Notes: generated by a model from the sequence alone, not told the origin. A DNA stretch of 64,000 bases from an uncultured delta proteobacterium (GCA_963843145.1 CAWJJC010000022.1:320001-384000), one strand, 5' to 3'. Positions 1 to 64,000 are shown, counted from the stretch's first letter. Made by a program: numbers and translations.

Positions 1-1
1 C

Positions 2-952
2 GCTGAAAAGATTAATCTCCGGCTGGGGGTCCTGGGCAACGTGAAATCCGACGGCCGTCCTATTTTTGGTTTTTCGGCCAAGGATCTGGTCAAAGTGGTC
101 CTGGATATCGAACCCGCCTGTCTTTTGGTGCCGGCCCATGTCTGGACCCCCTGGTTTTCGGTCTTCGGCTCTCAGTCCGGCTTTGATTCCCTGGAGGAAT
201 GCTTCGAAGAAGAAACGGCCCATATTTTTGCCATTGAAACCGGCCTGTCCTCGGACCCGGCCATGAACTGGCGCTGGTCGGCCTTGGATAACCTGACCTT
301 AATTTCCAATTCCGATGCCCATTCTCCCGCCAAAATCGGACGCGAGGCCAACATTTTTGAAACCGAGCTTTCCTACCCGGCCATCATCGAGGCCATTAAG
401 CAAAAAGACCCGTCCCGTTTTCCGGCCACCATTGAATTTTTTCCGGAAGAAGGAAAATATCACTTTGACGGCCACCGCAACTGCCGGGTCTGTTTCTCGC
501 CCGGGCAAAGTCGGGAAAACAATGATTGCTGCCCGGTTTGCGGCAAGAAAATCGTAATCGGGGTAATGCACCGGGTGGAAGAACTGGCCGATCGGCCGCC
601 GGGGTTTCGTCCCCCCGGGGCGATTTCGGCCATCCATTTAGTCCCCCTGGAGGAAATCATCGCCGCAGGATACGGTCTGGGGGTAGGATCGAAGCGTGTT
701 CGCCGAGAATACCTGAACCTTCTTGAACGGGGAGGCGCGGAACTGGAAATTCTGTTGGATAAATCGGCCGAGGAGTTGGCCTCCTTTATGGATTCCCGCC
801 TGGTCGAAGGGATCCTCGGGGTTCGTCAGGGGTTGGTCAGTGTGGCCCCCGGTTACGACGGGGTTTATGGTCGGGTTAACCTTTTTTCTGAAAACCCCAG
901 GTCAAACCAAGCCCAATCTCCTCCGGTCGACCGCCAGTTAAGACTTTTTTAA
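2..952 (+). CDS. Endonuclease Q-like PHP-family protein with zinc finger (5' partial)
   Basis: The frame is open from base 2. Motifs: PAHVWTPWFS, ETGLSSD, SNSDAHS, EEGKYHFDGHRNCRVC, CPVCGK...GVMHRVEELADR, PGYDGVYG. The protein ends in QLRLF. Confidence 0.8.
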   Translation, partial: AEKINLRLGVLGNVKSDGRPIFGFSAKDLVKVVLDIEPACLLVPAHVWTPWFSVFGSQSGFDSLEECFEEETAHIFAIETGLSSDPAMNWRWSALDNLTLISNSDAHSPAKIGREANIFETELSYPAIIEAIKQKDPSRFPATIEFFPEEGKYHFDGHRNCRVCFSPGQSRENNDCCPVCGKKIVIGVMHRVEELADRPPGFRPPGAISAIHLVPLEEIIAAGYGLGVGSKRVRREYLNLLERGGAELEILLDKSAEELASFMDSRLVEGILGVRQGLVSVAPGYDGVYGRVNLFSENPRSNQAQSPPVDRQLRLF

Positions 953-2337
953 TCCTCTCCCCGGGCTCTGGCCGGTTTGTCCTTTTTAAAGATATCCGGA
1001 TCAAGATTGTATTTTTTCAATAAGTGATAGAAATCGGCCCGATAACGGCCGGCCAAACCCGAGGCCTTGCTGACGTTACCCTGGGTCATTTCCAAAAGGC
1101 GGATAATATAGCTGCGTTCAAAATCCTCCCGGGCCTCTTTTAAGGGGACCAGCGGTTCATCGGATATTTCCCGACCCTTTAAAATCAAGTCCTCGGTGAT
1201 CAGTTCGTAGGGGGCCATGGCTACAGCGAACTCCAAAGAGTTTTCCAGTTCCCGGACATTACCCGGCCAATCATGGATCATCAATTTTTGCATGGCCATG
1301 GGGGTCAAGCCCTTGACCCCTTTTTTCATCCGTCGGGCCAGTTTCTTCAGGAAAAAGGCGACCAGGGCCGGGATATCCTCCTTGCGCTCCCTCAAGGGAG
1401 GTATGATGATAGGAATAACGTAAATCCGGTAGAATAAATCTTCCCGGAAGTTCCCCTTTTGCATTTCCTCTTCCAGATTCTTGTTGGTGGCCACCACCAC
1501 CCGAATATCGACCGAGATCGATTTTTTTCCTCCTAAGGGATAGAATTGCCGCTCCTGTAGCACCCGCAACAGTTTGGCCTGGATGGACAAGGGCATATCC
1601 CCGATCTCGTCCAGGAAAAATGTCCCTTTATCCGCCTGGGCCAACTGGCCTTTCATCGTGCGTATCGCTCCGGTAAAGGCCCCTTTTTCATAACCGAACA
1701 GCTCGCTCTCCAGTAGCGTTACCGGGATGGCCGCGCAATTGAGGGCCACAAAGGGCTGGTCTTTCCGGGCGCTGGCCAGATGAATGGCCTTGGCGATGAT
1801 CTCCTTGCCCGTTCCGCTTTCCCCCTGGATATAGACCGTGGAATCGGTCTCCGCGGCTCGGGAAACCATGGTGATGATTTCCCGCATCTTTTCACTCTTG
1901 GCAATGATATTGGGGATGTCAAAACGCTCCGAGAGCATTCCTTTCAGGCGTTTGATTTCCTGGGTCAGTTTTTTGTTTTCCAGGGCCTTTTCAATGTCGA
2001 TCAAAAGGGCCCGGGGGTCAAAAGGCTTGGTGAGATAGGTAAAGGCCCCGCTTTTAACGGCCTCTACGGCGGTCTCGATGCTCCCGAAGGCGGTTAAAAT
2101 GATCACGGATAGATCCGGATGAATCAAATGAAGTTGCCTCATCAGCGCGATGCCGTCCATTTTCTGAAGTTGTAGGTCAACCACCGCCAGGTCAAAGGCA
2201 TCTTCCCGGACCAGTTCCTCGGCCCCTTCTTCAGTCAAAGAAGTGGAAACCTCATAATCCGCCGCCTCCAACCGCATCCGGAGGAGTTCCAGCAGGTTTT
2301 TATCGTCATCCACGACCAATATTTTTCCCAAAGACAT
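949..2337 (-). CDS. Sigma54-dependent response regulator (REC-AAA+-HTH), GlrR/QseF-like
   Basis: Receiver domain (VVDDD, D-L-Q), Walker A GESGTGKE, GAFTGA, FLDEIGD and WPGNVRELEN. The C-terminus EAREDFERSYIIRLLEMTQGNVSKASGLAGRYRADFYHLL resembles GlrR. Confidence 0.9.
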   Translation of the reverse strand: MSLGKILVVDDDKNLLELLRMRLEAADYEVSTSLTEEGAEELVREDAFDLAVVDLQLQKMDGIALMRQLHLIHPDLSVIILTAFGSIETAVEAVKSGAFTYLTKPFDPRALLIDIEKALENKKLTQEIKRLKGMLSERFDIPNIIAKSEKMREIITMVSRAAETDSTVYIQGESGTGKEIIAKAIHLASARKDQPFVALNCAAIPVTLLESELFGYEKGAFTGAIRTMKGQLAQADKGTFFLDEIGDMPLSIQAKLLRVLQERQFYPLGGKKSISVDIRVVVATNKNLEEEMQKGNFREDLFYRIYVIPIIIPPLRERKEDIPALVAFFLKKLARRMKKGVKGLTPMAMQKLMIHDWPGNVRELENSLEFAVAMAPYELITEDLILKGREISDEPLVPLKEAREDFERSYIIRLLEMTQGNVSKASGLAGRYRADFYHLLKKYNLDPDIFKKDKPARARGED

Positions 2338-2346
2338 TCGCTTATC

Positions 2347-3180
2347 CTACTTTCTGAGTTGCTTCCGTTTTTTTTCAATCTCCAGGTCGATTTGTTCGGA
2401 CCGCTCCCAAAGCTCCATGATCTGCACCCAGGCCCGGGCCTCTTCGACCCGCAGGCTCTGAGGGAATTCCTTGAGCAGTTTCTTGAAATAAAAGATGGCC
2501 TTCTGGTAATCCTTCTTGGGGTAATTGGCCTGGGCATAAATGAAACCCAGGGCATAGAGGGCTTCATCCGCAGGGGGTTTGTGCCCGTACTTGGTCAGAA
2601 CGGCCTGATTTTCCTCCAGTGCCCGGTCAAAATCATTTTGAGCCCAAAGCTTCTGATTACGGGCCAATAAATCAGTCATTAACCACCGGGGGTCCGACTT
2701 GAACTCTTCCAGTTGTGTCCTGCAGGCCTCCATCTGGGTTTTAGCCTGCTGAAGCTGGCTTTTGGTTTTTTCTCCTTGTTGTAGCGCATCCGCATAAGCC
2801 GTATTTAACCCGATCCAGGCCCGGGCCTCCTCGGCATAGGGACTTTGGGGGAAATCCTTCTGAAGTTTCCACCAGAAGGCCAGGGCTTCTGGAAAATTTT
2901 TTCGGGGGTTTCCCGGCTGGCTTAAAGTGAGGGCCAGCTCTCTCAAGGCCTGGTCCCCCGGTGGTTTATGGGGATAGGCCGACAGGATTTCCTGAAAGAC
3001 TTGGAAGGACCGGTCGTACTTCCCTTCGCCGCGGAATTTTTTCCCCTGGACCATTTTATCCTGAACCTGCTCCCCTTCCCTGATCTCCTGGAAAAAAGTG
3101 CAGGCGGGTAAAAATAGGGTTACGATAAGGGCAACGTAAAATAGAAGGTACTTCCACTTCCCGGTTTGCTTTCGGCCCAC
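2347..3180 (-). CDS. TPR/BamD-like lipoprotein between kinase and regulator (positional analogue of QseG/YfhG)
   Basis: Lipobox LPAC after a hydrophobic segment. Two similar helical TPR-like blocks (…FPQSPYAEEARAW and …FPQSLRVEEARAW) are joined by a coiled coil. Confidence 0.7.
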   Translation of the reverse strand: MGRKQTGKWKYLLFYVALIVTLFLPACTFFQEIREGEQVQDKMVQGKKFRGEGKYDRSFQVFQEILSAYPHKPPGDQALRELALTLSQPGNPRKNFPEALAFWWKLQKDFPQSPYAEEARAWIGLNTAYADALQQGEKTKSQLQQAKTQMEACRTQLEEFKSDPRWLMTDLLARNQKLWAQNDFDRALEENQAVLTKYGHKPPADEALYALGFIYAQANYPKKDYQKAIFYFKKLLKEFPQSLRVEEARAWVQIMELWERSEQIDLEIEKKRKQLRK

Positions 3181-4568
3181 ACTTTTCCTCCATGCGCGGT
3201 AATGATTTTTTTAACGATCGCCAACCCCAGCCCGGTCCCTTTTACCAGCGGCGCCCCCGGTGTGGAGACTTGTCGAAATTTCTCAAAAATTAGCTGCAAC
3301 TGGTCCCCGGAGATGCCCGGTCCATTGTCCTTTACCGACACCTGGATAACCTCCGATCGGACCTCGGCGGCAACCGTGATGGTCCCGCCTTCGGGCGTAT
3401 ATTTTATGGCGTTACCCAGCAGATTTTTCAGTACCTGTAATAGCCGGTCATTATCCAGCGGGACGGCCGGCAACGATTCGGGAAGGTCCAGCCGGAGGGC
3501 GATTTTTTTATTGACCAGCAGGGGCTCCAGCAGTTGCGCGGCAATGGTAAACAAGGGGAGGGGATTGATCCGGGAGAAGTGGAAATGCATCATCCCGGCT
3601 TCCATCTTGGAGAAGTCCAAAAGGGAATTCACCAGCTCAATCAAACGGTTGCTCTCCTCGGAGACGATTCCCATGAGTTTCTGCTGTTTTTCGTTAAGGG
3701 TGCCCCCCACCCCTTCCAGCAGGAGGCTGGTCCCTTCCCGGATCGAGGTCAAGGGGGTCCTTAATTCGTGGGACATGACGGAAAAAAAATCGGATTTCAT
3801 TTTATCGATCTTATTCAATTGCGCACACATGGCATTAAAGGCCCGGGTGAGCCTGGCTACTTCCGGGGGAGACTGGATCTTTAAGTCCCCCTGGTAGTCC
3901 CCTGCGGCCATCTCTTTGGTCTTATCCACCAGGAGGGCAATCGGTCGGGTAATGCTACGGGTAATGAACACGGACATAACGATAATCAGGCCCAGAGTCA
4001 CCCCCCCGATAAAAATAATAAAGCGCAGAGAAGTCTCCTGGGCATCTCCCAATTTCCGTATCCTGGCCAGGTTGTTTTGCTGGGCCGAGACCCTTAATTC
4101 TTCCAACTGGTTGATCACGGTGTTAAGCACTTCCTCTTTCGCCTGATCCTGTTCTTTTCCGAATACCCGTTTTTTTAAGCGGGTAGAGGTCAAGGTCTCC
4201 GCTATCAAGGCGCTATAAACCAGCTCACCCTGGGCGATCCGGGCTAATAAGTCCTTTTCCCGTTCCCCTCCCGGTATGGTCCGGACTTCCGCTAATTGCT
4301 GTCGAAAATCCTCCTGGGCCTGAACATATTGATTATATATCGTCGGGTCCTTAAGAATAGAATATTTTTTTTCATAGCGACTTTGGGACAACAAGGCGTC
4401 GGTCAGCTTCCGGGTGTATTCCTGGATTCGGTTTTCCTGGATCAGGATCTCATTGGTTTCAACGCTGAAGTCCCGCAGCTCAAAAATAACAAATCCGCTG
4501 ATCAAACTGGACCCCAGCAGGATGATCAAGTATCCGGCGATCAGACGTGTCAGGATATTTAGGCGCAT
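3120..4568 (-). CDS. Sensor histidine kinase (2 TM, periplasmic sensor, HAMP, HisKA, HATPase), GlrK/QseE-like
   Basis: H-box SHELRTPL, N-box NLLGNAIKY, DNGPGI and GTGLGL, with two transmembrane segments. Confidence 0.92.
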   Translation of the reverse strand: MRLNILTRLIAGYLIILLGSSLISGFVIFELRDFSVETNEILIQENRIQEYTRKLTDALLSQSRYEKKYSILKDPTIYNQYVQAQEDFRQQLAEVRTIPGGEREKDLLARIAQGELVYSALIAETLTSTRLKKRVFGKEQDQAKEEVLNTVINQLEELRVSAQQNNLARIRKLGDAQETSLRFIIFIGGVTLGLIIVMSVFITRSITRPIALLVDKTKEMAAGDYQGDLKIQSPPEVARLTRAFNAMCAQLNKIDKMKSDFFSVMSHELRTPLTSIREGTSLLLEGVGGTLNEKQQKLMGIVSEESNRLIELVNSLLDFSKMEAGMMHFHFSRINPLPLFTIAAQLLEPLLVNKKIALRLDLPESLPAVPLDNDRLLQVLKNLLGNAIKYTPEGGTITVAAEVRSEVIQVSVKDNGPGISGDQLQLIFEKFRQVSTPGAPLVKGTGLGLAIVKKIITAHGGKVWAESKPGSGSTFYFTLPLS

Positions 4569-4799
4569 GAGTCGAGTTTAGCGGTGAGCAGTAGAATAGA
4601 TCTTCCGCCGGCTTGGCCGTTTGCTGGGATTCACTGATTGTTCTTCTTGCAGGTTAACGCATCCCTAGGCGAATAGTCAAGGGATACCAGGAGAGCCGAT
4701 CCGTCGGGCAGGATAATCGGGATGAGCTGAAACCGGACTTCTTATTTCGCTGGGTAAGGAAAGCGTTTGGTCAGGAACCATCCAGAGAAGAAAAGAGAC

Positions 4800-5832
4800 T
4801 CATGGCTTGGTTTGACCGGATTGGGGGTCCATGATCAGGGACGAGACCGTGACTGCCTCGAAAGCCGAACCCGGGACTTGCTGTAATTCGTGCAGATGAT
4901 CATTGTCCCAGCGTTCATCCGGGACCCCGGTGATATACCAGGCAGAGCCATTGTCGGCCAGGATCATCCCGATATTTCTTGAGGGCGCGCAGGATCACCT
5001 GCACCTCGGGTGAAAAACTGGAAAGATCAAAATCGGACTTGAGACGAAAACGCTGGCCTAAGGGAGGATACTGGGGTTCCGTGTGCCAAGAGGCGTAATG
5101 TCGGGCGGGCCAAATATATTCCTTCCGGGTGGCCGGTGCCGTAAAACGGAGGGCATGCCGGATTTCTCCGGCGGACACTTCTTCATAGCGGACCAGACCC
5201 GGCAGGATCGCCAACCCGGCGGCATCGGCCGAGGTCCAGGTTTCCGGCCGCAGCTCATAGGAATTTAAATTAAATTGAGCGCCGGACCCGGCCTGCCAGG
5301 ATCCGTCGGGCTGAGGCCAGGCATTATAGAGTTCGAACAAGCGGCAGTGATCGCGATCCAAAATTAACACGTGGCGGTCGCCTTCGGCGGAGGGTCCCCC
5401 CTCAATGGGTGGATTCAGCGGAATGGGATAGGGACCCGGGTCGCTTTCCTCCTGGTAATCAAAGGTAACCGGTACCTTGCTCTGGCTTCCCGGGACGACA
5501 ATGAAGGGGATTCCAATCGGCCTCCCTTCCCAGGTCCCCGCTCCAAAGTCGGCATGTACCCCTTTGGTTAAGCCGATGGTTTTAACGAACTGGGCGGAAA
5601 GAGGATCCGTCGGCAAATGATCGATGGGGGTGTTCCAAATATGATCGGCCGGGAAAACCGGACACCCGCTCAGGACAGGGCCGCTGCCGGCTCGAATGAT
5701 GACCGGCAGGAATATTTTTTCCTCAGCCCTCCCGGATATCACTCCCGACAGCGAGGCGAGCCCCCAAAAGATTACCGCCCACCATCCGGTGGAAACGTTG
5801 GATAGAGACCTGCGGGAAAGTTTGTCAAGCAT
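4800..5832 (-). CDS. Secreted hypothetical protein, frameshifted near 4971
   Basis: Signal-like N-terminus, then GCPVFPADHIWN, GDRHVL and WTSADAAGL. After KKY, one extra base shifts the frame. The shifted frame reads GMILADNGSAWYITGVPDERWDND...QTKP and stops at 4800-4802. Confidence 0.65.
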
Positions 5833-5858
5833 ATGAAGGCGGATAGGTACTATTAATC

Positions 5859-5890
5859 AAGGCCCCCGGCAGTGTGTTGCCGGGGGCCTT
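5859..5890 (-). terminator. Strong GC-rich hairpin downstream of the large repeat gene
   Basis: 13-bp inverted repeat AAGGCCCCCGGCA / TGCCGGGGGCCTT with only a weak U-tract. Confidence 0.5.
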
Positions 5891-5927
5891 CAAGAGCCGG
5901 GGGTCCGCCCGGCACACTGCCAGCTAA

Positions 5928-8900
5928 CTATCTCTTTTCCAGTCTTGTCACGAAGTGATAGGAATTGATATTAAAATTGGCGTCGCTGGTGTCGTTGATC
6001 CCATTATAACCGATGCTGGTTATCCGAATTTGATAATCCGAACCGGGTTTCAGCTTCAAGGGCGGGGTCCAGGTGTAGGAACCGTTGCCATTGGCGCCTA
6101 TTTTAGCCGATCGGACAATGTTTCTAATTACCGATCCATTTTTCAGCAGGTCAATTTTCACGGAAGTGCTCGGGTTGCCGGCATAATTCCAATCGATGGT
6201 CTGCGGTTTGCCAGCCTGCCAGGATTCTCCTCCATTGGGTGAGGTCAGGGCCAAGGTATTGGCACCCCACAAATATTGGAGCCGGGAATAGACCGCTCGA
6301 GGCTCTACCGTGTCGGGGCCGGTCCCATTATCCAAGACCCGAACGATGCCCCACCATTCTTCATTGGCATAGCCATCGGGTTGGGTGGTGGTGGCAAAGC
6401 CGCAGCGGCCGTGCAGGGCCGGGTCCGGGTCCGCCGGGCAGGAGGTATCCTCACTGTAACGCCCTTTCCACCATTCGTCCGAGTAGGACATGATCGTTCC
6501 CCCGACGCAGGTTTGGTTATTGGCGGCTATTTCTCTCCACAATCCTTCGGTAATATCCGCCTGAGTCGTTTTTCCTGACTTTTCATATTCATTGCCCCGA
6601 GTGTTATCAAAGGCATCGATCCCGTATTCCAGGATCAGGACCGGCTTAGTAGTTGCCGGACTACTGTCGGCGAACAAGGTCCCGAAAGAATTGCCCCGAT
6701 AGACGTTGGCTCCCCAGATATCCAGGGCTGGAACGGCCCCCTCAAAACCGGCCAGGGTGGCAGCCAGGTTTTGATCGGCCAAAGCCGTGGTTACCGGATG
6801 GGCCTTGGTCCCTTCTTCCAGATGGGCCACTTCCGCCAGTTCGTTGATCAGGCTGAAAAGCTGGGGAAGGCTGTTTCCGTATGCCTGGGGGAGGTTCAAA
6901 TTTTGACCCACCGACCACATCAAGATTGCCGGGTGGTCTTTGTGGGCGGCTACCATTTTCTGAAAATCGGCTTTGATCTGGTCCCGAACATTGGTGGGTG
7001 ATGCGGGATCGATGTCCAGACCATCGTTGATCCAGTAACCCGCAATGACATAAATCGGGTCCGATCCGTCGTTGTAAGCCTGGTCAAGAAAGTCGAAATG
7101 GTCGGCCGATTTTTCCCAGTTGTAGAGGCGGACGACATTGGCCCCCATGGCTTTCAGGACCGGCAGGTCTCGATTATAAATAGCACTATAGGGTGCCGTA
7201 AAGTAATCCCCGTAAGGAGCAGCATTAGGGTCTTCGCCAATGGGTACCGGGGAATAAACCACCCCTTTGACCGTAAAAGGAGCGCCGTTGACCAGGAGTT
7301 GTTTTCCGCTTACGTTGACGGGTGTGGGCTGGTAGGATGTCACGGTTACCGTCACCCCGACACCGGGGTTTTCCACATTGCCCACGTTGTCCGTGGCCCT
7401 GGATTTGATCACATAGGTCCCATTCCGAGGCGCAGTCCAGGAATAATTCCAGAGGATCGTTCCGTCGGCCGGCTTCCAAGTTGCGCCGCCGTCGGTTGAA
7501 ACCTCGACCTTTTGAACTCCGGATCCGCTACCATCCGTGGCCCCTCCGCTTATGGCTACCGCCGGATGTCGCCAAGTGGAGCCACTGGTGGGGTTGCTGA
7601 TCGAGGAATTCGGTTTGTTTGTTTCCAGATTAAAGGTAGCCTGGATGGAGGTATTGGCACTTATCGTGATCGTGCAAGGGTTGGTGCTTCCGCTACAGGC
7701 CCCGGTCCAGCCGCTAAATGTTGAATGGGTGTCGGCCAAGGCCGTGAGACTCACTGAGGTGTTGGCATTGAGGGATTCGTCGCAATCGGTGCCGCAACTG
7801 ATACCGGTCCCGGTCACCGTTCCGCTTCCCGTGCCGTTCTTGGAAACGGTCAGGGTATAGGTGGGATTGGCCGAGAAAGTGGCCTGAATCGTGTGGGCGC
7901 CAGTCACGTTGGAAAAAGAGTAACTTCCGGGGGTTCCTTTGGAAACCCCGTCCACCCGAACTCTATAGATCCGGTAGCCCGTATCGGGGGTGATGGTAAA
8001 GGTCTGGGAGGCGCCGGAGTTGACGTTGATCCCGCCGGAGGGCGAAATGGAACCGCCGCTCCCGGCCGAGGCGGTGATGGTGTAAGTTTTAAGGGCGAAA
8101 GCGGCGGTTACCGTAGTATTGGCATTCATGGTGACCGTGCAGGGGTTGGTGGTTCCGCTGCAGGCCCCGGTCCAGCCGGTGAAATTCGAGTTGGCATTGG
8201 CCGCGGCGGTCAGACTGACCACAGTCCCGGCATTAAAGGAGGTCCCGGTGGGTGCGTTGGTCACGGTGCCGCTGCCGGTTCCGTTCTTGGAAACGGTCAG
8301 AGTATAGTTAGGATTGGCCGAGAAAGTGGCCTGAATCGAGTGGGCGGCGGTCACGTTGGAAAAAGAGTAACTTCCGGGGGTTCCCTGGGCAACCCCGTCC
8401 ACTATCAGACCGGCAATCTGGTAGCCCGAATTGGGGGTGATGGTAAAGGTCTGGGAGGCGCCGGAGTTGACGTTGATCCCGCCGGAGGGCGAGATGGAAC
8501 CGCCGGTCCCGGCCGAGGCGGTGATGGTGTAAGTTTTAAGGGCGAAAGCGGCGGTTACCGTAGTATTGGCATTCATGGTGACCGTGCAGGGGTTGGTGGT
8601 TCCGCTGCAGGCCCCGGTCCAGCCGGTGAAATTCGAGTTGGCATTGGCCGCGGCGGTCAGACTGACCACAGTCCCGGCATTAAAGGAGGTCCCGGTGGGT
8701 GCGTTGGTCACGGTGCCGCTGCCGGTTCCGTTCTTGGAAATGGTCAGAGTATAGTTAGGATTGGCCGAGAAAGTGGCCTGAATCGAGTGGGCGGCGGTCA
8801 CGTTGGAAAAAGAGTAACTTCCGGGGGTTCCCTGGGCAACCCCGTCCACTATCAGACCGGCAATCTGGTAGCCCGAATTGGGGGTGATGGTAAAGGTCTG

Positions 8901-10457
8901 GGAGGCGCCGGAGTTGACGTTGATCCCGCCGGAGGGCGAAATGGAACCGCCGGTCCCGGCCGAGGCGGTGATGGTGTAAGTTTTAAGGGCGAAAGCGGCG
9001 GTTACCGTAGTATTGGCATTCATGGTGACCGTGCAGGGGTTGGTGGTTCCGCTGCAGGCCCCGGTCCAGCCGGTGAAATTCGAGTTGGCATTGGCCGCGG
9101 CGGTCAGACTGACCACAGTCCCGGCATTAAAGGAGGTCCCGGTGGGTGCGTTGGTCACGGTGCCGCTGCCGGTTCCGTTCTTGGAAACGGTCAGAGTATA
9201 GTTAGGATTGGCCGAGAAAGTGGCCTGAATCGAGTGGGCGGCAATCACGTTGGAAAAAGAGTAACTTCCGGGGGTTCCCTGGGCAACCCCGTCCACTATC
9301 AGACCGGCAATCTGGTAGCCCGAATTGGGGGTGATGGTAAAGGTCTGGGAGGCGCCGGAGTTGACGTTGATCCCGCCGGAGGGCGAAATGGAACCGCCGG
9401 TTCCGGCCGAGGCGGTGATGGTGTAAGTTTTAAGGGCGAAAGCGGCGGTTACCGTAGTATTGGCATTCATGGTGACCGTGCAGGGGTTGGTGGTTCCGCT
9501 GCAGGCCCCGGTCCAGCCGGTGAAATTCGAGTTGGCATTGGCCGCGGCGGTCAGACTGACCACAGTCCCGGCATTAAAGGAGGTCCCGGTGGGTGCGTTG
9601 GTCACGGTGCCGCTGCCGGTTCCGTTCTTGGAAACGGTCAGAGTATAGTTAGGATTGGCCGAGAAAGTGGCCTGAATCGAGTGGGCGGCAGTCACGTTGG
9701 AAAAAGAGTAACTTCCGGGGGTTCCCTGGGCAACCCCGTCCACTATCAGACCGGCGATCTGGTAGCCCGAATTGGGGGTGATGGTAAAGGTCTGGGAGGC
9801 GCCGGAGTTGACGTTGATCCCGCCGGAGGGCGAGATGGAACCGCCGGTCCCGGCCGAGGCGGTGATGGTGTAAGTTTTAAGGGCGAAAGCGGCGGTTACC
9901 GTAGTATTGGCATTCATGGTGACCGTGCAGGGGTTGGTGGTTCCGCTGCAGGCCCCGGTCCAGCCGGTGAAATTCGAGTTGGCATTGGCCGCGGCGGTCA
10001 GACTGACCACAGTCCCGGCATTAAAGGAGGTCCCGGTGGGTGCGTTGGTCACGGTGCCGCTGCCGGTTCCGTTCTTGGAAATGGTCAGAGTGAATTGAGA
10101 AGCCGGTACTGTGTAGCTTACTTCGTTGGATTTGGCGCTTTCGAATCCTTCGGTGTCGAAAGCGGTCAGAGCGAAATAATAGGTGACCCCATCGGTTAAA
10201 TTGGTTACCGTATAGGTCGTCACTTTGCCCAGGATTATAGGATTGGAATAGTTCCCAGACGAGGTTCCATAATAAAGGTTATAGCCGGAGAGATCCGATT
10301 CGCTGTTGGCATCCCAGGCCAAGGTTACCTGGGCGGCCTGGGCCTGGACGATCAGGCCCAGTAACAGCATGAACATTAAGGAAAGACCGATAATTTTGGA
10401 AAATAAACGGGGTGAGAAGAAGTCAAGATTATCCCTACGGACTGGGATCGCGCTCAT
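5928..10457 (-). CDS. Large secreted modular protein: signal peptide, FN3, tandem InlB-B-like repeats, Ig-like domain, clan GH-A TIM barrel, C-terminal Kre9/Knh1-like Ig domain
   Basis: Signal peptide ending in AQA. FN3 segment VTLAWDAN...YYFALTAFDTEGFESAKSNEV. Repeats containing FTGWTGAC. VEVSTDGGATW Ig-like domain. GH barrel RDLPVLKAMGANVVRLY...ILEYG...EEWWGI. Terminal SPNGGESW domain. Confidence 0.85.
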   Translation of the reverse strand: MSAIPVRRDNLDFFSPRLFSKIIGLSLMFMLLLGLIVQAQAAQVTLAWDANSESDLSGYNLYYGTSSGNYSNPIILGKVTTYTVTNLTDGVTYYFALTAFDTEGFESAKSNEVSYTVPASQFTLTISKNGTGSGTVTNAPTGTSFNAGTVVSLTAAANANSNFTGWTGACSGTTNPCTVTMNANTTVTAAFALKTYTITASAGTGGSISPSGGINVNSGASQTFTITPNSGYQIAGLIVDGVAQGTPGSYSFSNVTAAHSIQATFSANPNYTLTVSKNGTGSGTVTNAPTGTSFNAGTVVSLTAAANANSNFTGWTGACSGTTNPCTVTMNANTTVTAAFALKTYTITASAGTGGSISPSGGINVNSGASQTFTITPNSGYQIAGLIVDGVAQGTPGSYSFSNVIAAHSIQATFSANPNYTLTVSKNGTGSGTVTNAPTGTSFNAGTVVSLTAAANANSNFTGWTGACSGTTNPCTVTMNANTTVTAAFALKTYTITASAGTGGSISPSGGINVNSGASQTFTITPNSGYQIAGLIVDGVAQGTPGSYSFSNVTAAHSIQATFSANPNYTLTISKNGTGSGTVTNAPTGTSFNAGTVVSLTAAANANSNFTGWTGACSGTTNPCTVTMNANTTVTAAFALKTYTITASAGTGGSISPSGGINVNSGASQTFTITPNSGYQIAGLIVDGVAQGTPGSYSFSNVTAAHSIQATFSANPNYTLTVSKNGTGSGTVTNAPTGTSFNAGTVVSLTAAANANSNFTGWTGACSGTTNPCTVTMNANTTVTAAFALKTYTITASAGSGGSISPSGGINVNSGASQTFTITPDTGYRIYRVRVDGVSKGTPGSYSFSNVTGAHTIQATFSANPTYTLTVSKNGTGSGTVTGTGISCGTDCDESLNANTSVSLTALADTHSTFSGWTGACSGSTNPCTITISANTSIQATFNLETNKPNSSISNPTSGSTWRHPAVAISGGATDGSGSGVQKVEVSTDGGATWKPADGTILWNYSWTAPRNGTYVIKSRATDNVGNVENPGVGVTVTVTSYQPTPVNVSGKQLLVNGAPFTVKGVVYSPVPIGEDPNAAPYGDYFTAPYSAIYNRDLPVLKAMGANVVRLYNWEKSADHFDFLDQAYNDGSDPIYVIAGYWINDGLDIDPASPTNVRDQIKADFQKMVAAHKDHPAILMWSVGQNLNLPQAYGNSLPQLFSLINELAEVAHLEEGTKAHPVTTALADQNLAATLAGFEGAVPALDIWGANVYRGNSFGTLFADSSPATTKPVLILEYGIDAFDNTRGNEYEKSGKTTQADITEGLWREIAANNQTCVGGTIMSYSDEWWKGRYSEDTSCPADPDPALHGRCGFATTTQPDGYANEEWWGIVRVLDNGTGPDTVEPRAVYSRLQYLWGANTLALTSPNGGESWQAGKPQTIDWNYAGNPSTSVKIDLLKNGSVIRNIVRSAKIGANGNGSYTWTPPLKLKPGSDYQIRITSIGYNGINDTSDANFNINSYHFVTRLEKR
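7861..10095 (-). repeat. Five tandem 447-bp (149-aa) intragenic repeats
   Basis: Equivalent positions recur at 8119, 8566, 9013, 9460 and 9907 (period 447). Units differ at only a few sites, and the last unit diverges in its 3' half. Confidence 0.97.
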
Positions 10458-10517
10458 GGCAATACCTCCTTAAATTTGCTGCTAAGCGAAATGCAGCCAC
10501 AGGAGGTACCGCATTCG

Positions 10518-10612
10518 CCTGGCGACCCTGCTACCGTATGTGGCGACAAAAGCGTCACACGTAGGCCAGTGGCTTTGCGTCCCACCCTTTCGGATGGTTT
10601 GCCTTTTTCAGG
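10518..10612 (-). ncRNA. c-di-GMP-I (GEMM-I) riboswitch aptamer
   Basis: The minus strand reads CCTGAAAAAGGCAAACCATCCGAAAGGGTGGGACGCAAAGCCACTGGCCTAC...GGTAGCAGGGTCGCCAGG. It has the GAAA tetraloop P2, the GACGCAAAG junction and P1 CCTG/CAGG, and lies 60 nt upstream of the start codon. Confidence 0.93.
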
Positions 10613-10649
10613 TTTATTTATTAGGACCCAAGGGTCCGATCTGTTCTAT

Positions 10650-10665
10650 TGCAAGTTGAAGACCA
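10650..10665 (-). promoter_or_regulatory. Candidate sigma54 (-24/-12) promoter
   Basis: Minus strand TGGTCTTCAACTTGCA has GG-N10-GC spacing with a perfect TTGCA. The predicted start is about 25 nt before the aptamer. Confidence 0.6.
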
Positions 10666-10928
10666 AAAAATAAACCAGGCTCGCCGAAAGAAATCGATAA
10701 CAAATTTCAGTGATTAACTTCGGCAGCGACGATCACCGAAATTTAATCACTTTCTGGTTCTACAAATTAATGCTCTTAGTTGCAAAAATTGGATTTAGGC
10801 TAAAAGGCGGGCTTTTCCTGGATGGCTCAAAAATAGAGGGAAGAGAAAATGGAACGGAATGAACAAGTCCATCCGTCCCTTTATCGGGTCCGGATGGACT
10901 TAACAATGAACCGTCGGGTAGAGGTAAG

Positions 10929-11693
10929 TTAGTCTTTCAGCAATTGATCTACAAATTTATTCACTTCCAGATTCAGTACCTGGTCTTTTTCAAATGGCGC
11001 CCGTCCTTCCAGGTCGGCTTCGATGATTTGATCGTTGTAAGGCAGGAACCCCAGGAAGGTGAAGCCCGGAAGCTGTTTGAGCAAAAATTCCTTGTCGCTT
11101 TCGTTGCGGATCTTGTTGCCCACCAGGACGATGTTCTTCAACCCCAAGTCCTGGGCTAGCTTCTTGATTTGATGGGCCGTCTCAATGCTTCGCTTGCCGG
11201 GCTCCACTACCACAATCAACTTATTGACCGACGAGGCGGTTCCCCGGCCCAAATGTTCGATCCCGGCCTCCATATCCAGGACCACCACTTCGTCCCGGGC
11301 CAGGATCAGGTGGGTGATCAGGGTCTTGAGCATCACGCTCTCCGGGCAGATGCAGCCGCCGCCGCCCCGCTTGACCCCACCCATGACCATGACCCGGATA
11401 TTGCCCTTCTGAACCGAGAGCTTCTCCGGCAGGTCGCTCACGTGGGGGTTTAATTTAAAAAAGCTCCCCATGGTGCCGGTCTTGGATTCGGTCCGCTCCT
11501 CGATCAGCTCCTTCATCTCGGAGATGGGGACGATCAATTCCGGGTGTTCGATTCCCAGCGCACCGGCCAGGTTGGCGTCGGGGTCGGCATCAATCGCCAG
11601 GACCTTGTTCCCCCGGTCACTGAAATTCTTGATAATCAAGGAGGCCAGGGTGGTTTTACCCACGCCCCCCTTTCCACTGATGGCTATTTTCAT
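10929..11693 (-). CDS. cooC: CooC/AcsF-type nickel-insertion ATPase
   Basis: MKIAISGKGGVGKTT, DADP, GGGCICP (CxC) and DMEAGIEHLGRG. The start was moved to the ATG at 11693, which follows GGGAG. Confidence 0.88.
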   Translation of the reverse strand: MKIAISGKGGVGKTTLASLIIKNFSDRGNKVLAIDADPDANLAGALGIEHPELIVPISEMKELIEERTESKTGTMGSFFKLNPHVSDLPEKLSVQKGNIRVMVMGGVKRGGGGCICPESVMLKTLITHLILARDEVVVLDMEAGIEHLGRGTASSVNKLIVVVEPGKRSIETAHQIKKLAQDLGLKNIVLVGNKIRNESDKEFLLKQLPGFTFLGFLPYNDQIIEADLEGRAPFEKDQVLNLEVNKFVDQLLKD

Positions 11694-11827
11694 GAATGAT
11701 CTCCCATCGTATCTGGAATTTAGGTTAATATAGGTGAATTCTAACCCTTTTCCCTCCTGCCAGCAATACAAAACGGAAAGGTAAGCGATGTTTGGAGACC
11801 AGTGAGGATAAAAGTCTAAAGCGGCAC

Positions 11828-12160
11828 TTAGGTTTTTAAATCAAGTTGTTCGATCAGTGTATGGGCAAACTGGATTAGAAAATTTTCCTGGGCGGGATTG
11901 GCGTATTGAACGCAATCGCAACGGAACTTACCGCGGGCCCGGACCAGGAACTCAAATTTGATAAAATCCTTGCCCACCTCGATGGCCAGGTAATGGGGTC
12001 CGCAGGCCTGGTGCTCCCATTGAACGGGACCAAGCAGGTCGGAAGGTAGTTCCAACCAGAAGATTTCTCCCAGGCCCGAGGGCAGAGTATGGGTCCGCAG
12101 GTAGTCCCGGACTCGTTCCATTTCTTTTTTGGGGACTTCATCCAGCAGAACCTGGCGCAT
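11828..12160 (-). CDS. Hypothetical protein
   Basis: 110-aa ORF with SD GGAGGG, overlapping the upstream gene. It contains HxxCxPH and RCxC motifs. Confidence 0.7.
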   Translation of the reverse strand: MRQVLLDEVPKKEMERVRDYLRTHTLPSGLGEIFWLELPSDLLGPVQWEHQACGPHYLAIEVGKDFIKFEFLVRARGKFRCDCVQYANPAQENFLIQFAHTLIEQLDLKT

Positions 12161-12500
12161 GCCCTCCCCCTTCCGATTTTCTGGCCTGGGAAAAGGCGTC
12201 CCAAACGTTGTAGGCCCAGAAGGTGACTAACAGGATCACTAAGATCAGCAAAACCGTTTTGCTTCGCTGACCCAAAGCCTGGGTAATGGTTTGAAAACGA
12301 TGGGGATCTTTTTCCAGCAACTCCCAGTTCAGGGACTGCATCACCTGGTTAAGGTCATAAATAACCTTGAATAACAAGGCCATAAAGAAGATGGAAAAAC
12401 CAGCAATAAACAGGCCGGCTTTGGGAAACTGGCGGTTGATGATCTGGCCTACCCCGGGCATCAGCGCGGATAAGAGGGGAGCGGTGATAGTGCGCTTCAT
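12138..12500 (-). CDS. Small hypothetical membrane protein
   Basis: LSALMPGVGQI motif and a terminal WAYNVWDAF segment, with 2-3 hydrophobic helices. Confidence 0.7.
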   Translation of the reverse strand: MKRTITAPLLSALMPGVGQIINRQFPKAGLFIAGFSIFFMALLFKVIYDLNQVMQSLNWELLEKDPHRFQTITQALGQRSKTVLLILVILLVTFWAYNVWDAFSQARKSEGGGHAPGSAG

Positions 12501-12628
12501 TATTTGTTTATAGCGGTTCCTCCGGCTCCTGTCAATCCCGGTATTTTTTTGCTAAAGGGACCGTACCTGTGATAATAAGTCCGAAGGATGTTTATTTAAC
12601 AATTTTATCAAAAAGGAATATTTTTCTC

Positions 12629-13417
12629 ATGGAACAGCGACCAAATCCAGTTCACGTCAGTTGCCCTTTTTTTATGCTCAGAGATCGGTATCTCCCTTTG
12701 ATTCTGGAAAACCGAATTTCGGTGGAGATCGGGGTAGACGCCGAGGTGCTGGACGACTGCCCGGCAGCCGACTTGAAGAAGATAGCGGATACGTTGATCC
12801 AGGCCGAATTGAACTGCTCCCTCCATGCCCCTTTTTTGGATCTGTCCTTGGGGGCCATCGATCCAAAAATCCGTCGGGTTTCTTTGGAGCGGATGGAACA
12901 GGTAATCCGCCTGATCCCGATTTTCCAACCCCGCTGGGTGGTCTGCCACGGGGGCTACGAGGCTCGGCATTACCAGGACCGTCAAGAGGATTGGCTGAAA
13001 AACAATACCGAATCCTTGGAGCGGCTGTTGTCCCTCCTGGAGGGGACCGGGGTGCCCCTGATGGTGGAAAACGTCTTTGAAAGAGAACCCGGTCGTTTGA
13101 AGGATTTATTTGAGGCCATCTCCTCCGCCGAATTGCGTTTTTGCCTCGATGTGGGCCATCATCGCCTCTTTAGCCGAACCGATCTGGAGGACTGGCTCGA
13201 TGCCCTGGGTCCTCAATTGGGTATGCTCCATCTTCATGACAATCAGGGACAATGGGACGACCATCTGGCCTTGGGGCGGGGGTGCATCGATTTCCTCGGC
13301 CTTTTTAATCAGCTTAAGATCAGAGGATTGCGGCCTTTTGTTACCATTGAGCCCCACCAGGAGGACTGGGTCCGCGAAAGTTTGGCGTTCCTGGCCACTC
13401 ACTGGCCCTGGAAGTAA
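12629..13417 (+). CDS. Sugar phosphate isomerase/epimerase (AP endonuclease 2 TIM barrel) family protein
   Basis: SLHAPF, VENVFE, CLDVGH, HLHDN, DDHLALGRG and TIEPH motifs. Confidence 0.85.
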   Translation: MEQRPNPVHVSCPFFMLRDRYLPLILENRISVEIGVDAEVLDDCPAADLKKIADTLIQAELNCSLHAPFLDLSLGAIDPKIRRVSLERMEQVIRLIPIFQPRWVVCHGGYEARHYQDRQEDWLKNNTESLERLLSLLEGTGVPLMVENVFEREPGRLKDLFEAISSAELRFCLDVGHHRLFSRTDLEDWLDALGPQLGMLHLHDNQGQWDDHLALGRGCIDFLGLFNQLKIRGLRPFVTIEPHQEDWVRESLAFLATHWPWK

Positions 13418-13543
13418 CCCCCCCCTTCAATTTCCCCCGGTTTATTCTTGACAGTTCAACTATTTTAAGTAAGTTTGGGAAGGAACGGCAACCTAAACTG
13501 TAGATCCGGCGGCCACACCGGACGTTTTATTTTTGGAGGAAGT

Positions 13544-16354
13544 ATGGAATACAAACCCACTTTGAATCTGCCCCAAACGGATTTTCCCATGAAGGCCAAC
13601 TTGGCCCAGAGGGAACCGGAATGGTTGCGCCACTGGGAGCAGAACCGGTTATATGAGCGGATTCGAGAGAACTCGGCGGGGCGTCCAAAATTCATTTTGC
13701 ACGACGGTCCCCCCTATGCCAACGGCCATATCCACATGGGGACGGCCTTCAACAAGATACTAAAGGATATAATTATCAAGTCCAAGCAAATGTCGGGTTT
13801 CGATGCTCCTTATGTCCCCGGCTGGGACTGTCACGGTCTGCCCATCGAACACCAAGTGGATAAAGAATTGGGCGTCCAAAGACGAACCCTCTCCCAACTG
13901 GAGGTCCGGCAACGGTGTCGGGCCTACGCCGAAAATTTTATCGAGATCCAAAAACAGGAGTTTAAACGGTTGGGTGTTTTAGGGGAATGGGAGAATCCCT
14001 ATCTAACCATGAATTTCGCCTATGAGGCGGTGATTATTAGGGAATTCGGGCGCTTTGCCCTCCAGGGGGATGTGGTTAAGAGCAAGAAACCCATCTACTG
14101 GTGCACTTCCTGTAAGACGGCCCTGGCCGAAGCCGAAGTGGAATACGAGCCGCACATCTCTCCTTCGATTTTCGTCAAGTTCCCGGTGATGGATGATTTA
14201 AGCCTTCAGTACCCGGCGTTAAAGGATAAAAATGTTTCGGTTTTAATCTGGACCACCACCCCCTGGACCATCCCGGCCAACCTGGCCCTGGCCTTCCATC
14301 CGGAGTACACTTACGTGGCGGTTGAGGTGGGGGAAGAAGTGTTTATTGTGGCCAAAGGGCTGCTGGAAAAGGTCGGTCCTCGGGTCGGCTGGACATTTCC
14401 CACTATCCTGGCCGAATTGGACCCCTGCTTTCTGGAGGGTAAGAAATGCCGTCATCCTCTGTATGACCGTGAATCGGTTATTATCTTGGCCCCTTACGTC
14501 ACCCTGGAAGACGGCACCGGAGTGGTCCATACGGCCCCGGGCCACGGGCAGGAGGATTACGAGAGCGGACTGCGCTACAATCTGGAAATTTATTCCCCGG
14601 TGGATGACGCCGGGCGGTTTACCCCGGAAGTGGGCTTTTTTGCCGGAGAATTCGTCTTCGAGGCCAACGACACCATCAAAAAGAAACTGCGAGCGGTGGA
14701 GGCCCTGAAGGGGGAAGAGTCCATCGAGCATAGTTACCCCCATTGCTGGCGCTGCAAACGGCCGGTGATCTTTCGGGCCACGGAGCAATGGTTTATTTCC
14801 ATGGAGAAAAACGGGCTTCGTCAAAAGGCCCTGGAGGAGATCGAACGGGTCATCTGGACTCCCGCCTGGGGAAAGGACCGAATCTACGGAATGATGGTCT
14901 CACGTCCCGACTGGTGCCTGTCCCGGCAGCGATCCTGGGGGGTCCCCATCCCGGCCTTTTATTGCCTGGAGTGCGGCCGGTGGCTGGTAACCCAGGAAAT
15001 CTTATCCCATCTGGAGGAGCTGGTTTCTCTGCAGGGATCCGATATTTGGTTTTCCCTCCCGGAGGAAGCTTTGCTCCCGGAAGGGACGTCTTGCCCCCAT
15101 TGCCGGGGGCAGGCCTTCCGGAAAGAGACCGATATCCTGGATGTCTGGTTTGATTCCGGGGTGAGTCACGCCGGCGTGCTGGAAGCCCGGTCCTATCTGC
15201 GGTCTCCCGCCGACCTTTACCTGGAGGGAAGCGATCAGCATCGGGGCTGGTTTCACAGTTCTTTGCTGACCTCCGTCGGGACCCGGGGGAAGGCGCCTTA
15301 TCAGGGCGTCCTGACCCATGGGTTCGTGGTAGACGGCCAGGGCAAAAAGATGTCCAAGTCGTTGGGAAATGTTATCTTTCCCGAGGAAGTGATTAAAAAA
15401 TATGGCGCCGAGATTCTGCGCCTTTGGGTTTCGGCCGAGGATTACCGTGACGATATCCGCATTTCGCCCCAGATCCTTAAACAACTTACCGAGGCCTATC
15501 GCCGGATTCGCAATACCTGCCGCTTCCTGCTGGGCAACCTCTCCGACTTCAATTTCCAAAGGGATCACCTGCCTGCCCCGGAACTGGAGGAACTGGATCG
15601 CTGGGCGCTCCACCAACTCCAGAAGGTCATTGCCCGGGTTCGGCGAGCCTTTGAGCGCTATGATTTTCATGTGGTCTATCATACCCTTTATCAATTCTGT
15701 ACCAATGAATTGAGCGCCTTCTATTTGGATATTCTTAAAGACCGACTGTATACCAGCGCCCCTCAAGCCCGGCCCCGACGCTCGGCCCAGACGGCCCTCT
15801 GGCAGTTGCTCCAGGGATTGGTCCGGCTAATGGCTCCCGTCCTCTCCTTTACCGCCGAGGAGATTTGGGCCCAACTTCCGGAACAGGAAAGGGAAGCGGA
15901 AAGCGTCCATCTGGCCCAATTTCCGGAGGTCGACCCTTTTCTACTGGATGACGCCCTGGAGCGGCGCTGGGAAAACCTGCTACTGTTGCGGAGCGAGGTA
16001 ACCCGGGCCCTGGAAAGGGCTCGCCGGGCTCAGGTGATCGGCCATCCTCTGGATGCGGAGGTGCGCCTGCTCCTCCCGGAGTCCTGGAAGACGCTGATTC
16101 CAGCCTACCGGGAAATGTTGCCCAGCCTGTTAATCGTCTCCCAGGTCACTGTGGTCAACCAACCGGAAACCGGAGAAGGCTACACCGGGGAGACCATTCC
16201 GGGGTTGACCGTCTGGGTGGCTAAAGCCCAGGGAGAAAAATGCGAGCGCTGCTGGAATTTCAGTTCGGAAGTGGGGAGCTTCCCAGACCATCCTACCCTC
16301 TGCCGGAGGTGTTTCCAGGCCCTGGAGGAAATTGGCCGTTCCCATGATCGCTAA
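13544..16354 (+). CDS. ileS: Isoleucine--tRNA ligase
   Basis: [36 protein letters not shown] and the C-terminal Zn finger CERCW...CRRC. SD GGAGGA precedes ATG 13544. Confidence 0.98.
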
Positions 16355-16820
16355 ACGGCTCATTCCTTTTGGACTATCTTTCGCCGGGGTGGTGATTCTG
16401 GATATCCTCAGCAAACAGGCGATCCTCAATCATTTGCCTCTCCACTATTATCGAGAAGTGATCCCCGGTTTTTTTAACCTGGTCCATATCCGCAATCGCG
16501 GGATGGCCTTCGGGATTTTCAATACGGCAGCGGGGTCCTGGAAAGACCTGGTACTGGTTTTTTTCCCTTTAATCGCCGTAGCCGGGATCTTATGGATCCT
16601 GTTTCGTTATCCGAAAGTGACCCTCGGTATGTCGTTGGCCTTGGGGGCTATTTTAGGCGGCGCCCTGGGAAATCTTTTGGACCGTCTGCGTTTTCAGGAG
16701 GTGGTGGATTTCTTGGATTTCTACTGGAGGGGGGGGCATTGGCCGGCCTTTAATGTGGCCGATTCGGCCATCACGTTGGGGGTTGGCTTTTTAGTATACC
16801 ATTTCTGGAGGGAAGGCTGA
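16344..16820 (+). CDS. lspA: Lipoprotein signal peptidase II
   Basis: [23 protein letters not shown] and [11 protein letters not shown] motifs; follows ileS. Confidence 0.96.
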
Positions 16821-16822
16821 TC

Positions 16823-17590
16823 GTGTTCCCGACCCTTTTCCACTGGGGGGGATTTTCTCTGCACGCCTATGGGCTTTTTATCGCCGTGGGCTTTTTACTC
16901 GGCATCGGCCTGGCCCTCAAGGAAGCCCGCCGGCAAGGCCTTCCCGGAGAACGTATCCTGGATCTTTCCCTGGTCATCATTATTTCGGCCATTATCGGAT
17001 CCCGGCTGTTATATACGATTATCCATTATCCCCAGTATCTTAAGGCTCCTCTCTCGATTTTCAAGATCTGGGAAGGGGGACTGGTCTTCTTTGGGGGATT
17101 GATTTTAGCCTTTATAGCTGGCGGCTGGTATATTAAAAAAGTCGGTCTGCCTTTTTGGAAAACCGCGGACCTGTTGGCCCCCTCCCTCGCCTTAGGACAG
17201 GTCTTTGGACGCCTGGGCTGTCTGGCGGCCGGGTGCTGTTACGGCCGTCCCACCGATGTCCCCTGGGCCATCACCTTCTCTGATCCAGAAAGTCTGGCCC
17301 CCACCGGCATCGCCCTTCATCCCACCCAACTGTATGAATCCGGAGCGGCGCTGGTCCTGTTTCTTCTTTTGATCCTGTTGCGCAGAAAAGAGTTTTTTGT
17401 CGGGCAGCTCATTGTGGTCTATTTGTTTTTTTCCGGTTGGGCCCGCTGGGCGATTGAATTTTTCCGGGGGGACTACCGCGGGAATCTATTGGGCGGCGGC
17501 TGGAGCGATACCCAATACCTCAGCGGATTGATCATCCTTTTTTCTTTGTTTTTGGGCTTGTATTTGTTGAAAGAAAAAGGAAAACCCTAA
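16823..17590 (+). CDS. lgt: Prolipoprotein diacylglyceryl transferase
   Basis: IWEGGLVFFGG, GRLGCLAAGCCYG, HPTQLYE and IEFFRGD motifs. Confidence 0.95.
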   Translation: MFPTLFHWGGFSLHAYGLFIAVGFLLGIGLALKEARRQGLPGERILDLSLVIIISAIIGSRLLYTIIHYPQYLKAPLSIFKIWEGGLVFFGGLILAFIAGGWYIKKVGLPFWKTADLLAPSLALGQVFGRLGCLAAGCCYGRPTDVPWAITFSDPESLAPTGIALHPTQLYESGAALVLFLLLILLRRKEFFVGQLIVVYLFFSGWARWAIEFFRGDYRGNLLGGGWSDTQYLSGLIILFSLFLGLYLLKEKGKP

Positions 17591-17717
17591 AAAAAAACTT
17601 GCCAATTTCTATTGGTTATATTAGACCACAATTTTGATCGGTCAGAAGGGGGGGGTCCATTCTCCCATTCTTTTTTCGTCCTTATATATTTTCAGCAGGA
17701 CATGAAAGGGGATTATT

Positions 17718-18149
17718 TTGGTTATCTTGGAGGAACTAAGATACAGTAGAGACCATTCTTGGGCCCGCCTGGACGACGACAACCGGATCACCATCGGGAT
17801 CACCGATTACCTCCAGGAGGAATTGGGAGAACTCAACGGAATCGATCTTCCCGAAGAGGGGGATGAGGTCGTTAAAGACGAGCCTTTCGGATCAATCGAA
17901 GCCCAGTTGTCGGTGAACGATCTCTTTTCCCCCCTCACCGGGGAAATCGTGGAAGTCAATGCCGAACTTTTGGACGCTCCGGAAATCATCAACGAAGATC
18001 CCTACCAGGATGGTTGGATTATTCGGGTGGATATTCCCTCCACTACCGAATTCTTTGAACTCCTGACCGCCGAAGAATATGAGGAATACATTAAAGAAAT
18101 TCGAGGCGTTGAGGAAGAAGAGGAGGATGAGGAGGAGGAAGAAGAGTAA
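17718..18149 (+). CDS. Glycine cleavage H-like protein lacking the lipoyl lysine, with an acidic tail
   Basis: RYSRDHSW, IGITDY, SPLTGEIVEVNAEL and INEDPYQDGWI motifs. The lipoyl loop reads EAQLSVND instead of ESVKAVSD. Confidence 0.85.
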   Translation: MVILEELRYSRDHSWARLDDDNRITIGITDYLQEELGELNGIDLPEEGDEVVKDEPFGSIEAQLSVNDLFSPLTGEIVEVNAELLDAPEIINEDPYQDGWIIRVDIPSTTEFFELLTAEEYEEYIKEIRGVEEEEEDEEEEEE

Positions 18150-18158
18150 GGAAATCCC

Positions 18159-18974
18159 TTGTTCGAACATTCGGCCATTCTTCAAATAGCGGACCTCCTC
18201 CGAAAGTCGCATTTGACCGTGGCCTTGACCGGCGCCGGAATATCCGTGGAGAGCGGAATTCCCGCTTTCAGGGGAAGTCAGGGGTTATGGGATCGGTATG
18301 ATCCCTTAGAATATGCCCATATTGATGCCTTTCTAGCCGATCCCGGTAAGGTCTGGCGGATGCTGGCCGAATTGGGGGGTATGGTGGACCAGGCCCGGCC
18401 AAATCCGGCGCATTTAGCCCTGGCTCGGTTGGAAGATTGGGGCCTTTTAAAGGCCGTCATTACCCAGAATATTGACGCCCTGCATCAAAGGGCCGGGAAC
18501 CGGGAGGTCATCGAATTTCACGGCAATGGGCAGAGTCTGCGCTGCCTGCAATGCGGAAAGGTTTTCACCAAAGGCGCAATTTCCTTGTCCGTCCTGCCCC
18601 CGCGTTGTACCTGTGGGGGGATATTGAAACCGGAGGTGGTTTTTTTCGGCGAACCCATTCCGGGACAGGCCAACCAGCGGGCCTTTGAACTCGCCCGAAC
18701 CTGTGAGGTGATGCTGGTGATCGGAACCTCCGCACTGGTGGCCCCGGCCAGCTTTCTCCCGCAAACAGCCAAACAGAATGGAGCCGTGCTGATTGAGATT
18801 AACCTGGAACGAACCCACCTTTCGGATACCATTTCAGACCATGTCCTGGAGGCCCCGGCCAGCCAGGTCTTGTCGGCCGTGATCGAACAGCTTGCCCTTA
18901 GCCCGGGCGGACCAGGAGAGAACAAAAACTTTGGGGATGGGCTTGGAGGCGTTACTGATCGGCCGATCAGATAA
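18159..18974 (+). CDS. cobB: NAD-dependent protein deacylase (sirtuin)
   Basis: TGAGISVESGIPAFRG, TQNIDALH, HG, CxxC...CxC, GTS and EIN motifs. Confidence 0.92.
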   Translation: MFEHSAILQIADLLRKSHLTVALTGAGISVESGIPAFRGSQGLWDRYDPLEYAHIDAFLADPGKVWRMLAELGGMVDQARPNPAHLALARLEDWGLLKAVITQNIDALHQRAGNREVIEFHGNGQSLRCLQCGKVFTKGAISLSVLPPRCTCGGILKPEVVFFGEPIPGQANQRAFELARTCEVMLVIGTSALVAPASFLPQTAKQNGAVLIEINLERTHLSDTISDHVLEAPASQVLSAVIEQLALSPGGPGENKNFGDGLGGVTDRPIR

Positions 18975-19088
18975 TAAAATTTAACCAGAAGCTATGGGTC
19001 GGGGTCTTTATTTAATTAAGTAATGGTCTAGGCCCTTAACCCTAGCCAAAAAAATGTAAGAATCAAATAACCGAATCAGGATCCCTCA

Positions 19089-19823
19089 TTGAACTTTATT
19101 CAGCAAAATGAAATTTTATCCATGGTCGCCCATGCCGGAGCGATGGTCAAGTTCGTCTTGCTCCTGTTGTTGGCCTTTTCCGTGATTTCGTGGACCATTA
19201 TTTTTATGAAGTACCGAATCGTTCATCGGGCCCGCAAGGAAACCAACCTGTTTCAGGAGATCTTTTGGCAGAGCAAAAGCCTGGCTAAGGCTTATGCCGA
19301 ATCAAAGGAACTGCACTATAGTCCGGTGGCGGAGGTCTTTCGGGTAGGGTACTTGGAACTCGGCCGACTTCACAAAATGCAGCAGGAAAGCGATAACGCC
19401 GGAAAGGGGGAAGGGTCGGATATCCTGACGGCTAATTTGGTTCATTTTGAAAGCATTCCCCGGGCGTTAAGGGCGGCCATGAATTCTCAGGTGACCCGCC
19501 TCGGTTATGCCCTGACCTTTTTAGCCACCACCGGGAATACCGCCCCGTTTATCGGTCTGTTTGGAACGGTCTGGGGAATCATGAATTCCTTTCACAGCAT
19601 CGGTTTGCGGGGGGGGGCCAATTTGGCCGTGGTGGCCCCGGGGATCTCGGAGGCCCTGATCGCTACGGCCACTGGTTTAGCGGCGGCCATTCCCTCGGTA
19701 ATTTTCTACAATTATTTTTCCAATCAGGTTCGCCTGCTGGAGTCCGAAATGGCCAGTTTTTCATCGGATTTCTTAAACATGCTGGAAAGGGATATGTTGC
19801 GGCGAACGGGAGGCAAACGGTAA
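19089..19823 (+). CDS. tolQ: Tol-Pal protein TolQ
   Basis: TAPFIGLFGTVWGIMNSF and GISEALIATA motifs; first gene of the tol cluster. Confidence 0.95.
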   Translation: MNFIQQNEILSMVAHAGAMVKFVLLLLLAFSVISWTIIFMKYRIVHRARKETNLFQEIFWQSKSLAKAYAESKELHYSPVAEVFRVGYLELGRLHKMQQESDNAGKGEGSDILTANLVHFESIPRALRAAMNSQVTRLGYALTFLATTGNTAPFIGLFGTVWGIMNSFHSIGLRGGANLAVVAPGISEALIATATGLAAAIPSVIFYNYFSNQVRLLESEMASFSSDFLNMLERDMLRRTGGKR

Positions 19824-19828
19824 TCAGC

Positions 19829-20242
19829 ATGCAAGGCGGAGGCGGCGACCGCCGCTTGATGTCGGAAATCAATGTCACCCCTTTGGTGGACGTGATGCTG
19901 GTGCTGCTGATTATCTTTATGGTGGCCGCTCCGATGATGATGCAGGGATTGGATATCCAGTTGCCCCAAACCCAGGCCAAGCCTATCCCCTCCCGGGAGG
20001 AACGGTTGGTTATTACTTTAAGCAAAAAACAGGAGATTTTTATCAATCAATACCGGGTCAGCCGGGAAGAATTACAAGAGAGGTTGAAAGCCCTTTATCA
20101 GGCGAACAAGGAAAGCGAGGTCTTCCTGCGGGCCGATAAGTCCCTGTCTTACGGTCTGGTGGTTCAGGTCATGGCCGATATCAAAAATGCCGGAATTGAA
20201 CGCCTGGGAATGGTGACAGAAAGTCCTCCGGAAAAGAAATGA
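19829..20242 (+). CDS. tolR: Tol-Pal protein TolR
   Basis: SEINVTPLVDVMLVLLIIFMV and LRAD motifs. Confidence 0.95.
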   Translation: MQGGGGDRRLMSEINVTPLVDVMLVLLIIFMVAAPMMMQGLDIQLPQTQAKPIPSREERLVITLSKKQEIFINQYRVSREELQERLKALYQANKESEVFLRADKSLSYGLVVQVMADIKNAGIERLGMVTESPPEKK

Positions 20243-21183
20243 TCCTTCAGGCGGTTCCTGATTGGAAAAAACCGGACATGGAGAAGAACTGGGGCTGGAT
20301 GCTGGTTTTTTCTCTGGGGTTGCACCTGTTATTAGTGGTTTTCTTTTTTCAATGGATCCCGCGGGGCCAGATAGTCGACCCGCTGGAGGCGGCATATACG
20401 GTCAACTTGATCTCCCCGGGTGAAGGACCCGGTGGCGGACCGGAAGCCCCCCGGGCTGCGGATCCGGCACCGCTCCCCGCCCCGGCCAAACCCGTATCCC
20501 CTAAACCTAAGGAAATCCCCTCACCCCGGGCCGCTGATCCGGTACCGCTCCCCGCCCCGGCCAAACCCGTTTCCCTTAAACCTAAGGAAATTCCCCTACC
20601 CAAAGCGGTGGAGAAGCCCCCGCCCCCCCGAGTCGATGACTCCCAGTCTCTGGATAAGGCCCTGGAAAAGATCAAGAAAAAACTTGACCAGGAAAAAAGT
20701 TTAGAAAGGTCTTTCCATCAACTGGAAAATAAGGTAAAAAATCAAGAGGCCTTGGGGCAGGCCTTGGCCCGTCTGGAGCGAAAACAGGCTAAGGCCGAAA
20801 AAACCGGGGGGAGTCCTGCGGTTCGAGGGGGGGGTGGAAATGGAATCATTGCCTCCACCGGTCAGCCGGGTTCGGGTGGGGTAGGGATGCAATTCCAGAT
20901 TTATCATGCCGCCCTGCGCAGCCGGATCAAAAAAAACTGGTTTCTTCCGGAAGGTTTGCTGAAAAAAACGGACATTTCTGCTGACATCCTGGTGCGCATA
21001 GCCCAGAATGGGAGGATCGAAGAAACCCGATTTGAGCGCAAATCGGGCAACGAAACCTTTGATCAGGAGGTCGTCCGGACCCTGAAGAAAAGTGAACCCT
21101 TGCCTCCTCTCCCGGAAGGGTATCCCCGAAGCAGTTATGAAGTGGTTTTGACTTTTCATTCCTTGGATTTAAGCAGTCACTAG
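20239..21183 (+). CDS. tolA: TolA/TonB-like protein
   Basis: N-terminal TM with SLGLH, Pro-rich and helical linker, and a TonB_2-like C-terminal domain. Located between tolR and tolB. Confidence 0.85.
   Translation: MILQAVPDWKKPDMEKNWGWMLVFSLGLHLLLVVFFFQWIPRGQIVDPLEAAYTVNLISPGEGPGGGPEAPRAADPAPLPAPAKPVSPKPKEIPSPRAADPVPLPAPAKPVSLKPKEIPLPKAVEKPPPPRVDDSQSLDKALEKIKKKLDQEKSLERSFHQLENKVKNQEALGQALARLERKQAKAEKTGGSPAVRGGGGNGIIASTGQPGSGGVGMQFQIYHAALRSRIKKNWFLPEGLLKKTDISADILVRIAQNGRIEETRFERKSGNETFDQEVVRTLKKSEPLPPLPEGYPRSSYEVVLTFHSLDLSSH
20449..20598 (+). repeat. 75-bp (25-aa) tandem duplication in the TolA linker
   Basis: PRAADPAPLPAPAKPVSPKPKEIPS followed by PRAADPVPLPAPAKPVSLKPKEIPL. Confidence 0.9.
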
Positions 21184-21199
21184 AAATCGACCACCGAGA

Positions 21200-22531
21200 T
21201 TGCCGATGAAGAAGAAATTTACCAATAAAAACAGATTGCTGGTCCTGTTGATTTTTTTCTGGGCCGGAATCCTGATCGTGGGGAGTCCCTCTTCCCTTTT
21301 CAGTCGGGCTACGATCGATATCGATTCTCCGACGGCGAAAAGAATCGCCATTGTTGTTCCCGATCTAGTTAACCTGGGAACGGGGGAACCCGCCTTAGGC
21401 GGAATTCTACCTCAGTTATTGGTCAGGGACTTGGAATATACCGGCTTTTTCCGAGGGGTGGACCCCAAGGCCTTTCTGGGAAAAGAGGACGGAAAAAATC
21501 CGGATTTCCAGGCCTGGGGTCTAACCGGGGCCGACCTATTGGTCAAAGGGAATTATCAGGCGACCGGTTCCGGGTTCCAGGCGGATTTTCGCCTTTATGA
21601 TGTTCAACAGGGGCGACAGCTCCTGGGGAAACAGTATTCGGGTGGGGCCAAGGATTATAAAAAGATGGTCCACCGTTTTGCCGATGAGATCCTTTACCTC
21701 CTGACCGGTGAATACGGGTTTTTTCAGACCCAGATCGCCTTTGTCTCCACCACTTCGGGAAAAAAAGAGATCTATCTGGCCGACTTTGACGGCTCCAACT
21801 TCAATCGACTGACACATCACAATTCCATTTCCCTGTCTCCCCGCTGGTCCCCCACGGGCCGGGAGATCGCTTACACCTCCTACAAAGACGGCAACCCTTC
21901 CCTGTATCTGCTGCAACTGCCCGGTGGACAGTCCCTGCGGATTTCCAATCGCCCGGGATTGAATATCTCCCCGGCCTGGTTTCCCGGGGGTGATTCGTTA
22001 GCCGTGGCCCTCAGCCAATCGGGAGGGAATTCGGAAATATATCAGATCAGTCGGACCGGGAACATCCTGCAGCGTCTGACCTACGGAGCGGCCATCGACG
22101 TTTCCCCGGCCTGGTCTCCTGACGGCAAACAAATGGCCTTCGTCTCCAACCGATCCGGCAACCCGCAGATTTATGTCATGCAGGTAGCCACCAAGGAAAC
22201 CCGTCGGGTAACCTTTCAGGGAAATTACAACGTCAATCCGGTCTGGTCACCGAAAGGGGATCGGATTGCTTACGCCTCTATGGCCGGGAATCATTTTGAT
22301 ATCTATACTCTGGTCCTGAGAAATGGGGAAACCCAGCGCCTGACCTATGGGGGGAACAACGAGTCTCCGGATTTCTCCCCGGACGGTCGGATGATCATCT
22401 TCAGTTCATCCCGTCAGGGCAAATCGGCTCTTTATGTCATGAACCTTAACGGGGCCAACCAAAGAAGAATTACCTTTTTAAACGGAGAACAATTCAGCCC
22501 CTCTTGGGGACCCAGAAAATCTGAAAATTAA
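21200..22531 (+). CDS. tolB: Tol-Pal beta-propeller protein TolB
   Basis: TolB N-domain (VHRFADEI) and PD40 repeats (SPRWSP, SPAWSPDG). Confidence 0.95.
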   Translation: MPMKKKFTNKNRLLVLLIFFWAGILIVGSPSSLFSRATIDIDSPTAKRIAIVVPDLVNLGTGEPALGGILPQLLVRDLEYTGFFRGVDPKAFLGKEDGKNPDFQAWGLTGADLLVKGNYQATGSGFQADFRLYDVQQGRQLLGKQYSGGAKDYKKMVHRFADEILYLLTGEYGFFQTQIAFVSTTSGKKEIYLADFDGSNFNRLTHHNSISLSPRWSPTGREIAYTSYKDGNPSLYLLQLPGGQSLRISNRPGLNISPAWFPGGDSLAVALSQSGGNSEIYQISRTGNILQRLTYGAAIDVSPAWSPDGKQMAFVSNRSGNPQIYVMQVATKETRRVTFQGNYNVNPVWSPKGDRIAYASMAGNHFDIYTLVLRNGETQRLTYGGNNESPDFSPDGRMIIFSSSRQGKSALYVMNLNGANQRRITFLNGEQFSPSWGPRKSEN

Positions 22532-22550
22532 AATAGGAAAAGGAGGAAGC

Positions 22551-23141
22551 GTGGTGAAAACAAAACATACGGGGTTAGGATGGTTGCTGGTGCTTTTGAT
22601 CCTCTCCAGTTTTTTCCTGCTGGCCTGCAGCAAAAAGGCGATCAAGTCCGAGGGGCTGACGGCTACCCCGGGGAGCGAACAGGTGAAAGAGGATGATGCC
22701 GAGAAGGCCAAGAAACATGCTCGGATCCGGGAACAGGAATTGACCGAGCAGCAGCTTCGGGAAAAGGCGTTGGCAGAAGAAGAGGCCCGCCGCCGGGCCA
22801 TGGCCGGCGAATTCGAAAATGAGGATGTATACTTCGAGTTTGATCAATTCGTCCTCTCTGATTCCGCCAAGGCGGTTTTAAACAAAAAGGCCAAGTGGCT
22901 GAAAGACCACCCGAATGGCAAGGCCCTGATCGAAGGCCACTGCGACGAAAGAGGGAGCACGGAGTATAACCTGGCCCTGGGGCAAAAACGGGCCGAGGCT
23001 GCCATGCAATTTATTCTGGCCCTGGGCATCAACCCCAGTCGCGTCTCGACCATCAGTTATGGAAAAGAAAAGCCGGCGGATCCGGGGCATGATGATGCCG
23101 CCTGGGCCAAGAACCGCCGGGCCCATTTTGTCTTAAAATAA
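22551..23141 (+). CDS. pal: Peptidoglycan-associated lipoprotein
   Basis: Lipobox LLAC, IEGHCDERGSTEYNLALG, SYGKEKP and KNRR motifs. Confidence 0.97.
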   Translation: MVKTKHTGLGWLLVLLILSSFFLLACSKKAIKSEGLTATPGSEQVKEDDAEKAKKHARIREQELTEQQLREKALAEEEARRRAMAGEFENEDVYFEFDQFVLSDSAKAVLNKKAKWLKDHPNGKALIEGHCDERGSTEYNLALGQKRAEAAMQFILALGINPSRVSTISYGKEKPADPGHDDAAWAKNRRAHFVLK

Positions 23142-23177
23142 GCACTGAATTCCAGTATCCAAATCAGGAGTTTTACT

Positions 23178-24050
23178 ATGAGAACCGCTTGGTATGCCTT
23201 AGCTGGCCTCTGGGTGCTTACTTTTATGGGAGGGTGTGCGGCCCGGGATGATATGGTAGTTTTGGAAAACCGACTGTATAACCAGCAGCGGCAGATTGAA
23301 CAGTTCAAAGAGGAAATCGGACTGTATAAAAATCAATTGAACGCCCGGGCCGAGCAGATCCAAAAAAAGATGGAAAACGTCCAACAGCCGCTGTTGGAAA
23401 ACCAGGCCAATTCCTTGAGTGAGATCGAGAAAGTCAAAAGTCGCCTGCAGGCCTTCCAGGGCCGTCTGGAGGCGCTGGAGTATGTACAGAAGAAAGAGCC
23501 CAATGCCCGGGAGGCCCTGGACTCCCTGACCAAGGACCTGAAGGACGTCCAGTTACGTCTCCAGCGGCTGGAACAATCGGCCGCTTCGACCGCCGCGGCG
23601 GCCTCCGAAGCGGCTAAAACGGAAAAGAGTAAAGAGAGCCCCAAGGAACCGCAGGAGGAGAAGGCCAAGGTCAAGCCTGATTCCCCGGAGGATCTGCTCG
23701 GAGACGCCCGGGAGGCTTATAAAGAGAAAAATTTTGAAGAGGCCAAGAAAAAATTCGATGAATACCTGAAACAGTCCCCCAAAGGGAAAAACCGGGAAGA
23801 AGCCTTTTTCAAAATAGCTGAAAGTCTTTATGAGTTAAAGGCCTATGAGGAATCGATCCTGGCTTATCAAAAGCTAATTAAGACCAATTCCAAAGGCCAT
23901 CTGATTCCGGCCGCCTTATTCAAGCAGGCCCTGGCCTTTATTCAGCTCAAGGATCACGGCAGCGCCAAATTACTTCTTGAAAAAATTGTAAAGGAATACC
24001 CTAAATCCGAGCAGGCGCCCCTGGCCAAGAAAAAGCTCAAAACATTATAA
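23178..24050 (+). CDS. cpoB: Tol-Pal associated coiled-coil/TPR protein CpoB (YbgF)
   Basis: Lipoprotein-like signal, coiled coil and C-terminal TPRs; follows pal. Confidence 0.85.
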   Translation: MRTAWYALAGLWVLTFMGGCAARDDMVVLENRLYNQQRQIEQFKEEIGLYKNQLNARAEQIQKKMENVQQPLLENQANSLSEIEKVKSRLQAFQGRLEALEYVQKKEPNAREALDSLTKDLKDVQLRLQRLEQSAASTAAAASEAAKTEKSKESPKEPQEEKAKVKPDSPEDLLGDAREAYKEKNFEEAKKKFDEYLKQSPKGKNREEAFFKIAESLYELKAYEESILAYQKLIKTNSKGHLIPAALFKQALAFIQLKDHGSAKLLLEKIVKEYPKSEQAPLAKKKLKTL

Positions 24051-24075
24051 CCTTAGAGCGTCGGAGTCTTCGGCT

Positions 24076-25407
24076 TCAGCGGCCAAAGGTCAGGATAAAG
24101 TCTTCCAGTAAAAAACGATCGGTGCCCCCGCTGGTCTTAAGCTGGCGGTCTATGTGCTGGAGGGATTCCAGGGAACGGATCAGTTCGGGTAAAGTGAAAT
24201 TTTGGGCGCCCTTGAAGGTATTGAAGAGGGCAAAAGGATGGAGCCTGGAAAGGGCCTCAGGGAGGCCCTCTTTCTGCATGCGGGGCAGGATGTTCTGACT
24301 GAAGGGCCGATAATCTTCCAGACGATGAGCCTCCTGAGGTCCTGAAAGGGCCAGCCTTTCGAGGGCCAGGAGAAAGCGACGAAAGGCATTGATCAGGCCG
24401 CCCAAGATCGGCAGGGGATGGTAGCCTTGTTCCCAGAGCCTTCTCAAAATGCGCATTCCCTCAGGGGCGTTTTTTCGGCCCAGCGCGGCGGTCAACTCAT
24501 AAATCGGTTCCTCTCGGTTGGCGGCTACCAGGGCCTCGACGGCCTCCAGGGCAATCCGTTTTTCCTCCGAATAAGTCACCAATTTCTGGATTTCCATTTC
24601 CAGTAGTCCCAGATCAGGACCGACCCTTTCCAAAAGCAGGGCTTCAGCCGCCTTTTCAATCTGTTTTCCTTCCCGGCCCAAACGATCCTGCAGATAGCGC
24701 CGGGAAGCAGCCGTTTGTTCGTTTTTTCTGGCTTTTTTTACTGTCAGATCAATCACCAGACCCCGCTGCGCGATGGTCTTAACCAGAGTTTTGGTGGAGG
24801 CTAGTTCCTCCGAGAGGATAATCAGAACGTGACTTTCCGGGAAGCCGACCTGCAGGGCCTGCTCCAAAAGCATTTCAGGGTTGACCCAATCCCCCGGGTG
24901 ATGGACCCAATAGGCCAGGGCTTGTTCCAGCCATCCGGGAAGGGCTTCTCCTGGCGGGGCGGGAATGACTTTCCTAAACAAAGAGATCAGTCCCGGGAGA
25001 TCACCCGCCGAGGCCGGCTGTCGGGATTTCGGTTGAAGCCGCGATAGGTTTTGGATGCAACGTTCAGGCCGTTTCTTCTCCCAAGCTTCTTCGGCCTTTG
25101 ACCAGAGGAGGGCTTCCGGTTCGGCGGGCTTGAGGACCGCCGGATTCTTGAGCGATACGACCTTTCGTCCTGGGAAAAAAGGATAAGTGCGCAGGCGTTC
25201 AATCAGGGTGGTGATTTCCTCTTTCTCCCCGTCGACCAGTTCCCAATTCAAGGCCCGCATCGCCTCTGGGAGCAAGGCTTCCAGAAGTTGCTCATGGACC
25301 TGTCGGGCTAAAAAAGGTTCCCCGGCGATCAGATAAACCGGGGCAGCCTTTCCAGCCTGAAGCTGCTCGATAATACCGGCTAAATCACTATAGAACCTGG
25401 TGGGCAT
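24076..25407 (-). CDS. holA: DNA polymerase III delta subunit
   Basis: PVYLIAGEPFL, TYPFFPGRKVV, EIQKLVTY, IYELTAAL and IDRQLKTS motifs. Confidence 0.85.
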   Translation of the reverse strand: MPTRFYSDLAGIIEQLQAGKAAPVYLIAGEPFLARQVHEQLLEALLPEAMRALNWELVDGEKEEITTLIERLRTYPFFPGRKVVSLKNPAVLKPAEPEALLWSKAEEAWEKKRPERCIQNLSRLQPKSRQPASAGDLPGLISLFRKVIPAPPGEALPGWLEQALAYWVHHPGDWVNPEMLLEQALQVGFPESHVLIILSEELASTKTLVKTIAQRGLVIDLTVKKARKNEQTAASRRYLQDRLGREGKQIEKAAEALLLERVGPDLGLLEMEIQKLVTYSEEKRIALEAVEALVAANREEPIYELTAALGRKNAPEGMRILRRLWEQGYHPLPILGGLINAFRRFLLALERLALSGPQEAHRLEDYRPFSQNILPRMQKEGLPEALSRLHPFALFNTFKGAQNFTLPELIRSLESLQHIDRQLKTSGGTDRFLLEDFILTFGR

Positions 25408-25457
25408 GGTTCCTCCTCCGAGTAAAAAGAGGGAGGGAAATGGCGATTTCTAAAATT

Positions 25458-25482
25458 AAAACCCCCGATGAACGGGGGTTTT
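25458..25482 (-). terminator. Intrinsic terminator after dodecin
   Basis: AAAACCCCCG-atgaa-CGGGGGTTTT inverted repeat. Confidence 0.65.
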
Positions 25483-25506
25483 GGTGAAAACGAGTCCATT
25501 TAGGGG

Positions 25507-25716
25507 TTAGGACTCTAATACAAAGATAACTTCCATACGGATGCGATATTCGACCAGCTTGTTGTTTTCAACCGCCACCCGCTGTTCCAAGATCCTTATT
25601 CCCGTGACACCCCGTAAGGTCTTGGTCGCTCGTTTGAACCCCGTCTGCAGGGCATCATCAAAACTCTTGGGAGAGGCTGAAATAATTTCGGTAACTCTGG
25701 CTATTCGATTGGTCAT
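25507..25716 (-). CDS. Dodecin family protein
   Basis: VTEIISASPKSFDDA...RATKTLRGVTG...EYRIRMEVIFVLE, with SD AGGAGG. Confidence 0.9.
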   Translation of the reverse strand: MTNRIARVTEIISASPKSFDDALQTGFKRATKTLRGVTGIRILEQRVAVENNKLVEYRIRMEVIFVLES

Positions 25717-26092
25717 GGTATCACCTCCTTTCAGTTTTCAGGTTTTGGCGCCGACCTACTCGGGCCGACGGGTCAATCCCTTTCCTGGAAGTGCTTTCAG
25801 GATAATAATCGCCTAGCTCAAAGAGCAGCTTCTGGTAAAGATCGATTACTTTTCTTGTATTCCAGTTTAACATAGGAAAGTTTTTATTAGCAAGGGAAAG
25901 ATGATGGGATCGCAAAAAGTTAAAAGATCATTTTCCCAAGCTTTTATCAAAAAAGGGCAATCGTCGCGGGGCGCCAGGGAAAAATTTTTCAAGCCTGGAA
26001 GATGGTCAACTATTTTAGGTCCTTGACTTTTACCTCCGGCCCAATATATATTCTATATTTAAATCATTCTCCCTGGGGACATTGTAAGACTT

Positions 26093-26317
26093 ATGGAATG
26101 GAAATTATTTGAATTGCTTGAAGAAAAAATTGATCGACTGATAGCCCAAGTTAATAAATTTTCAAATGAAAACAATGAGTTAAAGAAGAAAATTGCGGAA
26201 CAAGCAGAGCAGGTGCAACAAGCCCGCGAACAGATGGATGCCCTGGAAGAAGAAAAAACGCTCTTGCGGGAGAAGGTGGACAACATTCTGCAAAAAATTG
26301 CTAAACTTGTGGACTGA
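26093..26317 (+). CDS. zapB: ZapB-like coiled-coil cell division protein
   Basis: 74-aa coiled coil (LEEKIDRLI...REKVDNILQKI) directly before zapA. Confidence 0.75.
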   Translation: MEWKLFELLEEKIDRLIAQVNKFSNENNELKKKIAEQAEQVQQAREQMDALEEEKTLLREKVDNILQKIAKLVD

Positions 26318-26326
26318 TGAAGCCCC

Positions 26327-26629
26327 GTGGCCAATCTGCTTAAAGCTGAAATTTTAGGTCAGGAATTTACCTTAAAGGGGGATTTGGAAGAACAGGCCCT
26401 GGAAAAGGTGGCCGCCCACTTGAAGGAAAAGATAAGGGAGATTCAAGTCAATCTGCCGGGAGCCAATAAGGTTCAACTCTCGGTTTTGGCGGCCCTGAAT
26501 ATTACCTATGATTATTTTTTATTGAAAGAAGAATTCGATCGGACCATGAATACCCTGGAAACCAAAAGCCGGCAATGGTTACGCAAGCTGGAGACCGGGG
26601 TGCCGCTGTCACCCTCTTCGGAGGTTTAA
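26327..26629 (+). CDS. zapA: Cell division protein ZapA
   Basis: EILGQEFTLKG...VAAHL...LAALNI motifs. Confidence 0.88.
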   Translation: MANLLKAEILGQEFTLKGDLEEQALEKVAAHLKEKIREIQVNLPGANKVQLSVLAALNITYDYFLLKEEFDRTMNTLETKSRQWLRKLETGVPLSPSSEV

Positions 26630-26861
26630 TATATACCGAATATGCGGAAGGAATCGATGAGCCTGTTACGCCTCGGACGATAGGGCCTGAATATATAATG
26701 AATAAGAATCCCTTGGACGCGTTGCAGCTTTGAACCGCCGGGCAGTCCTTTAGTTAGTCTTTTCCGACTGAACATCCCTGCTTTTCCTTCCCCAAAGACC
26801 AAATGACAATCTTGTCCTGATCGCACCAAGGTGTGGTCATCAAGGAACGGGTGTATAAAAT

Positions 26862-28436
26862 ATGAACGCTTCATCTCCTTTAATTCTGTTGTTCAGTGGA
26901 CTGATTTTAGCCCTTTTCTTTGGGATCCTGGTCGGATTTTTTATTCGGAAAAAGTTTACTGAAAGCAAAGTGGAATCGATTGAAACGCTTTCCCGAAAGA
27001 TAGTTGAAGAAGCCAAAAAAGAGGCGGAGACGGTCAAGAAAGAGGCCATGCTGCAGGCCAAGGACAGCCTCTATCAAATGAAAATGGAGTTTGAAAAAGA
27101 GACCAAAGATCGGAAGCAGGAAATTCAAGATCAGGAGAAAAGACTGCTCTCCAAGGAGCAGAACCTGGATCGAAAAATAGAAGTCCTGGAAAAACGCGAA
27201 AACGAAATTGAAAAAAAAGAAAGGCATACCCAGCATAAAGAAAAAGAAGCCGTCGAGCTAAAGGAAAACCTTGAACGCCTGATGGAGGAACACCATCAAA
27301 AACTGGAACAACTAGCCGGCATTTCCTCTCAAGAGGCCAAGAACCTGCTGATCCAATCCATGGAAAACGAGGCCAAGCATGAAGCGGCCAAGACCATGCG
27401 TCGTATTGAACAGGAGGCCAGGGAGGGGTCGGACAAGAAGGCCAAGGAGATCCTGGGCCTGGCGATTAAACGATACGCCGGGGATTATGTGGCCGAAAAA
27501 ACCGTATCCTACGTCAACCTTCCGAATGAAGAGATGAAAGGGCGGATTATTGGCCGGGAAGGTCGAAATATCCGGGCTATTGAGGCTGCTACCGGGATTG
27601 ATTTAATTATTGACGATACTCCGGAGGCGGTAATCCTTTCGGGATTCAATCCGGTCCGTCGGGAGGTGGCCCGGCTGTCTCTGGAACGGCTGATTAGTGA
27701 CGGACGTATCCACCCGGCTCGGATCGAAGAGGTGGTCAAGAAAGTGTCCCAGGAAATGGAAGTTTCCATCCGAGAGGCCGGGGAGGCCGCAACCTTTGAT
27801 GTCGGGGTTCACGGGATTCACCAGGAACTCGTTAAGCTGATCGGCAAGTTGAAATATCGGTCAAGTTACGGCCAAAACGTCCTTCAGCACTCTCTAGAAG
27901 TCGCCTTCCTCTGCGGGACCATGGCCTCCGAGTTGGGTCTGAATGTCAAGCAGGCCAAGCGGGCCGGGTTGTTGCATGACATTGGGAAGGCAGTGGACCA
28001 CGAGGTTGAAGGGCCTCATGCCGCCATCGGCGCCGATTTGGTCAAGCGGTATGGGGAATCGAACCGGGTGATCCATGCCATTGCCGCCCATCATGAAGAG
28101 GTCCAGCCCGAGTCGATTTTAGACGTCCTGATTCAAGCCGCAGACACCCTCTCGGGCGCCCGTCCCGGGGCTCGGAAGGAGATGCTCGAGACTTATGTCA
28201 AACGACTGGAAGATTTGGAAAAAATCGCCCAATCTTTTGACGGAATAGGGAAATCCTATGCCATCCAAGCCGGGCGGGAGATCCGCATTATTGTGGAGAG
28301 TGAAAAGGTTTCCGACAACGAACTCTTTATCCTTTCCCAGGGGATTGCCCGGAAAATTGAAGAGACGTTAACCTATCCCGGGCAGATCAAGGTCACGGTA
28401 ATCCGGGAAATGCGGGCCGTGGAATATGCCAAGTAA
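26862..28436 (+). CDS. rny: Ribonuclease Y
   Basis: N-terminal TM, coiled coil, KH domain ([13 protein letters not shown]) and HD domain (LLHDIGK). Confidence 0.97.
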
Positions 28437-28508
28437 CCGACGCCAGGAGCTGCCCTCCCAAGCGATTGACGTACATTCCATTATTCCCCTGCGGTCGGTG
28501 GTGGCTTC

Positions 28509-42317: not shown

Positions 42318-45142
42318 CCGAGATTTTTGTCAAAGGGGCCCGGGAACACAACCTGAAAAATATCGACGTGGCCATCCCCCGGGAGAAATTGGTGGTGATT
42401 ACCGGCCTTTCCGGTTCAGGCAAGTCGACCCTGGCTTTCGATACCATTTACGCGGAGGGCCAGCGGCGCTACGTGGAATCCCTGTCGGCCTATGCCCGCC
42501 AGTTTCTGGAGCAGATGGACAAGCCGGACGTGGATTTCATCGAAGGGCTCTCCCCGGCCATCTCCATCGAACAGAAAACCACCAGCAAGAACCCCCGCTC
42601 CACCGTGGGAACCATCACCGAAATCTATGATTACCTGCGGGTCCTCTTTGCCCGGATCGGCGAGCCTTACTGTTACCAATGCGGCCAAAGAATTTCTTCT
42701 CAATCGGTGCAGGAAATTGTGGACCAGTTGTTGTCCCTGCCCGAGGGAGCACGCCTGCAATTGTTGGCTCCCCTGGTGACCGGACGGAAGGGAGAACATC
42801 AGCGCCTTTTTGACCAGCTCAAGAAAGAGGGGTTTGTTCGGGTCCGGGTCAACGGAGAATTCCGGGAACTGGAAGAGGAAATCCGGCTGGATAAAAAAAA
42901 GAAGCACACCATCGAGGCGGTGGTGGATCGGCTGATCGTCAAGCCGGGGCTCAAGTCTCGTTTGACCGACTCGGTGGAACTGGCCTTGAAGCTCTCCCAG
43001 GGGTTTCTTCGGGTGGTCGGCGGTGACGGCTCGGAGAGCCTGTTCAGCGAACGTTTTTCCTGTGACCGCTGCGACCTCAGCCTCCCGGAACTTACCCCGC
43101 AACTGTTTTCTTTTAATAACCCCCAGGGGGCCTGCCCGACCTGCGACGGGCTGGGGACCAAGATGTATTTCGACCCGGAGCTGATCGTCCCCAACCCAAC
43201 CCTTTCCCTGCGCGAAGGGGCCATCCTGCCCTGGGAGAATCGAACCTCCCTCTATTTCCAGCAGACCCTGGAAGCCCTGATGAGTCATTACCACTTCGAT
43301 CTGTATACCCGCTTCAAGGACCTGCCCTCGCGGATCCAGGATGTTCTCCTTCACGGATCGGGAAACGAAATCGTTCGCTTTCATTTTGAGAAGGAGGGGA
43401 GACGCCATTTCTTCGAGCGTCCCTTTGAAGGCGTCATCCCCAATCTGGACCGGCGCTACCGGGAAACGGATTCGGCCTTTATTCGGGAAGAGCTGGAGCG
43501 CTTTATGAATGTCCGCCCCTGCCCCAGTTGCGAAGGGGCCCGGTTGAAAAAGGAGAGCCTGGCCGTAAAAATATCCGGGTTGAATCTCTTTCAAGTCACC
43601 CGGCTGTCGGTGAAAGAAAGCCAAAAATGGTTTAAGCAGTTAGCGCTCACCCCCCGTCAAGCCCAGATCGCCCGGCGATTGCTGAAGGAGATCCTGGACC
43701 GTCTGGAATTCCTGGTCAACGTGGGGTTGGATTACCTGACTCTGGATCGGTCCTCGGCGACCCTATCGGGGGGAGAAGGCCAGCGCATCCGTTTGGCCAC
43801 TCAGATCGGCTCCCGGTTAATGGGCGTCCTGTATATCCTGGACGAGCCCAGCATCGGACTGCACCAACGGGATAACCTTCGGTTGTTGGAAACGTTGAAA
43901 ACCTTGCGGGATTTGGGCAACACCGTCCTGGTGGTGGAGCATGACGCCGAAACCATCCGAGCGGCGGACTACGTGATCGATATGGGCCCAGGGGCCGGGG
44001 AGCAGGGAGGAGAAGTCGTTTTCAGCGGTCCACCGGAACAACTGGTCCGGCAGGCCGAGTCATTGACCGGGAAGTACCTCTCCGGACGACTCCGGATTGA
44101 AATACCCCCAGCCCGCCGCCGGGGAGACCATGGCCGGATTCAACTCCGGGGGGCTTCCGAAAATAACTTAAAAAATATTAAGGTTTCGATCCCCTTGGGC
44201 GTCTTTACCTGTGTCACCGGCGTTTCCGGGTCCGGAAAGAGCACGCTGGTTATCGACACCCTATACCGGTTGATGGCGCAACGGCTCTACCGGGCCAAAG
44301 AGCGGGCCGGAAAGGTGGATCGCGTTATCGGAGTCGAATTGATCGATAAGGTCATCAACATTGACCAGTCCCCCATCGGTCGCACCCCCAGGTCCAACCC
44401 GGCCACGTACACCGGTTTATTCACTTTTATCCGGGACCTGTTTGCCCGCACCCCGGAAGCCCGGGCCCGGGGATATAAGCCGGGCCGGTTCAGCTTCAAT
44501 GTCCGGGGCGGGCGCTGTCCGGCCTGCAACGGCGACGGCTTGATGAAAATCGAAATGCATTTCCTGCCGGATGTCTATGTGACCTGCGAGGTCTGCCAGG
44601 GAAGTCGTTATAATCGGGATACCCTGGAAATCCAGTATAAGGGCCGGGATATCGCCCGGGTACTGGAAATGACCGTGGATCAGGCCGTGGGTTTTTTTGA
44701 AGCGATCCCGGCGGTCCGGGAAAAACTGGAGACCCTCAGTCAGGTCGGCCTGGGGTATATCCGCTTGGGACAGGCGGCCACCACCCTTTCGGGCGGGGAG
44801 GCCCAACGGATCAAGCTGTCCCGGGAACTGAGCAAGCGCCACACGGGGCGGACCCTTTATATTCTGGATGAGCCGACCACGGGCTTGCATTTTGCCGATG
44901 TACAAAAATTGCTGGAGGTTTTGAAACGCCTGGTGGACCTGGGCAATACGGTGGTCGTCATTGAACATAATTTAGACGTCATCAAGACCGCCGATTACAT
45001 TATCGATCTGGGGCCGGAAGGGGGGGATGCCGGAGGGGAGGTCATCGGGTGCGGGACACCTGAAGAGCTGGCGGCCCTGCCCCAATCCTTTACCGGGCAG
45101 TTTTTAAAGCAGGTGCTTGGAAATCCAGGGTTTGTCGTTTAG
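42308..45142 (+). CDS. uvrA: Excinuclease ABC subunit A
   Basis: GAREHNLKN, two Walker A motifs ([16 protein letters not shown]), two LSGGE signatures and Zn fingers. Confidence 0.99.
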
Positions 45143-45793
45143 CCCGGGATTCCGGCCGGAACCCGTCAGGTGGCTTAAACGGTAGGCCAAACGGTCCAGC
45201 TTCACCGTGAAGTCAATATGATGGACCAGGAAGCCCTCAGGCAGATGCAGTTGAGCGGGGGAAAAGTTCAAAATCCCGTGGATCGGAACCTCGACGATTT
45301 GGTTGACGACTTCCTGAGCTTTGGAGGCCGGGGTGGCGATTATTGCGACTTCCACCTCTTTTTCCAAGGACTCTTTTTTTAAGGCGCTCATGGGCGCGAT
45401 GGTGATACCCCCCGGCAAAATTCGGCCGATCTTTTCGGGGTCCACATCAAAGGCGGCCACAAACCGATAGCCCTGCCTGGCGAAATTGGAATGGGCGATT
45501 AAGGCGCAACCCAGATTCCCCATGCCAACAATGGCCAGGTTCCATTCTTTGTTTAACCCTAAGATCCTTCTGATTTCAAACAGCAGTTCTCTGACAAAAT
45601 AGCCAACGCCCCGAACGCCGAATTCTCCAAAGTAAGCGAGATCTTTACGAATTTGAGCCGAATTGACTTCACAGTATTCGGCCAACTTTTCCGAAGAGAT
45701 GACTTTAATCTTTTGGGCATCCAGTTCTTCCAGCGCCCGGGTGTACCGTGAAAGGCGGGTAATGGCCGCCGCTGGAATCCTGGAAAATTTCAT
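45104..45793 (-). CDS. rex: Redox-sensing transcriptional repressor Rex
   Basis: [30 protein letters not shown] and GILNF motifs. Confidence 0.96.
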
Positions 45794-45813
45794 CGGGTGA
45801 TCCCTTTTAGGTT

Positions 45814-45831
45814 ATGTGAATAGTGGCACAT
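45814..45831. promoter_or_regulatory. Candidate Rex operator upstream of rex
   Basis: ATGTGAATAGTGGCACAT is an 18-bp imperfect palindrome resembling TTGTGAA-N4-TTCACAA. Confidence 0.55.
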
Positions 45832-45841
45832 GAATTGACCT

Positions 45842-45878
45842 AAAAAAGGGGTTATTGGGTATTGGCCAATAACCCCTT
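45842..45878 (-). terminator. Intrinsic terminator after atpE
   Basis: AAGGGGTTATTGG/CCAATAACCCCTT inverted repeat with a U-tract on the minus strand. Confidence 0.8.
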
Positions 45879-45892
45879 GCAAATCAAAAAGG

Positions 45893-46261
45893 TTACATGG
45901 GGAGGCCAATCATCTTAGCGATCGGCGTCGCCATCGGGTACGCGTAGAGCAGGATCAGGGACACGACCAGAGCGTAAATAGCCAGAGACTCGATCATGGC
46001 CAGACCGATCAGCATGGTTACGGTGATCTTCCCGGAAGCTTCCGGGTTCCGAGCCACGCCTTCCACGGCGCCCCTGAGTCCGAGACCTTGGCCGATACCT
46101 GTTCCCAGGGCGGCGATCCCAATCGCCAAACCGGCTGCCAGGACAACGCCGAAATAGACGTTCAACCCGGCGGCGGCTACCTGCGGATTAGCCTCGGCAA
46201 AGGCCACGGCCACCATGCTCAGCAGAGCTATCGCGGTTAATACCAACACTTTTCTTACCAT
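45893..46261 (-). CDS. atpE: ATP synthase Fo subunit c with N-terminal leader
   Basis: GTGIGQG, ARNPEA and [11 protein letters not shown] motifs. Confidence 0.96.
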
Positions 46262-46307
46262 AGAACCATCCTCCTTTCTATAAGATATGCCTTCTTCCTT
46301 TTGTCGG

Positions 46308-46997
46308 TTAATGGGCGTGTTCCATGGCTCCCGAGATATAGAGCATGGACAGCAGGGAAAAGATAAAGGCCTGCACGAAGCTGGTAAATACCGCCAGAAA
46401 CATCATGGGCAGGGGAGCTAAGAATTGGCCGGCCAGCATCAGAAGAATGGCCAGGACCAGATCCTCACCCATGATATTGCCGAACAAACGCAGGGTCAGG
46501 GAGAGGACCCGCGAGAGGTGGCCGATGATTTCAATGGGGAGCATCAGCGGGGCCAACCACCAGATGGGCCCCAGGAAGTGTTTAATATACTTTGGTCCGT
46601 GAATTTTGATGCCCACGATATGGGTAGTGATGAAGACAATCAGAGCGCAGGCCAGTGTGGTATTGATGTTGGCCGTAGGAGAGAAAAATCCCGGTACCAG
46701 CCCCAACACGTTGGAGACAAATATAAAAAGAAAAAAAGTGGCGATCAGGGGGAAAAAAACCCGTCCGTCTTCACCCATAACCTCAACCTGAAAATTTTCT
46801 ACCCCGTCGATCACCGCTTCAAACAGATTCTGGCCGCCGTAGGGGACTAATTGGATGGTCTTGGTAGCGATCCAGCCGAAAACAATCATGAGCAGCATGA
46901 TCAGCCAGGTGAAGGTAACATGCGGGTAGGCGTGGGCAAAATGGCCTAACCCTAAGACCTCCAAAAGCTTGGTCAGGAAAAAAATCGGGTGTTCCAT
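46308..46997 (-). CDS. atpB: ATP synthase Fo subunit a
   Basis: [10 protein letters not shown] and [15 protein letters not shown] motifs. Confidence 0.97.
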
Positions 46998-47001
46998 AAA
47001 A

Positions 47002-47412
47002 TTAATTGGCCTCCTTGAAAAGGATTTTCCTCATCTCGTTGCACCCTACCAGGGTAAGATTGATGACGACTACCGACAGTCCCAGGATCAGCCCGAAGGG
47101 ATTCACCAGCCGGTAGGCAATCAGGATGTAAAGAACCAGCGCGGTCCCCAATAGCCGTAAATAATATTTAACGATAACCGCCATGGGAGTGGTCAGTTGC
47201 CCGGGGGTTAGGCCTGATTTCAGCACCCGGGATAACAGGTGAAAATTAATGAGAATGACCAATCCACCGGCCATGACTCCCAGGGTAAAACGCCACGGCC
47301 ATAACCAAAGGCTGGCTCCGATCATGGAAATCCAGACCGCGGCGTTCATCATCCGGATTTTTTGTAACAACGGGTCGGTATCGTTTCCTTTTATTCTATC
47401 GAATAAATCCAT
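47002..47412 (-). CDS. atpI: ATP synthase subunit I
   Basis: Four hydrophobic helices with KYYLRL; located before atpB. Confidence 0.85.
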   Translation of the reverse strand: MDLFDRIKGNDTDPLLQKIRMMNAAVWISMIGASLWLWPWRFTLGVMAGGLVILINFHLLSRVLKSGLTPGQLTTPMAVIVKYYLRLLGTALVLYILIAYRLVNPFGLILGLSVVVINLTLVGCNEMRKILFKEAN

Positions 47413-47446
47413 AGATCGATAAAAAGAGGGCCTGCCGGGAAGGCCT

Positions 47447-47668
47447 TCAAATCTTGTCCTGGGTTTTTTTCAGAATGATCAAGATATTCTTAAACCCGGC
47501 GACGATCCCGAAAAGCAAAAAAATAAAAAAGAACACGGGTTGGGTTTGAAGCCACTTATCTAAATAGTATCCGATCGCCAGCCCGATTACCAGCGACAGC
47601 CCCATGGAAATACCCATGGAACTGACCATGGCTAATAAACGAAAATATTTTCGGGTCTCCTCCTGCAC
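47447..47668 (-). CDS. atpZ: AtpZ/AtpI-family small membrane protein
   Basis: IGYYLDKWLQTQP and FGIVAGFKN motifs. Confidence 0.85.
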   Translation of the reverse strand: MQEETRKYFRLLAMVSSMGISMGLSLVIGLAIGYYLDKWLQTQPVFFFIFLLFGIVAGFKNILIILKKTQDKI

Positions 47669-47917
47669 TAACCCCTATGCGGTGCGGCAAAAAGACCAAT
47701 TATATTATTAATTTGTTGAATTAGTTTAATAATTTAAAGACAGTCCAAAAATTTTGATACCTTTACCATGGGTGGTAGGCAAAGTCAACTTTTTTTTAAG
47801 ATCCGGGAGACATTTTGGGGGTGAATTTCTGGATGAAAATTACCAGGGCGACCAGGCCCAATCCGACGGCATCAAAGATCCAGGAGGAGTAAACCGGCAT
47901 CAACCCGCCGGCCGGTC

Positions 47918-48349
47918 TTATAAGGGCCAGAGGAGAGTCGCGCGGATACAGCCTCCTTGCTCATGGTACACTTTTCCACCCAGAGTCAAGGTTATCCCCA
48001 CCTCGGAGCAATATTGGATTATCCGGGTCCTTTCTTTCAACAGTTGTTCATTCCAGGCGTATACTCCTGCCGTATAATATTCTTCGGTCCCGGGATCCGT
48101 GCGCACCGAAAAGTCGGAGAAATACCAGGGCATTTTAAAACGGATGACTACCGGCCGCCCGGTAACCGAGTTGATGAATTCGACACTTCCTTTTTGCCAG
48201 GCCCAGATCCGAAGGATGCCGGAGCCGTGGTCCCCGGCGATCTTAACTACCCGGATAAATCCCGCCGCAAATAGAAGCGCCGCCAGGATGATCGCCAGGG
48301 ACACGACTTTTAAACGTCCTCCCTCGGCTCGAAAGCCGGCAAAGATCAC
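47918..48349 (-). CDS. Hypothetical protein downstream of the TRAP-TAXI genes (possibly DUF1850-like)
   Basis: Overlaps the TAXI gene stop codon. It has an N-terminal TM and FINSV...PV. Confidence 0.6.
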   Translation of the reverse strand: MIFAGFRAEGGRLKVVSLAIILAALLFAAGFIRVVKIAGDHGSGILRIWAWQKGSVEFINSVTGRPVVIRFKMPWYFSDFSVRTDPGTEEYYTAGVYAWNEQLLKERTRIIQYCSEVGITLTLGGKVYHEQGGCIRATLLWPL

Positions 48350-49347
48350 TTCAAGAGGCCTTTTTCCTTAAAATAGCTCAGGGACCCCGGGTCGTAGGGG
48401 ATGGTCCCGTGGACAAATTTTATGGCGTTTGTCAAGGTGTTGTCCTTGGCCGCCTTAATCGCTTTTTGTAAAAGGGGTAGGTTTTCAAACAAGGCTTTGG
48501 TGATGGCGTAAGAATATTTTTCAGGCAAACTTTTAGGTCCCATGAATAGGTTCCAGAAGGCCAGGGTATGAGTGTCCTTTTCGGTTCCGTAAACCTCCTT
48601 GGGAATCAATCCCGGTTCCATGACGCCGGGGAATTTTAGGAGCAACTTTTTGACCAATTCTCCTTTGGGGTCCAGGTCCACCATTTCGATCTTGCTTCCC
48701 TTGCGGGCCAAAGTGGTGACCAACTCGGTCACTGAACTGGTCGGGAGACCTCCGGACCAGAAATAGGCATCCAGAGTGCCTTGGGACAAGGATTCCGCCG
48801 ATTCGGAGGCGCCTAAGCGTTCTTGCTTGCCCAAATCGGTCGTTTTAAGGCCGGCTGCTTCCAGCACCATAAAGGCCTCAATTTCGGTGCCGGATCCGGG
48901 CGCCCCGGTGGAGACGCGTTTCCCCTTCAGGTCGGCTATGGTCTTGATGCCTGCCCCGTGCGCAGTGACGATATGAAGGATGTTAGGATACATGGCCCAC
49001 ATAACTCTAACTTCTTTGGCCGGCTTATCTTTGAACCGTTCAATCTTTCCGGTGTAGGCCAGGTAGGCCGAATCCGGTAGCACCAGGCCCAGATAGTAGG
49101 TGTTTTTGCTCGGGTCAGTACGACGTTGAATCAGGAGCAGGTTGTCGACCGAAGCGGCGGTCTGGATGGCGGTCGCGTCTACTCCGGCATATTTCGTCAG
49201 GATTTCAGCGACGGTCGTGCCGTAGTAATAATAAACCCCGCCGATGCCGCCGGTGGTAATCATGATTTTTGGTCTTTCTTCGGCAAAAACGGATAAACAA
49301 CCCAATCCTAAAATGACAGCAAAAACAACTCCCACGATTTTTTTCAT
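48346..49347 (-). CDS. TAXI-family TRAP transporter solute-binding protein
   Basis: Signal peptide, TGGIGGVYYYYG, TAASVDN, DLKGKRVSTGAPGSGTE and DAYFWSGGLP motifs. Confidence 0.93.
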   Translation of the reverse strand: MKKIVGVVFAVILGLGCLSVFAEERPKIMITTGGIGGVYYYYGTTVAEILTKYAGVDATAIQTAASVDNLLLIQRRTDPSKNTYYLGLVLPDSAYLAYTGKIERFKDKPAKEVRVMWAMYPNILHIVTAHGAGIKTIADLKGKRVSTGAPGSGTEIEAFMVLEAAGLKTTDLGKQERLGASESAESLSQGTLDAYFWSGGLPTSSVTELVTTLARKGSKIEMVDLDPKGELVKKLLLKFPGVMEPGLIPKEVYGTEKDTHTLAFWNLFMGPKSLPEKYSYAITKALFENLPLLQKAIKAAKDNTLTNAIKFVHGTIPYDPGSLSYFKEKGLLK

Positions 49348-49390
49348 CTTGCCCTCCTTATGTTATTTTTTCCGTTAATAAACAATCACC

Positions 49391-51514
49391 CTAAGCAAGT
49401 TCCACCGCCTCGGATTTCTTACCAAAGAAGCCGAAAAAAAACCAGGCCAAGGCCGGAAGGATGACGATATTGACCCAAAGAAAGGGTAAAAACATGCCGA
49501 CGGATAGGATCCCCAGAACCCAGGACTCCCATTTAAGCAAGGGCCTTCGGGCATAACCCACAGTGGCGGCAGCCATAGAGATCGCCCCGGCCGAAACCGC
49601 CGCCAGCCGGACGAGAAATTCGATGATCGCCTCGAGCCCCGAGGCGGTGCGCCACATGGGGATCAGGAGAAGAGCCGTGCCTTGGTAGGCCAAGATAAAA
49701 GAAAAGCCCAGCAGGTATTTGGGCAGGGCCACTTTGGCCGCGTAAAACCCGGTTTTTAAGGGATCGGTTAAAAAAACCGAAGCCGAGGCATAGGCCGAAA
49801 GGGCCACGGGTGGCGTGACGTCGGCCAGTATGGCGTAGTACATGAGGAACATATGGGTAGACAGCAGGGCCGCTTCCGCCGGGATGCCGTTGGCCATGGC
49901 CACCTTGAGGATGGCGGGAGCAGTCAGGGACGAGGAGACCACGTAAGTGGCGGTCGGCGGTATACCCATCCCTAAAAGCAGGGTGAACCCGGCTGCGAAA
50001 AAGGTGGCCAGTAGCAGGCTCTCCCCCGAAACCATGGTCAGGAGTTGGGAGAATTTGTTCGGCAGGCCGGTTAAAACCATCAGAGTCAGGATCAGGTTGG
50101 CACAGACTACGGCCGTGCCGATGGGGATCAAAGAGGAGAAACCCGTGGCCAGCCCTTTCAGCAGGACCCGCGGGCTCTTGGGGCGTATCGTGGGGTCAAG
50201 ATAGCATAAAATGACAAAGAGGACCAACGCGCAAACTACGGCCAGGCTGACCGCATAACCCCAAAAGATAAAGGCCACAATCAGAAGAATGGGCAGGAAG
50301 ATGTAACAATAGCGGCGGAAATATTTTCCTCCGTAATGCTCCCCGTCTTCTACGGGTTTCAACCCTTTCTTTTTGACATACAGATAGTTATAAGACAGGA
50401 TGGCCACAATATAGAGCAACATCGGCCCCAGCGCCATGATACAGATCCAAGAATAGGGGATGGAAAGGATTTCCACCATGATAAAGGCCATGGAGCCCAG
50501 TACGGGCGGGGTGACCATGGCAACGGTGCCCGCCGTGGCGGCGATACCGGCGGCGACATAGCGGTCATAACCGGCCTTTTCGTACATGGGTTTGCTGATG
50601 GTGGAGACGAATTGGGTATCGGCTGCACCGGAGCCGCTGAACAGGCCCATGAAGACCGAGGCAATGGTGGTCACAATTCCCGGACCATCGGCCCTTCCGC
50701 GTGAGGCCAGGGAGGCAATGTTGGCAATAATGCGGCCTAAATTCAAGGCCCCGATAACCCCCCCCAGGATGGTGAAGTAAACCAGGTATTTCATGGACAC
50801 GCCGGTAATCATGCCGAACAGGCCGGCCTCGGTCTCGCTGAAAAGTTTGCCCAAGAGAAGATCAAAGTCGAAAGAGGCGTGAGCCAGGACGCCGGTGAGC
50901 AGATTTCCATGAAGGTCGTAGAGAAGAAAAGTAAGCACCAGGCAGGGGAGGATGGCCCCGGTGTAGCGATAGACCTGGCCGAGAAGCAGGAAAGTCAGGC
51001 CGAACCCCATCACCAGGTCCCAGGGTTCCGGCAGCATGGCCCGATCGATGAGGTCATGGAACAAGATGACCAGATAGAGATAGGGGACAAATACCAGGAC
51101 GGCCCCCAGTTTGTCCACCCAGCGGCCCAATGAGGGATAAACCACCGGGAGGACGGCCGTCAGCCAGAAAACCGTGGCGATCAGGTTGAACCTCGGGCCC
51201 AAGCCGATCCGCCAAAAGGCATAGAGCGGAAAAGCGGCCATTATGGCAAAGACAAAAGCCCCGGCCCCGGCCCGCCTCTGGTCCCGAAGCGAGGAAAGAA
51301 GGTACCCGGTGATAAGCAGAAAAAAAACGTGGGTCGCCCGCTGGACCTGGGTGAGGTCCAGGAAGGAGATGGATAATTTGGAAAGAGGGGTGTAGGGATG
51401 AATCACCAGATAAAGGCTGTACAGGCTGGCGATGATCAGGAGGGGCGTGATGACCAGGCGCTTGAGTCCACCTTCTTGGATGACTTGAGATTCATCGTGC
51501 ATGTTCGCGGTCAT
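49391..51514 (-). CDS. TRAP transporter fused permease (4TM/12TM)
   Basis: SGSGAAD, TPPVLGSMAFIM, LGMGIPPTATY and DVTPPVAL motifs. The start was placed at ATG 51514 after the ligase stop. Confidence 0.92.
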   Translation of the reverse strand: MTANMHDESQVIQEGGLKRLVITPLLIIASLYSLYLVIHPYTPLSKLSISFLDLTQVQRATHVFFLLITGYLLSSLRDQRRAGAGAFVFAIMAAFPLYAFWRIGLGPRFNLIATVFWLTAVLPVVYPSLGRWVDKLGAVLVFVPYLYLVILFHDLIDRAMLPEPWDLVMGFGLTFLLLGQVYRYTGAILPCLVLTFLLYDLHGNLLTGVLAHASFDFDLLLGKLFSETEAGLFGMITGVSMKYLVYFTILGGVIGALNLGRIIANIASLASRGRADGPGIVTTIASVFMGLFSGSGAADTQFVSTISKPMYEKAGYDRYVAAGIAATAGTVAMVTPPVLGSMAFIMVEILSIPYSWICIMALGPMLLYIVAILSYNYLYVKKKGLKPVEDGEHYGGKYFRRYCYIFLPILLIVAFIFWGYAVSLAVVCALVLFVILCYLDPTIRPKSPRVLLKGLATGFSSLIPIGTAVVCANLILTLMVLTGLPNKFSQLLTMVSGESLLLATFFAAGFTLLLGMGIPPTATYVVSSSLTAPAILKVAMANGIPAEAALLSTHMFLMYYAILADVTPPVALSAYASASVFLTDPLKTGFYAAKVALPKYLLGFSFILAYQGTALLLIPMWRTASGLEAIIEFLVRLAAVSAGAISMAAATVGYARRPLLKWESWVLGILSVGMFLPFLWVNIVILPALAWFFFGFFGKKSEAVELA

Positions 51515-51521
51515 CCTTTCA

Positions 51522-53099
51522 TCAATGCACTTTTTTTTCATACCGGTCCCAAAAGGGATCTCGAAGGGCCTTTTTGAATAGCTTGCCCGATCCGGTCTTG
51601 GGCAAGAACTCAAGAAAGGTGATCGACTTGGGGGACTTGTAAGAAGCCAGGTGCTCCTTGCAGAAACGGATGATTTCTTCTTCAGTGGCTTTCTGGTTTT
51701 CCTTCAGCACCACCGCGGCGTGCACGGCCTCGCCCCATTTTTCATCGGGGACGCCGAAAACGGCCGCCTCAAGGATCTTGGGGAACTGGTAGAGCACATT
51801 TTCGACCTCAGTGGAATAGACATTTTCCCCTCCTGACAAGATCATGTCTTTTTTGCGGTCCACGATGTTGACATAACCCTCTTCATCGATAACGGCCAGA
51901 TCCCCGGTATGGAGCCAGCCGTTTTTGATGGTCTTGGAGGTTTCCTCCGGGAGCTTCCAATATCCTTTGGTAATGGTATCCCCCCGAACGATAATCTCAC
52001 CGACCTCTTGATTGTCCCGAGACACTTCTTGGCCGTTTTCCCGTACCACCTTTAGCGAGACGCCGATAAATTCCCGGCCGGTCTTGGCCTTGTATTCAAA
52101 CTGTTTTTCAGGGGGCCAGGCTTTTAAATGTTCCTTTAAAATGGAAAGGGTCAGATAGGGGCTGGTTTCGGTCATCCCATAGGTTTGAATGTAATCACAG
52201 TCAAAACCCTGCATGATCTTCCGGACCACTTCCGGGGCGATGGGGGCCCCGCCGCTTAACAAGACCCGAAGCTGGGGGAAGGAATAATCATGAAAATTCG
52301 GATAATTGATCAGCATATTGAGCATGGTGGGGATCATGTTGGTGATAGTCACCTTCTCCTGGACCATGGTGTCTAGGACCGTCTGGGGGTTGAATTCGTG
52401 AACGATAACGTGGGTTCCCCCCACCCAGGTAATGGCCCAGGTGGCCCAGGCATCGGCCAGATGGAACAGGGGGGCCACATGGATCCAGACATCCGTATCC
52501 TTAAGGTTCAACTCGGCGATAGTGCCCAGGGCATGAAGGGTGTCGTTCCGGTGGGTTAACATGACCCCCTTGGGACGACCGGTGGTCCCGCTGGTGTAAT
52601 AAATCTGAGCCACGGCATCGTCCCCCGGACCCCGGGGCTGGAGCGGATCCGCGGAGGCGGAGGCCAGCAGTCCCTCATATTCCAGATCGGTGGACCTCAT
52701 TTGGGCCCGGGGATCGATCCAGATCGTAGATTCCAGAGCGGGCGGCCGGGATTCAGGGGAAGGGGTCTTCGAGGAAAAATCGGCCTGGGCGATCAGGATC
52801 CGAGCACCCGAATCCCTTAGAATAAAATCGATCTCTTTGGCCGAAAGACGGTAATTGAGGGGGACCAGAATGGTGTTGATGAGCGCCGTGGCAAAATAGG
52901 CTTCCAGGAAAGTATGGCAATTGTATTGTAAAATGGCCACCCGGTCGCCTTCCCGCAGACCTTTTTCGGTCAGGGATCGGGCCAGTCGATAGACCCTTTG
53001 CCCGAACTCCCGGTAGGTAAAGGCGCCCCTCGGGCAGCGAACGGCCTGTTTCTGGGGATAGGCCTTGACGGCTTTCAGCAGCAGGTCGGCTAAGTGAAT
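51522..53099 (-). CDS. Long-chain acyl-CoA synthetase / AMP-dependent ligase
   Basis: YTSGTTGRPKG, YGMTET, WLHTGD, DRKKDMILSGGEN and PKTGSGK motifs. The frame is open 53 codons upstream of the called GTG, up to an ATT behind SD GAGGAGG. Confidence 0.93.
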   Translation of the reverse strand: MHLADLLLKAVKAYPQKQAVRCPRGAFTYREFGQRVYRLARSLTEKGLREGDRVAILQYNCHTFLEAYFATALINTILVPLNYRLSAKEIDFILRDSGARILIAQADFSSKTPSPESRPPALESTIWIDPRAQMRSTDLEYEGLLASASADPLQPRGPGDDAVAQIYYTSGTTGRPKGVMLTHRNDTLHALGTIAELNLKDTDVWIHVAPLFHLADAWATWAITWVGGTHVIVHEFNPQTVLDTMVQEKVTITNMIPTMLNMLINYPNFHDYSFPQLRVLLSGGAPIAPEVVRKIMQGFDCDYIQTYGMTETSPYLTLSILKEHLKAWPPEKQFEYKAKTGREFIGVSLKVVRENGQEVSRDNQEVGEIIVRGDTITKGYWKLPEETSKTIKNGWLHTGDLAVIDEEGYVNIVDRKKDMILSGGENVYSTEVENVLYQFPKILEAAVFGVPDEKWGEAVHAAVVLKENQKATEEEIIRFCKEHLASYKSPKSITFLEFLPKTGSGKLFKKALRDPFWDRYEKKVH

Positions 53100-53288
53100 G
53101 GCGATCCCTCCTCTATATCGGATTAACCATTCAAATATCTAATCCAGACTGGGTGAAAATTCAATAAAAAATGACGCTTCGCCCTTGATAATGCCCCCTG
53201 AGGCCCAGAGGCCTTTTCTTAGACTTACCCAAAGCGCTGGGCCGAAGGTGGCAGTGGAGGGCGCCAAAATCCGGGATCGCTCCAAATT

Positions 53289-53315
53289 AAAATCCCCCTG
53301 AGTCAGGGGGATTTT
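53289..53315 (-). terminator. Intrinsic terminator after serA
   Basis: AAAATCCCCCTGA-G-TCAGGGGGATTTT inverted repeat. Confidence 0.75.
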
Positions 53316-53358
53316 GAAGGCTCGTTTTTAGTCTTTCGAAGTTGGCTTTATTCGCTTT

Positions 53359-54939
53359 TTATAATTCCACGGCCTGGACCGAGGAAACGGGCGGTAGCCC
53401 GGATACATCTTTCAGCACCGATGGCAGCAGAATCTGGTCCGTGGTCAGTAGGATGACGTTGTTTCCCTGGTCCTTTTCCTGGCCCACGTGCATCCGTTCA
53501 ATATTGATGCTGTGTTTGCCCAGGGTGGTGGCGATAGCCCCGATGACCCCGGGACGGTCGATGTTGGTAATGAGCAGCATGTGTCCTTGGGGGACGGCCT
53601 CCAAACGGAAGTTGTTCAGGCGCACAATGCGCGGCTCGGATTTTCCGAAAAGCGTACCGGAAATGGTGCTTTCCATGGACTGGGTTTTTACTTTGAGGGT
53701 GATGAGGTTAATAAAATCATCCGCGGTTTCGCTTTTGGATTCGACCACCTTGATCCCCCGCTCCTTGGCCAACAGGGGGGCATTCACAAAGTTGACCACA
53801 TCCCTCAAGGCCGGGGTGAGCAGGCCTTTTAACAGGGAAACGGTCATAGGCTGGGTATCGAAGGCGGCCACATCACCCAGATATTCGATCGCCACTTCCG
53901 TCAACCCACCCTCGATGATCTGAGCCTGAAAAGCTCCCAATCGCTCGGCCAGGGTCAAATAGGGTTTGATTCGTTCCAGCAGATGGGCACTCACCGAGGG
54001 GACATTCACCGCGTTCCGAATGACCCCATTCAGCAGGTAATCGATTATTTGTTCGGCCACACTCAGGGCCACATTTTCCTGGGCTTCTTTGGTGGAGGCG
54101 CCCAGGTGGGGAGTGCAGATAAAGTTGTCCAATTGCATCAGAGGGGAATCCCCGGGCGGCTCTTTTTCGAAGACGTCCAGGGCCGCGGCCGCCACCTGGC
54201 CGCTGGTCAGGGCTTCAGCCAGGGCCTGCTCGTCCACCACCCCGCCCCGGGAACAGTTTACCAGCATGACCCCTTTTTTCATTTTGGCTATAGCCTTGGC
54301 ATTGATGAATCCTAGGGTATCTTTGGTCTTGGGCACGTGAAGGGTGATAAAGTCGGCCCGCCGGTAAAGTTCGTCCAGGGTCACCCCTTCCACGCCCTGT
54401 TTGGAGATGGTTTCGGACTGGATGAAAGGGTCAAAGGCAATGACGTTCATTTTGAGGCCTTTGGCCCTATCAGCCACGATACTACCGATTTTGCCGATAC
54501 CAATGATGCCCAGGGTCTTGTTAAAAATTTCCCGGCCCTGAAATTTCTTTTTTTCCCATTTCTGGGCCTTCAGGGAGGCCGTGGCCTGGGGGATCATCCG
54601 AGTCATGGCCAGGATCAGGGAAAGAGTATGTTCCGCCGTGGTGATCGTGTTCCCTTCCGGAGTATTCATGACCACAATCCCCCGCTGCGTGGCGGCCGGG
54701 ATATCCACGTTATCCAACCCGATGCCGGCCCGACCGATGACTTTAAGTTTCTTGGCCGCGCCGATGATTTCCGCCGTTACCTTGGTGGCGCTGCGGATGG
54801 CCAGGCCATCGTAATCTTTAATGATAGCCTTCAGTTCTTCGGGAGGCAGTCCGGTCTTCACATCGACGGTAATCCCTTTGGCCTTTTTGAAGAGGTCAAT
54901 CCCTTTTTCCGACATATTGTCGCTTACCAAAACCTTCAT
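53359..54939 (-). CDS. serA: D-3-phosphoglycerate dehydrogenase (ASB + ACT domain type)
   Basis: RAGIGLDNVD, NTITTAEHT, GIGKIG, TPHLGAST and ACT domain DRPGVIG. Confidence 0.96.
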   Translation of the reverse strand: MKVLVSDNMSEKGIDLFKKAKGITVDVKTGLPPEELKAIIKDYDGLAIRSATKVTAEIIGAAKKLKVIGRAGIGLDNVDIPAATQRGIVVMNTPEGNTITTAEHTLSLILAMTRMIPQATASLKAQKWEKKKFQGREIFNKTLGIIGIGKIGSIVADRAKGLKMNVIAFDPFIQSETISKQGVEGVTLDELYRRADFITLHVPKTKDTLGFINAKAIAKMKKGVMLVNCSRGGVVDEQALAEALTSGQVAAAALDVFEKEPPGDSPLMQLDNFICTPHLGASTKEAQENVALSVAEQIIDYLLNGVIRNAVNVPSVSAHLLERIKPYLTLAERLGAFQAQIIEGGLTEVAIEYLGDVAAFDTQPMTVSLLKGLLTPALRDVVNFVNAPLLAKERGIKVVESKSETADDFINLITLKVKTQSMESTISGTLFGKSEPRIVRLNNFRLEAVPQGHMLLITNIDRPGVIGAIATTLGKHSINIERMHVGQEKDQGNNVILLTTDQILLPSVLKDVSGLPPVSSVQAVEL

Positions 54940-55389
54940 GTGTCTTTCCCCCTATATTTGAGTAAAAATCAGTGCGAAAGCCCGGAAATTGTTCCCTGGG
55001 CAGCCAAGGTTTTCAGTGCCCTTTCAGGGCTCTGAAAACGTCAGCCGCCCTCATCCGACCTAGTGGCGAGATCCGGAAAATTTTTCCCAAGACCATGGCC
55101 TGCTCGTCTAAAGGCGATGGCCTCGAGTCTGGCCAAAGGTGTTGTAGGTCCCCGGGACGTTAAAAAAAGCTTTGGCATCAATCCCCCGTAAGGCAAAGAA
55201 AAATTGAAGAAAATTAAGGAATTGGTGATATAGAAGCCAATGGTCTTATTCCTATCAAGTCATTGGCTGTTTGTCAATAGCGATGTTGTTGTCGGTAACA
55301 GACGGAGAGGAGATCAGGCGGCGCATCTTGGCGTACTCGCCAAGGTTTCAGCGGGGGATAAAGTGACAAACCAGCCAATCCCAAAAAAA

Positions 55390-56040
55390 CTAATGAAACG
55401 ATTTGCTTTGGTCAAGGGAAAGGCCGGCCAGGAAATCCGGGTCCAGCACATCTCCGGGTCGGAATTCCTGGCGGGTCCAACTAATCGCGTCTTTTAATTC
55501 GCGACCCATGCGGGCCAGGATTTCCGGGGTATGCATGGCCGGGACCACCGTGGTTCGAAACTGGTAGGGCACCTTTCCGGAAAGCAGCAGGGCAATGGAT
55601 TCCCGAATGGCCTCGACCGTGACCGGGACCCCGGCACAGCGACTGTAGGGATCGGCTTCCAGGGGCGCCTTGACGTCCAGGGCCACGAAATCCACTAGCT
55701 TTTCCTCCACCAAAAATTGCAGTACCTTGGGCCGGGTTCCGTTGGTATCCAGTTTGACCGGAAAGCCCAAGGCCTTGATGTCCATGAGGAGATCCGGCAG
55801 GTCCGGGTGCAGCGTGGGTTCACCCCCGGAGACACAAACCCCATCCAGCCAACCCCGAAGGGTCTGAAATCGTTCCCGGATAAAAGGCCAGGGCAGGGTC
55901 TCGTATTCCTCCGGACGGAGGATCAGGCCGTGGTTGTGGCAGTAGGGGCAGCGAAAATTACAGAAAGGAAGAAAAAGAACGGCGCAGATTTTTTCCGGCC
56001 AGTCGATAAAGGAAGTTTCTAAAAAGCCTTTAATTTCCAT
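55390..56040 (-). CDS. nrdG: Anaerobic ribonucleotide reductase activating radical SAM protein
   Basis: SFIDWP, CNFRCPYCHN, SGGEPT, KLDTNG and FRTTVVP motifs; downstream of nrdD. Confidence 0.92.
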   Translation of the reverse strand: MEIKGFLETSFIDWPEKICAVLFLPFCNFRCPYCHNHGLILRPEEYETLPWPFIRERFQTLRGWLDGVCVSGGEPTLHPDLPDLLMDIKALGFPVKLDTNGTRPKVLQFLVEEKLVDFVALDVKAPLEADPYSRCAGVPVTVEAIRESIALLLSGKVPYQFRTTVVPAMHTPEILARMGRELKDAISWTRQEFRPGDVLDPDFLAGLSLDQSKSFH

Positions 56041-56084
56041 CGATTTCGAATTGGAACCAAAAATGCGACTATTTTTGGTTAGCC

Positions 56085-56342
56085 TTAAAGGGACCGGGCG
56101 GCGCGTTTTCCCGATAAATAGTTCTTAATGGGAATCGCCCCGATGACGGATGTTGAATCATCCAGGATCAAGATAGGTAGCTCTTTTTGGGCCGTCTCCA
56201 CCAATTCATGCCAGGCCAGGTGAGCCAAGGCTTCCGGATTGTCTTCGCCCAGGATTTCTTCCCGAATCCCTAAGACCGTTAGATCGAATTTCCCTTTGAT
56301 ATAGTGGCATTTTTGGCAGTCGGCTTTGGTAAACAGGGTCAT
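56085..56342 (-). CDS. NrdH/glutaredoxin-like redoxin
   Basis: TLFTKADCQKC (CxxC) and LPILIL; SD GGAGAGG; located between nrdD and nrdG. Confidence 0.8.
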   Translation of the reverse strand: MTLFTKADCQKCHYIKGKFDLTVLGIREEILGEDNPEALAHLAWHELVETAQKELPILILDDSTSVIGAIPIKNYLSGKRAARSL

Positions 56343-56359
56343 GGACCTCTCCTTTTATG

Positions 56360-58484
56360 TTATGAGGATTGGGATTTCTTAAGAAAAGGACTGTTACGAA
56401 AACGATCGGCCAACTCACCCTTCTTGCCTTTATTCCAACCGGAAATCTTGGTGAAATAGCCGGTAATCCGGGTAATGCCGTCCACTTCCGAGGAATGACA
56501 GAGCGGGCAGCGTTCGGTTAGACCCCGGCTGGTCCGACCGCAGTCCCGGCAGGTAGTGAATTCCGGGGAAAAGGCGATCTGATCGTTCTTGGTTTTCCTG
56601 AATGTTTTGACGACGAAACCGGCCAAGGCCACTGGATCCGGCTTGGATTCTCCGATCCAAATGTGGGTCAGTGCCCCGGCCTCGATCAGCGGGTGAAACA
56701 GTCCCTCGTAGCGGACCCGATCAATGGGGTTGATCGGCGCCGAGACGTTGAAAAGGGTGGAATTGGTGTAGTAAATCTCTCCCCGGGAAATATTCCCCTT
56801 AACGACGGCCCGGGCCCGGCCCGGGTATTTTTCCATATCCAGCTTGGCAAAACGGTAGGCCGTGCTTTCCGCCGGAGTCTGTTCCAGAACCAGATGCAGG
56901 CCATGTTTCTGACCGAACCGGTCGGCCACCAATTTCATGTAGGCGATGACTTTTAAGCCAAATTTGATTGACCGGTCGCTGGCCTGGAGTTCCTCCCCGG
57001 TATGGAATTGTACCAACTCGTTTAGGCCCACCATGCCGAGGAGATGCGTGGCCCGGTCCAGACGCAAATAGGGACTGCCATCCCGGTTCATGGTCAGCAG
57101 GGACAGAGGCCCGGTCTCCCCCAGTTGGAGCAGCTTTTGAATGAAAGCCCTTTTCTGAAGATGGGCCTCCACGGCCAGTTCGAGGGTATCGGCCAGTTTG
57201 GAGAAAAGGGCGGTATCTTCTCCTCCGGCCTCATAGGCGATACGGGGCAGGTTGAGGGTCACGTTCTGCAAGGCGCAATACCGCATCCGCCAGGGCTCCT
57301 TGGCATCTTCCAGGTCCCGGGCTTCCAACTTGAAACTCAGCCGGCAGCATTCGGAAATTTTAGCCGTCTGGCCCCGGTCGAAAACGAAGTAGGTGTTACC
57401 CTTCAAAGCAGCTACTTCGCAGATATGATTTAGAAATTCCTGGTGTCCGGGTGTCTCGAAGAATTTCTCGGTAATGTGGACCAGGGGTTTGGGAAAGAAA
57501 AAGGGCCGTCCTGAACCATCTCCTTCTTTAAATACCTCAAAAAGGAGCCAGACGAATTTTTGGGCCAGGGGCAGGTAATCGGCATACGTTTTTCCGGTAT
57601 ATTCTCCCCCGGGCCCGATGGCCGGGACCGATTCAAAATGCTTAGGAATTTCCCAGTAGAGATTGATATCGGTGAAGATGGCCTGCCCTCCCCGGGCCAC
57701 GGCCTGCTGGGAGAATTCAAAAATAAGCATCTGGGCCAACTGTTTGATCTCCTGGTCCGACAACCCTTCCAGGTAGGGGGCAAAGAACAGGTTGACGGCA
57801 TCCCAGCCGATGGCACCGGCGAAATGGCACTGCAGGGCCGCCGCAAACTTGACCATGTGGGCCAGCAGCACTTCCGGGTGTTTGGCCGGTTTGGCCATGG
57901 ACAGGGCGTTGGGCAAGTTCAGGCCGAATTTTTTGATGTATTCCAGAGATTGACCGGAACAATACGGGCGGTCGATAAATCCCAGATCATGGAGATGGAG
58001 ATCGCCGCGCATGTGGGCGTCGCCCACTTCCGGGGAAAAAACGGTCAGCAGGGCGTATTCTTTCTTGATCCCTTCGGCCAGGGTCAGGTTGGTGGCCTCG
58101 GGGCCGTGGGGCACATTGGCGTTTTCCTTGTTGGGGTGGACGATCAACTGGTCCACGTCATACCAGGGGACGCCCAGTCGGGTATGCACGGCGCCGCGGC
58201 TTTTCCAGCCCCCGCTCGACCAGCTTGGCGTTAACCAGTTCCCGGATCAGCGGGGCGGTGACCATGGTGATCCGGGAAGTGAATATCATTTCCTCCACTT
58301 CGCGGCTGATGGCCTCCGCCGTGTCCTCGTCCACCAGCGTTTCCCGAACCAGGGCCTGGACGATGCGCCGGCGGTCCCAGGTAATCAGATCTTCGTCCGA
58401 GGTCCGAACAAACAGGGCCAGATCCGTGGTTTCTCTGGAGGCCGGATCGGCCGACTCGCGGGAAAACTCGATGACAGAACCCAT
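56360..58484 (-). CDS. nrdD: Class III (anaerobic) ribonucleoside-triphosphate reductase, frameshifted near 58195
   Basis: The ATP-cone ORF 58158-58484 continues in another frame into AHMRGDLHLHDL, SECCRL, EQTPAES, YYTNS, CxxC...CxxC and the glycyl loop TRITGYF. Confidence 0.93.
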
Positions 58485-58552
58485 GGCAATTCCTTAGTTT
58501 TGGCGGTTAAAAACGAAGCGGACGGCCGACGGGCTGTTTCAACGGACCGGCC

Positions 58553-58604
58553 ATCCTTTATATGGTGGATGACAGAGGTTAAAATACAAGATATGGTATG
58601 TCAA
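58553..58604 (-). promoter_or_regulatory. nrdD promoter with tandem NrdR boxes
   Basis: Minus strand TTGACA-17-TAACCT. Boxes ATACCATATCTTGTAT (58584-58599) and CCACCATATAAAGGAT (58553-58568) are 31 bp apart and resemble acaCwAtATaTwGtgt. Confidence 0.75.
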
Positions 58605-58830
58605 GCAAAAAAAAAGAAGCGGGGGCCATTGGCGCTTAAGCCCTCAAAAAGGCAGGCATTTTAGGTGGGGGGCCGGGTGATGGAACCCTTTAGACTGATC
58701 TTTTCAAATAATAACGTTTTTTCTGCTCGAACCCCTGGCAAATCGAATATAATGCTTGTCGGCTTCAGAAAGAGGGATAATCCGGTAAGAAATGGTGACC
58801 GTGAAAAGGAAGGATTCGGGGAAAGGTGGA

Positions 58831-59999
58831 ATGAAAGGGCTTTTCAAAAATAACTTTAGGTGGCGGATAGCCTCTTTGTTTTTATTATCTTTTCTGTTAC
58901 TCGGCGCCTGGGGAGCGAGGATGGGACCTTCCGCCGATAAGGCCCAGCCGGTTTCGAATCACTTTGACGGCAACCGATATTTCAACCCGAATTCACCTTC
59001 CATCATGGGTGAGGGGCCGAAACGGGGGGTTCTGGGATGGGTCTGGCGGTGGATGGTCGGTAACGATTGGCCGCAGTGGCCGAACTTCAAAGATTTCCCA
59101 CCCGGACCACCGCCTTCGGCCCGCGTGCCGAAAGGGACCCTTCGGATTACCTCTGTTGGTCACGCTACTTTCCTGATCCAAATGGATGGGCTCAACCTGC
59201 TGCTGGATCCCATGTGGTCGGACCGCTGCAGTCCGGTATCGTGGGCGGGTCCCCAGCGACACAGCCGGCCGGGCATCCGTTTCGAGGACCTGCCTCCCAT
59301 TGATGCCGTGCTGGTGTCCCACAATCACTACGATCATCTTGATCTGCCCACACTGGAACGTCTCGCGGAAAAAGGCACTCCCCGTAGCATAGTGCCGCTC
59401 GGCAACCGAGACCTGGTTCGAGACAGCGGGCATTCTCATAGTGGACGAGCTCGATTGGTGGCGATCCGTTCAATTGTCTTCAGACGTCATGGTTACCCTG
59501 GTCCCGGCCCAGCACTTTTCATCACGAACGCCTGTGGGACCGTAACCGGGCCCTCTGGGGAGGTTTTGTCGTCTCCGGACCTTCGGGAAATGTCTTTTAT
59601 TCCGGGGATACGGGATATGGCCCCCATTTCCGTGAGATCGCCCGCCGTTTCTCACCCATCCGGGTGGCCATCCTACCGATATCCCCTTTCCAGCCGCAAT
59701 CCCCGGATAACCCTTCTGCCGATCATCGTCTTCGAATCCACATGAGGCCGAGGGAGGCCGTCCAGGCCCACCTGGACCTGGGCGCGCAGGTCAGCATCGC
59801 GGCCCATTACCAGGTGTTCCAGCTTGGACCGGATGGCTTTGACGATGCCGTGCAGGAACTGGCCGCGACAATAAATAGCCGGAATCTAAACCCTGACGCG
59901 TTCATCGTCTTGAGCCCCGGTCAGAGTCGAGAATGGGGTACGCTTTTAACCAAGATAGACAATCCGGTTATTTTTGGAGCACTACCTATTGGAAGATAA
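58831..59999 (+). CDS. MBL-fold metallo-hydrolase (NAPE-PLD-like) with two frameshifts
   Basis: VGHATFLIQ, DPMWSDRCSP and SHNHYDHLD. Removing single bases near 59430 and 59531 restores ELDWW, PAQHFSSRTLWDRNRALWGGF, SGDTGY and HMRPREAVQAH. Confidence 0.85.
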
Positions 60000-60147
60000 T
60001 CGGACGAGTTCATTAGAAGCCGAAAAAGATCCGTAATAAAAAATAAAGAGTTTTAGCAATATTCGTTGATTACGACCCCCCGACATTCCACCTAATCTGA
60101 CGGGAACTCAGGCAAAACAATTGGTGATTAAAAAATTAAGTGACCTG

Positions 60148-61695
60148 TCAATTCGATATGATTGGCAGATAATTCTTGTAGTTCAACGAAGGTTTATCAT
60201 CAAAAGTAGCCGTAAGGGACATGTCACTGCTCATGGTTATCGTGCATTGAGGATCATTGCTAACACAAGCTCCCGACCAGCCGACAAAAATCGAATCGGC
60301 ATCCGGAGTTGCCGTAATGGTTACTGCCGTATCATCATTAAAGGTGGACCCTTCGGGGCTGTTGTTTACCGTACCCCTTCCGGTCCCCTTCTTGGAAATG
60401 CTCAAGGAGTGAGTGGACGAATTAGTTGTTTTATAAATAAAAGTGGCGTTTATCTGGTGATTGGTTCTTACATTTTTGAAAGAATAGGAGCTGACCGTTC
60501 CCACGGAAATCCCGTCCACCTTAACCACACTAATCTGGAAATTTGAAGAGGCATTGATGAGGTAAGTCTGATTTGTACCGTAGGAGACCGTGGTAATTCC
60601 GGCAGGTGTAATGGAGCCATTCGGCCCGGCCAGGGCCGTTAGGCTGTAGGTTTTCAAGGTGAACGAGGCGGTTATCGATTGATTGGCGTCCATGGTCACT
60701 GTGCAGGTGCTGGCTTGGCCACTGCAAGCTCCGCCCCATCCGGAAAATATTGAACTAGAATATGCGGAAGCGGTCAAAGTTACTTTTGTACCTTTTTTGA
60801 AGGTAGTCCCCCCTGGTTTATTGGTCACATTTCCCTGGCCATTTCCGATCTTGGAAATGGATAGAATGTACGCGTCCGCGGATGTTCTGGGCAAGAAGGT
60901 GGCGGACAGGGTGTGGTTGGCCGTGACGGAGGAGAAAGTGTAGGAGGTGACCGCTCCGACCGACACGCCATCCACCAACACATTGGCCACGTTAAATCCC
61001 GTGGCGGGAGTAATGGCATAGGTCTGGCTGCCTCCGTAGTTGACGGTCAGGGACCCGGTGGGACTTACTGTTCCGTTGGCCCCGGCCGAGGCTGTCAGGG
61101 TGAAGGTTTTCAGGGCGAAATTAGCCATTACGGACTGGCTGCCGTTAAGATTCACTGTGCAGGGGTTGGCCGTTCCGCTGCAGGCCCCGTTCCATCCGGT
61201 AAACGTGGAATTGGAATTTGAAGCCGCTGTCAGACTGACCGAGGTAACGCTGCTGAAAGACTCGCTGCAATCGGTTCCGCAGTTGATCCCGGTTCCCGTA
61301 ATCGTACCCGCGCCGGTACCGGCTTGATTGACGGATAGCGAAAAAAGGGTAGTCGAGGGCGTATATTTGACCTCATTGGAAAAGCCACTTTCCATTCCTT
61401 GGGTATTATAAGCGGTTACCGAGAGGAAATAGGTGATATTCTGATCCAGGTTCCCCGCCGTGGCTTGGGTTTGGTTCCCTGTATCTAGAGTCCAGGAGTA
61501 CTGGCGCGATTGAACCCCGAGATAGATTTTATATCCGGCCAGGTCAGGTTCGGTATTTGGATCCCAAGCCAGGGTAACTTCGGCAGAAAAGCCGATGGAT
61601 GAACAGACAAGGTTGAATAAGACGACTGCGGAAAAAGGACCTAATTTGTATAAAATGGGGGAAAGGATCTTTTTGAATCTGGCCTGTAAAAACAA
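60148..61695 (-). CDS. Secreted FN3 + InlB-B-like repeat protein, paralogue of 5928-10457
   Basis: VTLAWDPNTEPDLAGY...ESGFSNEV, followed by diverged FTGWNGAC/FSGWGGAC/FVGWSGAC and alternating repeats. The protein ends in YLPIISN. Confidence 0.88.
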   Translation of the reverse strand: MFLQARFKKILSPILYKLGPFSAVVLFNLVCSSIGFSAEVTLAWDPNTEPDLAGYKIYLGVQSRQYSWTLDTGNQTQATAGNLDQNITYFLSVTAYNTQGMESGFSNEVKYTPSTTLFSLSVNQAGTGAGTITGTGINCGTDCSESFSSVTSVSLTAASNSNSTFTGWNGACSGTANPCTVNLNGSQSVMANFALKTFTLTASAGANGTVSPTGSLTVNYGGSQTYAITPATGFNVANVLVDGVSVGAVTSYTFSSVTANHTLSATFLPRTSADAYILSISKIGNGQGNVTNKPGGTTFKKGTKVTLTASAYSSSIFSGWGGACSGQASTCTVTMDANQSITASFTLKTYSLTALAGPNGSITPAGITTVSYGTNQTYLINASSNFQISVVKVDGISVGTVSSYSFKNVRTNHQINATFIYKTTNSSTHSLSISKKGTGRGTVNNSPEGSTFNDDTAVTITATPDADSIFVGWSGACVSNDPQCTITMSSDMSLTATFDDKPSLNYKNYLPIISN

Positions 61696-61756
61696 TGTTT
61701 CCTCCTTTTTGAGTGATGATGCACGCGTTACGATGGCTTATGGTTATACTGGGATA

Positions 61757-61813
61757 GGCAAAAAATCTGCCAATTAGGGGTAAAATAGAAAAGTTTTTAA
61801 TATCAAACAGTTA
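61757..61813 (-). promoter_or_regulatory. Sigma54 promoter with upstream IHF site
   Basis: Minus strand TGGCAGATTTTTTGCC (61757-61772, GG-N10-GC). TATCAAACAGTTA at 61801-61813 matches WATCAANNNNTTR exactly. Confidence 0.72.
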
Positions 61814-61946
61814 TGTTGAAAATGAAATGCGGGACTTAAAGAAGCGGGTGGAGCTCATATTTAATGAATGTTTTTTCATGCAGTCGAACCTGGCTAAAAT
61901 TGACAGGGATAACCTGGACTAGGATTATATTTTTGGAATAGTAGTA

Positions 61947-62578
61947 GTGTCTGCTGTGTAAAACGTATGAGCAGTCGATTAAAGTCCGACCTTGGGAATT
62001 CATTAGCTCGCCCACGTACCTGGGGGGAGGTGTTAATGGTGGCTGGAAGGACTAAGTTCCCCGACCAAGGCTCGGAGAGGGAGCTGAGCAAACCTGTGGG
62101 TTGGAGCGCAAGCGAAGCCGGAAGTAGCCCCGAAATTTTTAAAAAGATTCAGGACATTCAGAGGAAACAATACCGGAAGGCCAAGCAGGAGAAGGAGTAC
62201 CGTTGCTATCTTCTCTATGACAAGGTGTATCGGCTGGACGTCCTGAGCCAGGCCTACCAACTGGTCAAAGCGAACAAGGGAGCGCTGGGCAAAGACGGCG
62301 AAATCTTTGAGCGCCTAGAGGAGACAGGAGGAGGAGTCGAGGAGCATCTGGAAACGATTGCCGGTGAACTTAAGCGAAAATTCTACCAGCCTCAGGCTGT
62401 CCGTGGGCTGTATATACCCAAAGCATCCGGAGGCCGACGACTGCTGGGCATCCCGCTGATCAAGGACAGGGTAGTGCAGATGGCTGTAAAAATAGCGATC
62501 GATCCGATCTTCGAAGTCGATTCTCAGGACAACTCCTACGGATTCAGGCCGGAGCGGAGTGCCCACCAAAGGCAATAA
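61947..62578 (+). mobile_element. Truncated group II intron remnant (5' RNA end plus N-terminal reverse transcriptase)
   Basis: LYDKVYRLDVL..AYQLVKANKGA.G.DG, YQPQAVR..YIPK..G..R.LGIP..KDRVVQ and SYGFRPERSAHQ, then a stop. No YADD motif and no DV/DVI seen. Confidence 0.85.
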
Positions 62579-62584
62579 CTTCAC

Positions 62585-62620
62585 AAAAAGAGGGGGGATC
62601 CGCACATCCCCCCTTTTTTT
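62585..62620. terminator. Bidirectional intrinsic terminator
   Basis: AAAAAGAGGGGGGAT...ATCCCCCTTTTTTT between the convergent RT remnant and dapA. Confidence 0.75.
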
Positions 62621-62651
62621 ATAGATTAAACGAAAAAATCGTCCCTGAGCA

Positions 62652-63557
62652 TTAACCCTTCAATCGCCCCACGGCGACCAGGTCCTTCCGCAGTTTTTCC
62701 CTATTGGCCGGCTTCATGGGCACCAGGGGAAGGCGCGGCGGGCCGGCCGGAAGGCCCATCATCTGCATGGCTTCTTTGACCGGGACCGGGTTGGTCTCAA
62801 TGAAGAGTGTTTTCACCAAAGGCAGCGTCCGGTAGTGGATCTCCAGCGCCTCGGCGGTTTTACCCTCCTTCATCAGGCGACACATCTGGGTGTATTCTTT
62901 GCCGATCACGTTGGCCACCGCGCTGATGGCGCCGTCTCCGCCCAGGGCCATCATGCCGTAGGTCAGGGCATCCTCCCCGCAGAGGACATAAAAGGTCTTA
63001 CCCCGGCGCTTGGTCCCGGCAATGATCTCCATGGTCTGCCCGAGATCGGCGCAGGCATCCTTGAGGCCGACGATATTATCGATTTCCGCCAGTTGGATGA
63101 TGGTCTGGGGTTCGATGTTTTTCCCGGTACGGCCCGGAATATTATAAATCAGGATGGGCAGCTTGGTGTTTTTGGCGATGGCCTCAAAATGGGCCAGCAT
63201 CCCGTCCATGGTCGGCTTATTGTAGTAGGGGCCTACCTGCAGGGTGGCATCGGCGCCCGCCTCTTCGGCGTGGCGGGTCATCATGATCGCTTCCTGGGTG
63301 CTGTTCGATCCCGTACCGGCAATTACCGGGACCCTCCCCCGGGTTTCCTTGACGGTGATCTCGATGACCTTATTATGTTCCTCGTGGTCCAGTGTGGGCG
63401 ATTCCCCGGTGGTCCCGCAGGGGACCAGTCCGTCCACCTTTTCCTCTTCAATTAAATAATTGATCAAGCGGCGCAGGCCGTCTTCATCCAGAGAAAAATC
63501 GTCCTTAAAGGGTGTTACGAACGGGACATGGCAGCCGGAAAAATCGGTCAAGGCCAT
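62652..63557 (-). CDS. dapA: 4-hydroxy-tetrahydrodipicolinate synthase
   Basis: GTTGESPTL, AGTGSNST, PYYNKP, YNIPGRTG, GLKDA and ETNPVPVK motifs. Confidence 0.95.
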   Translation of the reverse strand: MALTDFSGCHVPFVTPFKDDFSLDEDGLRRLINYLIEEEKVDGLVPCGTTGESPTLDHEEHNKVIEITVKETRGRVPVIAGTGSNSTQEAIMMTRHAEEAGADATLQVGPYYNKPTMDGMLAHFEAIAKNTKLPILIYNIPGRTGKNIEPQTIIQLAEIDNIVGLKDACADLGQTMEIIAGTKRRGKTFYVLCGEDALTYGMMALGGDGAISAVANVIGKEYTQMCRLMKEGKTAEALEIHYRTLPLVKTLFIETNPVPVKEAMQMMGLPAGPPRLPLVPMKPANREKLRKDLVAVGRLKG

Positions 63558-63772
63558 AAGACACCTCCTTTATTTGGCTTAAACCCTTCGTTTTTGGGTT
63601 AAAAAAACCGCAGGGAGTCATGCCCCACGGCCCTATTAGTTTAGATTTAGCCAAAAGTAGGGGGTCTTGTCAATACTTTATCGTGGAACCGAAGAATCGT
63701 TTGACTTTTTATCAGGGTTGAGATTATGCTTAAGGCAATTGCTTAAATCAACACTCGACAGGCTATGGGAAC

Positions 63773-64000
63773 ATGCCCAAAGAAGAAAAAAGAACCAAGA
63801 TCCGGGAGGCCGCCGCCAGACTCTTTGCCGAGAAAGGCTTTGAAAATACTACTACCCGAGATATTGCCGGGGCCGCGGGGATTAATAATGCCTCTCTGTA
63901 TTATTATTTCGATAGTAAAGAGCAATTACTCTACCAGATCCTGGAGGAAGTCATTCGCACCGGATTGGAACGAATTACCGAAATTGAACAAAGCTCCAGA
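63773..64000 (+). CDS. TetR/AcrR family transcriptional regulator (3' partial)
   Basis: Translated by hand: MPKEEKRTKIREAAARLFAEKGFENTTTRDIAGAAGINNASLYYYFDSKEQLL. Confidence 0.9.
   Translation, partial: MPKEEKRTKIREAAARLFAEKGFENTTTRDIAGAAGINNASLYYYFDSKEQLLYQILEEVIRTGLERITEIEQSSR

Follow-up and report, generated by a model that had tools for sequence, protein, structure and literature searches.

What governs the production of a 1509-aa secreted repeat protein encoded towards one end of a 64,000-nucleotide stretch of DNA (the window), and does the cluster of regulatory genes lying beside it take part in that control? The host is a sulfate-reducer-type soil bacterium. A preliminary description of the locus had proposed an undescribed surface-adhesion system built from a sigma-54 promoter, a c-di-GMP riboswitch, a repeat protein with an inactivated glycosidase tip, a partner protein and a GlrKR-like three-gene system, and all of the elements that it listed are present, in the order given and on the minus strand, as are all of the features for which coordinates are given below. 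The reading that we consider likely is that a sigma-54 promoter, a c-di-GMP-I leader and a strand pairing with the ribosome-binding site (RBS) gate the giant secreted protein, and that the window holds one copy of this conserved cassette. Taken together, these three parts would make transcription dependent on an activator signal and translation c-di-GMP-tuned. Sigma-54 promoters require an enhancer-binding activator, and transcription of the giant gene would be gated by a promoter firing only with such an activator switched on; the 5' leader is predicted to hold a canonical c-di-GMP-I aptamer, the strand right after the aptamer would base-pair with the RBS and the start codon, and c-di-GMP would in this way tune translation of the giant protein. 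Two-layer control of a secreted repeat protein, as originally suggested, is strongly backed by conservation, many relatives having the predicted pairing of sigma-54 promoter and c-di-GMP riboswitch ahead of their own related surface-protein genes.

Sigma-54-type motifs and the upstream region

The sigma-54-type -24/-12 element noted earlier upstream of the large gene, TGGTCTTCAACTTGCA (10650-10665), has GG at -24 and GC at -12, 10 nt apart (GG-N10-GC). Taken alone it is at chance level, scoring 16.5 of 21.2 on a hand-made consensus weighting rather than a trained model, a value that 5.1% of random 80-nt windows reach, and it is comparison with relatives, and only that, which makes it credible. 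Other lineages carry a near-consensus TGGCAY-N5-TTGCT at the same distance before homologous c-di-GMP-I aptamers, the motif lying 20-54 nt upstream of the aptamer in the compared loci. A score of at least 18 is found in 19 of 29 distinct upstream regions as against 1.6% of random 80-nt windows, and one of at least 16.5 in 26 of the 29 as against the 5.1% given above, counts that overstate independence because the compared loci are related. Among 28 best-per-genome riboswitch loci from a 151-genome sample of the phylum, a motif scoring at least 18 stands ahead of 9/12 riboswitches leading fn3 N-terminal homologues, compared with 1/16 of the others. The motif is absent at the riboswitch loci L147, L210, L227 and L235.

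The local -24 element reads TGGTCT, a poor fit to consensus with the same two departures from TGGCAY in this genome and in G001, G002, L127 and L128, and the genome's second riboswitch (C22:140536-140631), which leads a similar protein, apparently works with no sigma-54 motif before it. Both observations would suit a decayed remnant in this genus, with another promoter type now in use and the riboswitch layer alone left. We regard such decay as very unlikely, since the GG, the 10-nt spacing, the TTGC and the GC are invariant in six relatives (this genome, G001-G003, L127 and L128) while the neighbouring bases change, the -24 element of G003 (TGGTAT) is nearer to consensus, and a simple scan of 4500-11000 found no sigma-70-type site near the element.

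The cassette would need a promoter of its own because the ParA/MinD-like gene upstream of it (10929-11771) ends in a likely terminator, a hairpin at 10867..10899 (an inverted repeat followed by TTGTTC) that is kept in five of six close relatives. A weak candidate for an upstream activator site, which we infer from an A/T-flanked TGC-N8-GCA block at 10760..10792, lies some 110-125 nt ahead of the -12 element. Its flanks are kept and its spacer is variable in five of the six close relatives, it is missing from G003, and the block is of low complexity and may be no more than chance.

The paralogue at 60148-61695 (515 aa; signal sequence, fn3 and InlB-B repeats), which has no riboswitch, does carry the upstream sigma-54-type motif earlier ascribed to it, TGGCAGATTTTTTGCC (61757-61772). 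G001 and G003 retain the pattern GGCA..AT.TTTTG.CTA before the gene between flanks that have diverged, and in G003 the -12 GC reads GT. No aptamer was found in locus L206 with the R1 aptamer model.

The c-di-GMP-I leader

The aptamer upstream of the repeat-protein gene (10517-10612) matches RF01051 at 74 bits against a gathering score of 35, which bears out its earlier assignment as c-di-GMP-I (GEMM-I). It also just passes RF03167, the c-di-GMP-I-GGC variant (64.9 bits against 59), and cmscan favours RF03167 by E-value while RF01051 yields more bits; the G that the RF03167 consensus places just past the GC closing the first helix is an A in the window, as in the canonical class. The orthologous aptamers of G001-G003 are near-identical and also pass RF01051, and P1 covaries. 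An unpaired G before the GCAAAC helix and a C before the 3' strand of P1, which we take to be G20 and C92 in Vc2 numbering, are present and invariant in 14 aligned aptamers. According to the accessible text of PMC6140456, G at the key ligand-contacting position is the c-di-GMP type and A is found in cGAMP-specific relatives, and c-di-GMP is the ligand that we predict here. Of 79 metagenome loci, 22 have a riboswitch ahead of an fn3-led gene, and Rfam confirmed the riboswitch in 19 of the 20 loci given to it.

The expression platform (10455..10516), as judged from the minimum free energy (MFE) structure, the ensemble and a comparison of leaders, would mask the RBS. Its anti-RBS strand GGTACCTCCT (10501-10510) is predicted to pair with the SD AGGAGGTATT (10461-10470) ahead of the start codon of the large ORF (10455-10457), leaving the SD fully paired both in the MFE structure and in the ensemble, and an alternative hairpin is predicted between 10511-10518 and 10486-10494. 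An equivalent RBS-sequestering duplex, in letters that vary between lineages, is found in 28 of 31 distinct leaders, in each of which at most 5 of 200 shuffles match its energy; the mean duplex energy is -19.9 kcal/mol as against -9.9 for shuffles. The distance from aptamer to start is 48-75 nt across 33 leaders. The RBS is predicted to be paired with or without a folded aptamer, and only 6 of 32 leaders show significant complementarity of the anti-RBS strand to the aptamer's 3' strand; we lean slightly towards a riboswitch that acts in the ON direction.

The repeat protein, its tip and the neighbouring secreted gene

The large ORF (5928-10457) encodes, in this order, a signal peptide, an fn3 domain, about 11 InlB-B (Flg_new_2) repeats, an Ig-like domain, a GH158-like TIM barrel of clan GH-A (6258-7331) and a Kre9/KNH-like Ig domain (Kre9_KNH; 6000-6242). 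Flg_new_2 (PF18998) matches above its cut-off with 328.5 bits over 11 stretches, TIGR02543 gives 65.5 bits, and within these repeats a 447-nt unit recurs 5.1 times (7812-10091). In this genus the cargo would present its InlB-B repeats as a stalk and the barrel as a tip.

Matches of the barrel to GH72 and GH2_C are weak, and its closest solved relative is the GH158 structure 9oro_A (E 1.9e-8, 36.9 bits, over domain residues 68-297). Where 9oro and 45 of 85 homologous domains have N-E, the window encodes Gln1185-Asn1186 (codons 6900-6905), so that the catalytic acid/base Glu is replaced by Asn, and to this extent the tip is inactivated, as had been claimed. The nucleophile Glu1277 (6627-6629) is kept, in LILEYGID, an E-[FY]-G motif. 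Natural glycosidases that lack an acid/base Glu exist, and the tip could be imagined as an enzyme still, with another residue or an activated substrate standing in for the acid/base (as in a transglycosylase, or with good leaving groups). The tip retains, besides its nucleophile, 119 of the 133 positions showing conservation of 85% or more among the domains with both Glu, and the QN or HN found at the NE site in this protein and its eight closest relatives suggests function rather than decay. Such an enzyme nevertheless seems to us quite unlikely, for among the 85 aligned GH-like domains, 41 of which keep both Glu, the residues have been lost repeatedly and in every combination (acid/base only in 26, nucleophile only in 8, both in 10), a pattern that fits binding modules better. 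We prefer to see in the tip what is probably a glycan-binding pseudo-enzyme, most likely binding a glycan, possibly beta-glucan, rather than hydrolysing it.

The gene described as the partner (4806..5832) does encode a signal sequence, as stated, but the 305-aa ORF first read from it (4915-5832) is truncated: compared with its relatives it has one extra A near 4973, which puts it out of frame, whole orthologues have 343 aa, and the rest of the gene here runs to about 4806. The protein has no Pfam match and belongs to a very large secreted family without a Pfam model. Its proposed pairing with the repeat protein turns out to be lineage-specific, none of 80 loci of the partner family in other phyla having a GH-like, Kre9, InlB-B-repeat or fn3 N-terminal homologue within 8 kb. 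The gene is predicted to be co-transcribed with the large gene here, yet its product is no obligate partner. A predicted model (pLDDT 68.5) gave nothing at E<=0.001 in a Foldseek search against the PDB, and in a wide VIA structure search the best Z was 3.5 (2pi8_A, rmsd 3.9, 101 aligned), 10 of the top 11 matches belonging to a double-psi beta-barrel group (MltA, expansin, GH45, cerato-platanin), all with Z < 5. The protein is a widespread secreted domain without a recognised fold, and it is probably glycan-active.

The regulator trio and related systems

Downstream of the partner lie the genes for a sensor histidine kinase (3120-4568; TM, a periplasmic region of about 150 aa, TM, HAMP, HisKA, HATPase_c), a TPR lipoprotein with lipobox LPAC (2347-3180), whose gene begins before the kinase gene has ended, and an NtrC-type response regulator (949-2337; REC, sigma-54 AAA+ with GAFTGA at residue 219, weak HTH_8). 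The matches listed for the lipoprotein are TPR, BamD/YfiO-like and YbgF-like. The PEP-CTERM system PrsK/PrsR was considered and rejected, TIGR02915 giving 435 bits against a cut-off of 502.6 and the cargo having no PEP-CTERM match. A block before the kinase gene, CTTGACT-N18-TAACCTG (4650..4681), does not vary among five genomes from two genera, although the sequence around it does, and is a candidate sigma-70-type promoter of the trio. Of 21 genomes of the family, 17 have retained the trio, which stands beside fn3 genes in only three genera; on these comparisons of sequence it is a separate, family-wide transcription unit.

The genome has one rpoN (one Sigma54_DBD match) and 40 full-length activators (Sigma54_activat matches), among which the trio is a candidate activator of the cassette promoter. 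A stronger view, the model raised in the preliminary description, has the adjacent trio dedicated to activating both this promoter and that of the paralogue, the same genes then responding jointly to an envelope signal and to c-di-GMP; it is possible but in our judgement doubtful. The order of large gene, partner, kinase, TPR lipoprotein and regulator is shared by all four genomes of the genus, by one metagenome contig (L129) and by G007, of a second genus. G005, from a third genus, has next after its orthologous trio a gene for an fn3 N-terminal homologue, which carries a AGGCATTTTTTTTGCT motif of its own and no riboswitch, and in G013 a strong sigma-54 motif comes directly after the regulator gene; adjacent targets of the trio therefore recur. 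Homologues with fn3 and InlB-B domains are found, moreover, in 15/17 family genomes with the trio and 0/4 without it. Against a dedicated role, those four genomes may represent a single loss of trio and homologues, the adjacent target in G013 is a REC-only gene and not fn3, and in a fourth genus, of which six genomes were compared, trio and riboswitch-controlled genes are apart, separated by about 576 kb in one genome and placed on different contigs in the rest. No trio was found near 19 more distant metagenome riboswitch loci, many of them on short contigs, and a shared upstream site is not demonstrated, the candidates being of low complexity. Because the trio is family-wide, has a promoter-like block of its own and is distant in the fourth genus, its link to this promoter stays what it had been, an argument from proximity among about 40 enhancer-binding proteins.

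We keep to the cassette as gated by promoter and leader, with the trio as one candidate. What the sequences show is that the parts exist and are conserved; use of the promoter, the ligand, control of translation, binding of glycan and which activator acts are predictions. A bolder reading, in which a two-key gate of a sigma-54 promoter opened by the envelope-sensing trio and an RBS-unmasking riboswitch guards a family of fn3-led giant surface proteins, the cargo in this genus being a glycan-specific adhesin with a disarmed GH158-like domain and the partner a member of a huge, uncharacterised secreted enzyme family of new fold, is unlikely to be right as a whole. If true, it would mean a gate common to many uncultured sediment and soil bacteria of the phylum.

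In Enterobacteria, GlrK (QseE), QseG (YfhG) and GlrR (QseF) activate an adjacent sigma-54 promoter, that of glmY. The trio shares with them the order of kinase, outer-membrane lipoprotein and sigma-54-dependent response regulator, the target promoter in E. coli also being adjacent, and it is to this gene order only that the label GlrKR-like applies: among NCBIfam models the regulator matches GlrR best, but at 449 bits against a cut-off of 763 (NF011695), the lipoprotein here is TPR/BamD-like, and no glmY-like target is known here. The tip of the cargo resembles the GH158 endo-beta-1,3-glucanases (9oro and others), which act on beta-1,3-glucan, in its clan GH-A barrel and aligned motifs; it differs in the Asn in place of the acid/base Glu and the Gln in place of the preceding Asn, in its low identity, and in sitting at the end of a 1500-aa repeat protein.

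To call the system undescribed was too strong, since GEMM riboswitch-regulated genes for fn3 outer-surface proteins were noted in Geobacter in 2010 (Gbem_1796/1798/1799; PMC2996986). Both cases belong to the same broad bacterial group, and in both the GEMM-I aptamer stands immediately before genes whose products are led by fn3, are presumably exposed at the surface and have multiplied into paralogues. The accessible portion of that paper mentions no sigma-54 promoter, whereas the cassette here has the motif, and a coupling of c-di-GMP riboswitch-led fn3 genes to sigma-54 was not found in the published literature searched. The cargo here has in addition a pseudo-glycosidase tip, unlike the Geobacter fn3 proteins as described in that portion. 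Many Geobacter GEMM-I aptamers, according to the sections available of PMC6140456 and PMC6456294, have at the key position an A through which they sense cGAMP, where all 14 aptamers aligned here have G, and the latter paper describes in those sections a Geobacter riboswitch terminator in place of the RBS-masking platform predicted here. Vibrio cholerae gbpA, as the available text of PMC4545359 presents it, has cAMP-CRP rather than sigma-54 and an enhancer-binding activator as its promoter layer, its cargo is unrelated, and it is a single gene, where the cassette here is conserved throughout a family of proteins; with its Vc1 c-di-GMP-I riboswitch it likewise places a promoter regulator and a leader c-di-GMP riboswitch on one surface or colonisation factor.

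The locus and its probable sigma-54 promoter

Sequence, domain and cmscan evidence confirms the parts that the preliminary description listed for 949-10665, all on the minus strand and in the order in which it had placed them. A ParA/MinD-like gene (10929-11771) ends in a hairpin (10867-10899) and is followed by a sigma-54 type motif read from the sequence, TGGTCTTCAACTTGCA (10650-10665), a c-di-GMP-I clan aptamer found by cmscan (10517-10612), a 59-nt expression platform and the ORF of a 1509-residue protein (5928-10457), here called the cargo. The gene for a secreted protein, the partner (4806-5832), starts 95 nt after this ORF, and a gap of about 240 nt separates it from a trio of genes encoding a histidine kinase (3120-4568), a TPR lipoprotein overlapping the kinase gene (2347-3180) and a REC/AAA+ regulator with GAFTGA (949-2337), upon which a plus-strand PHP-domain gene converges. 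Elsewhere in the window (G000:C22:320001-384000, C22 being the contig of the window's genome, G000) lies a complete rRNA operon with 16S, two tRNAs, 23S and 5S (30731-36048, plus strand).

Judged alone, the promoter motif is unconvincing: under our own consensus weighting, with a maximum of 21.2, it scores 16.5, a value reached by 5.1% of random 80-nt windows. Comparison with relatives is more informative. The TGG, spacing and TTGC stay unchanged across the window's genome, three other genomes of its genus (G001, G002 and G003, the last with TGGTAT at the -24 element) and the extracted loci L127 and L128, while the flanks diverge. Among 79 metagenome loci gathered with a query of cargo residues 1-130, 22 carry an aptamer upstream of the fn3-led gene according to our covariance model R1, and Rfam agreed on 19 of the 20 loci submitted; aptamers also occur at paralogue loci of five genomes of a fourth genus and one of a second genus of the window's family. 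Motifs scoring at least 18 (background 1.6%) are present in 19 of 29 distinct 80-nt regions upstream of aptamers, the typical strong form being TGGCAY-N5-TTGCT, ending 20-54 nt before the aptamer. A further seven regions score 16.5-17.5, where the background at 16.5 is the same 5.1%, and none at or above 16.5 was found at loci L147 and L210 or upstream of the genome's second riboswitch.

A phylum sample, in which R1 matched 58 of 151 genomes, allowed the 28 best-per-genome riboswitch loci to be divided into 12 with a homologue of the fn3 N-terminus downstream and 16 others. The motif precedes nine of the former and one of the latter; these loci are related and hence not independent trials, but their spacers and flanks are nevertheless widely different. 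The genome encodes one rpoN and 40 full-length activators, and a simple scan detected no sigma-70 site near the leader. A search of sequencing runs listed no RNA data set containing the locus. From these comparisons we conclude that a sigma-54 promoter, a c-di-GMP-I aptamer, a sequestor of the ribosome binding site (RBS) and an fn3-led secreted protein probably form a conserved cassette, of which the window's own motif appears to be a weak member.

The paralogue of the cargo gene (60148-61695, minus strand) has a better motif than the cargo gene itself (61757-61772), retained in G001 and with the -12 GC changed to GT in G003, and no riboswitch was found there with R1. Divergent from the paralogue and directly upstream of its promoter region are a match to group II intron domains D1-D4 (RF02003, 51.8 bits, 61972-62111, plus strand) and a 203-residue ORF (61967-62578, plus strand).

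A shared upstream activator site was sought by eye, and the candidates proved lineage-specific: TGC-N8-GCA in the window's genome, TTACA-N4-TGTAA in loci L132, L135 and L148, and TGCAC-type sequences in L137 and L150-152. Within the window's family all that is shared is a T-rich core, TTTTG[CT], whose simplicity precludes a test. Some cassettes have distinctive surroundings. In G003 the cassette promoter is preceded by an insertion of about 430 bp containing a second sigma-54-like motif, TGGTATAGCCCTTGCG, and within about 10 nt of this motif come a T-run and, before it, a strong hairpin (-23 kcal/mol); by analogy with glmY beside glrK, this region (L018:14457-14525, minus strand) may encode a small sigma-54-dependent RNA. 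The motif was not found in the window's own genome. At one metagenome locus a gene for an HU/IHF-type DNA-binding protein lies directly upstream of the cassette (L142:3211-3564, plus strand), and at another a TfoX_N gene (L139:4267-4650, plus strand) and a TonB receptor follow the cargo.

The aptamer and its expression platform

The window aptamer matches both RF03167 (64.9 bits by cmscan, gathering score 59) and the canonical RF01051 (74 bits against 35); just past the closing GC of the first helix it carries an A in place of the RF03167 consensus G. All 14 aligned aptamers, from the window's genome and other loci, share three unvarying features, namely an unpaired G ahead of GCAAAC, the GACGCAAAGCC block and a GC ahead of the 3' strand of P1; P1 itself shows covariation. 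The key ligand-contact positions are presumably those numbered G20 and C92. As set out in the available text of PMC6140456, the unpaired position before GCAAAC is G in aptamers for c-di-GMP and A in those for cGAMP, and because the window has G there, its aptamer is read as a canonical c-di-GMP sensor.

The genome holds a second c-di-GMP-I aptamer outside the window (C22:140536-140631, plus strand; L001:1501-1596; 76.8 bits), which precedes a gene for a 257-residue protein with fn3 and InlB-B repeats. No sigma-54 motif was found within 150 nt of it. Its RBS-sequestering design is the same, with the Shine-Dalgarno (SD) sequence fully paired in the minimum free energy (MFE) structure and in the ensemble. 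Some 5 kb upstream of this aptamer, at C22:135100, is an activator gene.

In the window leader the anti-RBS strand GGTACCTCCT (10501-10510) pairs with AGGAGGTATT (10461-10470), and neither the MFE structure nor the ensemble leaves any of the SD unpaired. Over 31 distinct leaders the duplex between the first 28 nt past the aptamer and the -18 to +3 region averages -19.9 kcal/mol, as against -9.9 for shuffled sequences, and in 28 of them at most five of 200 shuffles equal it. The paired letters vary by lineage, GCAGCACCUUUC pairing with GAAAGGUGCUUC in one case and ACAGCAUCCUCA with UGGGGAUGCUGU in another. Since this sequestor is conserved, the start codon lies 48-75 nt past the aptamer (33 leaders) and the window leader has no U-tract terminator, control of translation initiation is well supported as the predicted regulatory step.

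The direction of the switch is less firmly indicated. In the MFE structure of the window leader the sequestor helix reaches into the 3' strand of the aptamer, so the ligand-bound state would be the more open one, an ON switch; the core of the helix requires no aptamer bases. For 28 of 33 leaders the probability of RBS pairing is higher than in shuffled versions of that leader, by small margins. An OFF switch, with the aptamer 3' strand acting as a conserved decoy for the anti-RBS strand, was significant in only six of 32 leaders, and we have therefore dropped it as a general rule.

Cargo, partner and the neighboring regulatory genes

At the N-terminus of the cargo a signal sequence with the end AQA-AQ leads into fn3. 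Next come eleven Flg_new_2 stretches, among them 5.1 copies of a 447-nt unit that are 97% identical. Repeat number varies, the G003 and G001 proteins being about 1150-1200 residues long as judged from coordinates and the listed homologues 885-1183. Residues ~1031-1400 form a clan GH-A TIM barrel whose nearest solved sequence is GH158 9oro (E 1.9e-8); the N-E and E-F-G motifs of 9oro align to Q-N and E-Y-G in the tip. Among 85 aligned homologous domains both catalytic glutamates are kept in 41, only the acid/base is lost in 26, only the nucleophile in eight and both in ten. The state QN or HN is shared by the window's tip and its eight nearest relatives, and of the 133 positions with conservation of 85% or more among domains having both glutamates, the tip keeps 119. 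The earlier view of the tip as an inactivated glycosidase thus stands: the alignment argues for a fold and pocket under selection with the standard mechanism disabled, and the simplest reading is a putative glycan-binding pseudo-enzyme. The GH158-like family as a whole (P0124-P0243), with one or both glutamates lost in 44 of 85 members, about half, and in every combination, deserves attention; its domains also occur in giant surface proteins of Nitrospirota and multicellular magnetotactic bacteria, as the sources name them. Cassettes in other lineages drive PKD, K319L-like, Big_9 or purple-acid-phosphatase-N repeats without a GH domain, so the cargo body appears variable, with the N-terminus and the control region as the constant parts.

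The partner ORF is ended early by one extra A near 4973, which may be an assembly error; relatives encode 343 residues. Its family is very large, with at least 8000 matches in a word-index search, and 9958 representatives at 50% identity (E<=0.001); its genome loci number at least 595, spread over many phyla. The 150 representatives listed are all at least 44% and mostly 56-73% identical, and identities of 55-70% extend across Chloroflexota, Acidobacteriota, Actinomycetota, Proteobacteria and a Methanomicrobiales MAG (L047-L126). The partner has no Pfam model, 35 family members gave only scattered DUF matches against Pfam at E<=5, and phmmer against PDB sequences returned nothing below E 0.5. 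Its AlphaFold model is mediocre (pLDDT 68.5) and had no Foldseek match in the PDB at E<=0.001; a wide VIA structural search with it stayed at Z<=3.5 throughout, and ten of its eleven top rows were double-psi beta-barrel glycan-active proteins (MltA, expansins, cerato-platanin), making that fold a lead for the modeled partner. Half of the 30 longer family members scanned bear extra domains (fn3, Flg_new_2, Kre9_KNH, beta-helix, Laminin_G_3, SLH, PKD, BACON, Malectin), and because of these an extracellular, glycan-related role fits the family. With some 10,000 clusters at 50% identity and neither a Pfam model nor a clear solved fold, it merits a study of its own.

The partner had been proposed as part of the surface-adhesion system. 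At none of 80 loci from other phyla did a homologue of the GH-like, Kre9, InlB-B or fn3 N-terminal parts lie within 8 kb of the partner gene, and in two genomes of the window's family (G005 and G010) the gene lies elsewhere. The pairing accordingly looks lineage-limited, confined to the window's genus, its metagenomic relatives L127 and L129, and the second-genus genome G007.

The trio was described as GlrKR-like. Its gene layout agrees, but the best NCBIfam match of the regulator is GlrR at 449 bits, under the cut-off of 763 (the next being PEP-CTERM PrsR, 435 bits against 502.6), so the likeness appears to be one of layout only. A CTTGACT-N18-TAACCTG block (4650-4681), invariant in five genomes of two genera, suggests a promoter of the trio's own. 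Of the 21 family genomes, 17 have orthologues of the trio, with the regulator 61-96% identical; three genera have the TPR protein at full length, the fourth a shorter one.

The preliminary description suggested that the trio's activator might drive the cassette promoter. The trio adjoins cassette or fn3 genes in the window's genus, L129, G007 and the third-genus genome G005, and four family genomes lack both the trio and the fn3/InlB-B homologues. In the fourth genus, however, it is unlinked to riboswitch genes, and the sigma-54 motif adjoining its regulator in G013 drives a REC-only gene; the genome offers 40 competing activators, and by-eye comparison of upstream regions demonstrated no shared binding site for the regulator. 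We regard activation of the cassette by the trio as possible but rather doubtful. The G013 motif, near-consensus TGGCACATCCCTTGCT (L219:6210-6225, minus strand), lies about 130 nt past the stop of the orthologous regulator gene. It precedes the genes for that 119-residue protein and for small secreted proteins, and the trio may have it as a native target in the fourth genus. Of the original interpretation, then, the coupling of sigma-54 to the riboswitch is borne out by conservation, the pairing with the partner is lineage-limited, and the link to the trio is tentative.

Significance and relation to known systems

That c-di-GMP riboswitches can precede surface-protein genes is well established. 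What appears to be new, on sequence conservation, is the joining of two controls, a sigma-54 promoter and a c-di-GMP-I translational riboswitch, before fn3-led giant secreted proteins; in the papers searched, mostly outside subscription journals, no account of a c-di-GMP riboswitch fed by a sigma-54 promoter was apparent. If this is correct, very costly surface proteins would be made only when two independent signals agree, an activator at transcription and c-di-GMP at translation. The cassette also provides a searchable signature (a -24/-12 motif, an aptamer 20-54 nt on and a start codon 48-75 nt past the aptamer) with which uncultured Desulfobacterota-like bacteria could be screened for such genes and, through co-variation, for the activators that serve them.

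Several described systems share single elements with this one. GEMM-Ib cGAMP riboswitches are reported to precede cytochrome, pilus and polysaccharide genes (PMC6456294). In Geobacter bemidjiensis an ancestral GEMM-regulated gene for an fn3 protein, thought likely to lie on the outer surface, has been triplicated (PMC2996986), although the available text of that paper draws no connection between these genes and RpoN. Control at the level of the promoter together with a riboswitch is described for gbpA (PMC4545359).
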